A stretch of DNA of 64,000 bases from contig CM059432.1 in assembly GCA_030390025.1 (NCBI GenBank), positions 12,028,001-12,092,000 on the forward strand, given 5' to 3'. The notes beneath the pieces are model-generated. The model worked only from the letters and a program-made list of their open reading frames with translations. It had not been told where the DNA came from and ran no database searches. The stretch's first letter is position 1, and every line of letters starts with the position of its first letter. The DNA comes from Squalus acanthias (lineage: Eukaryota). The translations under genes and the position numbers were made by a program. Below, piece by piece: positions 1 through 64,000 of the stretch.

Positions 1-190
1 AGGCAGGGAATTCCAGAGCTTAGGGCCCAGGCAACAGAAGGCACGGCCACCAATGGTTGAGCGATTATAATCAGGGATGCTCAAGAGGGCAGAATTAGAG
101 GAGCGCAGATATCTCGGGGGGTTGTGGGGCTGAAGGAGATTACAGAGATAGGGAGGGACGAGGCCATGGAAGGATTTGAAAACAAGGATG
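1..190 (-). mobile_element. L2-clade LINE 3' fragment
   Basis: Nearly the same as 54320-54430 and similar to 24930-25095, both parts of fragments ending in the L2-type tail (ggcgctatataaat..caagttgttgttg on the - strand). Confidence 0.6.
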
Positions 191-929
191 GCTTCAACAA
201 CAATGGCTCCTGGGCTGGCAGCTCCTTACTGAGCCGCTCTTCACTTCAACTGTATCCGTGGTCATCCATTGCCATCCTTTGCCCTTTCTTCCCCCAATCT
301 CCTTTCTTCCATTGCTTAAGATACCCCGCCTCTGATAGTGAAGGCATTTCAGCCCAAACTACAAGTTCAAACTACAAGTTTAAAGCTACCCCTGCCCAGT
401 CCACTGCCCATCCCCCGACCCTGTGTGTCTTTGTTCTCACTGAGCTCCTTCAACTGCCGGAACTCTGCTGAAACTTGACCTCCAGACAAGGAGGAAAAAG
501 GAGTTTGGACACACAGGGAAAAGACAGAAGTGCAGGGAGAGAGGAATGGTAAAGCACGTTGGGAAGTGAGAGAAGATCAGGTACATAGAGGAAGAGAGAG
601 AAAATTTCAGACACAGAAGAGAGTGATAGACGTTGAAGACACAGGGAAATAAGAGGCATTGAGAGAATGATAGAGAATCTCAGACATACTGCAAAGAGAG
701 AAATACAGACATAGGGATGCGGAGTGAGAGAAAAACTCAGGATTATTTGGAAATAGAGAAGCACTAACGGAGGAGGGAGATAAAGAGGCAGGGAGAGAAT
801 TCGAGGAGAGTATTAAATACTTTATTCTAATTGGCACTACTGAGCGACAGTAGCACAGGAAGTGGGATTGTGCCAAAATACCTCGATGGGAGATTGAACC
901 TGTGTAAGCCTCTCTGCTGTTGAATCCAT

Positions 930-1440
930 TATCCAAGCTATTGTCATCCCCAGACTTGATTATCCACTGGCCTTCCTTTGTCTATCCTCTATAAACTCCA
1001 ACTTGTCCAAAACGCAGTTGCCTGCCTTTTGTCCCACACTAAATCCCACTCGCCCATCACCCTCGCAGACCAACTCCCTGTCCCCTAAAATTAAAATTCT
1101 TATCCTCATCTTCAAATCTCTCCATGGACTTGCTCCACCCTACCTCTACAACATCCTCCAAGTTTATTTCCCCTCCCACACCTTTCCATCTTCTGATTCT
1201 GGCCTGCCAGACATCCCCACCTTTTCCCAATCATTGATGGTGGAGCTTTCAGAAAACTCCGGGCTACGCTCTGGAACTCCCTTCCCTATATCTCTCTCAA
1301 CTGCCCTCTCCTTTAAAAACTCCTCAAAACCCATCTTCTCAACCCATTCTAAACGTACTCTGCTGCCTCAGTCTTCAGTAATGTGCATTTGGGACATTTT
1401 GTATGTTAAAGATGCTATATAAATGCAAGTTGTTGTTGAT
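930..1440 (+). mobile_element. L2-clade LINE 3' fragment (decayed)
   Basis: Translation KIKILILIFKSLHGLAPPYL; ends in gctatataaatgcaagttgttgttg. Confidence 0.7.
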
Positions 1441-1874
1441 GAGGAACACATTGCTTTGTACACCATTCCTTGCCTGGTTGAACTCAGTCTGTGCTTACCT
1501 TGCAAAGCGAGGTGAGAGATTTTGAAGGCCTTTGAGAAATATCAAAACCTAGCCAAAGGGATCCGTGAAACACTCCAAACGCCCACATTGTTTAACCTGA
1601 TAAAGGAAAAGAATAGAATCACGAATGCCTGACTGACCAGTCAGAACCCAGATTGCAAATGCACATGTGTTGGCCCAGTTCCAGATGTTAAGAACGCACT
1701 CCCATGCTGGACACAGTACGCCCTTTCATGTGATGTTCTTCCGATTGGCCCGATAATTTTACATAGAACAAGTAGTCTTTCAACAATGATGGGAAAACCA
1801 TAGTGGAGGAGACTGGGGGAAGCAAAGAGGAAACACTTATTATGCCATTGTTGGAAGAAATGGAGAAGTGTCTA

Positions 1875-2580
1875 GACCTCTAGGGCATGTGGTTAGGATT
1901 TGGAATGCACTGCCTGATAGGGCGGTGGGAACTGAGTCAATAGTAGCCTTCGAAAGGGGAATTGGATAAATAAGAACATAAGAAATAAGAGCAGGAGTAG
2001 GGCATATGGCCCCTTGAGCCTGCTCCGCCATTCAATAAGATCCTGGCGGATCATCGACCTCAACTCCACTTTCCCGCCCGATCCCCATATCCCTTGATGC
2101 CCCTAGAGTCCAAAAATCTATCGATCTCAGCCTTGAATATATTCAAAGACTCAGCATTCACAGCCTTCTGGGGCAGAAAATTCCAAAGATTCACAACCCT
2201 CTGAGTGAAGAAATTCCTCCTCATCACAGTCTTAAATGGCCGACCCCTTTATCCTGAGACTATGCTCCCTAGTTCTAGACACTCCAACCAGGGGGAAACA
2301 ACCTCTCAGCATCTACCCTGTCAATCCCCTTCAGAATCTTGTATGTTTCAACGAGATCACTTCACATTCTTCTAAACTCCAGAGAGTACAGGCCCATTCT
2401 GCACAATCTCTCATCGTAGGACAGCCCTCTCATTCAAATATTTGAAGCAGAAAAAAATTGCAGGGCTATGGGGAAAGAGCGGGGGAATGGGAATAACTGG
2501 GTTGCTCTTCGAAAGAGCCGGCGCAGAATTGATGGGCCGAATAGTCTCCTTCCGTGCTGTACTATTCTATGATTCTATGT
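1875..2580. mobile_element. CR1 LINE 3' fragments (a - strand copy at about 1973-2432 nested in a + strand copy)
   Basis: CR1 RT C-terminal sequence and 3' UTR (gaatggcggagcaggctc...; tail attctatg). Confidence 0.7.
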
Positions 2581-2806
2581 CTTGAGAATGGGGAAGCAGC
2601 TAATTCATATTGTTGACTGGTGCTTATTTTATCACATACACACTCTGGCTGCTCATTCCGTAGACGCAACCAGACAGCAGAAGAGAGCTACAGGCTTTGA
2701 GTACAGGAGTAAAGAAGTCTTACTCCAATTATATAGGGCCTTGGTGAGACCACACCTGGAGTACTGTGTACAATTTTGGTCTCCTTACCTAAGGAAGGAT
2801 ATACTT

Positions 2807-3000
2807 TGTGGTAACACAATACAGCTTCCTGTGACTCGAACTTTATTACATCACTTCCTGTGATTAGTCCAGGATAAATACTGGGCTGATCAGTTGGATC
2901 CTGGAGAGGCATAGAGTAAGACCTCTTTTGTATGTAGCACCTTTTTAGTTGATTAAAGCTTACTTTAAGTTCACCACGCGTAAGGCTCATTCTTACGACA
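2807..3000 (+). repeat. 5' LTR (194 bp)
   Basis: Identical to the 3' LTR except for one T in a poly-T run; TATA-like gataaata at 2873-2880; ATTAAA at 2952-2957. Confidence 0.95.
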
Positions 3001-3078
3001 ATTTAATCAACTTTGAAAAACTTCGCACTCAAACTTTTTGGACGAACTCGGAACTAAGGATCCAGGGAATCACCCATC

Positions 3079-6000
3079 ATGGAAAACATCCTTAAACCAT
3101 CGCGTCTTGACTTGGACCCAAACACCCCAGCAGCCGGTAAGGTGTGGAAACACTGGTATCGCACGTTTGACAATTTTCTCGAATATTGCAAGGCTGATGA
3201 TGACTCAAAATTGCGGATACTCATCAACTGTGTCACCCCGAATGTATTTCAGTATGTCGAGGAATGGGGCAGTTACGAGGAGGCAATTCGGACGCTTAAA
3301 AGACTATATACTAAGACACCGAATGAGGTCTATGCCAGACATCTACTAGCTACAGCCCAACAAGGGCCGGAGGAATCCATTGATAAATTCCTCCAAGAGC
3401 TTCGCAGACTTAGTATGGACTGTAACTTTCAGGCGGCCTCAGCTGAGCTGTACCGTGAAGAAATGATCCATGATGCTTTCATCTGCGGGCTTGCCTCCCC
3501 ATTTATACGCCAGCGTCTACTGGAAAGTAAGACACTTGAGCTTCAGAGAGCTTATGACATGGCTTGCTCTCTAGATCTGACAAAAAGAAATGCAGACCTT
3601 TATACAGTGCCCAGACCTCGGTCTGCTGCCTTAACTACAGTCAGGCAATTTAAGAGGCCACAGGTGAACTCTATTAGGGAGGACTTTATCCCTGACGATC
3701 AATCTGATGACTTCACTGATGAAGAGGATGATGATCCCACTGTGGCAGCCTCTTGGCAATCTAAGAAATGCTTCTTTTGTGGTGATGAGTTTCACCCTCG
3801 GAAATTCTGCCCTGCTCGCAATGCGTTTTGCAGTCATTGCAACAAAAAGGGTCATTTTGCAAAGGTTTGCCTATCAAGAGCCTCTACGAGGGCTTATCAA
3901 GCTAAGTCCTACCGAACTGCCCCGGTAAGGGCCTATCAAGATGTTCCGGCTAAAATCTATCGTGCTTCCTCTCGGGTTTTCTCTCGAAGAAACACACCTA
4001 GAGTTTCAGCCACTCTTTGTGCAACGACACCAATTACAGCTGCTTGTCCTCAGAACCTATTCCATGCAGCTACAAAAGCATCAATTAATGGACATACTTT
4101 AGATGCCTTAATTGACTCAGGTAGCACTGATAGTTTCATTAGGGAACAGATTGTTGCAGAGTTAAAGCTACATGTTTTCCCATCGGACCAGGCAATTGCG
4201 ATGGCTCAGTCATCACTTAATACCAGAATTTCTGGCTTTTGTATGGTTGAAATAACACTTAATGGTCACAGGTATCCCTCCACCCGGCTTTCGGTGCTCA
4301 AGGACTTATGTAGTGATCTTATCTTAGGGCTAGATTTTCAAAAGCAGCATAAGAAGCTCACCATTGAGTTCGGCGGATCCAAACCTGAACTCACTATTTC
4401 TAATATACGACCTCGATTACCGTTCTGTGCATTGTCAGCAGCTTCACTGGATGAACCCTCACTGTTTACCAGTATCCCTCCTCGATGCAAACCGATTATA
4501 ACAAAGTCACGACGTTTCAGTCAGGAAGACCAGTCTTTTATTGCGGCTGAGATTTCTCGGCTTTTAGCAGAGGATATCATCGAGCCTTGTTCGTCGCCAT
4601 GGCGCGCCCAGGTCGTTATTGTTAAGAACCCTCTACAACCTCACAAGAAACGGCTGTGCATTGACTATTCACAGACCATCAATCAATATACGGACTTGGA
4701 CGCATACCCATTGCCGCGCATCGATGATATGGTTAATAAACTGGCTGAGTACACGGTGTTCTCAACATATGATCTGAAAAGTGCCTATCATCAGGTACCC
4801 TTGAAGGTCTCAGACAAGCAGTATACGGCCTTTGAAGCCAATGGACGGCTGTATCAATTTCGTCGCCTCCCCTTTGGGGTCACTAATGGAGTGGCTGTCT
4901 TCCAGCGAGCAATGGATGACCTGGTCAAACAGGAAGACTTAAAGGATACGTTTCCTTATCTGGACAATATTACTGTCGCAGGTCGCAATCAGCGGGAACA
5001 TGACGCCAATCTCCAACGATTTTGGGATGCACTCCAGCACCGTAATTTGACATTAAATGCGGCTAAATCCATTGAGTCACAACCAACCATCAACATCCTT
5101 GGCTATTGTGTGGGCAATGGCATCATTAAACCTGACCCTGAAAGGCTTCGCCCACTCCAAGAACTCCCGCCACCTAAGAATCCAGCCTCCTTGCGCCGGG
5201 CCCTCGGCCTGTTTGCATACTATGCTAAATGGATTCCTAACTTCTCGGACCGAATCCAACCTCTACTGAAGGCCAGCACATTCCCACTAGACACAGCGGC
5301 TGTTGCAGCCTTTAACCTCCTGAAAAAACAGTTGGAGAAAGCGGCTCTTCACTCCATCGATGAGAGTCTTCCTTTTGTTGTTGAGTGTGATGCCTCGGAG
5401 GTGGCGATCTCGGCCACTCTGAATCAGGAAGGTCGTCCGGTGGCATTTTTGTCCAGGACTTTTCAAGGGGCTGAGCTACATTATCCTCCAGTCGAGAAAG
5501 AAGCTACAGCCATCATAGAGGCAGTACGGAAGTGGACTCATCTCCTAGCTCGCCAGCACTTTACCTTAATCACGGACCAGCGATCGGTCGCCTTCATGCT
5601 CGATAATCGAAAATGGACCAAAATTAAAAATAATAAAATCCAGCTTTGGCGGCTGGAATTGGCCTCTTTTGGTTACACCATCCACTATCAACCTGGCAAG
5701 GAGAATGTGGCTCCGGATACCCTCACACGAGCATTCTGCTCCGCCATGGCACCCTCTACGCTCGTAGACATCCATGATGGGTTGTGTCATCCGGGCGTTA
5801 CTCGCATGCTACACTTCGTGCGGTCCCGAAATCTCCCATTCTCTACCGGGGATGTAAAGAAGATGTGCTCGGACTGCAGAGTCTGTGCGGAATTGAAACC
5901 TCAGTTTTTCCGCCCCTCGGGTGGTATACTCATACATGCGACCCAGCCAATGCAACGGCTTAGCATCGATTTTAAGGGGCCGTTGCCCTCTTCAACTCGC

Positions 6001-7029
6001 AACACTTATCTATTGACCATGGTCGATGAGTATTCCCGTTTTCCATTTGCCTTTCCCTGCCCCAATATGCTGACGACCACGGTTATCAGCTGCCTTGAGC
6101 AGGTATTTGCTTTCTGTGGCATGGCATCCTATGTTCATTCGGATCGGGGCCCTTCTTTTATGTCAGGAGAACTCAAGGCCTATCTCTCGGAACGGGGTAT
6201 TGCTGCCAGCAGAACGACGCCTTATCATCCGGTCGGGAATGGGCAAGTCGAGCGTTTTAACGCTATCATCTGGAATGCGGTACGTCTGGCTTTGAGATCT
6301 CGGGGCCTACCCAACCAGCAATGGGAAGCAGTACTTCCAGACGCATTACACTCCACACGGTCCCTCCTTTCGACCGCCACAAATATGACGCCTCATGAAC
6401 GGTTCTTCCGATTTCAGCGTCGCTCATCCTATGGGATATCTCTCCCGTTGTGGCTGACTGCACCGGGACCAGTGCTACTCCGAAGATATGTTCGGGCGTC
6501 TAAGAATGACCCCCTGGTAGATGAGGTTGAGCTCACTGACGTCAACCCTACCTACGCCTATATTCGGTATCCTGACGGTCGGGAATCTACCGTGTCATTA
6601 CGGGATCTGGCTCCCTGCCCACCGAAACATAGAAGGACACCAGGGGATGATATTGTACCAGGCACATCTCTGGGCTCGCCAGGTGCCTCTCATCACGATC
6701 TGGATCTGACGCCGGCTGGTACCTCACTCCAGCGTGCCGACCTGGGGCAGACTGACTACGAGCCCGTCGGGGCTCGCACGCGCAGCCACGATCCACCCCA
6801 TACCATACGCTCGGAAACGGATCTACCACAGCCCTGCCTGACACCCGTTCGGGCACCAGTACACAGTCAGGATCGTCCTGACCCCTCACAGAGCGGGCTG
6901 GATCACTCGGACTCTGGTCCACGGCCCGCGACGGGTAAACGGGCTAGGGGCCCTCTACCGCTACGAGAACCCAAACGGGTGCGGCTCTCCCTCGTCCAGC
7001 GGCTACGAAATGGAGGGAGAATGTGGTAA
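3079..7029 (+). CDS. Gag-Pol polyprotein, 1316 aa, uninterrupted
   Basis: Two zinc knuckles (CFFCGDEFHPRKFC, CSHCNKKGHFAKVC); protease ALIDSGS; RT LPFG...YLDN; RNase H CDAS/EKE/TD; integrase HHCC plus IDFKGP/HSDRG/VERFN (DDE). Confidence 0.95.
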   Translation: MENILKPSRLDLDPNTPAAGKVWKHWYRTFDNFLEYCKADDDSKLRILINCVTPNVFQYVEEWGSYEEAIRTLKRLYTKTPNEVYARHLLATAQQGPEESIDKFLQELRRLSMDCNFQAASAELYREEMIHDAFICGLASPFIRQRLLESKTLELQRAYDMACSLDLTKRNADLYTVPRPRSAALTTVRQFKRPQVNSIREDFIPDDQSDDFTDEEDDDPTVAASWQSKKCFFCGDEFHPRKFCPARNAFCSHCNKKGHFAKVCLSRASTRAYQAKSYRTAPVRAYQDVPAKIYRASSRVFSRRNTPRVSATLCATTPITAACPQNLFHAATKASINGHTLDALIDSGSTDSFIREQIVAELKLHVFPSDQAIAMAQSSLNTRISGFCMVEITLNGHRYPSTRLSVLKDLCSDLILGLDFQKQHKKLTIEFGGSKPELTISNIRPRLPFCALSAASLDEPSLFTSIPPRCKPIITKSRRFSQEDQSFIAAEISRLLAEDIIEPCSSPWRAQVVIVKNPLQPHKKRLCIDYSQTINQYTDLDAYPLPRIDDMVNKLAEYTVFSTYDLKSAYHQVPLKVSDKQYTAFEANGRLYQFRRLPFGVTNGVAVFQRAMDDLVKQEDLKDTFPYLDNITVAGRNQREHDANLQRFWDALQHRNLTLNAAKSIESQPTINILGYCVGNGIIKPDPERLRPLQELPPPKNPASLRRALGLFAYYAKWIPNFSDRIQPLLKASTFPLDTAAVAAFNLLKKQLEKAALHSIDESLPFVVECDASEVAISATLNQEGRPVAFLSRTFQGAELHYPPVEKEATAIIEAVRKWTHLLARQHFTLITDQRSVAFMLDNRKWTKIKNNKIQLWRLELASFGYTIHYQPGKENVAPDTLTRAFCSAMAPSTLVDIHDGLCHPGVTRMLHFVRSRNLPFSTGDVKKMCSDCRVCAELKPQFFRPSGGILIHATQPMQRLSIDFKGPLPSSTRNTYLLTMVDEYSRFPFAFPCPNMLTTTVISCLEQVFAFCGMASYVHSDRGPSFMSGELKAYLSERGIAASRTTPYHPVGNGQVERFNAIIWNAVRLALRSRGLPNQQWEAVLPDALHSTRSLLSTATNMTPHERFFRFQRRSSYGISLPLWLTAPGPVLLRRYVRASKNDPLVDEVELTDVNPTYAYIRYPDGRESTVSLRDLAPCPPKHRRTPGDDIVPGTSLGSPGASHHDLDLTPAGTSLQRADLGQTDYEPVGARTRSHDPPHTIRSETDLPQPCLTPVRAPVHSQDRPDPSQSGLDHSDSGPRPATGKRARGPLPLREPKRVRLSLVQRLRNGGRMW

Positions 7030-7092
7030 CACAATACAGCTTCCTGTGACTCGAACTTCATCCCGGCCTCCTAATCTTTTGGGGGGGGAGAA

Positions 7093-7287
7093 TGTGGTAA
7101 CACAATACAGCTTCCTGTGACTCGAACTTTATTACATCACTTCCTGTGATTAGTCCAGGATAAATACTGGGCTGATCAGTTGGATCCTGGAGAGGCATAG
7201 AGTAAGACCTCTTTTGTATGTAGCACCTTTTTTAGTTGATTAAAGCTTACTTTAAGTTCACCACGCGTAAGGCTCATTCTTACGACA
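7093..7287 (+). repeat. 3' LTR (195 bp)
   Basis: Preceded by PPT ggggggggagaa and followed by TSD TACTT. Confidence 0.95.
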
Positions 7288-7996
7288 TACTTGCCATAGA
7301 GGGAGTGCAACGAAGGTTCACAAGATTGATTCCTGAGATGGCGGGACTGTCGTATGAGAAGAGATTGAGTAAACTAGGCCTGTATTCTCTTGAATTCAGA
7401 AGAATGAGAGGGGATCTCATTGAAGCATACAAAATTATTGCAGGGCTTGACAGGATGGATGCTGGGAGAATGTTTCCCTTGGCTGGGGAGTCTAGAACCA
7501 GGGGCCACAGTCTCAAAAGATAAAGGGTAGGCCATTCAGGACTGAGATGAGAAGAAATTTCTTCACACAGAGGGTGGTGAATCTTTGGAATTCTCTACCC
7601 CAGAGGGTTGTGGAGGCTCAGTCATTTGGGTATATTCAGAACAGAAGTCAATAGATTTCTGACTAGTAAGGGCATCAAGGGATATGGCGATAGGGCCGGT
7701 GAATGGAGTTGAGGTAGAAGATCAGCCATGATCTCATTGAATGGCGGAGCAGGCTCGAAGGGCCAAATGGCCGACTCCTGCTCCTATTTCTTATGTTTAT
7801 TGCACTGCTAACGTGCTTACGATATAACTAGCGGCTGTAGCATTGCACTGCTGTTTGGGAGCAAATAAAATTGGTGAAATGCGTTCCAATTGACTCTTTG
7901 ATTCGTGAAGCGTACTGCTGCATGGATCCGCATGTATTGATCAACAGGATGTAACGATCAAACATAGGGCTGCCCAAACTGAATTACACTATTACA

Positions 7997-8185
7997 AATG
8001 CAAGATACTGCGGAGACTGGAAATCTGAAACATAAACAGAAAATGCTGGAAACACTCAGCAGGTCGGGCAGCATCTGTGGAGAGAGAAACAGAGTTAACG
8101 TTTCAGGTGGACGACCCTTCATCAGTTCTCCACAGATGCTGCCTGACCTGCAGAATATTTTCCAGCATTTTCTGTTTATAGTTCT
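7997..8185. mobile_element. Short fold-back Penelope-derived (putative) element with a hammerhead-like core
   Basis: Inverted arms (aaaatgctgga..caggtc..gcagcatctgtggaga / tctccacagatgctgcctgacctg..tccagcatttt); - strand CTGATGA..GAAACGTT. Confidence 0.6.
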
Positions 8186-8344
8186 GAATTATACTACGTT
8201 ATCTTGCTGTATCTTACAGCTTCTATGTATTATCCAACCTGAAAATAAATCGGACTTAGTTTTAGCTTGTGAAAATTGGTCCGACGAGGCATTTGCTTTA
8301 TAGAGTCAGGTGAATGTGGCGGGCATCCTGTGTGATCGCCAGTG

Positions 8345-8697
8345 TTAAATAAATCTGCAATATAAAGCTAGTATCAGTAATGGTGACCATGAAACTATCG
8401 GATTGTCGTAAAAACCCATCTGGTTCACTAATGTCCTTTAGGGAAGGAAATCTGCTGTCCTTACCCGGTCTGGCCTATATGTGACTCCAGACCCACGGCA
8501 ATGTGGTTGACTCTTAACTGCCCTCTGAAATGGCTTAGCAAGACACTCAGTTGTAAAAAAAACTGCTACGCACCACATGGACTGCAGCAGTTCAAGGCAG
8601 CGGCTCACCACCACCTTCTCAAGGGCAACTAGGGATAGGCAATAAATGCTGGCCTTGCCGGCGACGCCCACATCCCAGGAACGAATAACAAAAAAAA
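8345..8697 (+). mobile_element. SINE (5'-truncated) sharing its body and tail with the LINE at 49623-52775
   Basis: Body ggattgtcgtaaaaacccatctggttcactaatg...; tail ggcaataaatgctggccttgcc..cccacatccc followed by A-run. Confidence 0.8.
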
Positions 8698-9138
8698 TAC
8701 CGCAATTAGAGGGTAATTATTAACCATGGACACGTGCAAAGATGCAGGTTTTGGTCCATAGGAGGCACAGTCCCCTTATGGAAGTCGACCTTGCAGTCAT
8801 AAAAAATTGCAGGAAAGCATGAACTGTAACAGTGCTCCCAAATTATCCCAGGTTGTGTTGAGTATAACTGGCTCAGCAGGAGTAAAAGGATTGATTGGAA
8901 TTGACACACTGGCCCGGAATTTGCACAAGGATCTCGCTCGCAATGGGCTGAATGGCCTCCTTCTTTGCTGTTTCATTCTATGATTCTACCTTACTTAATT
9001 TTCAAGGCACCAGAAGCCTCATCCCTCTGATCCCTGGGCCAGCAGCTCTTGCGCCAGTGGCCAATCTCCAAGTTTCTTTCTGCTGCCAACCAGCTGATTC
9101 TCATGTGACCCTCTCCCTCCTCTCTCTCTCTCTCCATC

Positions 9139-9287
9139 ATGGATGTTATGGCGTCTCGGGGCTGTGAGCTTCTCCGGGCTGTTCTCTTGCTGTCCTGCCT
9201 GTCCTTGGGGGCCACCTGGCTATTCTCGAACCCCGACCTGCCGTGCCACAAGCCGCTGGCACCAGCCGGGAGAGTCCGCAGTCTCAA
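9139..9287 (+). CDS. CTSZ: Cathepsin Z exon 1 (signal peptide plus short propeptide)
   Basis: MDVMASRGCELLRAVLLLSCLSLGATWLFSNPDLPCHKPLAPAGRVRSL; donor AA|gtaagg in phase 2, matching exon 2; ATG at 9148 is an alternative start. Confidence 0.8.
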
Positions 9288-9639
9288 GTAAGGAGCAATG
9301 CTGGGAACACAGGAACATTGTGGTTGTGCCCGAGGACGGGGCAGGAACCCGTGCCCGGGGGTCGGGGGGATGTCACTGGTTTATTGGCCTCTGAAAATAA
9401 GATGCATCTCCCGGCGGATCCCTCCCTGTCGCTGCAAAAACCCGCACCAGACCCTCGCGGACTGCCCCAGCCCAGCCCTGGGGTTTAACAGCACCGGCTC
9501 GGTACCCGGGACAGGCGGAGCTTCAGAGCCGCCCTCCAGCCAGGGACATCTCCCCGGCACAGCGCCGCTCTTTGTGACCCTCTGTCCGGGCGGCCGAAAG
9601 CTGCCGAGGGAGAGATGGGCCGGCGGTGCTCGCTCACTT

Positions 9640-11600
9640 AATCACTCGTTCCCTCCCTCTCACCCACCCTCTCACTCATCCACTCACTCACTTAATCGCC
9701 CACTCCCTCACACTCACTCACCCATTCACTCACTCCCTCTCTCACACTCTCTCACCCATTCACTCACTCCCTCTCTCACACTCTCTCCCCCATTCACTCA
9801 CTCCCTCTCTCACACTCTCTCCCCCATTCACTCACTCCCTCTCTCACACTCTCTCCCCCATTCACTCACTCTCTCTCTCACACTCTCTCCCCATTCACTC
9901 ACTCCCTCTCTCACACTCTCTCCCCCATTCACTCACTCCCTCTCTCACACTCACTCACTCACTCCCTCTCTCACACTCTCTCACCCATTCACTCACTCCC
10001 TCTCTCACACCCATTCACTCACTCCCTCACACTCCCTCTCTCCCTCACACTCCCCCTCTCACTCTCTCACACTCACTCCCCCTCACTCTCCCTCCCTCAC
10101 TCACTCTCCCTCTCATTCCCTCACACTCCCTCTCTCACTCTCCCTCACACCCATTCACTCACTCCCTCACACTCCCTCTCTCCCCCTCTCTCCCCCTCAC
10201 TCTCCCTCTCTCCCCCTCACTCTCCCTCTCTCCCCCTCACTCTCCCTCTCTCCCCTCACTCTCCCTCTCTCCCCCTCACTCTCCCTCTCTCCCCCTCACT
10301 CTCCCTCTCTCCCCCTCACTCTCCTCTCTCCCCCTCACTCTCCCCCTCACTCTCCCTCTCTCTCCCCCTCACTCTCCTCTCTCTCCCCCTCACTCTCCCT
10401 CTCTCTCCCCCTCACTCTCCTCTCTCTCCCCCTCACTCTCCCTCTCTCTCCCTCTCTCCCCCTCTCTCTCTCCCTCTCTCCCCCTCACTCTCCCTCTCTC
10501 CCCCTCACTCTCCCTCTCTCCCCCTCACTCTCCCTCTCTCCCCTCACTCTCCCTCTCGCCCCCTCACTCTCCCTCTCTCCCCCTCACTCTCCCTCTCTCC
10601 CCCTCACTCTCCTCCACTCCCTCTCTCTCCCTCTCTCCCCCTCACTCTCCCTCTCTCTCCCCCTCACTCTCCCCTCTCTCCTCCCTCTCTCCCCCTCACT
10701 CTCCCTCTCTCCCCCTCACTCTCCCTCTCTCCCCCTCACTCTCACTCACTCTCCCTCTCTCCCCTCACTCTCCCCCTCACTCTCCCTCTCTCCCCTCACT
10801 CTCCCTCTCTCCCCCTCACTCTCCCTCTCTCCCCCTCACTCTCCCTCACTCTCCCTCTCTCCCTCTCTCCCCCTCTCTCCCTCTCTCCCCCTCACTCTCC
10901 CTCACTCTCCCTCTCTCCCCCTCACTCCCCCTCACTCTCCCTCTCTCCCCCTCTCTCCCCCCTCACTCCCCCTCACTCTCCCTCACTCTCCCTCTCTCCC
11001 CCTCACTCTCCCTCTCTCCCCCTCACTCCCCCTCTCTCCCCCTCACTCCCCCTCTCTCCCCCTCACTCCCCCTCACTCTCCCTCTCCTCCCCCTCACTCT
11101 CCCTCTCTCCTCACTCTCCCCTCTCTCTCCCTCACTCTCCCTCTCTCTCCCTCACTCTCCCTCTCTCCCCCTCACTCTCTCCCCCTCACTCTCCCCCCCT
11201 CACTCTCCCCCCCCTCACTCTCCCTCTCTCCCCCTCACTCTCCCTCTCTCCCCCTCACTCTCCCTCTCTCCCTCTCTCCCCCTCACTCTCCCTCTCTCCC
11301 TCTCTCCCCCTCACTCTCCCTCACTCTCCCTCTCTCCCCCTCACTCTCCCTCTCACCCCCTCACTCTCCCTCTCTCTCCCTCTCTCTCCCCCTCTCTCCC
11401 CCTCACTCTTCCTCACTCTCCCTCTCTCCCCCTCACTCTCCCTCTCTCCCCCTCACTCTCCCTCTCTCCCCCTCTCTCCCCCTCACTCTCCCTCTCTCAC
11501 CCTCACTCTCCCTCTCTCCCCCTCACTCTCCCTCTCTCCCCCTCACTCTCCCTCTCTCCCCCTCACTCTCCCTCTCTCCCCCTCACTCTCTCCCTCACTG
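9640..11600. repeat. About 2-kb C/T-rich minisatellite (unit near CCCCCTCACTCTCCCTCTCT)
   Basis: Tandem 20-bp and about 32-34-bp units; + strand almost free of G. Confidence 0.95.
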
Positions 11601-13534
11601 TCGTCCATGTAGATGGGCCTCGGCTGTAATTTCCCATCAGCCTCAAATAGCCGACGACACTTGCTGTCTGAGGCTCACGCAGGAGCCTTGCATCGGCAAG
11701 GAGTCAAAGCTGTCGGAAAAGGAGAATATTGGTGAAGAACATGCTCAGTTATCCCCTTTCGAGGTTCCAGCAGCGTCACTGAACCTCAACTAATCTGTAG
11801 CGCACTGGTGCGGTAATTGGCGACAGCACCGTGTTGCTCCAATTTCCTCTGTGTGTAAAAGTATTTCTGGAAAATCCGATGTTCAGTCAGCAGAGCTGAA
11901 CATTATCACATTTTAGGGTCTTTTCTACCCTTCTTACTCTAGATTATTTTGGCTCTCGTATCTTAGATCACTCTCAATTGAGGCCAAATCCCCATACTTT
12001 CAAGAGTGTCTATCCTAACCTTGAGACCTAGATAAGCTTTCAGTTCTGTGCCTGTCATTGGAAACAGAAAACCCTGCCCGTGGGTTGTTTCTAAATGACT
12101 GGAATTTGTGGTGTTCTCTCTCCAGTCCTCGAAAGCGGTCGAGCATCAAAATAGACCTTGTTTTAATCTTAAACTATTACTAAACAGACAATGAATAAAC
12201 AGTTAATCTAACTGATACACAATTATGTATTTAGTGTAGAAAGTCTATTATCTATTTATTTTAAGTGGTAAAACAGTAAGAACCACAATCTAGTGGCAAG
12301 TTTATCTATTACAGTATTTTTTTATATAGACTTATTCCTTTTCTTTCTTGTCAGCTTTTATGACGAAGGGATCAAGTGAGTCTACCTTATGGGGAAAGAG
12401 CAGGGGGGAGTGGGACTAATTGGATCGCTCTTTCAATGAGCCGGCACAGGCACGATGGGCCGAATGGCCTCCTCCTGTGCTGTATGAAACTATGATTCCA
12501 TCATTCTATGATTATTTTTTTTCCCTATGAAGCTGGCAATAGGGCAGACTATCAACGACAAACTTGCTGAATGTACAGACCCAATCACTTCAATACCTTT
12601 CATTGGTTGCTCTGGCTTGTTTGAATTTTCATAACTGACCCTCGGATTCAATAATAGTTGGTTGTCATACTTTTAACTGAACAAATCTCACGGTTTCTGC
12701 TTCTTCAAAGGTGTGTTGCTTGTTCCCATCAAACCTGCGATTTGAGCAGTCTTGCAATGTATGTACCAAATTTCACTAGGAAATGGGTTTGTGTTTTTTT
12801 GTTAACTGCAGCTGGCTTTGAAATCTTGTGACTGGATTTAAAAGAGACAGGCATCAAGCCAAAAATACTACATTTTTGAACCCGACACTAATGAGTGTCA
12901 TTGAAGTGTTGCTTGTGAAGATCAAAGCTGCATTCATTCTACAAATAACGGTGCATCAGCATTTCCGCTTTGGAAACCACAATGATCATTTTCTATCTCT
13001 GAAGGACAATACTCCATTGCAACAGAAGCGCATTTTCATCACAAGTTGACGTTAAGCATAAAAGTGATTCACAGAACGATGCAGCACAGAAGGAGGCCAT
13101 TCGGCCCATCGAGCCTGTGCCGGCTCTTTGAAAGAGCTCTCCAATTCGTCCCACTCCCCCTCCGCTCGTTTCCCCATAGCCCTGCAAATTTCTCCCCTTC
13201 TTGTATGTTTTTCCCTTTTTAAGTATTTATTTAAGGATTGTGGTCAGCAAATGCCATTCCATATCACTATAGGTGTAGCTTCTGCAGTGCCCAGGTGACA
13301 CTCCTTTTTAATAGCGGATTAAGCTATCTTTTATGGCGGAGGCTTACGAATTATATAAAGCATTGGATGTTCCTCCCTAGGCCATTGCCCTGGCCCACTA
13401 AAGCTCTGATGTCTCTCTGAGAAGTCAGTGTGAACTGTGAAAGTTAGAGTGAGTGCTTGGGCCAGCCTAGCTCAGGGTCTGCACATGGCATTTTTCAGAC
13501 TTGCAAAATAATTTTTTGCCTGAATGGACCAGAC

Positions 13535-13882
13535 GAACTCAGGATGTCCCAAAGCACTTTACAGCCAATGAAGTGATCTTGAAATGTAGTCACTGTTGTA
13601 ATGTGGGGAATTGTGGCAGCAAATTTGCGCACAGCAAGCTCCCACAAACAGCAAATCGATACGAGACCAGATAACCTGTTTTTCAGTGATGTTTGATGAG
13701 GGATAATTTTTGGCCAGGACAGCGGGAGAACGCCCCTGCTCTTCTTTGTGTAGCGTCATGGGATCTTTTACATCCCCCCCCCCCCCACCCCGAGAGGGCA
13801 GACGGGGCCTCGGTTTAACGTCTCGTCCGAAAGACGGCACCTGCGACAGTGCAGTGCTCCCTCAGTACTGCACTGGGAGTGT
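13535..13882 (-). mobile_element. DeuSINE (SacSINE1-like), 5'-truncated
   Basis: Same sequence as the full-length copies at 37754 and 44165. Confidence 0.75.
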
Positions 13883-14754
13883 CCGTGAGAACCTTGTCGA
13901 TTCTTGGGCTACCTCCCTGTAGGCAAAGAGTAAATATGTCACGGTTTTATCCCAGTTCTTGAGGTTCTGCTCCGCACAGGAGAGCGTAGCACACAGATCG
14001 GTGTGCTGTTGAACCGCTTGTATCATCTGAGGATCGTATGGATTGGATCAAAGTTATTCTTTGGCACCATTGCCATAATTGAGTGACTAAGTGAAATGTA
14101 AAAATAGTTCCCTGATCAGACAAAATTTCTTCTGGGAATTCAGTTCAAGTGAGCGTGACATCTGCATGCATGGATGTGAAGGTTACCTCATCGGGATACC
14201 AGGATGTGTAGTCTATTATAGTTAATGTGTACCATTTCCCTGATTGACTTCTGTTGAACATCTAGGCAACAATATCAAAGGCCACAAATTTTGAAACATT
14301 TGTTAATAATAGGTACGGGCTGCAATAGAGCTCAGTTGCAGTTCCTGATATAATACCCAAGCTTTAACATTGGTCCCATCTTAACAAAATTCAGCATATG
14401 TCTTTTAGAGAAAGTAGGTCAATGAAACTATTCTGGCCTCTTGAGCATCCCCGATTTTAATCGCTCCAGCAGTGGTGGCCGTGCCTTCAGCTGCCAAGGC
14501 CCTAAGCTCTGGAATTCCCTCCCTAAACCTTTCTGTCTCTCTATCTCTATTTCCTCCTTTAAGGTGCTCCTTAAAACCTACCTCTTTGACCAAGCTTTTG
14601 GTCATCTGCCCTAATTTCTCTTTTATGTGGCTCGGTGTCAATTTTATTTTTGATAACGCTCCTGTGAAGCACCTTGGGACATTTTATTACGTTAAAGGCG
14701 CTATATAAATGTAAGTTGTTTAGCAACCTGTATTTTGTAGGTTTTTCTCCTGCA

Positions 14755-15290
14755 AGAGGGATATGAGGAAGGATGTTCTTGCCATGGAGGGACTGCAGCG
14801 AAGATTCACCAGACTGATACCTAGGATGGCAGGAATGACGTATGAAGAGAGATTGGGACGATTGGGCTTGTATTCGCTAGAGTTTAGAAGAATGAGAGGG
14901 GATCTCATTGAAACTTATAAAGTTCTAACAGGACTAGACAGACTAGATGCAGGAAGGATGTTCCCGATGGCGGGGGAGTCCAGAACCAGGGGTCACAGTC
15001 TAAGGATAAGGGGTAAGCCATTTAGGACTGAGATGAGGAGGAATTTCTTCACCCAGAGAGTGGTGAACCTGTGGAATTCTCTACCACAGAAGGCAGTTGA
15101 GGCCAATTCATTAAATATATTCAAGAAGGAGTTAAATATATTTCTTAAGGCTAAAGGGATCAAGGGATATGGGGAGAAAGCAGGGACAGGGTACTGAATT
15201 TGGATGATCAGCCATGATCTGATTGAATGGCGGAGCAGGCTCGAGGGGCCGAATGGCCTACTCCTGCTCCTATCTTCTATGTTTCTATGA
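14755..15290 (+). mobile_element. CR1 LINE 3' fragment
   Basis: ORF 14763-15197 is CR1 RT C-terminus (RRFTRLIP...FFTQRVVNLWNSLP) followed by the 3' UTR. Confidence 0.85.
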
Positions 15291-16014
15291 TAGGCAATCT
15301 TTTTGGTACACTTTTGGCGCCACTATTTGTCGGAACTCTTCCAGTTGCTGTTCCTCAACAGATTTGGAGTTGTAAAGCCAGACCAAATATGTCCTCAGAA
15401 CTAGTCCAGCCTGTTGGTTCAGGCTCTGTGTCTCCGATGCCATGGATGGCTCGAGCTTCTACCCCCTGTAATGTAGGGTCAGTCTGCTAAGCCTCTGCCA
15501 ACTCTTGGTGGTCTAGAATTACCTAGGTTTCCCTGGTTGACTGCTTCTCGTAGAATATTGTATGAAGGAAGGTTGTCTCTCTTGTAATGTTACATGGATT
15601 GACATCACAGTGGTAGTGGCAGTCTCCTCACCCCAAGACCTGGCTGTCACATGAGCTGAGTTTGCCACAGCGACCAGTACTACCACAAGATTGGAGTAGC
15701 TTGGCTCTGCAGCCTTTGCCTGCCTCTGAGTCACCATTAAAGCTTTCTTAGCTAAACCAGTCTTGGTGTCCCCATCATTCAAATCATTGCACAGAAAATC
15801 CTCGAATGGTATCAGAATGGATAGTCCTACTTTTCCTTTGAGTTCCCAACTATAAGTGGTGCTGTACCTGGACCTTGACCAGTGGTACATCAATTGACAC
15901 AGTGAGATTATGAATGTGGGTCGTCCTCCACCTTAAGTATTGGTTGTCTACTAGATGTGTGTGGTTGTTTCAATTTTAGGATACAGCCAGTAAAGAAAGG
16001 ACTTGCATTGATAT

Positions 16015-16335
16015 AAGCACATAAGAAATAGGAGCAGGAGTAGGCCATTCGGCCCTTCAAGCCATTCAATAAGATCATGGCTGATCTTCTACTTCATCTC
16101 CACTTTCCTGCCCTATCCCATATCCCTTGATGCCCCTAGTATCCAAAAACCTATCGATCTCTGCCTTGAATATACTCAACAACTGAGCATCCACAGCCCT
16201 CTGGGGTAGAGAATTCCAAAGATTCACCACCCTCTGAGTGAAGAAATTTCTCCTCATCTCAGTCCTAAATGGCCGACCCCTTATTCTGAGACTGTGACCG
16301 CTAGTTCTAGACTCCCCAGCCAGGGGAAACATTTT
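16015..16335 (-). mobile_element. CR1 LINE 3' fragment
   Basis: ORF 16075-16332 plus 3' UTR. Confidence 0.8.
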
Positions 16336-16559
16336 AGATATAGTGCCTTTTATTTCCTCAATGTTTCATTGTGCTTCACAGGCAACTAATTACTTTTGAA
16401 GTGTAATCACTAATCCTTCAGTGGTTTATTAATTTATTAGGACTGGGTGTAGGAATTCATCAAATATTATTGTACAGTCTGATGTCTTTTAATTTTCCTA
16501 TTGGTATTTCGGAATATTCATTGCTCGTACTGTGCCCCATTTTGGTTACAAGATTTTTT

Positions 16560-17832
16560 TAACATTTTCATATGGGATGTGGGCGTCGCTGGCAAGGCCA
16601 GCATTTATTGCCCATCCCTAGTTGCCCTCGAGAAGGTGGTGGTGAGCCACCCTCTTGAACCGCTGCAGTCCGTGTGGTGAAGGTGCTCCCACAGCGCTGA
16701 CTTTGTCATAGCGGTTTGCTACAACTGAGTGGCTTGCTAGGCCATTTCAGAGGGCAGTTAAGAATCAACCACATTGCTGTGGGTCTGGAGTCACATATTG
16801 GACCTTGAGGGAAGGAAATCTGCCGTCCTTACCCGGTCAGGCCATTAGTGAACCAGATGGGTTTTTAACGACAATCATGGTCACCTAGCGTTTTAATTCC
16901 AGATTTATTTAATTAACTGAATTTAAATCCCCCAGCTGCTGTGGTGGGATTTGATCTTATGGGCTGAATTTTCTCAAAGGAGACGTGCTGGAGGCGGGAC
17001 TTCTGGTTTCCGGGTTTCAGTCCCGCCCCCAGTGACGTCTGACCAACCCACGCTATTTTCCCTTGATTGGCCTTGTTAATTACCGGCCAATTAAGGGAAA
17101 GCCAGTGACAGATGACATCAGCATATGACGCTTAATCTGTCGAAAACTTTTTGACAGATGAATTATCAGCGTTTGACAGCTTTGAGAAGCTGTCAAACAT
17201 TGACAATCTCTGTTCTAAGGTGAGCCCTTGCACACAGGCTCACCAAGACCTCTCTCCTCAGCAGAAAGCAGATGGCTGCTGCATCTGAGAATGCAGCAGC
17301 CATTCTGTCATCTCTGCTGTTAAGATGAGGCACCTCTGCATCCTCAAAGGTTGAAGCCTGAAGGAAGAAGCAAAGGTAAGGAAACTTTTTCCAACACTTT
17401 ACACTCACCTCTCATACTTACCTGTCCACACTTGCACCCGTCACTCACCTCTACAGCTGACATATCGACCCCTCTCACCCCCGCAGACCCACTGCTCGCC
17501 TCGCTGACCCTGGCGGGGTTTCCCGATGTCGGGAAGCCGACATCAGCAGGCGTAAAATGGTGAAAAGCTTCTTAACTGCCCGTTAACTACCTGTTAACAG
17601 GCAGTTAATTGGCTCTAATCCCCTTCCCACCTCGAGGAGACCAGGAAGATGGTTCAGAGGCGGGTTGGGAGCGGGGTTGGGACCCCCTCCCAATTTTTCC
17701 CATTTTCCCAGCAGTCCCGCCTCCAAACCCGCCTCCTCAGGGCTGGTAAAATCCAGCCCCATGTCTCCAGATTATTAGTCTAGGCCTCAGGATTACTAGT
17801 CCAGTAACATAACCACTATGCTACCGTACCCC
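16560..17832 (-). mobile_element. tRNA-headed SINE (same family as 8345) interrupted by a MITE
   Basis: Head gggtacggtagcatagtggttatg on the - strand at 17760-17832; body and tail at 16560-16960. Confidence 0.75.
16961..17759. mobile_element. Non-autonomous DNA transposon (Harbinger-like MITE)
   Basis: TIR GGGCTGAATTTT / AAAATCCAGCCC; 3-bp flanks TAT and CAT; truncated relative at 55994-56190. Confidence 0.7.
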
Positions 17833-18166
17833 TATCTCTGTCGCCCTATGTTTTTTTTCCACTCCGTAGCAACCTCGAGGCTCTCGGGGGCTCTGCATAC
17901 TTTAGGCTTGGTTTGTCTCCCACCAGCTGACTGGTAGGAAGCCGACTACTTCCAGTTCCTCCGTGTCAGTCCAAAATTGAATAAGTGGAAATGTGGGGAT
18001 AGATGCACCTTCTTGGTAAGGGAGGATTTATAAAAACTGTCCCCCCCCATGGGCGATTAAATGGTTACGGGTAGATTATAGCTGTTCTATGGAATCAGCA
18101 GGTTTTTTGGGTTGAATGGCCTTTCTGCCTTCCATGCTGTTGTGCATAAAATCTCTCTCTTTCCAG

Positions 18167-18330
18167 GACTTACCCTCGACCGTATGAATATCTTAAAGCC
18201 TCTGAGTTGCCAAGGGTCTGGGATTGGCGCAACGTGAATAACACAAGCTATGTCAGTATCGCCCGTAACCAGCATATTCCTCAATACTGTGGCTCGTGCT
18301 GGGCCATGGGATCAACCAGCGCACTTGCAG
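18167..18330 (+). CDS. CTSZ: Cathepsin Z exon 2
   Basis: ttccag| [22 protein letters not shown]...[14 protein letters not shown] (HIP mini-loop and catalytic Cys) |gtgagt; 164 bp. Confidence 0.97.
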
Positions 18331-18496
18331 GTGAGTTTAAGCTGCAACACTTAGTTCCTGGTATCTGTTCTCCCACCCAACTCTCCTCGATCTTTGTTAA
18401 AGTAGCCATGATGCGGAGATGCCGGTGTTGGACTGGGGTGGACAAAAGTGAGAAGTCGCACAACACCAGGTTATAGTCCAACAGTTTTATTTGAAA

Positions 18497-18534
18497 TCAC
18501 AAGCTTTCGGAGCGGCTGCTCCTTCGTCAGGTGA
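18497..18534 (-). ncRNA. Minimal type I hammerhead ribozyme motif (left arm)
   Basis: TCAC-CTGACGA-A-GGAGC..GCTCC-GAAA-GCT-T-GTGA on the - strand. Confidence 0.7.
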
Positions 18535-18619
18535 AGTGAAGAAATACAAATGGGCACAGCATATATAAAATTGAGAGGTCGCACAACACCAGGTTATAGT
18601 CCAACAGTTTTATTTGAAA

Positions 18620-18661
18620 TCACAAGCTTTCGGAGCTATCGATTGCCCCTTCCTCAGGTGA
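18620..18661 (-). ncRNA. Minimal hammerhead ribozyme motif (inner element)
   Basis: TCAC-CTGAGGA-A-GGGGC..GCTCC-GAAA-GCT-T-GTGA on the - strand. Confidence 0.65.
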
Positions 18662-18991
18662 AGTAAATTAGATACAGAATCGCCAAAGCATATATAGATA
18701 GAGAACAAAGCATGTGTACCTTACAATTGCAGACCACTAAATTAAATCATCCTGACTATCTGCCGAGGTGTGATAAAGTTAATCAAGTCAGCCAGGAAGG
18801 TACCACATCAAAGACATAGCAAGATACAACTGAGACAATGAGGTGTAGTCGCAGGGGTTCTAACGTGTCAAAAGCTGCCGTCTGTATGTAAAACGAAAAG
18901 CTTTAAAATTTTTACTTTTTTACTGGGAAAATTTTAACTTTTTTACTGGGAATCACATCTGTGAACAAGCCAACGACGACTCGAGTCCGGA

Positions 18992-19237
18992 TCACGTCAT
19001 GTATCGTGACATAAACCCAAGATCCCGGTTGAGACCGTCTTCATGAGTGCGGAACTTGGCTATCAGTTTCTGCTCGATGATTTTGCGTTGTCGTGTGTTT
19101 CTAAGGTTGCCTTGGAGAACGCTTACCCGCAGATCCGAGGCTGAATGTCCTTGACTGCTGAAGTGTTCCCCGACTGGGAGGTAACAATCCTGCCTGGCGA
19201 TTGTTGCGCGGTGCTCGTTCATACGTTGTCTCAGTGT
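18992..19237 (-). pseudogene. Penelope GIY-YIG endonuclease C-terminal fragment
   Basis: MNEHRATI...PVGEHF...EQKLIAKFRTHEDGLNRD, with the H...E...GLN pattern of PLE endonucleases. Confidence 0.85.
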
Positions 19238-19600
19238 CTATAACCTGGTGTTGTGCGACCTCTCAATTTTGTCCACCCCAGTCCAACACCGGCATCTCCG
19301 CATCACAGCATATATAGACAGAGAACAATGCCTGTGCAGAGAACAATGCCAGACGACTACAGTTAATCTTTCTGACTGCCCTTTATCACACCTCGGCAGA
19401 GAGACAATCACAGCAATCAAATCCAACCAGGAGTTCTTTGATGTAATGTCTTCCTGGTTGGAGTTGATTGCTGTGATTGTCTCTCTGCCGAGGTGTGATA
19501 AAGGGCAGTCAGAAAGATTAACTGTAGTCGTCTGGCATTGTTCTCTGCACAGGCATTGTTCTCTGACTATATATGCTGTGCCCATTTGTATTTCTTCACT

Positions 19601-19638
19601 TCACCTGACGAAGGAGCAGTCGCTCCGAAAGCTTGTGA
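19601..19638 (+). ncRNA. Minimal hammerhead ribozyme motif (right arm; sense to CTSZ)
   Basis: TCAC-CTGACGA-A-GGAGC-AGTC-GCTCC-GAAA-GCT-T-GTGA. Confidence 0.7.
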
Positions 19639-19714
19639 TTTCAAATAAAGCTGTTGGACTATAACCTGGTGTTGTGTGACTTCTCACTCTTGTTAAAGTA
19701 AACAGCTGTGATGT

Positions 19715-20185
19715 GAAATAAAAAACAGCAAAGTGCCGGAAACACTCAGCAGGTCAGGCAGGATCTGCGGAGAGAGAGAAGCAGAGTTAACGTTTCGGGT
19801 CGGTGACCCTTTGGTCAGAACTGGAAAAAAGTTAGAGATGCAACAGGTTTTAGGCAGGGAAAGGGTGGGGTGGGGAGGGGAGGGGAGGAACGAACAGAAG
19901 GGAGGGTCTGTGATGGGGTGGAAGGCAGGAGAGATTAAATGACAAAAGGGGTGATGGTGCGAGGTGAAAGGGGGTGGTAATGGGACAAGTTAAGAAACAA
20001 AAGATGGGTCCGGAGGAGGTGGAAACAACAACAGCAGAACCATGACCAGCGCCTGCTGTCCGGCGAACTGGGAGCAGTGGTTCTGATCTGGAATTGTTGA
20101 ACTCAATGTTGAGTCCGGAAGGCTGTAAAGTGTCCAGTCGAAAGATGAGGTGCTGGTCCTCGGGCTTCCGCTGAGCTGAGATGGT
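19715..20185 (-). mobile_element. Second Penelope-like family 3' fragment
   Basis: - strand EDQHLIFRLDTLQPSGLNIEF (PLE endonuclease C-terminus); 3' region matches the 7997 and 47545 elements; hammerhead core mutated. Confidence 0.75.
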
Positions 20186-20653
20186 AGTGATGAGAAAAAG
20201 ACAACTTGTGGGCTGGGGGTGAAATTGCATCACTTTATGGTCGCTCAGAAATGGGAGGAGCCAATTTCAAGGTGTCTCCCATCAATATTTAATCCAGCTG
20301 AAGGGAGTCCTGAAATGTGGAAGATTGCGATCCTCTACGTCGGGTTCAGAGCCCGTTGGATGTACACAGCACTGCATTTCGTACAACCGATTGCAATGTG
20401 TCTCGCCCCGGATATCTCAGCTATATGAGATACCCTGATGTTTCTGTGTACCCTGACCCTGAATACACACTAATAAAAGAAGAAGTTGCATTTATGTAGC
20501 GCCTTTCACGACCTCAGGACGTCCCAAAGCGCTTCACAGCCACTGAAGTACTTTTTGAAGTGTAGTCATCCTTGTAATGTAGGAACGTAATGGGATTGTC
20601 TGCGGAAAAGGTTTTGCAGCGTGCAGCCGTCTGCTTTTATTTGGTTTCCACAG

Positions 20654-20833
20654 ATCGTATAAACATCAAGAGGAAAGGTGCTTGGCCGTCTGCATACTTG
20701 TCCGTCCAGAATGTTCTGGACTGCGGCAGTTCTGGCTCTTGCCATGGAGGAGACCATTTGGCAGTTTGGAGTTACGCTCACCATAACGGAATTCCAGATG
20801 AAACCTGCAACAACTACCAGGCTAAGGACCAAG
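20654..20833 (+). CDS. CTSZ: Cathepsin Z exon 3
   Basis: cag| [34 protein letters not shown]...[14 protein letters not shown] |gtatgt; 180 bp. Confidence 0.97.
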
Positions 20834-20882
20834 GTATGTTCTGGGCTCCTCCTAACTCTCTCTTTGACAAAAGCCCGAATTT

Positions 20883-20888
<6 letters not shown>

Positions 20889-20926
<38 letters not shown>
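20889..20926. repeat. (TG)n microsatellite
   Basis: Perfect TG run. Confidence 0.95.
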
Positions 20927-20927
<1 letters not shown>

Positions 20928-21088
20928 ACAAATACTTTTAAATAGACTTAAAATGTCAGTGTCGGGATTACTTTTATATTTTACTGTAGCTCTTCTTGGT
21001 CCAGAGGTCAGGTTAACTTTTTGCATGTAATCCCTTCATCATAACTGCAAACTAAAGGAGGTCATAAAAATGTTAGATAGAATTACAT

Positions 21089-21810
21089 CGGTCTGGAATT
21101 TGCGGCCAGCGGTGAAGTGACGGCGCTCGCCGCTGACCTCGAAGAAAGCTGCCCAAAAAGATCTCGCCATCTCTGGCGTCGCTTTCAGCTCTCCTGACCT
21201 TTGTTTGAATCTGGTGCCAATTCAAGCGAATCTCCAGCAACTAATACGCCATCAAGCAGGCTGAGCAGCCAATCACATTGAAGAATTATCACAGACAGCA
21301 AACCAGGAAGTAAAATGCACAGATTCTAATTTACTTTTTATAAGTTTTTGGGAGCGATTGGGACATACACATAGGATTAAAGTAGAAGCTGAAATATCAT
21401 AAACTTAAAAAAAAAATTTACAAACCATGTAATTCTTAATTATATTAATGGAAAAATTTGACATCCCACAAATAAAAAAATGAGTTTTTCAGGGCCAAAA
21501 CGGTTGTTCAGCCGTTAAAAACCCAGTTCCACCTCTTTCAACAAGGCTTAACTTCTTCGGCGATGTTTTAACAGTGATATTCCAGCATAATAGCAGAAGT
21601 TTTCGTCCTTCAGTGTGATTTGAATAGATTACTTGCTCTGGGGAGTTCCACAGCGCAACCTGTGGTGGAGCAGGGAACGACTGACCGCAACTTCTGGATT
21701 TTGGCGTTTAGCTGCGCATGTGCTAAATCCTGAGGTTGCGGCCAGTTTCAGAGGGGTAATGAAGGCGAACACTGACAGTTTCGCCGTCGTTACCACTAAT
21801 ATCCAGACCG
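21089..21810. mobile_element. MITE-like element
   Basis: Terminal inverted CGGTCTGGA / TCCAGACCG; internally similar to 23866-24479; no clear TSD. Confidence 0.6.
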
Positions 21811-22399
21811 TAGTATTTACAGCACAGAAAAAGGCTATTGGGCCCAACTGGCCTGTGCCAGTGTTTATGTTCCACACGAGCCTCCTCCCACCACTACTTC
21901 ATCTCACCTTGTCAACATAACCTTCTATTCCTTTCTCCCTCATGTGTTTATCTAGCTTTCCCTTAAATGCATCTTTACTATTTGCCTCAACTACTCCATT
22001 CGGCCCAACCTGTCCATGCCGGTGTTTATGCTCCGCTCGAGCCTCCTCCCGTCTTTCCTCATCTCACTCTATCAGCATAACTCTCTATTCCCTTCTCCCT
22101 CATACGCTTTTGGTGCAAATAGCGCCTGAAATGTGTAAATAAGAAAAATTAATTCCATTTAAATACTTAAAGTAGAAATTTAAAAAGTTAACATTAAAAA
22201 GCCCTTCCCTTCCACACCAGAAATTCAACATGGGAGTGAGAGCTGATGCCCAGACCTCAAACGCTAACTCTTGTTTCTCTCTCCGCGGATGCTGCCTGGC
22301 CGGCTGAGTGCTTCCAGCATTTTCTGTTGTTATTTCTGATGAAAAAAGTGCTCTACAGTGTCACCCAGTGGCCAGAGCTGACAACTGCATGCAGATATC

Positions 22400-22995
22400 A
22401 TAGAATCATAGAAAGTTACAGCACAGAAGGAGGCCATTTCAGCCCATCTTGTCCGTGCCGGCCGACAAAGAGCTATCCACCCTAATCCCACTTTCAAGCA
22501 CTTGGTTCGTAGCCCTGTAGGTTACGGCCCTTCAAGTGCATATCCAAGTACTTTTTAAATGTGATGAGAGTTTCTGCCTCTACCACCCTTTCAGGCAGTG
22601 AGTTCCAGACCCCCACCACCCTCTGGGTGAAAAAAATTCTCCTCAACTCCCCTCTAAACCTCCAACCAATTACTTTAAATCTATGCCCCCTGGTTATTGA
22701 CCCCTCTGCTAAGGGAAATAGGTCCTTTCTATCCAGGCCCCTCATTATTTTATGCACCTCAATTAAGTCTCCCCTCAGCCTCCTCTGTTACAAAAAAAAC
22801 AACCCCAGCCTATCCAATCTTTCCTCAAAGCTAAAATTCCCCAGTCCAGGCAACATCCTCGTAAATCTCCTCTGCACCCACTCTAGTGCAATCACATCCT
22901 TCCTGTAAGGTGGTGACCAGAACTGCACGCAGTATTCTAGCTGCGGCCTAACTAGTGTTTTATACAGTTCAAGCATAAACTCCCTGCTCTTGCCT
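22400..22995 (-). mobile_element. CR1 LINE 3' fragment
   Basis: ORFs 22788-23033 and 22494-22757 encode CR1 RT C-terminus. Confidence 0.85.
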
Positions 22996-23636
22996 TCATT
23001 TGCTGAGGCATAGAATATAAGTATATAAAGCAATTTTAAAGTATTCTAAGAAAGAAAGACTTGCATTTATATAGCGCCTTTCACAACCTCAGGATGTCCC
23101 AAAGCGCTTTGCAGAAGTTTAGTCACTTTTGTAATGTAGGAAATGCGGCAGCCAAATGCACACAGCAAGCTCCCACAAACAGCAATGTGATAAAGACCAG
23201 ATCATCACATTGATATTTGTGGGAGCTTGCTGTGCGCAAATTGGCTGCCGCGTTTTCCCACATTACAACAGTGACTACACTTCAAAAAGTATTTAATTGG
23301 CTGTAAAGCATCTGGTGGTCGTGAAAGGCGCTATAGAAATGCAAGTCTTATTTTAACAATTACTTTGAGTCGGCATGCAGTTGTCGGCTCCGGTGTTGCC
23401 AGGGCGCAGGTGATTAGCGTACAGGGTTGCACTGCTGACTGGGCGAGGAAAGCTCTGTGGTCTTGCCGTGCCACTTGTTCTGTGCCCACTTGCAGAGCAC
23501 CCAGTAACGGCCTCCAGATCATCCACGCATAATTTATAGACCTCTGGTAACTGGGGCTGCTGCTGAGGGGGGGTCATTTAGATTTTGACATGCACCGTTT
23601 GACTATTAACCAGACTGTTGTATTTCTTTGCTGTAG

Positions 23637-23787
23637 AGTGCATGCCGTTTAATCAGTGTGGCACCTGCACCGGCTTTGGTGTCTGCAGTGTGATCCAGAA
23701 CTATACCCTGTGGAAGGTTGGAGATTACGGCGAGGTTAGTGGACGCGAAGAGATGATGGCAGAAATCTACGCCAATGGGCCTGTCAG
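23637..23787 (+). CDS. CTSZ: Cathepsin Z exon 4
   Basis: tgtag| [51 protein letters not shown] |gtaatg; 151 bp; not captured by the ORF track. Confidence 0.96.
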
Positions 23788-23865
23788 GTAATGGACGAGG
23801 TTGTTACTGGTTTGTCCGACCTGTTGTATTTTATTACATTGTACTGATTATTTATCTGAACTCAT

Positions 23866-24479
23866 TGGCCCGGGATTTGCGGTCAGCGGCGAAGCGAAGG
23901 CGTTCACTGCTGGCCCCGAAGTACGCTCCGCACAAGGATCTCGCTCGCGATCCCTGTGTCGAGAGCTTGGGGTTTTCCGACCTTCAATTCAAAATCAACG
24001 GAGTACGGCGGGGATCCCCTTGTGCGAGCTGCTGTGACAACAGCAACAATCTTCTTGAAAAGTTTCTTAAAATGTTTTATTTTTTTATTAAAACGGACAG
24101 TTTTCACACTGCACAAAATTAAAATGAGTTTTCCAGGGCTTTGTTTAGCAGTCAATACGCTGTTAAAACCCCAGTTACACCGAATCCCTCCGGGTCGAAC
24201 TTTTAGTGGGGAATTTAACAGCGTGATTACTGTGGAAGAGCCGAAGTTTTTGTCCGATTCAAATATTTGGGTGATTTCACTGATCGCCGGTTCTGTGGTG
24301 GGGGGGGGAGAGGAGGGGGTGCACAGCGCAGCCAGTCTCGGAGCTGTCGATGACCGAACGCAACTTCAGGATTACCGCATACCGTCTGCGCCAAATCCCG
24401 AAGTTGCGGTCAGTTTCAAATGTGGAATGACGGCGAACGCTGCCAGTTCGTTGTCATCCCAAACGCAAGTTCCGGGCCA
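23866..24479. mobile_element. MITE-like element (same family as 21089)
   Basis: Terminal inverted TGGCCCGG / CCGGGCCA; shared internal blocks. Confidence 0.6.
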
Positions 24480-24732
24480 GTATATTTGGACGGGGAGAAA
24501 AGAAAGATTTAAGTTTTGGCAGTTATTGGTGCCTTTATCAGGGGTTTGATAAAAGGCCGGAGATTAATTGTGCTGCTTTTTTTAAAACTTATTCCCTCTC
24601 TCTCTCTCCCACACTTGGACTCCCATTTGCTTTTAGCTATTAGATTGAGCCATGTGAGAAGCAAGGACTTCAGTCTGTGAGGAAAGGATTGCCCGAACTG
24701 TCTGGCTAGAATCCGGCTGGTTGACCTATGAC

Positions 24733-25095
24733 ACAACAACTTGTATTTAAACAGCGTCTTTAACGTAGTAAAACGTCCCAAGGCGCTTCACAGGAGCGAT
24801 TATCAAACAAAATTTGACACCGAGCCACATAAGGAGATATTAGGGCAGGTGACCAAATGCTTGGTCAAAGAGGTAGGTTTTTTAAGGAGCGTATGAAGAA
24901 AGAGAGAGAGAGAGACAGAGAGGTTTAGGGAGGGAATTCCACAGCTTAGGGTCTAGGCAGCTGAAGGCACGGCCGCCAGTGCTGGAGCGATTTAATGCGG
25001 GAATGCACAAGAGGTCAGAATTGGAGGAGCGCAGAGATCTCTTGAGAGTTATAGGGCCGGAGGAGGTTACAGAGATGGGGAGGGGCGAGGCCGTG
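24733..25095 (-). mobile_element. L2 LINE 3' fragment
   Basis: acaacaacttgtattt tail and similarity to 54116-54432. Confidence 0.7.
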
Positions 25096-26064
25096 AAGAA
25101 TTGATCACGGGGAAATCCACTCGCCTAGCAAAGGGCTGAGAGGACAGATGACCTGGATTGTGTTGGCCACGTACACTGGAGACTAATGAGGCTTTCTGAT
25201 TAGAATTGAGCAAGAGGATTTGTCTTTCGGTAGATTAAGTGGACATGTGATTTGTGTTTTTGTATAGTTCGAGCAGTTTCACTTGAACTGAAAAACACCG
25301 ATTGTCGATTCTTTCTGCCGCGAGCATTTTCAGTTATAATGGTGTTTACTGATCTCTCACCGGTGCTAATGGTGACTGCGAATTTGAGGTGTTGAGTTCA
25401 GACAATGTGAAATTGTATTGGATCGTGTGCAATTTTCACCAAAAGCACTTCCTTATCAAAAAGCAAAATGAGCCTAGTCACAAACAGCGTTGTCACTCGC
25501 ACCAGACTTTTGCCTTTCCCAGCAGCCTGAGACGAGATAATATTAGCAGAGCATGGGAATCGAGCAAGTCCCTTGGTCAGACAAGGTCGTGGGAAGATCA
25601 GAGAGAAATGAGAGAAGGGACTGAGCTATATCAATTGGGCAGCTTGCTGAGATTTGTGGAAAAGGAGGAAAATTCAGATGAAAAGGAATTTGGGACTTCT
25701 TGGTGTAACATAGAATGATACAGCACAGAAGGAGGCCATTCGGCCCATCGTGTCTGTGCCGGCTCTTTGAAAGAGCTCTCCAATTAGTCCCACTCCCCCT
25801 GCTCTTTCCCCATAGCCCTGCAAATTTCTCCTTTTCAAGTATTTATCCAATTCCCTTTTGAAAGTTACTGTTGAATCTGCTTCCACCGCCCTTTCAGGCA
25901 GCGCGTTCCAGATCACAACAACTCGCTTCTGGTTCTTTTGCCAATCACCTTACAATCTGTGTCCTCTGGTTATCGAGCCCGCGTGCCAGTGGAAACAGTC
26001 CCTCTCTACTCTATATCGAAGCCCCTCAATAATTTTAACCTGCTGTCTTCTAATTGGGTTCCAG

Positions 26065-26230
26065 CTGTGGTATAATGGCGACAAAGAAGCTGGATGCTTA
26101 CCGTGGAGGAGTGTTTGCGGAATACGAGCTCCTGGCTATAACCAATCACATTGTGTCAGTGGCGGGCTGGGGTGTGGATGAAGATGGGACGGAGTACTGG
26201 ATAGTACGGAACTCGTGGGGTGAGCCTTGG
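26065..26230 (+). CDS. CTSZ: Cathepsin Z exon 5
   Basis: ccag| CGIMATKKL...[10 protein letters not shown]...[12 protein letters not shown] (catalytic His and Asn) |gtgagt; 166 bp. Confidence 0.97.
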
Positions 26231-26567
26231 GTGAGTGTGCTGCTTGCTGTGTTCTGTATTTCCACCTGGTGCAGGGTAAGTGCGTTCAGGGTCAGAAAGT
26301 CAGTTTGGAAGAAAGTGATTGAACCCATTGCAAGGGAGGTGGGAAAATCCTCTTCACTACTGGGGCCAAGCCCCTGCAGCTATTGAATGGCACTGGCTCT
26401 ATCTAGAACACAACGTCGAGAGCGGAATACTTTTCCCAACAGTGCAACGTCGAAAAACCTGACTACTTAATCAACTCTGATTCAACCTGTATAAGAACAT
26501 AAGAATTAGGAGCAGGAGTCGGCCATGCGGCCCCCTCGAGCCTGCTCCGCCATTCAATAAGATCATG

Positions 26568-26949
26568 ATGTGGAGCCAAGTTCCGCACTCATGAGGATGG
26601 TCTCAATCGCGATATCGGGTTCATGTCACGATACAGAACGTGACTTGACATCATGGCCGGTCTTCCCAGGTGTTTTTTTTTTTAAAAAGACTAACACAAG
26701 AACCTACACAGATTGACAGGATATGCAGCCAGCAGGTGGTTTGACACGTTGGACCCCCTGGGACACATCTCATTGTCTTGGCTGTGCTCTTTGATGTAGG
26801 AAAGATTTGAATATATTTTGTCTGTGTTTAAATTGTGAATTCTGGGAGATTCTCTCACTGCTAACTTACCTGACGAAGGAGCGAACTGTTCCGAAAGCTT
26901 GTAAAATTAAATAAATCTGTTGGACTATAACCTGGTGTTGTGCGACTTC
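26568..26949 (+). mobile_element. Short Penelope-like insertion inside a CR1 3' tail (host about 26493-27060, - strand)
   Basis: 14-bp TSD TCAATAAGATCATG (26554-26567 and 26950-26963); encodes AKFRTHEDGLNRDIGFMSRY; pLTR-like 3' end. Confidence 0.85.
26866..26904 (+). ncRNA. Minimal hammerhead ribozyme motif (sense to CTSZ intron 5)
   Basis: TTAC-CTGACGA-A-GGAGC..GTTCC-GAAA-GCT-T-GTAA. Confidence 0.7.
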
Positions 26950-28333
26950 TCAATAAGATCATGGCTGATCTTCGACCTCAACTCCACTTTCCCGCCCGAT
27001 CCTCATATCCCTTGATTCCCCTAGAGTCCAAAAATCTATCTATCACAGTCTCGAATATGCTCTGGAAGATTTTTCCAGTGCGTCTGCCAATAAAAGTGAT
27101 TACTAAAATATTATTTCCTCAATAGAAATTTGCTGAAAGGAGAATCTTTAGGAACATTTGGCCCATCGAGCTTGCTCTGCCATTTTGTTAGGTGTGGCAA
27201 CTCTCTTATCATTTTAATCTTTATATTACTTCATACCTTAATTTTCCAAGTGTCTTTCTCCCTTTTAAAGAAAGACTGACTTGCATTTATATAGTGTTTT
27301 TCACGACCTCCGGACGTCCCAAAGCACTTTCCAGCCAATGAAGTACTTTTTGAAGTGTAGTCACTGTTGTAATATAGGAAACGCGGCAGCCAATTTGCGC
27401 ACAGCAAGCTCCCACAAACAGAAATGTTTGATAATGACCGGATAATCATAGTTTTAGTTTGAGGGATAAATATTGGCCAGGACTCAATTTATTCTGCACC
27501 CAAGGTTTTCTGCATCAGTGTATTCCACATTCTCAACTCTATGAAGAAATGCTTTTCTGGATTCACATTTAGTTAGTTTTCATTTGAAAGTCATATCCTC
27601 TTGTTCCTGAGTTCCCCTCTTAAAGGAAAAAGCTCCCTGTCTACCATGTAAATTTATTTCTAGGCCTAGATTACTCAAGAACAGGCAGTCGATACTTGTT
27701 ATATTACTATTCTACTGGGAACTGAATGATGGGCAAAGTAAATTCGGAAATTAAATTAAGCAGATTATTTTTATCGTTACATCTGATCCCTTCCACACTG
27801 ATATCTACTACTAGGAACAGGAGGAGGCCATTCAGCCCCTCGAGCCTGTTCTGCCATTCAGTGAGATCACAGCTGATCTGTATCCTAACTCCATCCACCC
27901 GCCTTGGCTAAATATCCCTTAATACCCCTGGCTAGCAAAAACCTATCGATCTCCGATTTAAAATGATTAATTACTGTTGGATAGCTGGATGATAGTGTAG
28001 AAGAAATGGTACTCTTCTATGATGCAGTAACCTTGACATGCAAACCCTTCTATGATGCAGCATCCTTGCTAAGCAAAAAGGGCACATGCATTGAGCGACT
28101 CCATTGTAATTTATTTTTGGGCGAGTTCTATTTACATGTACAAAAGCAATTAATTCATACATGATTGTCACCTACGATTGCCTTTCTGAGAGCTCCCACT
28201 ATAAATGTATTGATGGATGACACCACAGAGCAGATCCATTGGGCAATTTATTTTTAACTACTACAAGTATTGATATAAAACATCTGAATAATTCGGAAAG
28301 GCTGATTATTGTTTCTGTCTCTAATCCCCACAG

Positions 28334-28447
28334 GGAGAGTCTGGGTGGCTGCGGATTGTCACGAGTGCCTATAAAGATGGGAAGGGCAATCATTACAACC
28401 TTGCCATTGAGCGGCAGTGTGGCTATGGAGATCCTATACTACAATGA
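28334..28447 (+). CDS. CTSZ: Cathepsin Z exon 6 (terminal coding exon)
   Basis: cacag| [37 protein letters not shown]; total spliced CDS 924 bp = 307 aa. Confidence 0.96.
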
Positions 28448-28629
28448 GCAGCGGCCTCTACAATCACAGGGAGCTTGTAGATGAGAGCAGCCATTTTTAA
28501 AATCTTGGTATGAGTTTGAAGTGAATGTTAATATAACCATTGTATAAAGCTATAGAGTAAGACAAGTAAGATTGGCTTGTAACTTGCGCCTTTGGACGGT
28601 TTTAATGAAATTGGTTGCTGCCTGTCAGA

Positions 28630-29858
28630 GTCACAACGGCACAGAAGGAGGCCATTCGGCCCATCGAATCCGTGCCGGCTCTCTGTGGAGCAAGTTTATT
28701 TCTCTCAAGTGCCTATCCAGTCTCCCCTTGAAAACATTGAGTGTCTCCGCTTCCAACACTTCCGTCGGCAGCGAGTTCCAGGTCATCACCACTCGCTGCG
28801 TAAAAAAGCTATTCCTCACATCCCCCCTGTATCTCTTGCCCAAAACCTTAAATCTGTGTCCCCTAGTCCTTGTACCATCAACTAGTGGGAACAGCCTTTC
28901 CCCGTCTAGCCTATCCAAACCCGTCAAAATCTTGTACACCTCTTATCAAATCACCCCTCAACCTCCTTTGCTCTAATGAAAACAAATCCAGCTTCTCCAA
29001 CCTGTCCTTGTAGCTAAGATTCCCCCATCCCTGGAACCATTCTGGTAAATCTCCTCTGCACCCTCTCAAGGGCCTTCACATCCTTCCTAAAGTATGGTGA
29101 CCAGAACTGGACGCAATACTCCAGTTGTGGCCTAACCAGCGCCAGTGATGCGGAGCTCTGCAATTCTGCTTTAACCTTTCAAAGAGGATTAAGAAGATTC
29201 GATCCCATTCATCTTTTTCCTCCCTCTCCTCTTCTAAGGCAGTAACTCCTTGCTGGTGTATAATTCCAGTCATGTGTAGCCAACTGTATAAAACACTAGT
29301 TGGGCCACAGCTAGAATACTGCCTACAGTTCTGGTCACCACATTACAGGAAAGATGTGATCACACGAGAGGGTACAGAGGAGATTTACGAGGATGTTGCC
29401 TGGGCTGGGGAATTTTAGCTATGAGGAAAGATTGGATAGGCTGGGGTTGTTTTCTTTGGAACAGAGGAGGCTGAGGGGAGATTTAATTGAGGTGTATAAA
29501 ATTATGAGGGGCCGAGATAGAGTGGACAGGAAGGACCTATTTCCCTTAGCAGAGGGTTCAATAACCAGGGGGCATAGGTTTAAAGTCATTGGTAGAAGGA
29601 TTAGAGGGGATTTGAGGAGAACTTTTTTCACCCAGAGGATGGTGGGGGTCTGGAACTCACTGCCTGAAAGGGTGGTAGAGGCAGAGACCCTCATCACATT
29701 TAAAAAGTACTTGGATATGCACTTGAAGTGCTGTAACCTACAGGGCTACGGACCAAGAGCTGGAAAGTGGGATTAGGCTGGATAGCTCTTTGTCGGCTGG
29801 CACAGATACAATGGGCCGAATGGCTTCCTTCCGTGCTGTAACTTTCTATGATTCTATG
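28630..29858. mobile_element. Two CR1 3' fragments (about 28630-29140 on -, about 29280-29858 on +)
   Basis: ORFs 28631-28939 (-) and 29393-29776 (+) encode CR1 RT C-terminus. Confidence 0.8.
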
Positions 29859-30725
29859 TTCCAAGGCACTATTTTTCATGTATGAGTTGAGATAGTCTGG
29901 GCCAAGAGGCTATTCAACTGCAGCACTCACCTGTTTTCACCTAATGTCTACGCACTTGCCAGCAACGGTCACTGGATAGCGATCAGGGGCAGAATTTCCT
30001 TTGACTACACTTTTAAGGGACCTTGCAACACCAGCTTATTGTGACATAAGTATTTTTAGTTTACTTCTCTCCCTGACCCTGTTGTGCCCTACTCCTATTT
30101 CTGAGTCAGGACAGAGCAGAGAGAGACATCGCCCTCCCTGTGCTCTGTGCCACTGGCGGTGGTCACTATAGCTTGTAACAAGGAGCTCGGCGGGTTTCCT
30201 GTGTGTATTCTGATCCTTTCCACCCTCTCTCGCATTGGCGTAAATTGAAACTCTCTCTGGTAATCTCGGGATGCGAGACAGTGTTCCACTGCGTGATGCA
30301 GCTCTGCATGAAGCACAGCGCCACTGCATGGTGCAGGTCAATAGAACACTTGTCTTCCCTGCCCCCTCCGTCTCCTCACCATCTCTCCTGAAAACATAGA
30401 CGTTGTCTGGTTCTGTCAGCACGCCACTGCCCCACCTAATTGGTCATTCTTCGTTTTTGAGCTTGGGCAATGAGTGTCTCCATGGCGCACCCCTCCATGT
30501 TCAACCACGGAGGGTTTCACAGCTCGCAGTCCTCACCTGACATTCACCACGCACACTTTCCAGCGGGCGGGGGTGACATACTAGAGATCAGGACTAGGAA
30601 CCCTGGCTGATTTGTTTTCTCTCTCTCCCCTCGCTAGCTGAGAGACACTGAAGCCGTTTGTAGCGCCCCCCCTACTGTAGCTCGACTGAGGTCAGCTAGC
30701 GAACCTCGTAGAGTTGTGGTCCTTG

Positions 30726-31542
30726 CAGCATCGGTAGCGTAGTGGTTATAGAAACATAGAAACATAGAATCTAGGAGCAGGAGTAGGCCATTCGGCCCGT
30801 CGAGCCTGCTCCGCCATTCAATACGATCATGGCTGATCATCCAAATCCAGTACCCTGTCCCTGCTTTAATCCCCACAGTACACATATCCCACCCTACCCC
30901 CGTAACCCCACGTATTTAATTCCCCCTAACATATCCCATCCTATCCCCATAACCCCACATATTTAATCCCCCCTAACACTAAGGGTCAATTTATCATAGC
31001 CAAATCAACCTAACCCACACATTTTTGGACTGTGGGAGGAAACCGGAGCACCCGGAGGAAACCCACGCAGACACGGGGAGAATGTGCAAACTCCACACAG
31101 ACAGTCACCCGAGGTCAGATTCGAACCCGGGTCTCTGGCGCTGTGAGGCACCAGTGCTAACCACTATGCCACCGTGTTGCCCCCTATGCCACCGTGTTGC
31201 TGGGCTAGTGATCCAGAGTCGTGAGTTCAAATCCCACCACGGCAACTGGGGAATTTAAATTCAGTTAATTAAATAAAAAGCTAGTGTCAGTAATGGTGAC
31301 CACGAAATTACCGGATTGTCATAAAAACCCATCTGGTTCACTAATGTCCTTTAGGGAAGGAAATCTTACCCGGTCTGGCCTATATGCGACTCCAGACCCA
31401 CAGCAATGTGGTTGACTCTTAACTGCCCCTCTGAGGTTCAAGAAGGCGGCTCACCACCACCTCCTCAAGGGTAATTAGGGATGGGCAATAAATGCTGGCC
31501 TTGTTGGCGACGCCCACATTCCATGAACGAATATTAAAAAAA
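30726..31542 (+). mobile_element. tRNA-headed SINE (8345 family) interrupted by an HE1-like SINE
   Basis: Head cggtagcgtagtggttat to 30749, resumes near 31195 with B-box-like gagttcaaatccc, then body and tail. Confidence 0.7.
30750..31182 (-). mobile_element. HE1-like V-SINE, full length
   Basis: - strand tRNA head (gtggcatagtgg..gggttcgaatc), V-domain (gtgtggagtttgcacattctccccgtgtctgcgtggg) and CR1-type tail. Confidence 0.8.
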
Positions 31543-32040
31543 CCACCAGCGGGTGCACTGACCCAGTGAACAAGTGGGGTCTGCAGGGCTGTCTTAGTGA
31601 GGGGATGTAACTGTGTATCTACGTTAAACAGACACATTCACCTGGCTGGATATTTTCAATACTGCTGGTTGATGCTGTTGGTGTTGAGTCTAATTGTGAG
31701 AACATTACATAATGTGACTAGCCCCGCCATTGTTATTTCTACCGCAGTTTCCTTCATTGCTGTACGATGAGTTGAAATAAAGTAATGAAAGGTTGTGAAA
31801 TTCATCCTGTCAAATTTAGCAAAGAAAAATCTTGCACAAGTACAAAAGGGGATTTCCTATTTTTTGTACTGGCCCCAGTTCGTTCGCTACAATTATTGAC
31901 TTGCGTTACCCAAGATATTTGAAGTTATTATTTTCCATGTGTTTTTTTAAAAACTAACTTAATTAGTCCAAGGATCATTAAAAAAAACAACCTGGTTTAT
32001 TACTGCATTCAGATATCCATGGATACAGCTCTCATTATAG

Positions 32041-32590
32041 TGCCTCACCTCCTGACTCCCCAGAGCCTTTCCATCATCTACAAGGCACAAGTAAGGAGTG
32101 TGATGGAATACTCTCCACTTGCCTGGATGAGTGCAGCTCCAACAACACTCAAGAAGCTCGACACCATCCAGGACAAAGCAGCCCGCTTGATTGGCACCCC
32201 ATCCACCACCTTAAACATTCACTCCCTCCACCACCGGCGTACCGTGGCTGCAGTGTGCACCATCTACAGCAACTCGCCAAGGCTTCTTCGACAGCACTTC
32301 CAAACCCTCTACCACCTAGAAGGACAAGGGCAGCAGGCGCGTGGGAACACCACCACCTCCACGTTCCTCTCCAAGTCACACACCAGTCTGACTTGGAAAT
32401 CCTTCATCGTCGCTGGGACAAAATCCTGGAACTCCCTCCCTAACAGCACTGTGGGAGTACCATCACCACACGGACTGCAGCGGTTCAAGAAGGCGGCTCA
32501 CCACCACTTTCTCAAGGGCAACTAGGGATGGGCAATAAATGCTGGCCTTGCCAGCGACGCCCACATCCCATGAATGAATTTTTAAAAAAA
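32041..32590 (+). mobile_element. 3' fragment of the 49623 LINE family (others at about 35855-36085 and 61730-62185)
   Basis: HLLTPQSLSIIYKAQVRSVMEYSPLAW is identical to the full copy. Confidence 0.9.
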
Positions 32591-32833
32591 GTTTCCGTTA
32601 ACTACCTTGGCCCTGCAATTGCAAAATGTGAATATTCACATAATGTAAAAGTGCAATAAAGTAGCTCATCGTATTCTGAATATTCAGGCACCATGAGCTG
32701 GTGGTCCTTTTCCAGTAAAGCCCTTTGGTGGATTGAGTAATGAGCTTTAAATTATCCTCCAACACAAAGTGCATATTCATGCCAAAAATACCACCGACTT
32801 GCCATTTTTAAAGCTACAATTTTGATATCTTTA

Positions 32834-33303
32834 AGAACATAAGAAATAGGAGCAGGAGTCAGCCATACGGCCCCTCGAGCCTGCTCCGCCATTCAATAAG
32901 GTCATGGCTGATCTTCGACCTCAACTCCACTTTCCCGCCCGATCTCCATATCCCTCGATTCCCCTAAAGTCCAAAAATTTATCGCAGCCTTGAATATACC
33001 CAAAGACTCAGCATCCACAACCCTTTGGAGTAGAGAATGCCATAGATTCACAACCCTCTGAGTGAAGAAATTCCTCCTCATCTCAGTCCTAAATGGCCAA
33101 GCCCTTATCCTGAGACTATGCCCGCCCTAGTTCTAGAGTCTCCAGCCAGGGGGAAACAACCTCTCAGCATCTACCCTGTCAATCCCCCTCAGAATCTTAT
33201 ACGTTTCAATGAGATCACCTCTCATTCTTCTAAACTCCAGAGAGTATAGGCCCAATCTACTCCATCTCTCCTCATAGGACAACCCTCTCATCCCAGGGAT
33301 CAA
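32834..33303 (-). mobile_element. CR1 LINE 3' fragment
   Basis: RT C-terminus and 3' UTR. Confidence 0.8.
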
Positions 33304-33832
33304 CTGTGGAGAGAGAAACAGAGTTAATGTTTCAGGTCGATGACCTTTCATCAGAACTGGAAAACGTTAGAGATGTAACAGATTTTAAGCGAGTGCGGGG
33401 AAAGGGAGGAGGGGAGAAAAGCACAAAAGGGAAGGTCTGTGATAGGGTGGAAGGCAGGAGCGATTAAGTGGCAAAAGGGATGATGGTACAAAGCAAAAGG
33501 ACTTCACTAAATAGCAGCCACTGTTTTTCAAGCTGGACGTTGGTGCTTCAGCAACATGTGGGCGAGATGCAAACAGAATAACTCTTGTTATATTCACTAC
33601 GTTAATGATATGGGGACAGCACATGCAACTTGTACAGTTCACGTCAGAATTTTCTACTGGTGCCTATTTAAACCTAGTTTTTAATTTGCTTCACAATGAA
33701 TAAATAAAATTTTCAAACAAATTCTAAATGTTAAAGAAATTTGCAATGTTAAGCTTTTTCTTCTCGCCAAATTTTGCTGAAGATGTTGGCTTCTTGATGG
33801 GGTGCGGTTCCACAGGGCACCGGAACCTCTTA

Positions 33833-35005
33833 TAGGAACAGGAGTAGGACATTCAGCCCCTCGAGCCTGCTTCAACATCCAATTACATCGTGGCTGATCT
33901 GTATCTCAACTCCATCCACCTGCCTTGGTTCCATAACGCTTAATACCCTTGCCTGGAGAAGCATCTGGGAAGGCGCCAAACACCTCGAGTCTCTTCACCG
34001 GGAGCAAGCAGAAGCCCAGCGCAAGGAGTGCACGTCAACCCAAGCACCCCACCCACCCCTCCCCCCCTTCAACCACCATCTGCCCCACCTGTGACAGAGA
34101 CTGCAGGTCCCGCATTGGACTCATCAGTCACCTGAGAACTCATTTTTAATGTGGAAGCAAGTCATCCTCGGTTCCGAGGGACTGCCTAAGAAGAAGAAGA
34201 CCCTTGCCTAACAAAAACCTATCCATCACAGTTTTGAAATTTTCAATTGACCCCTCCAGCCTCAACAGCTTTTTTGGGGGAGAGAGTTCCAGATTTCCAC
34301 TACCCTCTGTGTGAAGAAGTGCTTCCTGACATCACCCCTGAACGGCCTGGCTCTAATTTTAAGGTTACGCCCCCTTGTGCTGAACTCCCCCCCACCAGAG
34401 GAAATAGTTTCTCTCTCTCTACCCTATCAAATCCTTTCATCATCTCAAACACCTCAATTAGATCACTCCTTAAGCTTCTATATTCAAGGGAATTGTAGCC
34501 TAGTCCAAGCAACCTGGCCTCATAACCAGTATCATTCTGGTGAATCTGCGCTGCACCCCCTCCAAGGCCTGTATCTCCTTCCTGGGGTGCAGTGCCCAGA
34601 ACTGAACGCAGTGTCCAGATGGGGTCTAACCAGAGCTTTATACAACTGTGACAAAACTTTCACCCTTTGTATTCCAGCCCCTTTGAGATAACGGCCACCA
34701 TTCCATTAACCTTTTTATTATATTTTGCACCTGTCCATTAGTTTTTAGTGATTTCTGTACTTGGGCCCCTAAATCTCTCTGCTCCTCCATAGTTCCCAGC
34801 TTCTCGCCATTTAGAAAATACTCTGATCTGTCTTTCTTGTGGATGACCTCACACTTCCCTACATTGAGCTCCATCTGCCACAGTTTTGCCCACTCACTCG
34901 ATCACTCAATGTCCCTTTGCAGCTTTCCGCTCCCATCTACACGGTGTACTGAGCCACCTGAGCTTAGTGTCGTCAGCAAACTTAGATATAGGGCTCTCTA
35001 TTCCT
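33833..35005 (-). mobile_element. Decayed CR1 LINE 3' portion
   Basis: FADDTKL-region and KCEVIH motifs on the - strand; 3' UTR at 33833-33950. Confidence 0.75.
33955..34200 (+). mobile_element. RTE-like LINE 3' fragment
   Basis: C-terminal CCHH finger CPTCDRDCRSRIGLISHLRTH; (AAG)n tail; TSD CCCTTGCCT (33946-33954 and 34201-34209). Confidence 0.8.
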
Positions 35006-37483
35006 TATGAGTAACTATTTATGAGAGCGCACTGGCAGTGAGTGTTGACGTAGGATTTGATAGTAGGACGTATCACAGCTGCGTCCCATCCTGTTCTCAC
35101 CCAACACAGACACACAAACACACATAGGCACTTTCAGCGGGAGGCCACTGGATAACGATCAGGAACCTCAGCACAGACTGGGTTTCAAACACGAGATGTT
35201 CCTGATCTGTGTATACAGCTACTCCATCGATAAACTCACCAAACCAGCATTTATTCCATTGTAGATCCAGACCCACGCCGGCCCTTGACGTGCCCGGGTA
35301 TCACTTGAGCTTGACTGAGCCACCAAAGCTTCTGCATATTACAAATACTTAAGAGATCAACAGGAATAATAGAATGATACAGCACAGAAGGAGGCCATTT
35401 GGCCCATTGTACCTGTGCCGGCTCTTTGAAAGAGCTCTCTAATTAGTTCCACTCCCCCTGCTCTTTCCCTATAGCCCTGCAAATTTCAGGCAGTGTATTC
35501 CAGATCATCATAACACGCTGCATAAAAAAAAAATCCTCATGTTGTCTCTGTAGTTCTTTTGCCAATCACCTTAAATCTGTGGCCTCTGGTTACCGACCCT
35601 TCTGCCACTGGAAACAGTTTCTCCTTATTTACTCTATCAAAACCCTTCATGATTTTCTTCACCTCTATCAAATCTCCTCCTAACCGTCTCTGCTCTGAGG
35701 AGAACAAAATATATAACCAACAAAGGAGACAAAAACACACGTACACTGTTCCAAGGCCTACAGGTCACACAAACCGTGCTTCCGGTGGTAGAGACAACCA
35801 TTTTAAAAGTTACTTTACCAGGACAATGTGGAATTTAACCTCTTGATGCTCAGTTCCCCTCCAAGTCACACACCATCCTGACTTAGAAGTATATCGCCGT
35901 TCCTTCATTGTCACTGGGTCAAAATCCTGGAACTCCCTCCCTAACAGCACTGTGGGAGCACCTTCACCACACGGGCTGCAGCGGTTCAAGAAGGCGGCTC
36001 ACCACCACCTTCTCAAGGGCAGTTAGGGATGGGCAATAAATGCCGGCCTTGCCAGCGATGCCCACATGCCGTGAGTGAATAAAGGTCATCATTCCAAGTT
36101 TTAGAGACTTAAGATATTTTAAGCTGCAAAATCTTTCATTAATTGAACTGGTTAAGACACTTTTCATCCAGATTCTGAAATACCAAAGAGTAGAGTTGTG
36201 TATCCAAATGAACATAAGAAATAGGAGCAGGAGTCGGCCATACGGCCCCTCGAGCCTGCTCCGCCATTCAATAAGATCGTGGCTGATCTTCCACCTCAAC
36301 TTCACTTTCCCGCCCGATCCTCACATCCCTTGATTCCCCTCAGAATCCAAATGAGTTTGAGATACGAAACAAAACAAAAATTTAAAGCCGTTTATTAATG
36401 AACAGTTCAGTTAAATTTTATTTCTATGCCAACATTTGCATTTTCAGTAAACTTAACAAAACCCTGAAATATAAGATATTTTTAAAAATAGGATTTTTAT
36501 TTTTTTCTAAAGTAGTCTGAGCAGCTCTCGCTCTGTGCTCACACGACTGACTGACTGTTGGACCTTGCAGTGAAAACTGCTGCATTCGACGGTGATTAAA
36601 ATGAAAAATTAGGTACAAAAATATTTGGTTTGGATTCAAACCTTTTGGGGGGTGAAACGGATCTTTGGCGGTAATGCGCCAGGGGCCTGTTCAGACCCCG
36701 CCCAATGTTCATTCCCATTGATAACGGGCTGCTGGTTGGTTATCGCCCGTGTTGCTCTCCCACCGAAGACCCATGTTACCCCATTTAAATCCGATTCAAC
36801 CAGTTTTCGCAAACCAAAACACGTAGACGGCCATGCCACTAAACAGTTTAAGTGGGGAAAAAAAACTTCATTTTCTCCATCAGTAATGAATACTTTTAGG
36901 AGTTGTCGAAATGGGATAAAAGGTGGGAGATTAATCTGGGAAATAAACCTTAAAAGTGATCTGTTATATAATATAGATTTTTGAAATACTTTCACTGAAA
37001 TTTTACAGCCTCGCAGTCTTATTCCCAGCCTCCTGCACTGTCCCATCCCGTGTCAGTAAGTTACTCCGTCAGCTCCAGCCTAGTAAATTTGAACAGACTA
37101 TCCTGCCCGTTGGGATCAGGCGCAACGCTGGATTTACACCCAGCCTGATTTTACTTTCCATTGAAGTCAGTGTAAAACCGGCATTCAACCCGATCCCCGC
37201 GGGTCCCTCCACCCTCGCCCCACAGCGAGTTCCATTCATCAGTCTGTCCAAACATTAAGTGATAACAGTAGAAAATTAGACCAGCACAACTCATATTATA
37301 GAAGACGCACACTGTTGATTCTTGCAGCGAGAGCGAGACGTTATTCGACCAGTTCGCTGGGTTTTTTTTTTGCAGCACAGGGGTGCAGTGAGGACATCGT
37401 GGCAGCTCGTCACTGTGATCTGTTTTAAAATTCGACAGCGTGACTCCGCTACGGTTCCGCCAGCGGGTGCGCCGAACTTGCCC

Positions 37484-37626
37484 TTACTTGAACAGCGAGT
37501 CATTTGCGCCTTCGATGCCGTCATCCCGCTCGTACGCCACTGGCTGCAGCTCCTGGACAATCTGGCGAGCCATCTCGGAGGTGCCAGCAGCCACCACCCT
37601 ACGGGACATGAGGTCCAGCGGTCCTC
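37484..37626 (-). CDS. IMPA2: Inositol monophosphatase (IMPA2-like) terminal coding exon
   Basis: ttctag| GGPLDLMSRRVVAAGTSEMARQIVQELQPVAYERDDGIEGANDSLFK*; paralogue assignment tentative. Confidence 0.9.
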
Positions 37627-37753
37627 CTAGAAACGAGATAACCACAACTGAAGTCGGCTCTGTAAACGTAGGCTCAATCCATATAAAAACTGGATGTTGC
37701 AAGCTTTGACAAGACTACACTGGTACAAGTATCAACCATTGTTTGCTCAGTCT

Positions 37754-38225
37754 CAGCCGTGGCTCAGTGGGTAGCACCCTCGCCTCTGAGTCAGAAGGTT
37801 GTGGGTTCAAGTCCCACTCCAGGGACTTGAGCACATAAAGCTAGGCTGACACTCCCAGTGCAGTGCTGAGGGAGTGCTGCACTGTCGGAGGTGCAGTCTT
37901 TTGGATGAGACGTTAAATTGAGGCCCCGTCTGCTCTCTCAGGTGGACGTAAAAGATCCCAAGGTGCTATTTTCGAAGACGAGCAGGGGAGTTCTCCCCGG
38001 TGTCTTGGCCAATATTTATCCCCCCAACCAACATCACTAAAACAGATGATCTGGTCATTATCACATTGCTGTTTGTGGGAGCTTGCTGTGCGCAAATTGG
38101 CTGCCGCGTTTCCCACATTACAACAGTGACTCCACTTTAAAAAGTACTTCATTGAGACATCCAGTGGTTGTGAAAGGCGCTATATATATATATATATATA
38201 TATGCAAGTCTTTTTTTCTTTTTCT
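37754..38225 (+). mobile_element. Full-length DeuSINE (SacSINE1-like)
   Basis: tRNA head (gtggctcagtgg..ggttcaagtccc), Deu-like core (gatgagacgttaaa..gaggccccgtc), L2-type tail with expanded (TA)n; inverted truncated copy at about 38277-38590. Confidence 0.8.
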
Positions 38226-39324
38226 TTCAATAACACTCAACTTAATCTCAATGACTTCCACAAAGCAATTAAAAAGAAAGAAAGCCTTGCATTTATATAG
38301 CGCCTTTCACGACCACCGCACGTCCCAAAGCGATTTACAGCCAATGAAGTACTTTTTGAAGTCTAGTCACTGTTGTAGAAAACGCGGCAGCCAATTTGCG
38401 CACAGCAAGCTCCCACAAACAGCAATGTGATAATGACAAGATAATCTGTTTTTTTTAGTGATGTTGATTGAGGGATAAATATTGGCCCCAGGTCACCGGG
38501 GAGAACTCCCCCTGCTCTTCTGCGAAATAGTGCCACAGGATCTTTGACGACCACCTGAGAGAGCGGATGGGGGCCTCGGTTTAACGTCTAATGACATCAA
38601 GAATAGAAAAACTGAGAAGGGGTGAAGAAGAAAAAGATGCAAAAGTTACTGCTGCCCATGGACGGAAAGTGACCTGGGTCAAGGATTTGAGCGTATGTTG
38701 GCTACGTACCCATGACGGTATGCATCCCATTCTCTCCATTCTGCTTTTATCCCTCTGCTCGTTCTTCCCACAAGTCACCCAAGAGCCAGCAGTCTACTCT
38801 CAAAGTGGCACAGTTCACTTCTTCGGCAGGTCTGAGGGTGAAAGCCCGCACCCTTGTGTGCTCACCGACACTCAGTTCAGGTTCCGCTGCAATCACTCGG
38901 GCCCCAGACCTCAACATGGCCTTGACACAGACGTGGGCATAAGAGCTGACTACTGGAGGAGAAGATGTGAGAGAGAGCAGCTGCCCTCGACATCGAGGCA
39001 GCATTTGGCCAAGTATGGCGCCGCCTAGTAAAACTGACGTCAATGGGGGTCAAAGGGAAATCCCGCCAATGGCTGGAGTCATACCCGATACAAAGGAAGA
39101 TGCTTGTAGGTGGAAACTAATCGCTTTGCTTTAAGTGTCTCCAACCAAACTATTGAGAAATCCAAACAGATAGGTTTTTTTGTTTGCCCTACATGAAGGT
39201 CAGACATAGTCCCCATAGAGACACTTACCACTTCCCCAAATCTAGAGACCTTAAGCACACCTTGGCCGAGCTAAAGCTGAAGGAATTTCCAGTGTGCACA
39301 GGTGTACTGCTGCAGTTTAACCAG

Positions 39325-39930
39325 TCAGTACAAAGAAGGTTCACTCGGTTAATCCCGGGGATGAGGGGGTGGACATATGAGGAGAGGTTGAGTAGATTGG
39401 GACTCTACTCATTGGAGTTCAGAAGAATGAGAGGCGATCTTATTGAAACATATAAGATTGTGAAGGGGCTTGATCAGGTGGATGCGGTAAGGATGTTCCC
39501 AAGGATGGGTGAAACTAGAACTAGGGGGCGTAATCTTAGAATAAGGGGCTGCTCTTTCAAAACTGAGATGAGGAGAAACTTCTTCACTCAGAGGGTAGTA
39601 GGTCTGTGGAATTCGCTGCCCCAGGAAGCTGTGGAAGCTACATCATTAAATAAATTTAAAACAGAAATAGACAGTTTCCTAGAAGTAAAGGGAATTAGGG
39701 GTTACGGGGAGCGGGCAGGAAATTGGACATGAGGCTGAGTTCGGATCGGTCGAGGCCCTGTGGGTGGCGGAGCGGGCCCAGGGGCTGAGTGGCCGGGTCC
39801 TGCTCCTACTTCTTGTGTTCTTTAGATTTGAGGTTAGGATCAGATCAGCCATGATCTTATTGAATGGCGGAGCAGGCTCGAGGGGCCGATTGGCCTACTC
39901 CTGCCCCTATTTCTTATGTTCTTATGTTCT
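39325..39930 (+). mobile_element. CR1 3' fragment with a doubled 3' UTR
   Basis: RT C-terminus to 39732, then two successive tail modules. Confidence 0.8.
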
Positions 39931-40266
39931 TAAAACAATACAGCCTATTAACAGAGAGCATTAGTAAGCTTCCTGCTGGTGGTCCAGCTAAGACCACCCT
40001 ACTCATTAGGACATTGGCTTACAGGGTTATCTGGAGCCAAGTGGAAAGAGTCCCAGCCACCTTACTGACAGGTCTTCTCCTGCAGGTTCCATTAATGGAA
40101 CTGATTTGAAGCTAACCTGTCGAGTCATGATTGTCCCAGTGAAGTATCCAATCACAGGAAGAGTTCAGCTTGCTAACCGTTAAAGGTCATTCGAGGGAGA
40201 TGTATTTGGAGCTTCACTGCATTGCACATGGGAATGGAGGGATACGGGTTGGATCTGAGACTCACT

Positions 40267-40936
40267 GGGCTGGATATTAACTCGGAGGCGGGGTGGGAGT
40301 GGGCTGGGGTGCTGCTTTGAGGTTGGAAAACCCAGAAGAACGGGTTTCCCTCAGGTCCTGCCCGAATTTGACAGCAGGACCTGATTAGCACTTTTTGTCT
40401 CCGTTTCCCAGCCACAGCCAGCCAGATGGAGAGGCTGGCTGGCTGGCTGTTGGTCAGGTAGGCCTTCGGCACCAGGCCGCAGCCGGGGAGTGGAGGGGAG
40501 CAGAGAGGAGGGAGGGAGGGATCGGAGGCCTCGTGGTGGAGAGCAGAAGAGTTGTGGAGGAGATCGGAAGGGTGGGGGTGGGGGGGGGGGTTCCGATCGT
40601 GGGGAGTGGGTGAAGCAGGTAAACTGGATCCAGCAGGTAAGTGGAAAGGCACTTACCTGCTGGATCCAGCAGTCCTCGCCTCCCTTTAGCCGCCGGGTTT
40701 CCCCGAGGCCCAGAAAACTCGGCTGGCTCGGTTTAAATTGAAAATGGTGGTTAAATATGAGCCTCATAATATTTAAATTGCCAATGCGCCTCCTGAGAGC
40801 GGGTTGGTTGCCCATTCCCTGTCCCGCCTCCGTTAAAACTGCAACTGGACGTGTTGGGGTTGGGATTCAGATTTTTAACATTTTAACATCCCACCCGACC
40901 CAAACTCGCCCATTTTTGGGGCTTAAAATTCCCCCC
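40267..40936. mobile_element. Harbinger-like MITE
   Basis: 3-bp TSD ACT (40264-40266 and 40937-40939); imperfect TIR GGGCTGGATATT / AAAATTCCCCCC. Confidence 0.65.
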
Positions 40937-41039
40937 ACTGTATCACTCAGTTGCTGATCTCAGCTGTGGCACTGCGAGAGGCGTCTAGCGGAGGGAATCT
41001 CATCACTAGGCTGTTGTTCACGGTGCAGCTCTTACGGGC

Positions 41040-44000
41040 TGGCTCTTCGGGGGGGGTTTAAACTAATTTGTCAGGGGGATGGGAAAAAGGGCTGTAGTCC
41101 ACGAGCCAGTGGTGAGTGTAGGGAGGTACTGAGGAGGGTATCAAGGTCGCAGGAATATACCGGCAGACAGGAAGATGGCTTGAAGTGTGTCTACTTCAAT
41201 GCAAGGAGCATCCGGAATAAGGTAGGAGAACTTGGAGCGTGGATTGGTAATTGGGACTACGATGTGGTGGCCATTACGGAGACATGGTTAGAACAGGGAC
41301 AGGAATGGTTGTTGGAAGTTCCGGGGTATAGATGTTTCAGTAAGAGTAGGGAAGTTGGTAAGAAAGGTGGAGGAGTAGCATTGTTAATCAAGGATAGTTT
41401 AACAGCGGCAGAAAGGCAGTTCGAGGGGGATCTGCCGTCTGAGGTAATATGGGCTGAAGTTAGAAATAGGAAAGGAGCGGTCACGTTGTTAGGAGTTTTC
41501 TACAGGCCCCCAAATAGTAATAGAGATGTGGAGGAAGAAATTGCAAAGCAGATTATGAATAGGTGTGGAGGTCACAGAGTAGTTGTCATGGGTGACTTCA
41601 ACTTTCCAAATATTGATTGGAACCTTTATAGGTCAAACAGTTCGGATGGGATAGTTTTTGCACAGTGTGTGCAGGAGGGTTTCCTGACACAATATGTGGA
41701 TAGGCCGACAAGAGGTGGGGCCACGTTGGATTTGGTACTGGGTAATGAACCGGGCCAAGTGTTTGATTTGTATATGGGAGAGCACTTTGGAGATAGTGAC
41801 CACAATTCGGTAACTTTCACTATTGCAATGGAGAGGGATAGGGCCATACGGCAGGGCAGGGTTTATAATTGGGGGAGGGGTAATTATGATGCGATTAGGC
41901 AAGAATTAGGGAGTATAAGATGGGAACAGAAACGATCAGGGAAAGGCACAAACGAAAAGTGGAGCTTTTTCATGGAGCAATTACTGCGTGTCCTTGATAG
42001 GTATGTCCCTGTCAGGCAGGGAGGAAATGGCCGAGTGAGAGAACCATGGTTCACAAAAGAGGTTGAATGTCTAGTCAAGAGGAAAAAGGAAGCGTATGTA
42101 AGGATGAGAAAACAAGGTTCAGTTGGGTCGATTGAGGGGTACAAGGTAACAAGGAATGAGCTAAAAAAAGAGCTTAGGAGAGCTAGGAGGGGGCATGAGA
42201 AGTCCTTGGCGGGTTGGATCAAGAAAAACCCCAAGGCCTTTTACTCTTATGTGAGAAATAAAAGAATGACTAGGGTGAGGGTAGGGCCGGTCAAGGACAG
42301 TAGTGGGAACTTGTGCATGGAGTCAGAAGAGATAGGAGAGGTGATGAATGAATACTTTTCGTCAGTGTTCACCGAGGAGAGGGGCCATGTTCTTGAGGAT
42401 GAGAGTGTGATAAAGGTGGATAGGCTGGAGGTGGTAGATGTTCTGAGGTAAGATGTTTTAGCAATTTTGAAGAACCTGAGGGTCGATAAGTCCCCTGGGC
42501 CAGATGGGATATATCCTAGGATTCTTTGGGAGGCAAGGGAGGAGATTGCAGAGCCTCTGGCTTTGATCTTTGGGTCCTCACTGTCCACGGGGATGGTGCC
42601 AGAGGACTGGAGAGTGCCGAATGTTGTTCCTCTCTTCAAGAAAGGAAATAGGAATGACCCTGGTAATTATAGGCCGGTTAGTCTTACTTCGGTGGTTGGT
42701 AAGATAATGGAAAAGGTCCTGAGGGATAGGATTTATGACCATTTGGAAAGGGGCAACTTAATCAGGGATAGTCAACACGGATTCGTGAAGGGTAAGTCTT
42801 GCCTATCAAATTTGATTGAATTCTTTGAGGAGGTAACTAAGTGTGTAGATGAAGGTAGAGCAGTTGATGTCGTATACATGGATTTTAGTAAGGCGTTTGA
42901 TAAGGTTCCCCATGGTCGTCTCATGAAGAAAGTAAGGAGTTGTGGGATAGAGGGAAATTTGGCCGATTGGATAAGTAACTGGCTATCTCATAGAAGGCAG
43001 AGGGTGGTGGTGGATGGAACATTTTCGGACTGGAGACCAGTTACCAGCGGTGTGCCACAGGGGTCGGTGCTGGGTCCTCTGCTGTTTGTGATTTTTATCA
43101 ATGACTTGGAGGAGGGAACTGAAGGGTGGATCAGTAAATTTGCTGATGACACCAAGATTGGTGGAGCAGTGGATGAGGTGGAGGGCAGTTGTAGGCTGCA
43201 AAGAGACATTGATAGGATGCAGAGCTGGGCCGAAAAATGGCAGATGGAATTTAACCCTGATAAGTGCGAGGTGATTCATTTTGGTAGGGCAAATTTGAAT
43301 AAGGATTACAGGGTCAACGGCAGGGTTCTGAGGAACGTGGAGGAGCAGAGGGATCTGGGGGTTCATATCCACAGATCTCTGAAGGTTGCCACTCAAGTGG
43401 ATAGAGCAGTAAAGAAGGCCTATGGTGTGTTGGCGTTTATTAACAGAGGGTTTGAGTTTAAGAACCGTGAGGTTATGCTGCAACTGTACAGGACCTTGGT
43501 GAGACCACATTTGGAATATTGTGTGCAGTTCTGGTCACCTCACTATAGGAAGGACGTGGAAGCATTGGAAAGAGTGCAAAGGAGATTTACCAGGATGCTG
43601 CCTGGTTTGGGGGGGGAGGTCTTATGAGGAAAGATTGAAGGAGTTGGGGCTTTTCTCTTTAGAGCGGAGGAGGATGAGAGGCGACTTAATAGAGGTTTAT
43701 AAGATGATGAGGGGGATAGATAGAGTGGATGTTCAGAGACTATTTCCTCGGGTAGAGGCAGCTGTTACAAGGGGGCATAACTATAAGGTGCATGGGGGGA
43801 GATATAGAAGGGATGTCCGAGGTAGATTCTTTACTCAGAGAGTGGTTGGGGTGTGGAATGGACTGCCTGCTGTGATAGTGGAGTCGGTCACTTTAGGAAC
43901 TTTCAAGCGGTTATTGGATAAGCACATGGAGCACACCAGAGTGATAGGGAGTGTGATAGCTTGATCTTGGTCTCGGACAATGCTCGGCACAACATCGAGG

Positions 44001-44047
44001 GCCGAAGGGCCTGTACTGTGCTGTACTGTTCTATGTTCTATGTTCTA
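41040..44047 (+). mobile_element. CR1 LINE with complete ORF2 (APE endonuclease plus RT), inactivated
   Basis: FNARS, ITETW, MGDFN, SDHN, PQGSVLGP, FADDTK; in-frame TAA at 42449-42451; frameshift in a poly-G near 43610; (GTTCTAT)n tail. Confidence 0.95.
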
Positions 44048-44164
44048 AAAGCAGCACTAGGAGGGCGACCTGGGAATAGGTCCACCTACTTTCAGTTGTG
44101 TGAGAGCCAGGGATATCAGAAACCAGGTAGGTGAGAAAACACCGTAAAAAGATACACTCAGAAA

Positions 44165-44630
44165 AAATAAAAAGGCTTGCATTGATATAGCACCTTTCAC
44201 GACCACCGGACGTCCCAAAGTGCTTTACAGCCAATGAAGTACTTTTGGAGTGTAGTCACTGTTGTAATGTAGGAAACATGGCTGCCAACTTGGCGCACAG
44301 CAAGCTCCCACAAATAGCAATGTGATAATGACCAGATAATCTGTTTTAGTGATGTTGATTGAGGGATAAATATTGGCCAGGACACCGGGGATAACTCACC
44401 TGCTCTTCTTCAAAATAGCGCCATGGCATTTTTTACGTCCACCTGAGAGCGCAGACGGGGCCTCGGTTTAACATCTCATCCGAAAGACGGCACCTCTGAC
44501 AGTGCAGCACTCCCTCAGCGCTGCACTGGGAGTGTCAGCCTAGATTTTTGTGCTCAAGTCCCTGGAGTGGGACTTGAACCCACAACCTTCTGACTCAGAG
44601 GCGAGGGTGCTACCCACTGAGCCACAGCTG
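44165..44630 (-). mobile_element. Full-length DeuSINE (SacSINE1-like)
   Basis: Reverse complement of the 37754 copy. Confidence 0.8.
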
Positions 44631-44819
44631 ACACATTCACAGCCGGCTAACCTGGTAAAACAGACTTAATTGGACTTTGAGATTGGGATGGGAATGCTCC
44701 AAGATGCAAACCCTATAGGAAACAAATAGCCGGTCGGATTCTCGGATGGATGTGATCCCATATTCAGGTAAAAATGAAGTGCCATTAATTGACAGAATCT
44801 AATAGTCAGCAACTCCTAC

Positions 44820-44971
44820 CTGCTGTGTCCATCATGATCCCACCAGCCTCCCTTACAATGACAGCTGCAGCAGCCATGTCCCAGCAGTGCAGGCCAAACT
44901 GGTAAAAGGCCTCTACATCACCGGTCGCCACATGGCACAGATCAAGAGCAGCACTTCCTATTATCCTGATC
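44820..44971 (-). CDS. IMPA2: IMPA2-like exon (152 bp)
   Basis: cctag| IRIIGSAALDLCHVATGDVEAFYQFGLHCWDMAAAAVIVREAGGIMMDTA |gtagga; WD motif. Confidence 0.95.
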
Positions 44972-45294
44972 CTAGGAATCAGAGAAAAAGCATTAAATAA
45001 AAGCAGTGGAATTACAGCCAACAATCTGCACTAATGAGATTGCCTACGCTGCCCACTAGACTTCAAGGACCATTATTCTTACTTTAAAGTTATTGGTAAA
45101 TTGAAGGCTCCCTTCCTTTCATATTTGTAGGGTATTTGAGATGCTCTCCTGTGTGTATAGACTTGTTCAGCTGACTACCCACAATTTCAAACCACTGGGT
45201 TGCGAGCTGGGATCTTAAGAAGATGCAGGTTATATGTTGGGATGAGGTTGTTTCTGAAAATTAAGTCACTGGCCTCCATGAAGTCACATAACTC

Positions 45295-46350
45295 AACAAA
45301 CAACAACGATCTGCATTTATATGGCGCCTTTAACATCGAAAAAAATCATCCCAAAGCCTTCGCAGAAGTGTAATCAGAGAAAACTCGTCACCGAGATCGA
45401 GAAGGAAATTTTCGGAGGGGTGACTGAAAGCGTTGCTCAAACAGGTGGGTTTTAAGGAAGGTCTTCAAGGAGGAGAGGGAGTTGGAGATTCATAAAGGTT
45501 TAGGGCAAGAATTCCAGAGTTTAGGCTGAAGGCACGGCCGCCAATGATCAGGCAATGGGAGTGGGGGGGATGCACAGGAGGTCAGAGTTGGAAGAATGCA
45601 GAGTTCTCGGAGGGTTGTCGGCAATGTTCCTTTAATTTTTTTGGGGATGCGCGACCCCCCGTAAGGGGCTGCACGGCCCATTCAAAATACCGCGCGTGCG
45701 TTTTTTCCCATTTAAAAGCCGGTGAGCCGGCTGCACGGGAGCTGCAGAACGCACGGCGCAGCCGCGCAGCTGAAAGGGAACATTGGCTGTCGGGGCTGGA
45801 GAAGGTTACAGAGATAGGGAGGGGCGAGGCCATGGGGGGATTTGAACAGGAGGATGAGCATTTGACATCTGAAGCGTTGAGGTACTGGGAGCCACTGTAG
45901 ATCAGTGAGCCCACTGGTGATAAGCGAGCGGTACTTGTTGCAGGTTCCGATACAGGCAGCAGAATGTTTGATGAGCTGAAGTTTGTGGAGGGCGGAGGGA
46001 GGGAGGCCGGCCAGGTGAGCGCTGGCATCGTCAAGTCTGGAGGGGACGAAGGGTTTTTGGAAGCAGGAGATGCTCTGGCTACGACCTTCGAGACGAGTAG
46101 AACTAAGCGAAGGCAGTCCGACCAAGCTGCACCTTGGAGGAGAGAGGCGTTGGAGGAGGGAGAGCGCACCACGGTCACAGCCACACAGGAGGTCATTTGC
46201 GACTTTGATTAGGGCCGTTTCAGAGCAGTGGCACGGGCACAGTTTTTGAGAGGTTCTAACACAAGAGTTGCAGGAAAGGTGGGCACAGATTTGGGAGGTG
46301 ACAACACGTTCAACGACTTTGGAGAGGAAAGGGCGGTTGGAGATGCGGTG
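45295..46350 (-). mobile_element. Decayed L2 LINE 3' portion with internal deletions
   Basis: ISNRPFLSKVVERVV, HCSETALIKVANDLL, LQWLPV, FKSPHGLAPPYL; L2 tail at the left end. Confidence 0.8.
45622..45785. mobile_element. hAT-type MITE (164 bp)
   Basis: TIR CAATGTTCC / GGAACATTG; 8-bp TSD GTTGTCGG / GCTGTCGG. Confidence 0.8.
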
Positions 46351-46559
46351 GATATCGAGGCGAGCAATTCCGAAAGCAAATGGTATGTTGGCCTTTATAA
46401 GAACATAAGAAATAGGAGCAGGAGTCGGCCATTTGGCTCTTCGAGCCTGTTCCGCCATTCAATAAGATCATGGCTGATCTTCTACCTCAACTCCACTTTC
46501 CTGCACTATCCCCATATCCTTGATTGGCTTAATATTCAAAAATCTATCGATTTAAAATC

Positions 46560-47194
46560 TATTTATTACAAGAGGATTTGAGTACAAGAGTAAAGACATC
46601 TTACTGCAATTATATAGGTCCTTGGTGAGACCACACCTGGAGTATTGTGTACAGTTTTGGTCTCCTTACCTAAGGAAGGATATATTTGCCATGGAGGGAG
46701 TGCAACGAAGGTTCACCAGACTGGTTCCTGGGATGGGGGGATTGTCCTATGAGGAGAGACTGAGTAGACTAGGTCTATATTCTCTCAAGTTTAGAAGAAT
46801 GAGAGGCGATCTCATTGAAACATACAAAATTCTTACAGGGCTTGACAGGGTAGATGCAGGGAGGATGTTTCCCCTGGCTGGGGAGTCTAGAACTAGGGGT
46901 CACAGTCTCAGAATAAGGGGTCGGCCATTTAGGACTGAGATGAGGAGAAATTTCTTCACTCAGAGGGTAGTGAATCTTTGGAATTCTCTACCCCAGAGGG
47001 CTGTGGAGGCTCAGTCGTTGAATATACTCAAGACAGAGATCGATAGATTTTTGGATATTAAGAGAATCAAGGATATGGGGATAGGGTGTGAAAGTGGAGT
47101 TGAGGTAGAAGATCAGCCATGATCTTATTGAATGGCGGAGCAGGCTCGAGGGGCTGAATGGCCGACTCCTGCTCCTATTTCTTATGTTCTTATG
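46560..47194 (+). mobile_element. CR1 3' fragment (inverted tail fragment at about 46400-46552)
   Basis: ORF 46622-47122 plus 3' UTR. Confidence 0.85.
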
Positions 47195-47544
47195 TAGCGT
47201 TTTTGAAGAGGGGCTGTGATGCATCAGGATTAGGGTTTTTGAAAGGGAGAGGGACAGTACCCGAGGAGAGAGAGCCATTTGCAATGTCAGCTAGCAGGAG
47301 GGCCAGCGAGGGAGGTTGGGTGGTCAGCAGTTTAGTGGGAATGAGGTCAAGAGACCAAGAGGTGATGGACAAGGTGAGGTTGGAGATTGCGTGAGGGGAA
47401 ACAGTAGAGAAACCAGAGAAAGAAACAATACAAACAAATCAGCACCAACAGGTCCAAGAATAAGAAGGGAAAATGCTGGAAATACACAGCGGGTTAATCA
47501 ACATCTGAAATCGGAAGGTTACTGCTTTGGATGATACCCTCAAA

Positions 47545-47775
47545 TATCTGAAATAAAAACAGAAAATGCTGGAAATACTCAGCAGGTCAGGCAGCATCTG
47601 TGAATAGAGAAACAGAGTTAACGTTTCAGGTCAATGACCCTTCGTCAGAACTGACCCTTCAGGTCATCGACCTGAAGCGTTAACTCTGTTTCTCTCTCCA
47701 CAGATGCTGCCTGACCTGCTGAGTGTTTCCAGCATTTTCTGTCTTTATTTCAGATTTCCAGTATCCGCAGTGTTT
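47545..47775. mobile_element. Short fold-back Penelope-derived element
   Basis: Inverted arms about 47545-47640 and 47660-47757; same family as 7997 and 19715. Confidence 0.7.
47616..47652 (-). ncRNA. Minimal hammerhead ribozyme motif (sense to the IMPA2-like intron)
   Basis: AGTT-CTGACGA-A-GGGTC-ATT-GACCT-GAAA-CGT-T-AACT. Confidence 0.65.
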
Positions 47776-48043
47776 TGAATTTGTACCCTCAAATATCTTC
47801 CTTTTTTCAGAAAACCGCTGACCCTGCTGTGTATTGCTGTTTTTAATTTGCGATTTCTGACACCCACAACTCTTCCTTTTATTTCTATGAATCAGTCCAG
47901 ATTGTGCTTTATATAAAAAATACAATGGGAAAGGGGCAAGAGAATGGGGAGGCGACACGGGCAATGATGGGGCAAATGGCTGCTGTCTGTGCTGTAGAAT
48001 TCTTTGCTTCGACAAAAATAAAACAGCAGCAAATGGTGGAGAG

Positions 48044-48234
48044 CAACGTTCTCGCTAAGCTGCGTGGCCGCGAGCGGTCTGGATTTCCCGCGCGGGCCGC
48101 GAGTGGTCTGGATTTCCCGCGCGGGCCGCTCGCTGGCTTTTACATTGAACAAACCGCGCAAGCGCAAAAATTTGAGTGGGTCGCGCAGCCAGTTAAAGGG
48201 ACTGCGCACGGAAAAAGAATTAGAGGGAACATTG
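48044..48234. mobile_element. hAT-type MITE (191 bp)
   Basis: TIR CAACGTTCTC / GGGAACATTG; perfect 8-bp TSD GTGGAGAG. Confidence 0.85.
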
Positions 48235-48369
48235 GTGGAGAGTCAATAAAAGATTGGAATTTAATGGTTGGGGGTGGGGGGGGATGCTGTTTAGGTACTA
48301 TTCAGACCAAATGAGCTTAATTCTCTTTTATACTTTCTAAAGCTCTTGATGAAATTATACTTTTATTAC

Positions 48370-49075
48370 TCATAGAGTCATAGAGTCATAACAGCACAGA
48401 AGGAGGCCAGTCGGCCCATCGAGTCCGTGCCGGCTCTCTGTAGAGCAATCCAGTCAGTCCCATTACCCCGCTCTATCCCTGTAGCCCTGCAAGTTTATTT
48501 CCCTCAACTGTCTATCCAGTCTCCCCTTGAAAACATTGAGTGTCTCCACTTCCACCACTTCCGTCGGCAGCAAGTTCCAGGTCCTCACCACTGGCTGCGT
48601 AAAAAAGTTTTTCCTCACATCCCCCTGTATCTCTTGCCCAAAACCTTAAATCTGTGTCCCCTAGTCCTTGTACCATCAACTAGTGGGAACAGCCTTTCCC
48701 CGTCTAGCCTATCCAAACCCGTCATAATCTTGTACACCTCTATCAAATCACCCCTCAACCTCCTTTGCTCTAATGAAAACAAATCCAGCTTCTCCAACCT
48801 GTCCTTGTAGCGAAGATCTCCCATCCCCGGAACCATTCTGGTAAATCTCCTCTGCACCAACTCAAGGGCCTTCACATCCTTCCTAAAGTGTGGTGACCAG
48901 AACTGGAATCAATACTCCAGTTGTGGCCTAACCAGCGCTTTATAAAGGTTCAGCATAACTTCTCTACTTTTGTACTCAATACCTCTATTTATGAAGCCCA
49001 AGATCCCATATGCTTTGTTAACCACTCTCTCAATATGTCCGGCCACCTTCAGGGACCTACGCACATTTACTCCCA
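48370..49075 (-). mobile_element. CR1 3' fragment
   Basis: ORF 48615-48875; very similar to the 28630 copy. Confidence 0.8.
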
Positions 49076-49232
49076 AGCATCTCGGGTTTTAAGCAGACAC
49101 AGGTTTTACTCTGCATTGAAAGGGTTCTGTGATAATCCAAGCGCATTGCCGTATCAGAAACAATTGAAAAAAGCAGTTTCAGAGCTGTTTTGAACATTGG
49201 TTAATATCTGCATCATTTATAGACATTCTTAC

Positions 49233-49341
49233 CCATGTGCTTGCACCTTAAGCAACCTCTCCATGTTATTAAAGAGCATCTTTACCGCTACAGGATCACG
49301 AATTGAGCCAAGTTCAGTTAATATCAGGGCCTTTGAGATAT
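49233..49341 (-). CDS. IMPA2: IMPA2-like exon (109 bp)
   Basis: cctag| DISKALILTELGSIRDPVAVKMLFNNMERLLKVQAHG |gtaaga. Confidence 0.95.
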
Positions 49342-49622
49342 CTAGGAGAGAAAGCATCAAATTGTTCAGCGAACTAACACCAGAAGCAGCATTGCCAGAA
49401 ACGAGCTCCCAGGTCCTTTCGCACGGCCCTGTCCTCTCCACATTGCTAGCACGTACCTCCACGCCTTGGGACAGGTGAGGTGCACTGTCCAAACATTAGT
49501 TGTAAAAAACTGAATCGTATGGGCCTGGGGACCAGAGTGAATTTAAACACTGTCCTTTTCATTTCTGCAGCTGAGTTTAAATGCAGCCCAGGGCGAAGGG
49601 ATGAAAACCTCCCTCTCTCAGG

Positions 49623-52600
49623 GAATTATCGGATTGTCGTAAAAACCCATCCGGTTCACTAATGTCCTTTAGGGAAGGAAATCTGCCGTCCTTACCCGGT
49701 CTGGCCTATATGTGACTCCAGATCCACAGCAATGTGGGTGACTCTTAACTGCTCTCTGAAATGGCCCAGCAAGACACTCAGTTGTAACACACCGCTACGA
49801 AACAAAATAATAAAAATGAAACCGGACGGACCACCCGGCATCGACCTCGGCACCGACTACGGACACGGCAACGGCACACCCAGCCCAGTTGACCCTGCAA
49901 AGTCCTCCTCACCAACATCTGGGGACTTGTGCCAAAATTGGGAGAACAGTCCCACAGACTAGTCAAGCAACAGCCTGACATAGTCATACTCACAGAATCA
50001 TACCTTTTAGCCAATGTCTCAAACTCCTCCATCACCATCCCTGGGTATGTCCTGTCCCACCAGCAGGACAGACCCACCAGGGGTGGCGGCACAGTGGTAT
50101 ACACTCGGGAAGGAGTGGCCCTGGGAGTCCTCAACATTGACTCCGGACCCCATGAAGTCTCATGGGTTCAGGTCAAGCATGGGCAAGGAAACCTCCTGCT
50201 GATTACCACCTACCGCCCTCCCTCAGCTGATGAATCAGTGCTCCACCATGTTGAACACCGCTTGGAAGAAGCACTGAGAGTAGCAAGGACGCAGAATTTA
50301 CTCTGGGTGGGGGACTTCAATGTCCATCACCAAGAGTGGCTCGGTAGCATGACTATTGACCGAGCTGGCCGAGTCCTGAAGGACAAAGCTGCCAGTCTGG
50401 GCCTGCGACAGGTGGTGAGAGAACCAACACGAGGGAAAACCTACTTGACCTCGTCCTCACCAATCTACCTGTCGCAGATGCATCTGTCTATGACAGTATT
50501 GGTAGCAGTGACCACCGCACTATCATTGTGGAGACGAAGTCCCGTCTTCACACTGAGGACACCCTCCATCGTGTTGTGTGGCACTACCACTGTGCTACAT
50601 GGGATAGATTCAGAACAGATGAAGCAGCTCAAACTGGGCATCCATGAGGCGCTGTGGGCCATCAGCAGCAGCAGAATAGTATTCCACCACAATCTGTAAC
50701 CTCATGGCCCAGCATATCCCTCACTCTACCATTACCATCAAGCCAGGGCACCAACCCTGGTTCAATAAGGAGTGTAGAAGAGCATGCCAGGAGCAGCACT
50801 GGGCGTACCTAAAAATGAGGTGCCAACCTGGGGAAGCTGCAACACAGGACTACATACATGCTAAAAAGCAGAAGCAGCATGCTATAGACAGGGCTAAGCA
50901 ATCCCACAATCAATGGATCAGATCAAAGCTCTGCAGTCCTGCCACATCCAGTCGTGAATGGTGGTGGACCATTAAACAACTAACGGGAGGAGGAGGCTCC
51001 ATTAATATCCCCATCCTCGATGATGGTGGAGCCCAGCATGTGAGTGCAAAAGACAAGGCTGAAGCGTTTGCAACCATCTTCAGCCAGAAGTGCCGAGTGG
51101 ATGATCCATATCGGCCTCCTCCTGCGGTCCCCACCAACACATAAGCCAGTCTTCAGCCAATTCGATTCACTCCACATGATATCAAGAAACGGCTGAACGC
51201 ACTGGACACAGCAAAGGCTATGGGCCCTGATAACATCCCGGCTATCGTGCTGAAGACTTGTGCTCCAGAATTAGCCGCACCTCTAGCCAAGCTGTTCCAG
51301 TACAGCTACAACACTGACATCTATCCGACAATATGGAAAATTGCCCAGGTGCGTCCTGTCCACAAAAAACAGGACAAGTCCAATCCGGCCAATTACTGCC
51401 CCATCAGTCTACTCTCAATCATCAGCAAAGTGATGGAAGGTGTCATCGACAGTGCTATCAAGCGGCACTTACTCACCAATAATCTGCTCACTGATGCCCA
51501 GTTTGGGTTCTGCCAGGACCACTCAGCTGCCGACCTCATTACAGCCTTGGTCCAAACATGGACAAAGGAGCTGAATTCCAGAGGTGAGGTGAGAGTGACT
51601 GCCCTTGACATCAAGGCAGCATTTGACCGAGTGTGGCATGAAGGAGCCCTAGTAAAACTGAAGTCAATGGGAATCGGGGGGAAAACTCTCCACTGGTTGG
51701 AGTCATACCTAGCACAAAGGAGGATGGTTGTGGTGATTGAAGGTCAATCATCACAGCCCCAGGACATCGCTGCAGGAGTTCCTCAGGGCAGTGTCCTAGG
51801 CCCAACCATCTTCAGCTGCTTCATCAATGACCTTCCCTCCAACATAAGGTCAGACATGGGGATATTCGCTGATGACTGCACAGTGTTCAGCGCCATTCAC
51901 AACTCCTCAGATAATGAAGCAGTCCATGCCCGCATGCAACAAGACCTGGACGACGTTCAGGCTTGGGCTGATAACTGGCAGGTAACATTCGCGCCACAGA
52001 AGTGCCAGGCAATGACTATCTCCAACAAGAGAGAGTCTAACCACCATCCCATGACATTCAATGGTATTACCATCACCAAATCCCCCACCATCAACATCCT
52101 GGGGGTCACCAATGACCAGAAACTTAACTGGACCAGCCACATAAATACTGTGGCAACAAGAGCAGGTCAGAGGCTAGGTATTCTGCGGCGAGTGTCTCAC
52201 CTCCTGACTCCCCAAAGCCTTTCTATCATCTACAAGGCACAAGTAAGGAGTGTGATGGAATACTCTCCACTTGCCTGGATGAGTGCAGCTCCAACAACAC
52301 TCAGGAAGCTCGACACCATCCAGGACAAAGCAGCCCGCTTGATTGGCACCCCCTCCACCACCTTAAACATCCACTCCCTCCACCACCAGCGCACCGTGGC
52401 TGCAGTGTGTACCATCTACAATATGCACTGCAGCAACTCGCCAAGGCTTCTTCGGCAGCACCTCCCAAACCCGCGACCTCTTCCACCTGGAAGGACAAGG
52501 GCAGCAGGCGCATGGGAACACCACCACCTCCAAGTTCCCCTCCAAGTCACACATCATCCTGACTTAGAAGTATATCGCTGTTCCTTCATCGTCTCTGGGT

Positions 52601-52775
52601 CAAAATCCTGGAACTCCCTACCTAACAGCACTGTGGGAGTATCTTCACCACACGGACTGCAGTGGTTCAAGAAGGCGGCTCACCACCACCTTCTCAAGGG
52701 CAACTAGGGATGGGCAATAAATGCTGGCCTTGCCAGCGACGCCCACATCCCATTAAAAAAAATGAACAAAAAAAT
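49623..52775 (+). mobile_element. Near full-length LINE (APE plus RT, CR1/L2-group-like), apparently single-ORF, inactivated
   Basis: VLLTNIWGL, VILTES, VGDFNVHH, PQGSVLGP, FADD; several frameshifts and stops; A-rich tail. Confidence 0.9.
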
Positions 52776-53984
52776 AAAATTACCATTTCACCAAGAATCT
52801 AACGTGGGTTATACCTGAACTGGGGAGTGCAAAATGTGAAGAAATTCTCTCTTATCAGCACGCATATCCCTCATTTTGATGAATATTTAAAAAAAATTAA
52901 GCCATACACAATAATGGGCTGGATTTTCCGATCGGAGGCTTCCTGCGGGCAGATGCCTCCAATCGGAAAAAATCTACGCACTTACCTGCTGGCTCCCTAG
53001 GGGGTAACTATCTGTATAGTTTATTCCAGAATATAGTCACACCACATAGAGAGATAGAGGTACAGGAAGAGGAATTGCTGACCGACAGTGAGCAGGGTAG
53101 GCAAAACCGACAGTGGAGGCAGAGAAGGAGGAACTGCGGCAACTGGCCTTGTCTAACAACTAGAAAAGAGAAGAGTGAGAGGTGACCTGATAGAGGCCTT
53201 TATGATGGCGTTCAATAGTGTAGACGCAGAGAAGATGTTTACCTTTGTGGGGGAGTCCAAAACTCCCCCCTCCCTATCTCTGTAATCTCCTCCAGCCCTA
53301 CAACCCTCCGAGATCTCTGTGCTCCTCCAATTCTGGCCTTTTGCACATCCCCGATTTTAATCACTCCACCATTGGTGGCCGTGCCTTCAGCTGACTAGGC
53401 CTTAAACTTTGGAATTCCCTGCCTAAACCTCTCCGCCTCTCTCCCCTCCTTTAAAATGCTGCTTAAAACCTTGACCAATCCTGACATATCTCTGTATATC
53501 ATAATTTTGGTTGATAACAGGCCTGTGAAGCGCCTTGGGATGTTTTGCTCTGTTAAAGGTGGCGATATAAATGCAAGTTGTTGTTGTTATACAAAATCCT
53601 GCTCCCCCTTCACTCCCACCTTTGTCAAGCTCACTACCTTCCTGTTCGTCAGAGTATCATCTTCAAGGTCCTCTTTTTCTAAACCCTCCTTGGTCCCGCT
53701 TCACTTTATCTGACTAATCCTCTCTAGCCTGCACCCATCGCTCCTCCAACACTGGATTGCCGCTCATCTTCCACTCCGCTATCAGAAGCTGATCCTTCAG
53801 TCACTATATCCCCTGCTATTTAGAACTCACTCCAAAAAGAAACTTCTCCTTTCGACTTCTCTCCTTCCAAATGTCTCTCAAGAAATTTTAGTTTTTAACT
53901 CCCATCTTTGACAATCTTTCTCTGCCCACCTCCCACCTGCCCCTGTAAAGTACTCGGAGTCGTTTTACCATGTGAGGTGCACCA

Positions 53985-54665
53985 AGATTCTTACAGGGCT
54001 TGACAGGGTAGATGCAGGGAGGATGTTTCCCCTGGCTGGGGAGTCTAGAACCAGGGGTCACAGTCTCAGAATAAGGGGTCGGCCATTTAGGACTGAGATA
54101 AGGAGAAATTTCTTCAACAACAACAACTTGTATTTATATAGCGCCTTTAACGTAGTAAAACGTCCCAAGGCGCTGCCACAGGAGTATTTTAAGATAAAAA
54201 ATTTGACACCGAGCCACATAAGGATAAATTAGGGCAGGTGACCAAAAGCTTGGTCAAAGAGGTAGGTTTTAAGGAGCGTCTTAAAGGAGGAAAGAGAGGT
54301 AGCGAGGCGGAGAGGTTTAGGCAGGGAATTCCAGAGCTTAGGGCTGAGGCAACAGAAGGCACGGCCACCAAAGGTTGAGCGATTATAATCAGGGATCCTC
54401 AAGAGGGCAGAATTAGAGGAGTGCAGATATCTCAGAGGGTGGTGAATCTTTGGAATTCTCTACCCCAGAGGGCTGTGGAGGCTCAGTTGTTGAGTATATT
54501 CAAGACAGAGATCGATAGATTTTTGAATATTAAGGGAATCAAGGGATATGGGGATAGTGCGGGAAAGTGGAGATGAGGTAGAAGATCAGCCATGATCTTA
54601 CTAAATGGCGGAGCAGGCTCGAAGGGCCAAATGGCCGACTCCTGCTCCTATTTCTTATGTTCTTA
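53985..54665 (+). mobile_element. CR1 3' fragment interrupted by an L2 3' fragment (54116-54432, - strand)
   Basis: CR1 sequence breaks at ttcttc| and resumes at |ctcagagggtggtg. Confidence 0.8.
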
Positions 54666-54868
54666 AGATGTCATTTTCTATCCTACATCACCTGGAATAA
54701 TACATGTGAACGGGATGGTAAATAAAAGGCAGGAAAGAACGACCAATAATTATCCATTGTCAATAATTCAATTACTTTCTTTTTTCTCGTGCCGCGAGTT
54801 CAAACTCTACTTAAATGGCCGTTTCGCATTTACATTTGAAAACATGAGAAGAGAAAAAGTTAACAAAC

Positions 54869-54977
54869 CTGTCTGATTAGATGCCTGAAGTTTCTGGCCA
54901 TTACAAAATGCTCCGTGACCTTTTCTGCCAGTGTATAACTTCTCTTCAACACAGCTATAAATTACACCAAGTTCCAG
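54869..54977 (-). CDS. IMPA2: IMPA2-like exon (109 bp)
   Basis: caatag| LELGVIYSCVEEKLYTGRKGHGAFCNGQKLQASNQT |gtttgt. Confidence 0.93.
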
Positions 54978-55109
54978 CTATTGGAAAAAAACAAAGGAGG
55001 AAATAATGTCATCAGCATCCTGGGGTCATTCAGCATCATGTGTAGACCACAAATCAACATAGTGATGTACAAAAATTATTCTCGGAAGTGAATGAAGGCA
55101 GAAGATAAA

Positions 55110-55993
55110 AACATAAGAAACATAAGAATTAGGAGCAGGAGTAGGCCATACGGCCCCTCGAGCCTGCTCCGCCATTCAATAAGATCATGGCTGATCATCG
55201 ACCTCAACTCCACTTTCCCGCCCAATCTCCATATCCCTTGATTCCCCTAGAGTCCAAAAATCTATCTATCTCAGCCTTGAATATACTCAATGACTCAGCA
55301 TTCACAGCCCTCTGGGGCAGAGAATTCCAAAGATTCACAACCCTCTGAGTGAAGAAATTCTTCCTCATCTCAGTCTTAAATGGCCTACCCATTATCCTGA
55401 GACTATGCCCCCTAGTTCTAGACACTCCAGCCAGGGGAAACAACCTCTCAGCATCTACCCTGTCAATCCCCTTCAGAATCTTGTATGTTTCAATGAGATC
55501 ACCTCTCATTCTTCTAAACTCCAAAGAGTATAGGCCCATTCTACACAATCTCTCATCATAGGACAGCCCTCTCATCCCAGGAATCAATCTAGTGAACCTT
55601 CGTTGCACTGCATCCAAGGCACGTTTATCCTTCCTTCGATAAGGAGACCAAAACTGTGCACAGTACCCCAGGTATGGTCTCACCAAGGCCCTGTATAATT
55701 GTAGCAAGACTTCCTTACTCTTATACTCCAACCCCCTTGCAATAAAGGCCAACATGCCATTTGCCTTCCTTATTGCTTGCTGTACCGGCACGCTAGCTTT
55801 CTGTGTTTCTTGCACGAGGACACCCAAATCTCTTTAAACAACAACATTTAAAAGTTTCTCACCATTTAAAAAATATTCTGTTTTTCTATTCTTCCTACCA
55901 AAGTGAATAACCTCACATTTCCCCACATTATACGCCATCTGCCACCTTCCTGCCCACTCACTTAGTCTATCTATATCCCTTTGCAGACTCTTT
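55110..55993 (-). mobile_element. CR1 3' fragment
   Basis: ORF 55204-55827 plus 3' UTR. Confidence 0.85.
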
Positions 55994-58344
55994 GGGCTGG
56001 ATTTTACCAGCCCTGAGGAGGCGGGGCTGCTCCCAACCCGCCTCCAACCAATCTTCCCGGGAGTCGGGTCCTCGATTTGCGCAGGGTCCTGACTACTAGA
56101 GGCGGGAAGAGGATTACAGCCACTTAACCGCCTGTTAACAGGTAGTTAACAGGCAGTTAAGAGGCTTTTTCCCATTTTGAGACAGCTGCTACAAAATTAA
56201 GTTTTAGAAAATAAATTAATAAATCTGGGTGGGGGTGGGGGGAAGAGAAACAAGATGCAGATGTTTTAACTCATGCCATTCTTGAACTCTTAGCATCACT
56301 AATTATCTAGGAATAAGTATATAGTTGTATGTATTTCTCAATCCAACCTTTTAGGACTGACTCTTGTCAAAGAAAGAAGGGCTTGCATTTATGTAGCGCC
56401 TTTCACATCCCAAAGCACTTTACAGCCAATGAAGTACTTTTCTTTAAGTGTAGCCACTGTTGTAATGTAGGAAACGCGCCAGCCAATTTGCGCACAGCAA
56501 GGTCCCACAAACAGCAATGTGTTAATGACCAGATAATCTGTTTTTACGTGTTAGTTGATCAACTCAAATTTAAAATTCTCATCCTTGTGTTCAAATCTCT
56601 CCATGGCCTCGCCTCTCCCGATCTCTGTAACCTCCGCCGGCCCTACAACCCTCCGAGAGCTTTGTGTTGCTCCAATTCTGGCCTCTTGCTGCGTATCCCC
56701 GACTTCCTTCGCCCCACCGTTGGCGGCCGTGCCTTATGCTGTCTAAGCCCCAAGCTCTGGAATTCCCTCCCTAAACCTCTCTGCCTCTCAATCACTCTCT
56801 CCTCCTTTAAGATGCTCCTTAAAACCTATCGCTTTGACCAAAATTTGCCGGGCCACAGGGAAAGGGCGGGGGAGTGGGGACTGGCTGAAGTGCTCTTGCA
56901 GAGAGCCGGCACGGGCTTGACAGGCTGAATGGCCTCCTTCAGTGCTGTAACCATTCTATGATTCTAAGCTTTGGTTCACCGGTCTGAATGTCTCCTTCTT
57001 TGGCTCAGTTTCACATTTTACGGGTGATGTGCTTTGGGATGTTTTACTACGTTTAAGGCGCTATATAAATGCAAGATGTTGTTACAAGTCTCAGTCTGCG
57101 TCAGGAAGATCAAAATGCCCCATAATTACAACTTAGGCCGTAGCAATAATCTTTATGATCTCCCACGGCAGTACATCCATCTCATTTTTATTTTGCAGTG
57201 GCCTGTAACATATTCCTACCACTCTCTATTTCCTTCTATCTTCCAGACTCCCCCTAACAGACTCTGTGCCGATGCCCAGTTCTTTCCTATGACCACCGTT
57301 TAAACCTTCTCTGATAAACAGTGCCATCTCAGTTTAATTCTCCCTTCCCCAGTGGGACAAGGATCCGACTCTTTGTACACGGTCTAGAGGCTGTCACCCT
57401 TATTTTATTCTTATACCATGTGTTCAGCTACACATTGATCTGCCTAATCTCCTTCCAATAGGTTCAGCACACGACATGGGGTGAGATTACTGGAAGTCCT
57501 TTTTTTCCTCCCCGATCTTTTTCTTAGCGTCTGAAATTCCCTTTGTAGGACCTCTATTCTCACATGAGCCATGACCTCCTTCTCAGCATCGATTCTATCC
57601 ACCCATTGGGTCAAGTCCCAAACCCTGGCACCTGGGGAGCAACACGCTATCGGAACTCCTAGTCATGCTTCCAAAGCGGCTATCAATCCCGATAACTATG
57701 TCGTCCGGTGCAACTACAATCTTACCTTCTATCTTAGCTGTTCCCTGTTCTCCTTGCACCACTGCTTGCTGTCTAGTGCCAGTGGCCTGCTCGTGGCTAC
57801 CGTCTCCTGCAGTTTCATCCTCGTCTACTCTTCTTAAATGCTCTAGAAGCTGCTAGCCCAAATCCTATTCTTTGCTGCACTGTTGCCCTCGATCTCGATG
57901 GCCACAGACTCATGTGTGGCAAAGAATGTTTAGTTTTAAATGTTATAAAGCGTACCTTTATCGACCAGTTCCTCAGCTCTAGCTCGCTGAGCTCCAACTC
58001 TCTTGAATAAGAAAATGATTTCATGCTGAGCCAAAATCTCACTCCACCACAAATCCCTGAAGGTTCCAGCCTTGATCTTCTGTCTCCGTTTTTATTAGCT
58101 GACCTCAGCTGAGGTGAGCAGATGGTTGCTACAATTAGCCTCAGTGCCTCTGGGCGAGAGGGGGGAAATGATCTGCTCCTCCCTCAATTGCTATCCAATG
58201 ACGGCGTGAGGTGAATGGCAGGCACGTTTTCGGTCAGGCTTGGCTGTGATGCTTCCCCCGCACCCCCCGCATCCCCCCAACCCCGGTCAAGTGGCCTGGC
58301 AACACGCACCGTCCATTCTCACACATGAAGAATGGCTATTCAGG

Positions 58345-58845
58345 CAGTTCAGAGACGATTCACACGGTTAATTCCTGAGATGAGGGGGTTGACTTATGAG
58401 GAAAGGTTGAGCAGGCTGGGCCGATACTCATTGGAATTTAGAAGAATGAAAGGTGATCTTATTGAAACATATAAGATACTGAGGGGGGGCTCGACAAGGT
58501 AGATGCAGAGAGGATGTTTCCCCTCGTGGGGGAATCTAGAACTCGGGGGCACAGCTTTAGAATAAAGGGTCGCCCTTTTAGAACTGAGATGAGGAGGAAT
58601 TTCTTCACTCAGAGGGTCGTAAATCTGTGGAATTCTCTGCCCCAGAGAGCTGTGGAGGCTGGGTCATTAAATACATTTAAGGTGGAGATAGACAGATTTT
58701 TGCAAGATAAGGGAGTGAAGGGTTATGGGGAGCGGGCAGGGAAAGTGGCTTTGAGCCCAAGATCAGATCAGCCATGATCTTATTGAATGGCGGAGCAGGC
58801 TCGAGGGGCCAAGTGGCCGACTCCTGCTCCTATTTCTTATGTTCT
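58345..58845 (+). mobile_element. CR1 3' fragment
   Basis: RT C-terminus and 3' UTR. Confidence 0.8.
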
Positions 58846-58998
58846 GATTCGGGGCAGGTACAGAAGGGCAGGCCGTGACAATGGAAGCGTAACCCAGGAA
58901 GGAATCAACTTCTTAAGGAGGGGAGGAAGTTGGGGAGGGGAAGGAAACTGACACGCAGTAAATGCCGTAAGTCCAGTTCATCACACAATATGCTTTAC

Positions 58999-59044
58999 CT
59001 CTTTCTTGACAGAAAATCCAATAGAAACTGCCACCACCGGTGCT
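58999..59044 (-). CDS. IMPA2: IMPA2-like exon (46 bp)
   Basis: tttcag| (G)APVVAVSIGFSVKKE |gtaaag; phases fit both neighbouring exons. Confidence 0.9.
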
Positions 59045-59864
59045 CTGAAACAGAGAATTCAGTGTATAATTCGGTTTTATATAGCAATGTTGCATTTCAT
59101 ATTAAAACAAGAGAAACACAATTGTTGGCCCAATGAAAAAATCTAACTGATACTTGGGTCATGAAATTCGGCTCAATGGTAAACATCCAGCGACAAATTT
59201 GCAAGAACATGCAGCTTTCAAATGTCCAATTTTGTTTCATAGTTGTTAATTACATAAGAATTTAATCCCCTGCTCTTTTCATACTATGTCAGCCATGGCT
59301 CGGTGGATCGCACTCTCAGAACCTCGGAGTCAGAAGGTTGTTGACCTGAGCACAAATTCTAGGCTCACTAGATTGATTCCTGGGATGAGAGGGTTGTCCT
59401 ATGAGGTGGGATTGAGTAGAATTGGGCCTATACTCTCTGGAGTTTAGAAGAATGCGAGGTGATCTCATTGAAACATGTAAGATTCTGAGGGGGACCGGCA
59501 GGGTAGATGCTGAGAGGTTGTTTCCCCTGGGCTGGAGAGTCTAGAACAAGGGGGCATAGTCTCAAGATAAGGGGTCAGCCATTTAAGACTGAGGATGAGG
59601 AGGCGTTGCTTAACCGGGAGCCATTGTAGGTCAGCAAGCCCAGGGGTGATGGGTGAACAGGACTTGGTGCGAGTTAGGACAGGGGCAGTAGAGTTTTGGA
59701 TGACCTCAAGTTTACGGAGGGTAGAATGTGGGAGGCCGGCCGGGAGTGCATTGGAACAGTGGAATTATGGTCATTATATAATGACGTTCTACCCCTTGTA
59801 CAATATTTGATATAAGTATGGATACATTATCCAGTTTTATATGTAAGGAGACGGTTTACATAGG

Positions 59865-60430
59865 ATTACATTACATAGGATATACGGCACAGTAACAGGC
59901 CATTCGGCCCAACCAGTCCATGCTGGCTGGCGTTTATGCTCCACTCGAGCCTCCTCCTGTCTTTCCTCATCTAAATCTATCAGCATAACCCTCTATTCCC
60001 TTCTCCCTCATATGCTTGTCTAGCCTCCCCTTAAATGCATCTATACTGTTCGCTTCAACCACTCCCTGTGGTAGCGAGTTCCACATTCTCACCACACTCT
60101 GGGTAAAGAAGTTTCTTCTGAATTCCCTATTGGATTTCTTGGTGACTATTTTACATTGATGGCCTCTAGTTTTGCTCTTCCCCACTCTCTGTATCCACTC
60201 TATCAAAATTTTTCATAATTTTAAAGACCTCTATTAGGTCACCCCTCAGCCTTCTTTGTTCAAGAGAAAAGAGACCCAGCCTGTTCATCCTTTCCTGATA
60301 GGTATACCCTCACATTTCTGGTATCATCCTTGTAAATCTTCTCTGCACCCTCTCCAGTGCCTCTATATCCTTTTTATAATATGGCGACCAGAACCGTACG
60401 CAGTCCTCCAAGTGCGGTCTAACCAAGTTT
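59865..60430 (-). mobile_element. CR1 3' fragment
   Basis: FFTQSVVRMWNSLP and tail. Confidence 0.75.
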
Positions 60431-60478
60431 CTTTGAGGAGAAAGGGCTATTTCTTTGAGGAGGAAGCATAGATTATAC

Positions 60479-60583
60479 CCGTGTACAAAGTTACATGTTC
60501 CATCGATGGGGTCTATTATCCAGGTGGGATCATCGGTCAGAATGCATTTTTCACCAGCTGCAACCGATTCTTCTCCAATAAAC
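60479..60583 (-). CDS. IMPA2: IMPA2-like exon (105 bp) with the metal-binding motif
   Basis: tgcag| [34 protein letters not shown] |gtataa. Confidence 0.95.
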
Positions 60584-62458
60584 CTGCAACAACAAGCCTT
60601 ATTAAAATTAAAAGAAAGTCAATCCTGCATTACGTTTGTTCATACAGCTATACGCTAGGAGATTACAGTCACTTTAAAAAAAAAACACAGTAATTGAAAT
60701 ACTTTGTTAAGTCTAAAAAGGTGCGTTAAAAATAAAATCTACACAATTTACTAAAAGCGCCTTTTCATGGAAGCTGAACAGGCCTTAATATATGAAGTCA
60801 CATGAACGCAGTGCAGGCTGTGCTTTTCAATTCAGTAAAGGTGCTTGAATTTCCGGCAGAACCACTTACACAAACATGTAATGTAACACCAATGTGATAC
60901 AAGTCTGAGACTGGTAGCTACGGAATCAATTCGCAGCCAGTCCACCCAATCTATAACGCTTGGCCGCAACTGCGTTCTCACAGGCGTGCGGAGTTTAGCT
61001 CCCAGTGCCGGCAAACGTTGAATGGCTTTAGAGCACAGGCGCCAGTATCAGCATTCTTAAAACATTTTTTTTAAAACTCTGCTCGAGTACTCAGGAAGTC
61101 CGACAGATCCTCTTGAACGAGGCTTAATACTGCATTGCATCTATATTCCATTTTATTAACTACCAACTGTGTGTAGCGCAGATTCTCAGGGTTGAATGGC
61201 ACAAAATGGGGCAGCACTTTGAATGAAAATGACTCCCCTATTCAACTTTCCTTCCTCTTTAAAGAATCACCAAATTGAGAATTTTCTCTACAAGTCAAGC
61301 TAAAATTTTAGATTTTTTTTTTAACATCATTATTACTTTCATTTGCCAGTATATGTTCTGATCTGGCACAGTTTAACATTAACTGTACTGTAGCAGGGTG
61401 ATACGATTATTCAATATTGAGGTCAAAACCCGACAGCGTTTCTTAAAAGAGAACAGAAAATGAGCAACGTGTAGTTTCCCCAAATTGTTTTACAAGGCTG
61501 GGTCTCCATAATTAAGCCAGAAACATTCATCTGAAGCTCTGTGCTGCCTAGCAACCACTTAATGTAATTAATATGATCCGTTTGTAATGATGGCAAAATA
61601 ACCACCTAGAAGGACAAGGGCAGCAGGCGCACGGGAACACCACCAGTGCTGCCTCCCCCACTTTCTCCGACACAGAGACTGACAGGCTAGTTGTATACAC
61701 AGACATGCTCACACGAGCTACTTATATACTGAAGAAGCTCGACACCATCCGGGAGAAAGCAGCCCTGCTTGATTGGCACCCCATCCACCACCTTAAACAT
61801 TCACTCCCTCCACCACCGGCGTACCGTGGCTGCAGTGTGTACCATCTACAAGATGCACTGCAGCAACTCGCCAAGGCTTCTTCGGCAGCACCTCCCAAGC
61901 CCGCGACCTCTTCCACCTAGAAGGACAAGGGCAGCAGGCGCATGGGAACACCACCACCTCCAAGTTCCCCTCCAAGTCACACACCATTCTGACTTGGAAG
62001 TATATCGCCGATCCTTCATCGTCGCTGGGTCAAAATCCTGGAACTCCCTCCCTAACAGCACTGTGGGAGTACCTTCACCACAGGGACTGCAGCGGTTCAA
62101 GAAGGCAGATCACCACCACCTTCTCAAGGGCAATTAGGGATAAGGAATAAATGCTGGCCTTGCACACATCCCATGAATGAATAAAGGTCATCATTCCAAG
62201 TATATAAATATAGACTGCTTGGAAAGCAAACACACCGGGGCTGTGTTTATACAGTAGCTATAAAGACAGGTCAAATAGATAGCTACAGTGTTGATTGGCA
62301 GCCAATAACTTCCTGTTTGTATTCTTTAGCTCTTGAGTTCCACCCTCACCAAAGCGCCAATCCCAGCGGGCAAGTTTTAAATGTTTTGAAAGTCCAGGCA
62401 GCAGTGTCCACGCTTTCTAAATGCAACGGGGCAGAGTTTCCACTTGTTTCCGTGAGTA

Positions 62459-64000
62459 ATAGAAACATAGAAACATAGAAAATAGGTACAGGAGTAGACC
62501 ATTCGGTCCTTCGAGCCTGCACCGCCATTCAATGCGTTCATGGCTGAACATGCTACCTCAGTACCCCATTCCTGCTTTTTCGCCATACCCCTTGATCCCC
62601 TTAGTTGTGAGTGTTATATCTGACTCCCTTTTGAATATATTTAGCGAACTGGCCTCAACAACCTTCTGTGGAAGAGAATTCCATAGATTCACCACTCTCT
62701 GGGTGAAGAAGTTCCTCCTCAGCTCAGTCCTAAATGGCTTCCCCTTAATCCTTAGACTGTGACCCCTGGTTCTAGTTTTCCCTACCATTGGGAACATTCT
62801 GCCCGCATCTAATTTGTCTAAACCAGTCAGGATTTTAAATGTCTCTATAAGATCCCCCCTCATTCTTCTGAACTCCAGAGGATACAAGTTCAGTTGACCC
62901 AATCTTTCTTGATATGTCAGTCCGGCCATCCCAGGAATCAATCTAGTGAACCTTCGCTGCACTCCCTCAATAGCAAGAATGTCCTTCCTTAAGTTAGGAG
63001 ACCAAAACTGCGCACAATACTCCAGGTGTGGCCTCACCAAGGCCCTGTACAACTGTAGCATCACCTCCCTACTCCTGTACTCAAATCCCCTTGCTATGAA
63101 GGCCATCATTCCGTTTGCTTTCTTGACTGCCTGCTGCACTTGCATTCCCACCTTCAGTGACTGATGTACCATGACGCCCAGGTCTCGTTGCACGTCCCCT
63201 TTCCCTAATCTGCCACCATTCAGGTAATAGTCCGCCTCTCTATTTTTACCACCAAAGTGGATAACCTCACATTTATCCACATTGTACTTCATCTGCCATA
63301 CATTTGCCCATTCACCCAACCTGTCCAAGTCACTCTGTAGCCTCCTAGCATCCCCCTCATTGTTCACACTGCCTCCCAATTTAGTGTCATCCGCAAATTT
63401 GGAGATATTACATTTAATCCCTTCGTCCAAATCATTAATATATAATGTAAACAGCTGGGGTCCCAGCACCGAACCCTGCGGTACCCCGCTGGTCACTGCC
63501 TGCCATTCTGAAAAGTACCCATTTACTCCTACTCTTTGTTTCCTGTGTGCCAACCAGTTCTCAATCCACGTCAACACATTACCCCCAATCCCATGTGCTT
63601 TAACTTTGCTCACCAATCTCTTGTGTGGGACCTTGTCGAAGGCCTTCTGAAAGTCCAAATACACCACGTCTACTGGTTCCCCCCTGTCCACCCTATTGGA
63701 AACATCCTCAAAAAATTCCAGAAGATTTGTCAAGCATGATTTCCCTTTCACAAATCCATGCTGACTTGGACCTATCATGTCGCCACTTTCCAAATGGTCT
63801 GTTATGACATCTTTAATAATTGCTTCCATCATTTTACCCACGACCGATGTCAGGCTGACCGGTCTATAATTCCCTGCTTTCTCCCTCCCTCCTTTTTTAA
63901 AAAGAGGGGTTACATTGGCCACCCTCCACTCCATCGGAACTGATCCAGAGTCTAAGGAATGTTGGAAAATGATCGTCAATGCATCCACTATTTCCAAGGC
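62459..64000 (-). mobile_element. CR1 LINE ORF2 (RT), open frame running off the window edge
   Basis: ORF 62558-63997: NYRPVSLTS, QHGF, PQGSVLGP, FADDTK; (TTTCTATG)n tail. Confidence 0.93.

Follow-up and report, generated by a model that had tools for sequence, protein, structure and literature searches.

A Gypsy LTR retrotransposon of Squalus acanthias with a primer-binding site complementary to its own LTR and probable tRNA-independent priming

The stretch of DNA analysed here (the window, 64,000 nucleotides from the 3.7-Gb genome of Squalus acanthias) contains at positions 2807-7287 an intact Gypsy LTR retrotransposon, which is inserted within another repeat. The assignment to Ty3/Gypsy can be deduced from the TG...CA LTRs, the TSD, the polypurine tract (PPT) and the domain order PR-RT-RH-IN. 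The following features are distinguished, all on the forward strand.

2802-2806 (+): left TSD, TACTT
2807-3000 (+): 5' LTR, TG...CA, 194 nt
2873-2880 (+): TATA-like box, whose position would place the transcription start near 2903
2947-2957 (+): LTR arm, the predicted self-primer, with ATTAAA at 2952-2957
2956-2957 (+): putative cut site and putative end of minus-strand strong-stop DNA; rearrangement joints at 2957
2957-2970 (+): small predicted hairpin directly 3' of the arm, weak singly
2977-2996 (+): predicted U5 hairpin, not kept in all relatives
3001-3012 (+): spacer A and primer-binding site complementary to 2947-2957, no TGG
3079-7029 (+): single gag-pol ORF of 1316 aa with two CCHC knuckles, PR, RT (YLDN), RH and IN
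7020-7059 (+): 40-nt insert borne by a subfamily, AA and LTR nucleotides 1-38
7080-7092 (+): PPT
7093-7287 (+): 3' LTR, 195 nt, its arm (7234-7244) lacking a downstream partner
7288-7292 (+): right TSD, TACTT

The two LTRs are identical apart from one extra T in the 3' LTR. In the genome, the 21-mer spanning LTR end and primer site occurs 2,259 times exactly, its reversed control not once, and 100% identity across 594 nt was seen in all 40 scored matches, corresponding to at least 40 identical copies. The element family is young and abundant and, given these numbers of exact junctions and identical copies, its primer site works despite lacking TGG. The 40-nt insert, which holds the stop codon of the window copy and is present in three of 13 fetched copies besides the window, has the appearance of a plus-strand DNA 5' end that was captured. 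The TATA-like box is enclosed by an inverted repeat of U3 (2867-2905), in or near which the template switches of the insertions L215 and L218 lie. At G000:C1:562450-575191, primer-site junctions are spaced by about 4,247 nt, which suggests a tandem array of elements sharing LTRs. The window also harbours two broken non-LTR retrotransposons with endonuclease and RT domains (40958-43627 and 49893-52707) and, at 9600-11800, a CT-rich low-complexity repeat of about 2 kb giving rise to spurious long frames.

Pfam detects PR, RT, RH and IN in the ORF. Gag has two CCHC knuckles, which are found in 105 of 121 proteins. Neither Chromo nor SH3_Tf2-1 was detected in the protein (P0001), its C-terminal 209 aa or three relatives, and no chromodomain is among the precomputed domains of 120 hits. 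The original prediction of two Gag zinc knuckles and no recognisable chromodomain is borne out, and its view that the element does not look like Tf1/sushi is supported as far as domain content alone is concerned. On inspection, ILG is present and GPY/F absent. The best match among solved structures is Ty3 Gag-Pol, and the ESM Atlas returned generic Gag names only. The catalytic motif of the RT reads YLDN (window 4957-4968, residues 627-630 of P0001); at this YxDD site, xxDN is found in 88 of 120 homologues and xxDD in 29, with three not parsed. The window family carries YLDN despite more than 2,000 young copies and must clearly have been mobile. In a quick tree, 36 rows form one clade with a support of 100, apart from Gmr1-like and retrovirus-like rows and one unplaced row. 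The retrovirus-like loci from the same genome that were used as outgroup (L177-L182) show a YVDD motif in RT and a long third frame, and L178 a retroviral-type RNase H. Assignment to the Gmr1 clade was considered and rejected, IN not being located upstream of RT in the window element, unlike in L121. From the features of the Mag lineage, the two CCHC knuckles are present, while the GxV/I module in IN was not recognised by inspection. As judged by feature description, the element may fit the Cigr-1 clade; a named Ciona match was not among the 120 hits.

For the junction between 5' LTR and internal region, it had been predicted that an A and an 11-mer follow the LTR in place of the TGG of a tRNA primer site, that this 11-mer is the exact reverse complement of an LTR segment containing ATTAAA, and that the partner is missing after the 3' LTR. 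All of these statements hold. Position 3001 is A and 3002-3012 reads TTTAATCAACT, which is present once in the window, after the 5' LTR, and its reverse complement, AGTTGATTAAA, is found in the window only at 2947 and 7234, one per LTR. The ATTAAA is located at 2952-2957, and the arm at 7234-7244 is without a partner downstream. When the LTR was shuffled 20,000 times with its dinucleotides preserved, a complement of at least 11 nt to the bases 3' of it arose just 3 times, and the same LTR and primer site are present in all 30 fetched copies. In the predicted fold, the pairs of the duplex have probabilities between 0.84 and 1.0, except for the last pair with 0.43; the overall folding energy of the leader is unremarkable (z -0.3). 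As TGG is missing after the LTR, the 3' end of a mature tRNA cannot pair at 3002-3012. Against the single tRNA found in 1.22 Mb of DNA, the best match was 4 nt, and Rfam returned nothing of note at 2700-3200.

At E <= 1e-50, 1,638 of 7,999 scored candidates match the element, and named members of the clade come from corals, crustaceans, tunicates, a nematode and cartilaginous fishes, while no relative was found among the viral contigs searched. Related loci were fetched from metagenomes (80), genome bins (13) and sister families in the same genome (30). The eukaryotic retrotransposons found in bacterial genome bins (L111-L123) are most likely host contamination of these bins. L124-L153 represent at least two further families of the clade in the same genome, having canonical TATA boxes, arms of 12-13 nt and, in most of those listed, open 1315-aa frames. 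When the pairing count was restricted to the 27 loci that contain the start of gag preceded by 60 nt or more, the sequence after CA-A matched the locus's own LTR at 12-14 of 14 positions and in the same register in 22 cases; the five non-matching loci (L039, L056, L089, L094, and L112) have no LTR pair beside gag. Further cases of pairing are found on circular contigs (L064 with 13/14 and, by eye, L042 with 14/14).

Compensatory covariation between the two 11-mers, proposed as a check with the original prediction, was found clade-wide. In 17 elements, aligned as segments cut around the candidate arms so that the alignment leans toward the structure, 94.1% of 238 cells are paired and 11 of the 14 pairs have changed on both sides; none of 500 shuffles scored as high, and slid registers gave 18-48%. 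Excluded from this alignment were L034, L038, L063, L091, L101, L105, L124, and L127-L153 as near-duplicates, and also L064 and L042. The 11-bp core comprises 183 Watson-Crick pairs, one G-U pair and three mismatches (187 cells), with 12 distinct 11-mers, and the mismatches stem from old copies having the pairing base in their 3' LTR. By parsimony on the Pol tree, at least 22 swaps are required, and L032 versus L040, nearly the same family, differ by a change from G-C to T-A on both arms. Two Gmr1-like elements with TGG sites, serving as outgroup, show a self-match of just 4-7 nt. Within the window family, no compensated variants were found at the two primer-site positions analysed, which gave 3 and 0 variants, with the LTR arm unchanged in all three. 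In a second family, a change just past the 13-nt duplex is uncompensated in 29 of 30 fetched copies, the remaining one being an inverted copy. A hairpin begins directly 3' of the arm in 10 of the 17 loops, none of them significant singly. In RNA helices kept by selection alone, G-U pairs are usual. The near absence of G-U pairs suggests that one arm is copied into the other, as would be expected if the primer were copied into the primer site in every cycle.

The duplex had also been proposed to mask the poly(A) signal at the 5' LTR only. This is indeed predicted for the window family: in the modelled 5' context ATTAAA is paired, its probability of being unpaired amounting to 0-0.17, and two of three 3' contexts leave it more open. 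Furthermore, 10 of the 17 arms end in AATAAA or ATTAAA. Both observations would also suit a purely regulatory fold hiding the signal of the 5' LTR, with some host RNA, e.g., a tRNA fragment, acting as primer. Seven of the 17 arms, however, lack a canonical signal, and in four of the 17 elements the AATAAA/ATTAAA hexamer lies in the loop, outside the duplex. With no more than 10 arms ending in the signal and four signals in the loop, masking is not the conserved function and does not stand as main cause; from the predicted folds, it is likely to be at most a side benefit in families whose arm ends in a poly(A) signal. A purely regulatory fold would furthermore require many different host primers for the twelve 11-mers, is at odds with just one G-U pair in 187 cells and leaves the rearrangement joints at 2957 described below unexplained, and we regard it as highly improbable.

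For locating the end of first-strand DNA, the genome was searched for LTRs with a non-standard base at 2956, at 2957 and at the control position 2966. The search at 2956 gave 25 LTR matches, 12 of which belong to seven rearranged insertions, all joined at 2957. Three of these insertions have a 134-nt deletion in both LTRs with a 5-nt microhomology, two have a 21-nt deletion in both LTRs with a 3-nt microhomology, and in two the sequence from 2957 onward is joined without homology to the LTR start in inverted orientation, together with two bases of the PPT. Exact 5-bp TSDs were found in four of the five insertions with deletions in both LTRs. At 2957, the search resulted in one match, a point change, and no long-range join at 2958, and at the control position 2966 in 11 matches without any long-range join before 2967, among them one 11-nt deletion in a single LTR. 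The other 13 matches at 2956 are point changes in 11 insertions. In three of these elements both LTRs are changed, versus none of six paired controls at 2966. Untemplated addition at strong-stop ends is established for retroviral RTs, and the both-LTR changes at 2956 fit such an addition. A deletion common to both LTRs arises no later than the first strand jump. The genomic joints are most simply explained by an end of minus strong-stop DNA at 2957 and a putative cut of the RNA near 2956/2957, in agreement with the low probability of the last pair in the predicted fold (0.43 versus 0.84-1.0 for the others). The numbers are small, with three positions tested, and five of the seven joints lie in microhomologies of 3-5 nt; the pair with the 21-nt deletion or the trio with the 134-nt deletion could share a parent, though the internal parts differ.

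In addition, six junctions have a non-T after the 11-mer, and three of them continue as reverse complement of the LTR (56, 114, and 153 nt). The second family contributes one inverted copy of 297 nt, running through the PPT and flanked by an exact TSD. All four insertions read LTR end, A and then LTR sequence in reverse complement, which starts at the arm and runs backwards, so that the copied primer site anneals to or continues from the arm. The 56-nt copy ends at 2902, beside the start predicted from the TATA-like box, and the others extend further. Three of the four copies reach further upstream than transcription could plausibly start, so that the 5' primer by itself does not account for their template, and the longer ones need a 3' RNA copy or a fold-back as template. 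The near-palindromic or inverted LTR insertions at L194:1315-1664, L215, L218 and L244/L270, which have TG...CA ends, are fossils of failed reverse transcription. The existence of fold-back products (L194, L215, and L218) might be taken to indicate that the match between the arms is a by-product at the DNA level, with fold-back copying or conversion rewriting the primer site from the LTR and priming performed by a protein or small RNA. This is very unlikely, considering the rarity of fold-back products (3 of the 2,259 junctions of the window family), which moreover would not stop at 11-15 nt in one register throughout the clade, and the fact that this explanation names no primer.

The clade-wide covariation and the joints at the loop-side end of the duplex support the originally suggested tRNA-independent priming in a Gypsy lineage other than Tf1/sushi. 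On these sequence data, we consider Tf1-like self-priming with a cut near 2956/2957 to be the probable mechanism, with good though not complete confidence. In this pathway, a duplex is predicted to form between the LTR arm 2947-2957 and the site 3002-3012. At the loop-side end of this duplex (about 2956/2957), the element's RNase H would presumably cut the RNA and thereby free the primer. RT would then copy from 3002 back to 2957 and stop, and the resulting strong-stop DNA would jump to the 3' copy of 2957 onward. Later, plus-strand synthesis would copy the primer into a new primer site, by which the arms would stay matched, and the linear DNA would have the two-base ends AA-TG and CA-AT.

Where transcription starts bears on the nature of the primer. 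In two sister families, TATAAAT is located about 100 nt before the arm end, and in the three families of the same genome examined TATA-like boxes are found 85-103 nt before it, pointing to starts 45-70 nt upstream of the arm. For the window element, promoter anatomy favours a putative start near 2903, which precedes the arm by about 45 nt, so that the primer would be a longer capped fragment than in Tf1. Alternatively, the primer might be supplied by the 3' LTR of the same or a co-packaged RNA, with a start at or near 2957, the arm in U3, a cut after the arm and priming at the 5' site. A strong-stop end at 2957 would then be accounted for without a cut in the 5' copy, and so would inverted copies that traverse U3 and, in the case of L244, continue past the PPT into the internal region; moreover, a poly(A) signal just before R, as implied here, is known from some retroviruses. 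However, the TATA-like boxes of the three families lie at the above distance from the arm end and not at 30 nt, the first jump would have to be intermolecular, and the primer site is unchanged in the three elements with both-LTR changes at 2956, and the inverted copies are also explained by mis-annealing of plus-strand DNA to uncopied 3' RNA. Hence, a primer from the 3' LTR copy appears improbable compared with self-priming from the 5' leader.

In the portions of the literature covered by our search, Gypsy self-priming is tied to Tf1/sushi chromoviruses, with experimental demonstration for Tf1. If the proposed mechanism is true, a second and very active animal lineage is added, and tRNA-free priming arose or survived more than once. 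The clade would offer dozens of natural primer variants for comparison, and as miscopied intermediates are kept in thousands of young copies, genome sequence allows the cut site to be located and tested to the single base. The clade would be overlooked or wrongly classified by annotation tools that depend on a tRNA site, and the natural switch between YxDD and YxDN can be used for probing the role of the second aspartate. 'Selfy', which we take to be the Repbase name for a self-priming group of non-chromovirus Gypsy elements, may be the window clade, and an earlier Repbase description of the clade may exist. The literature searched, with most subscription journals and Repbase outside its range, contained no paper on self-priming in the window clade or on YLDN/YXDN and none with both 'selfy' and 'gypsy', and the available sections of PMC3601003, PMC6934838, and PMC12440569 contain nothing on the clade. 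Only tentatively, it is proposed that self-priming arose independently in this large Gypsy clade, which lies outside the chromoviruses and extends from corals to vertebrates, and that this origin is as yet uncatalogued. The primer would not be the 5' tip of the RNA, as it is in Tf1, but an internal arm that doubles as poly(A) signal and is either excised from a longer capped leader or provided by the 3' LTR, and the RT would be mostly of the YxDN type; this proposal may well not hold in full.

According to excerpts on Tf1, its primer consists of the first 11 bases and is released by an RNase H cut (PMC7175516, PMC4600332, PMC5341516), which falls between bases 11 and 12 (PMC7175516), and the leader forms a 'pretzel' of three duplexes in an element possessing a chromodomain (PMC10085805). 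With Tf1, Tf2, Tj1 and Tf1/sushi elements, the window element shares the lack of a tRNA site and about 11 nt of complementarity linking a part of the LTR to the site that follows the 5' LTR. A cut at the duplex end, as in Tf1, is suggested for the window element by the genomic joints at 2957. The helices beside the central duplex of Tf1 may have a weak parallel in the window element. In contrast to Tf1/sushi, neither a chromodomain nor a Tf2-type SH3 match is found and the RT has YxDN, and the two CCHC knuckles compare with none in Tf1 and one in sushi-ichi in the part of supplement 3 of PMC2774666 concerned. As further differences, the arm overlaps the poly(A) signal, the loop is just 23-65 nt long, and the arm may be an internal part of the RNA instead of its 5' end. 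Because the chromodomain test failed, the element is not filed under Tf1/sushi.

A resemblance in domain features is seen with Cigr-1 (GyDB branch 2), which the same part of supplement 3 of PMC2774666 characterizes by two CCHC knuckles, ILG and IN after RH, without GPY/F, chromodomain or env. The window element agrees in all of these features, i.e., two CCHC knuckles, ILG, IN after RH, loss of GPY/F and no chromodomain or env, a feature code that is also common to part of the Osvaldo clade. Cigr-1 is recorded from molluscs and annelids in passages of PMC6238403 and PMC8556966, and occurrence in marine invertebrates and tunicates is likewise a common trait (PMC6238403, PMC8556966); the sections on Cigr-1 in these two papers and in PMC2774666 give no priming mode. 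In plants, self-priming has been predicted from complementarity for the Gypsy element Tcn1 and the Copia elements TAR, Houba and Osr-1, as stated in an excerpt of PMC6317226. Tcn1 is a chromovirus and TAR a Copia element, and both lineages and hosts differ from those of the window element; in TAR, self-priming would nevertheless have arisen outside the chromoviruses.
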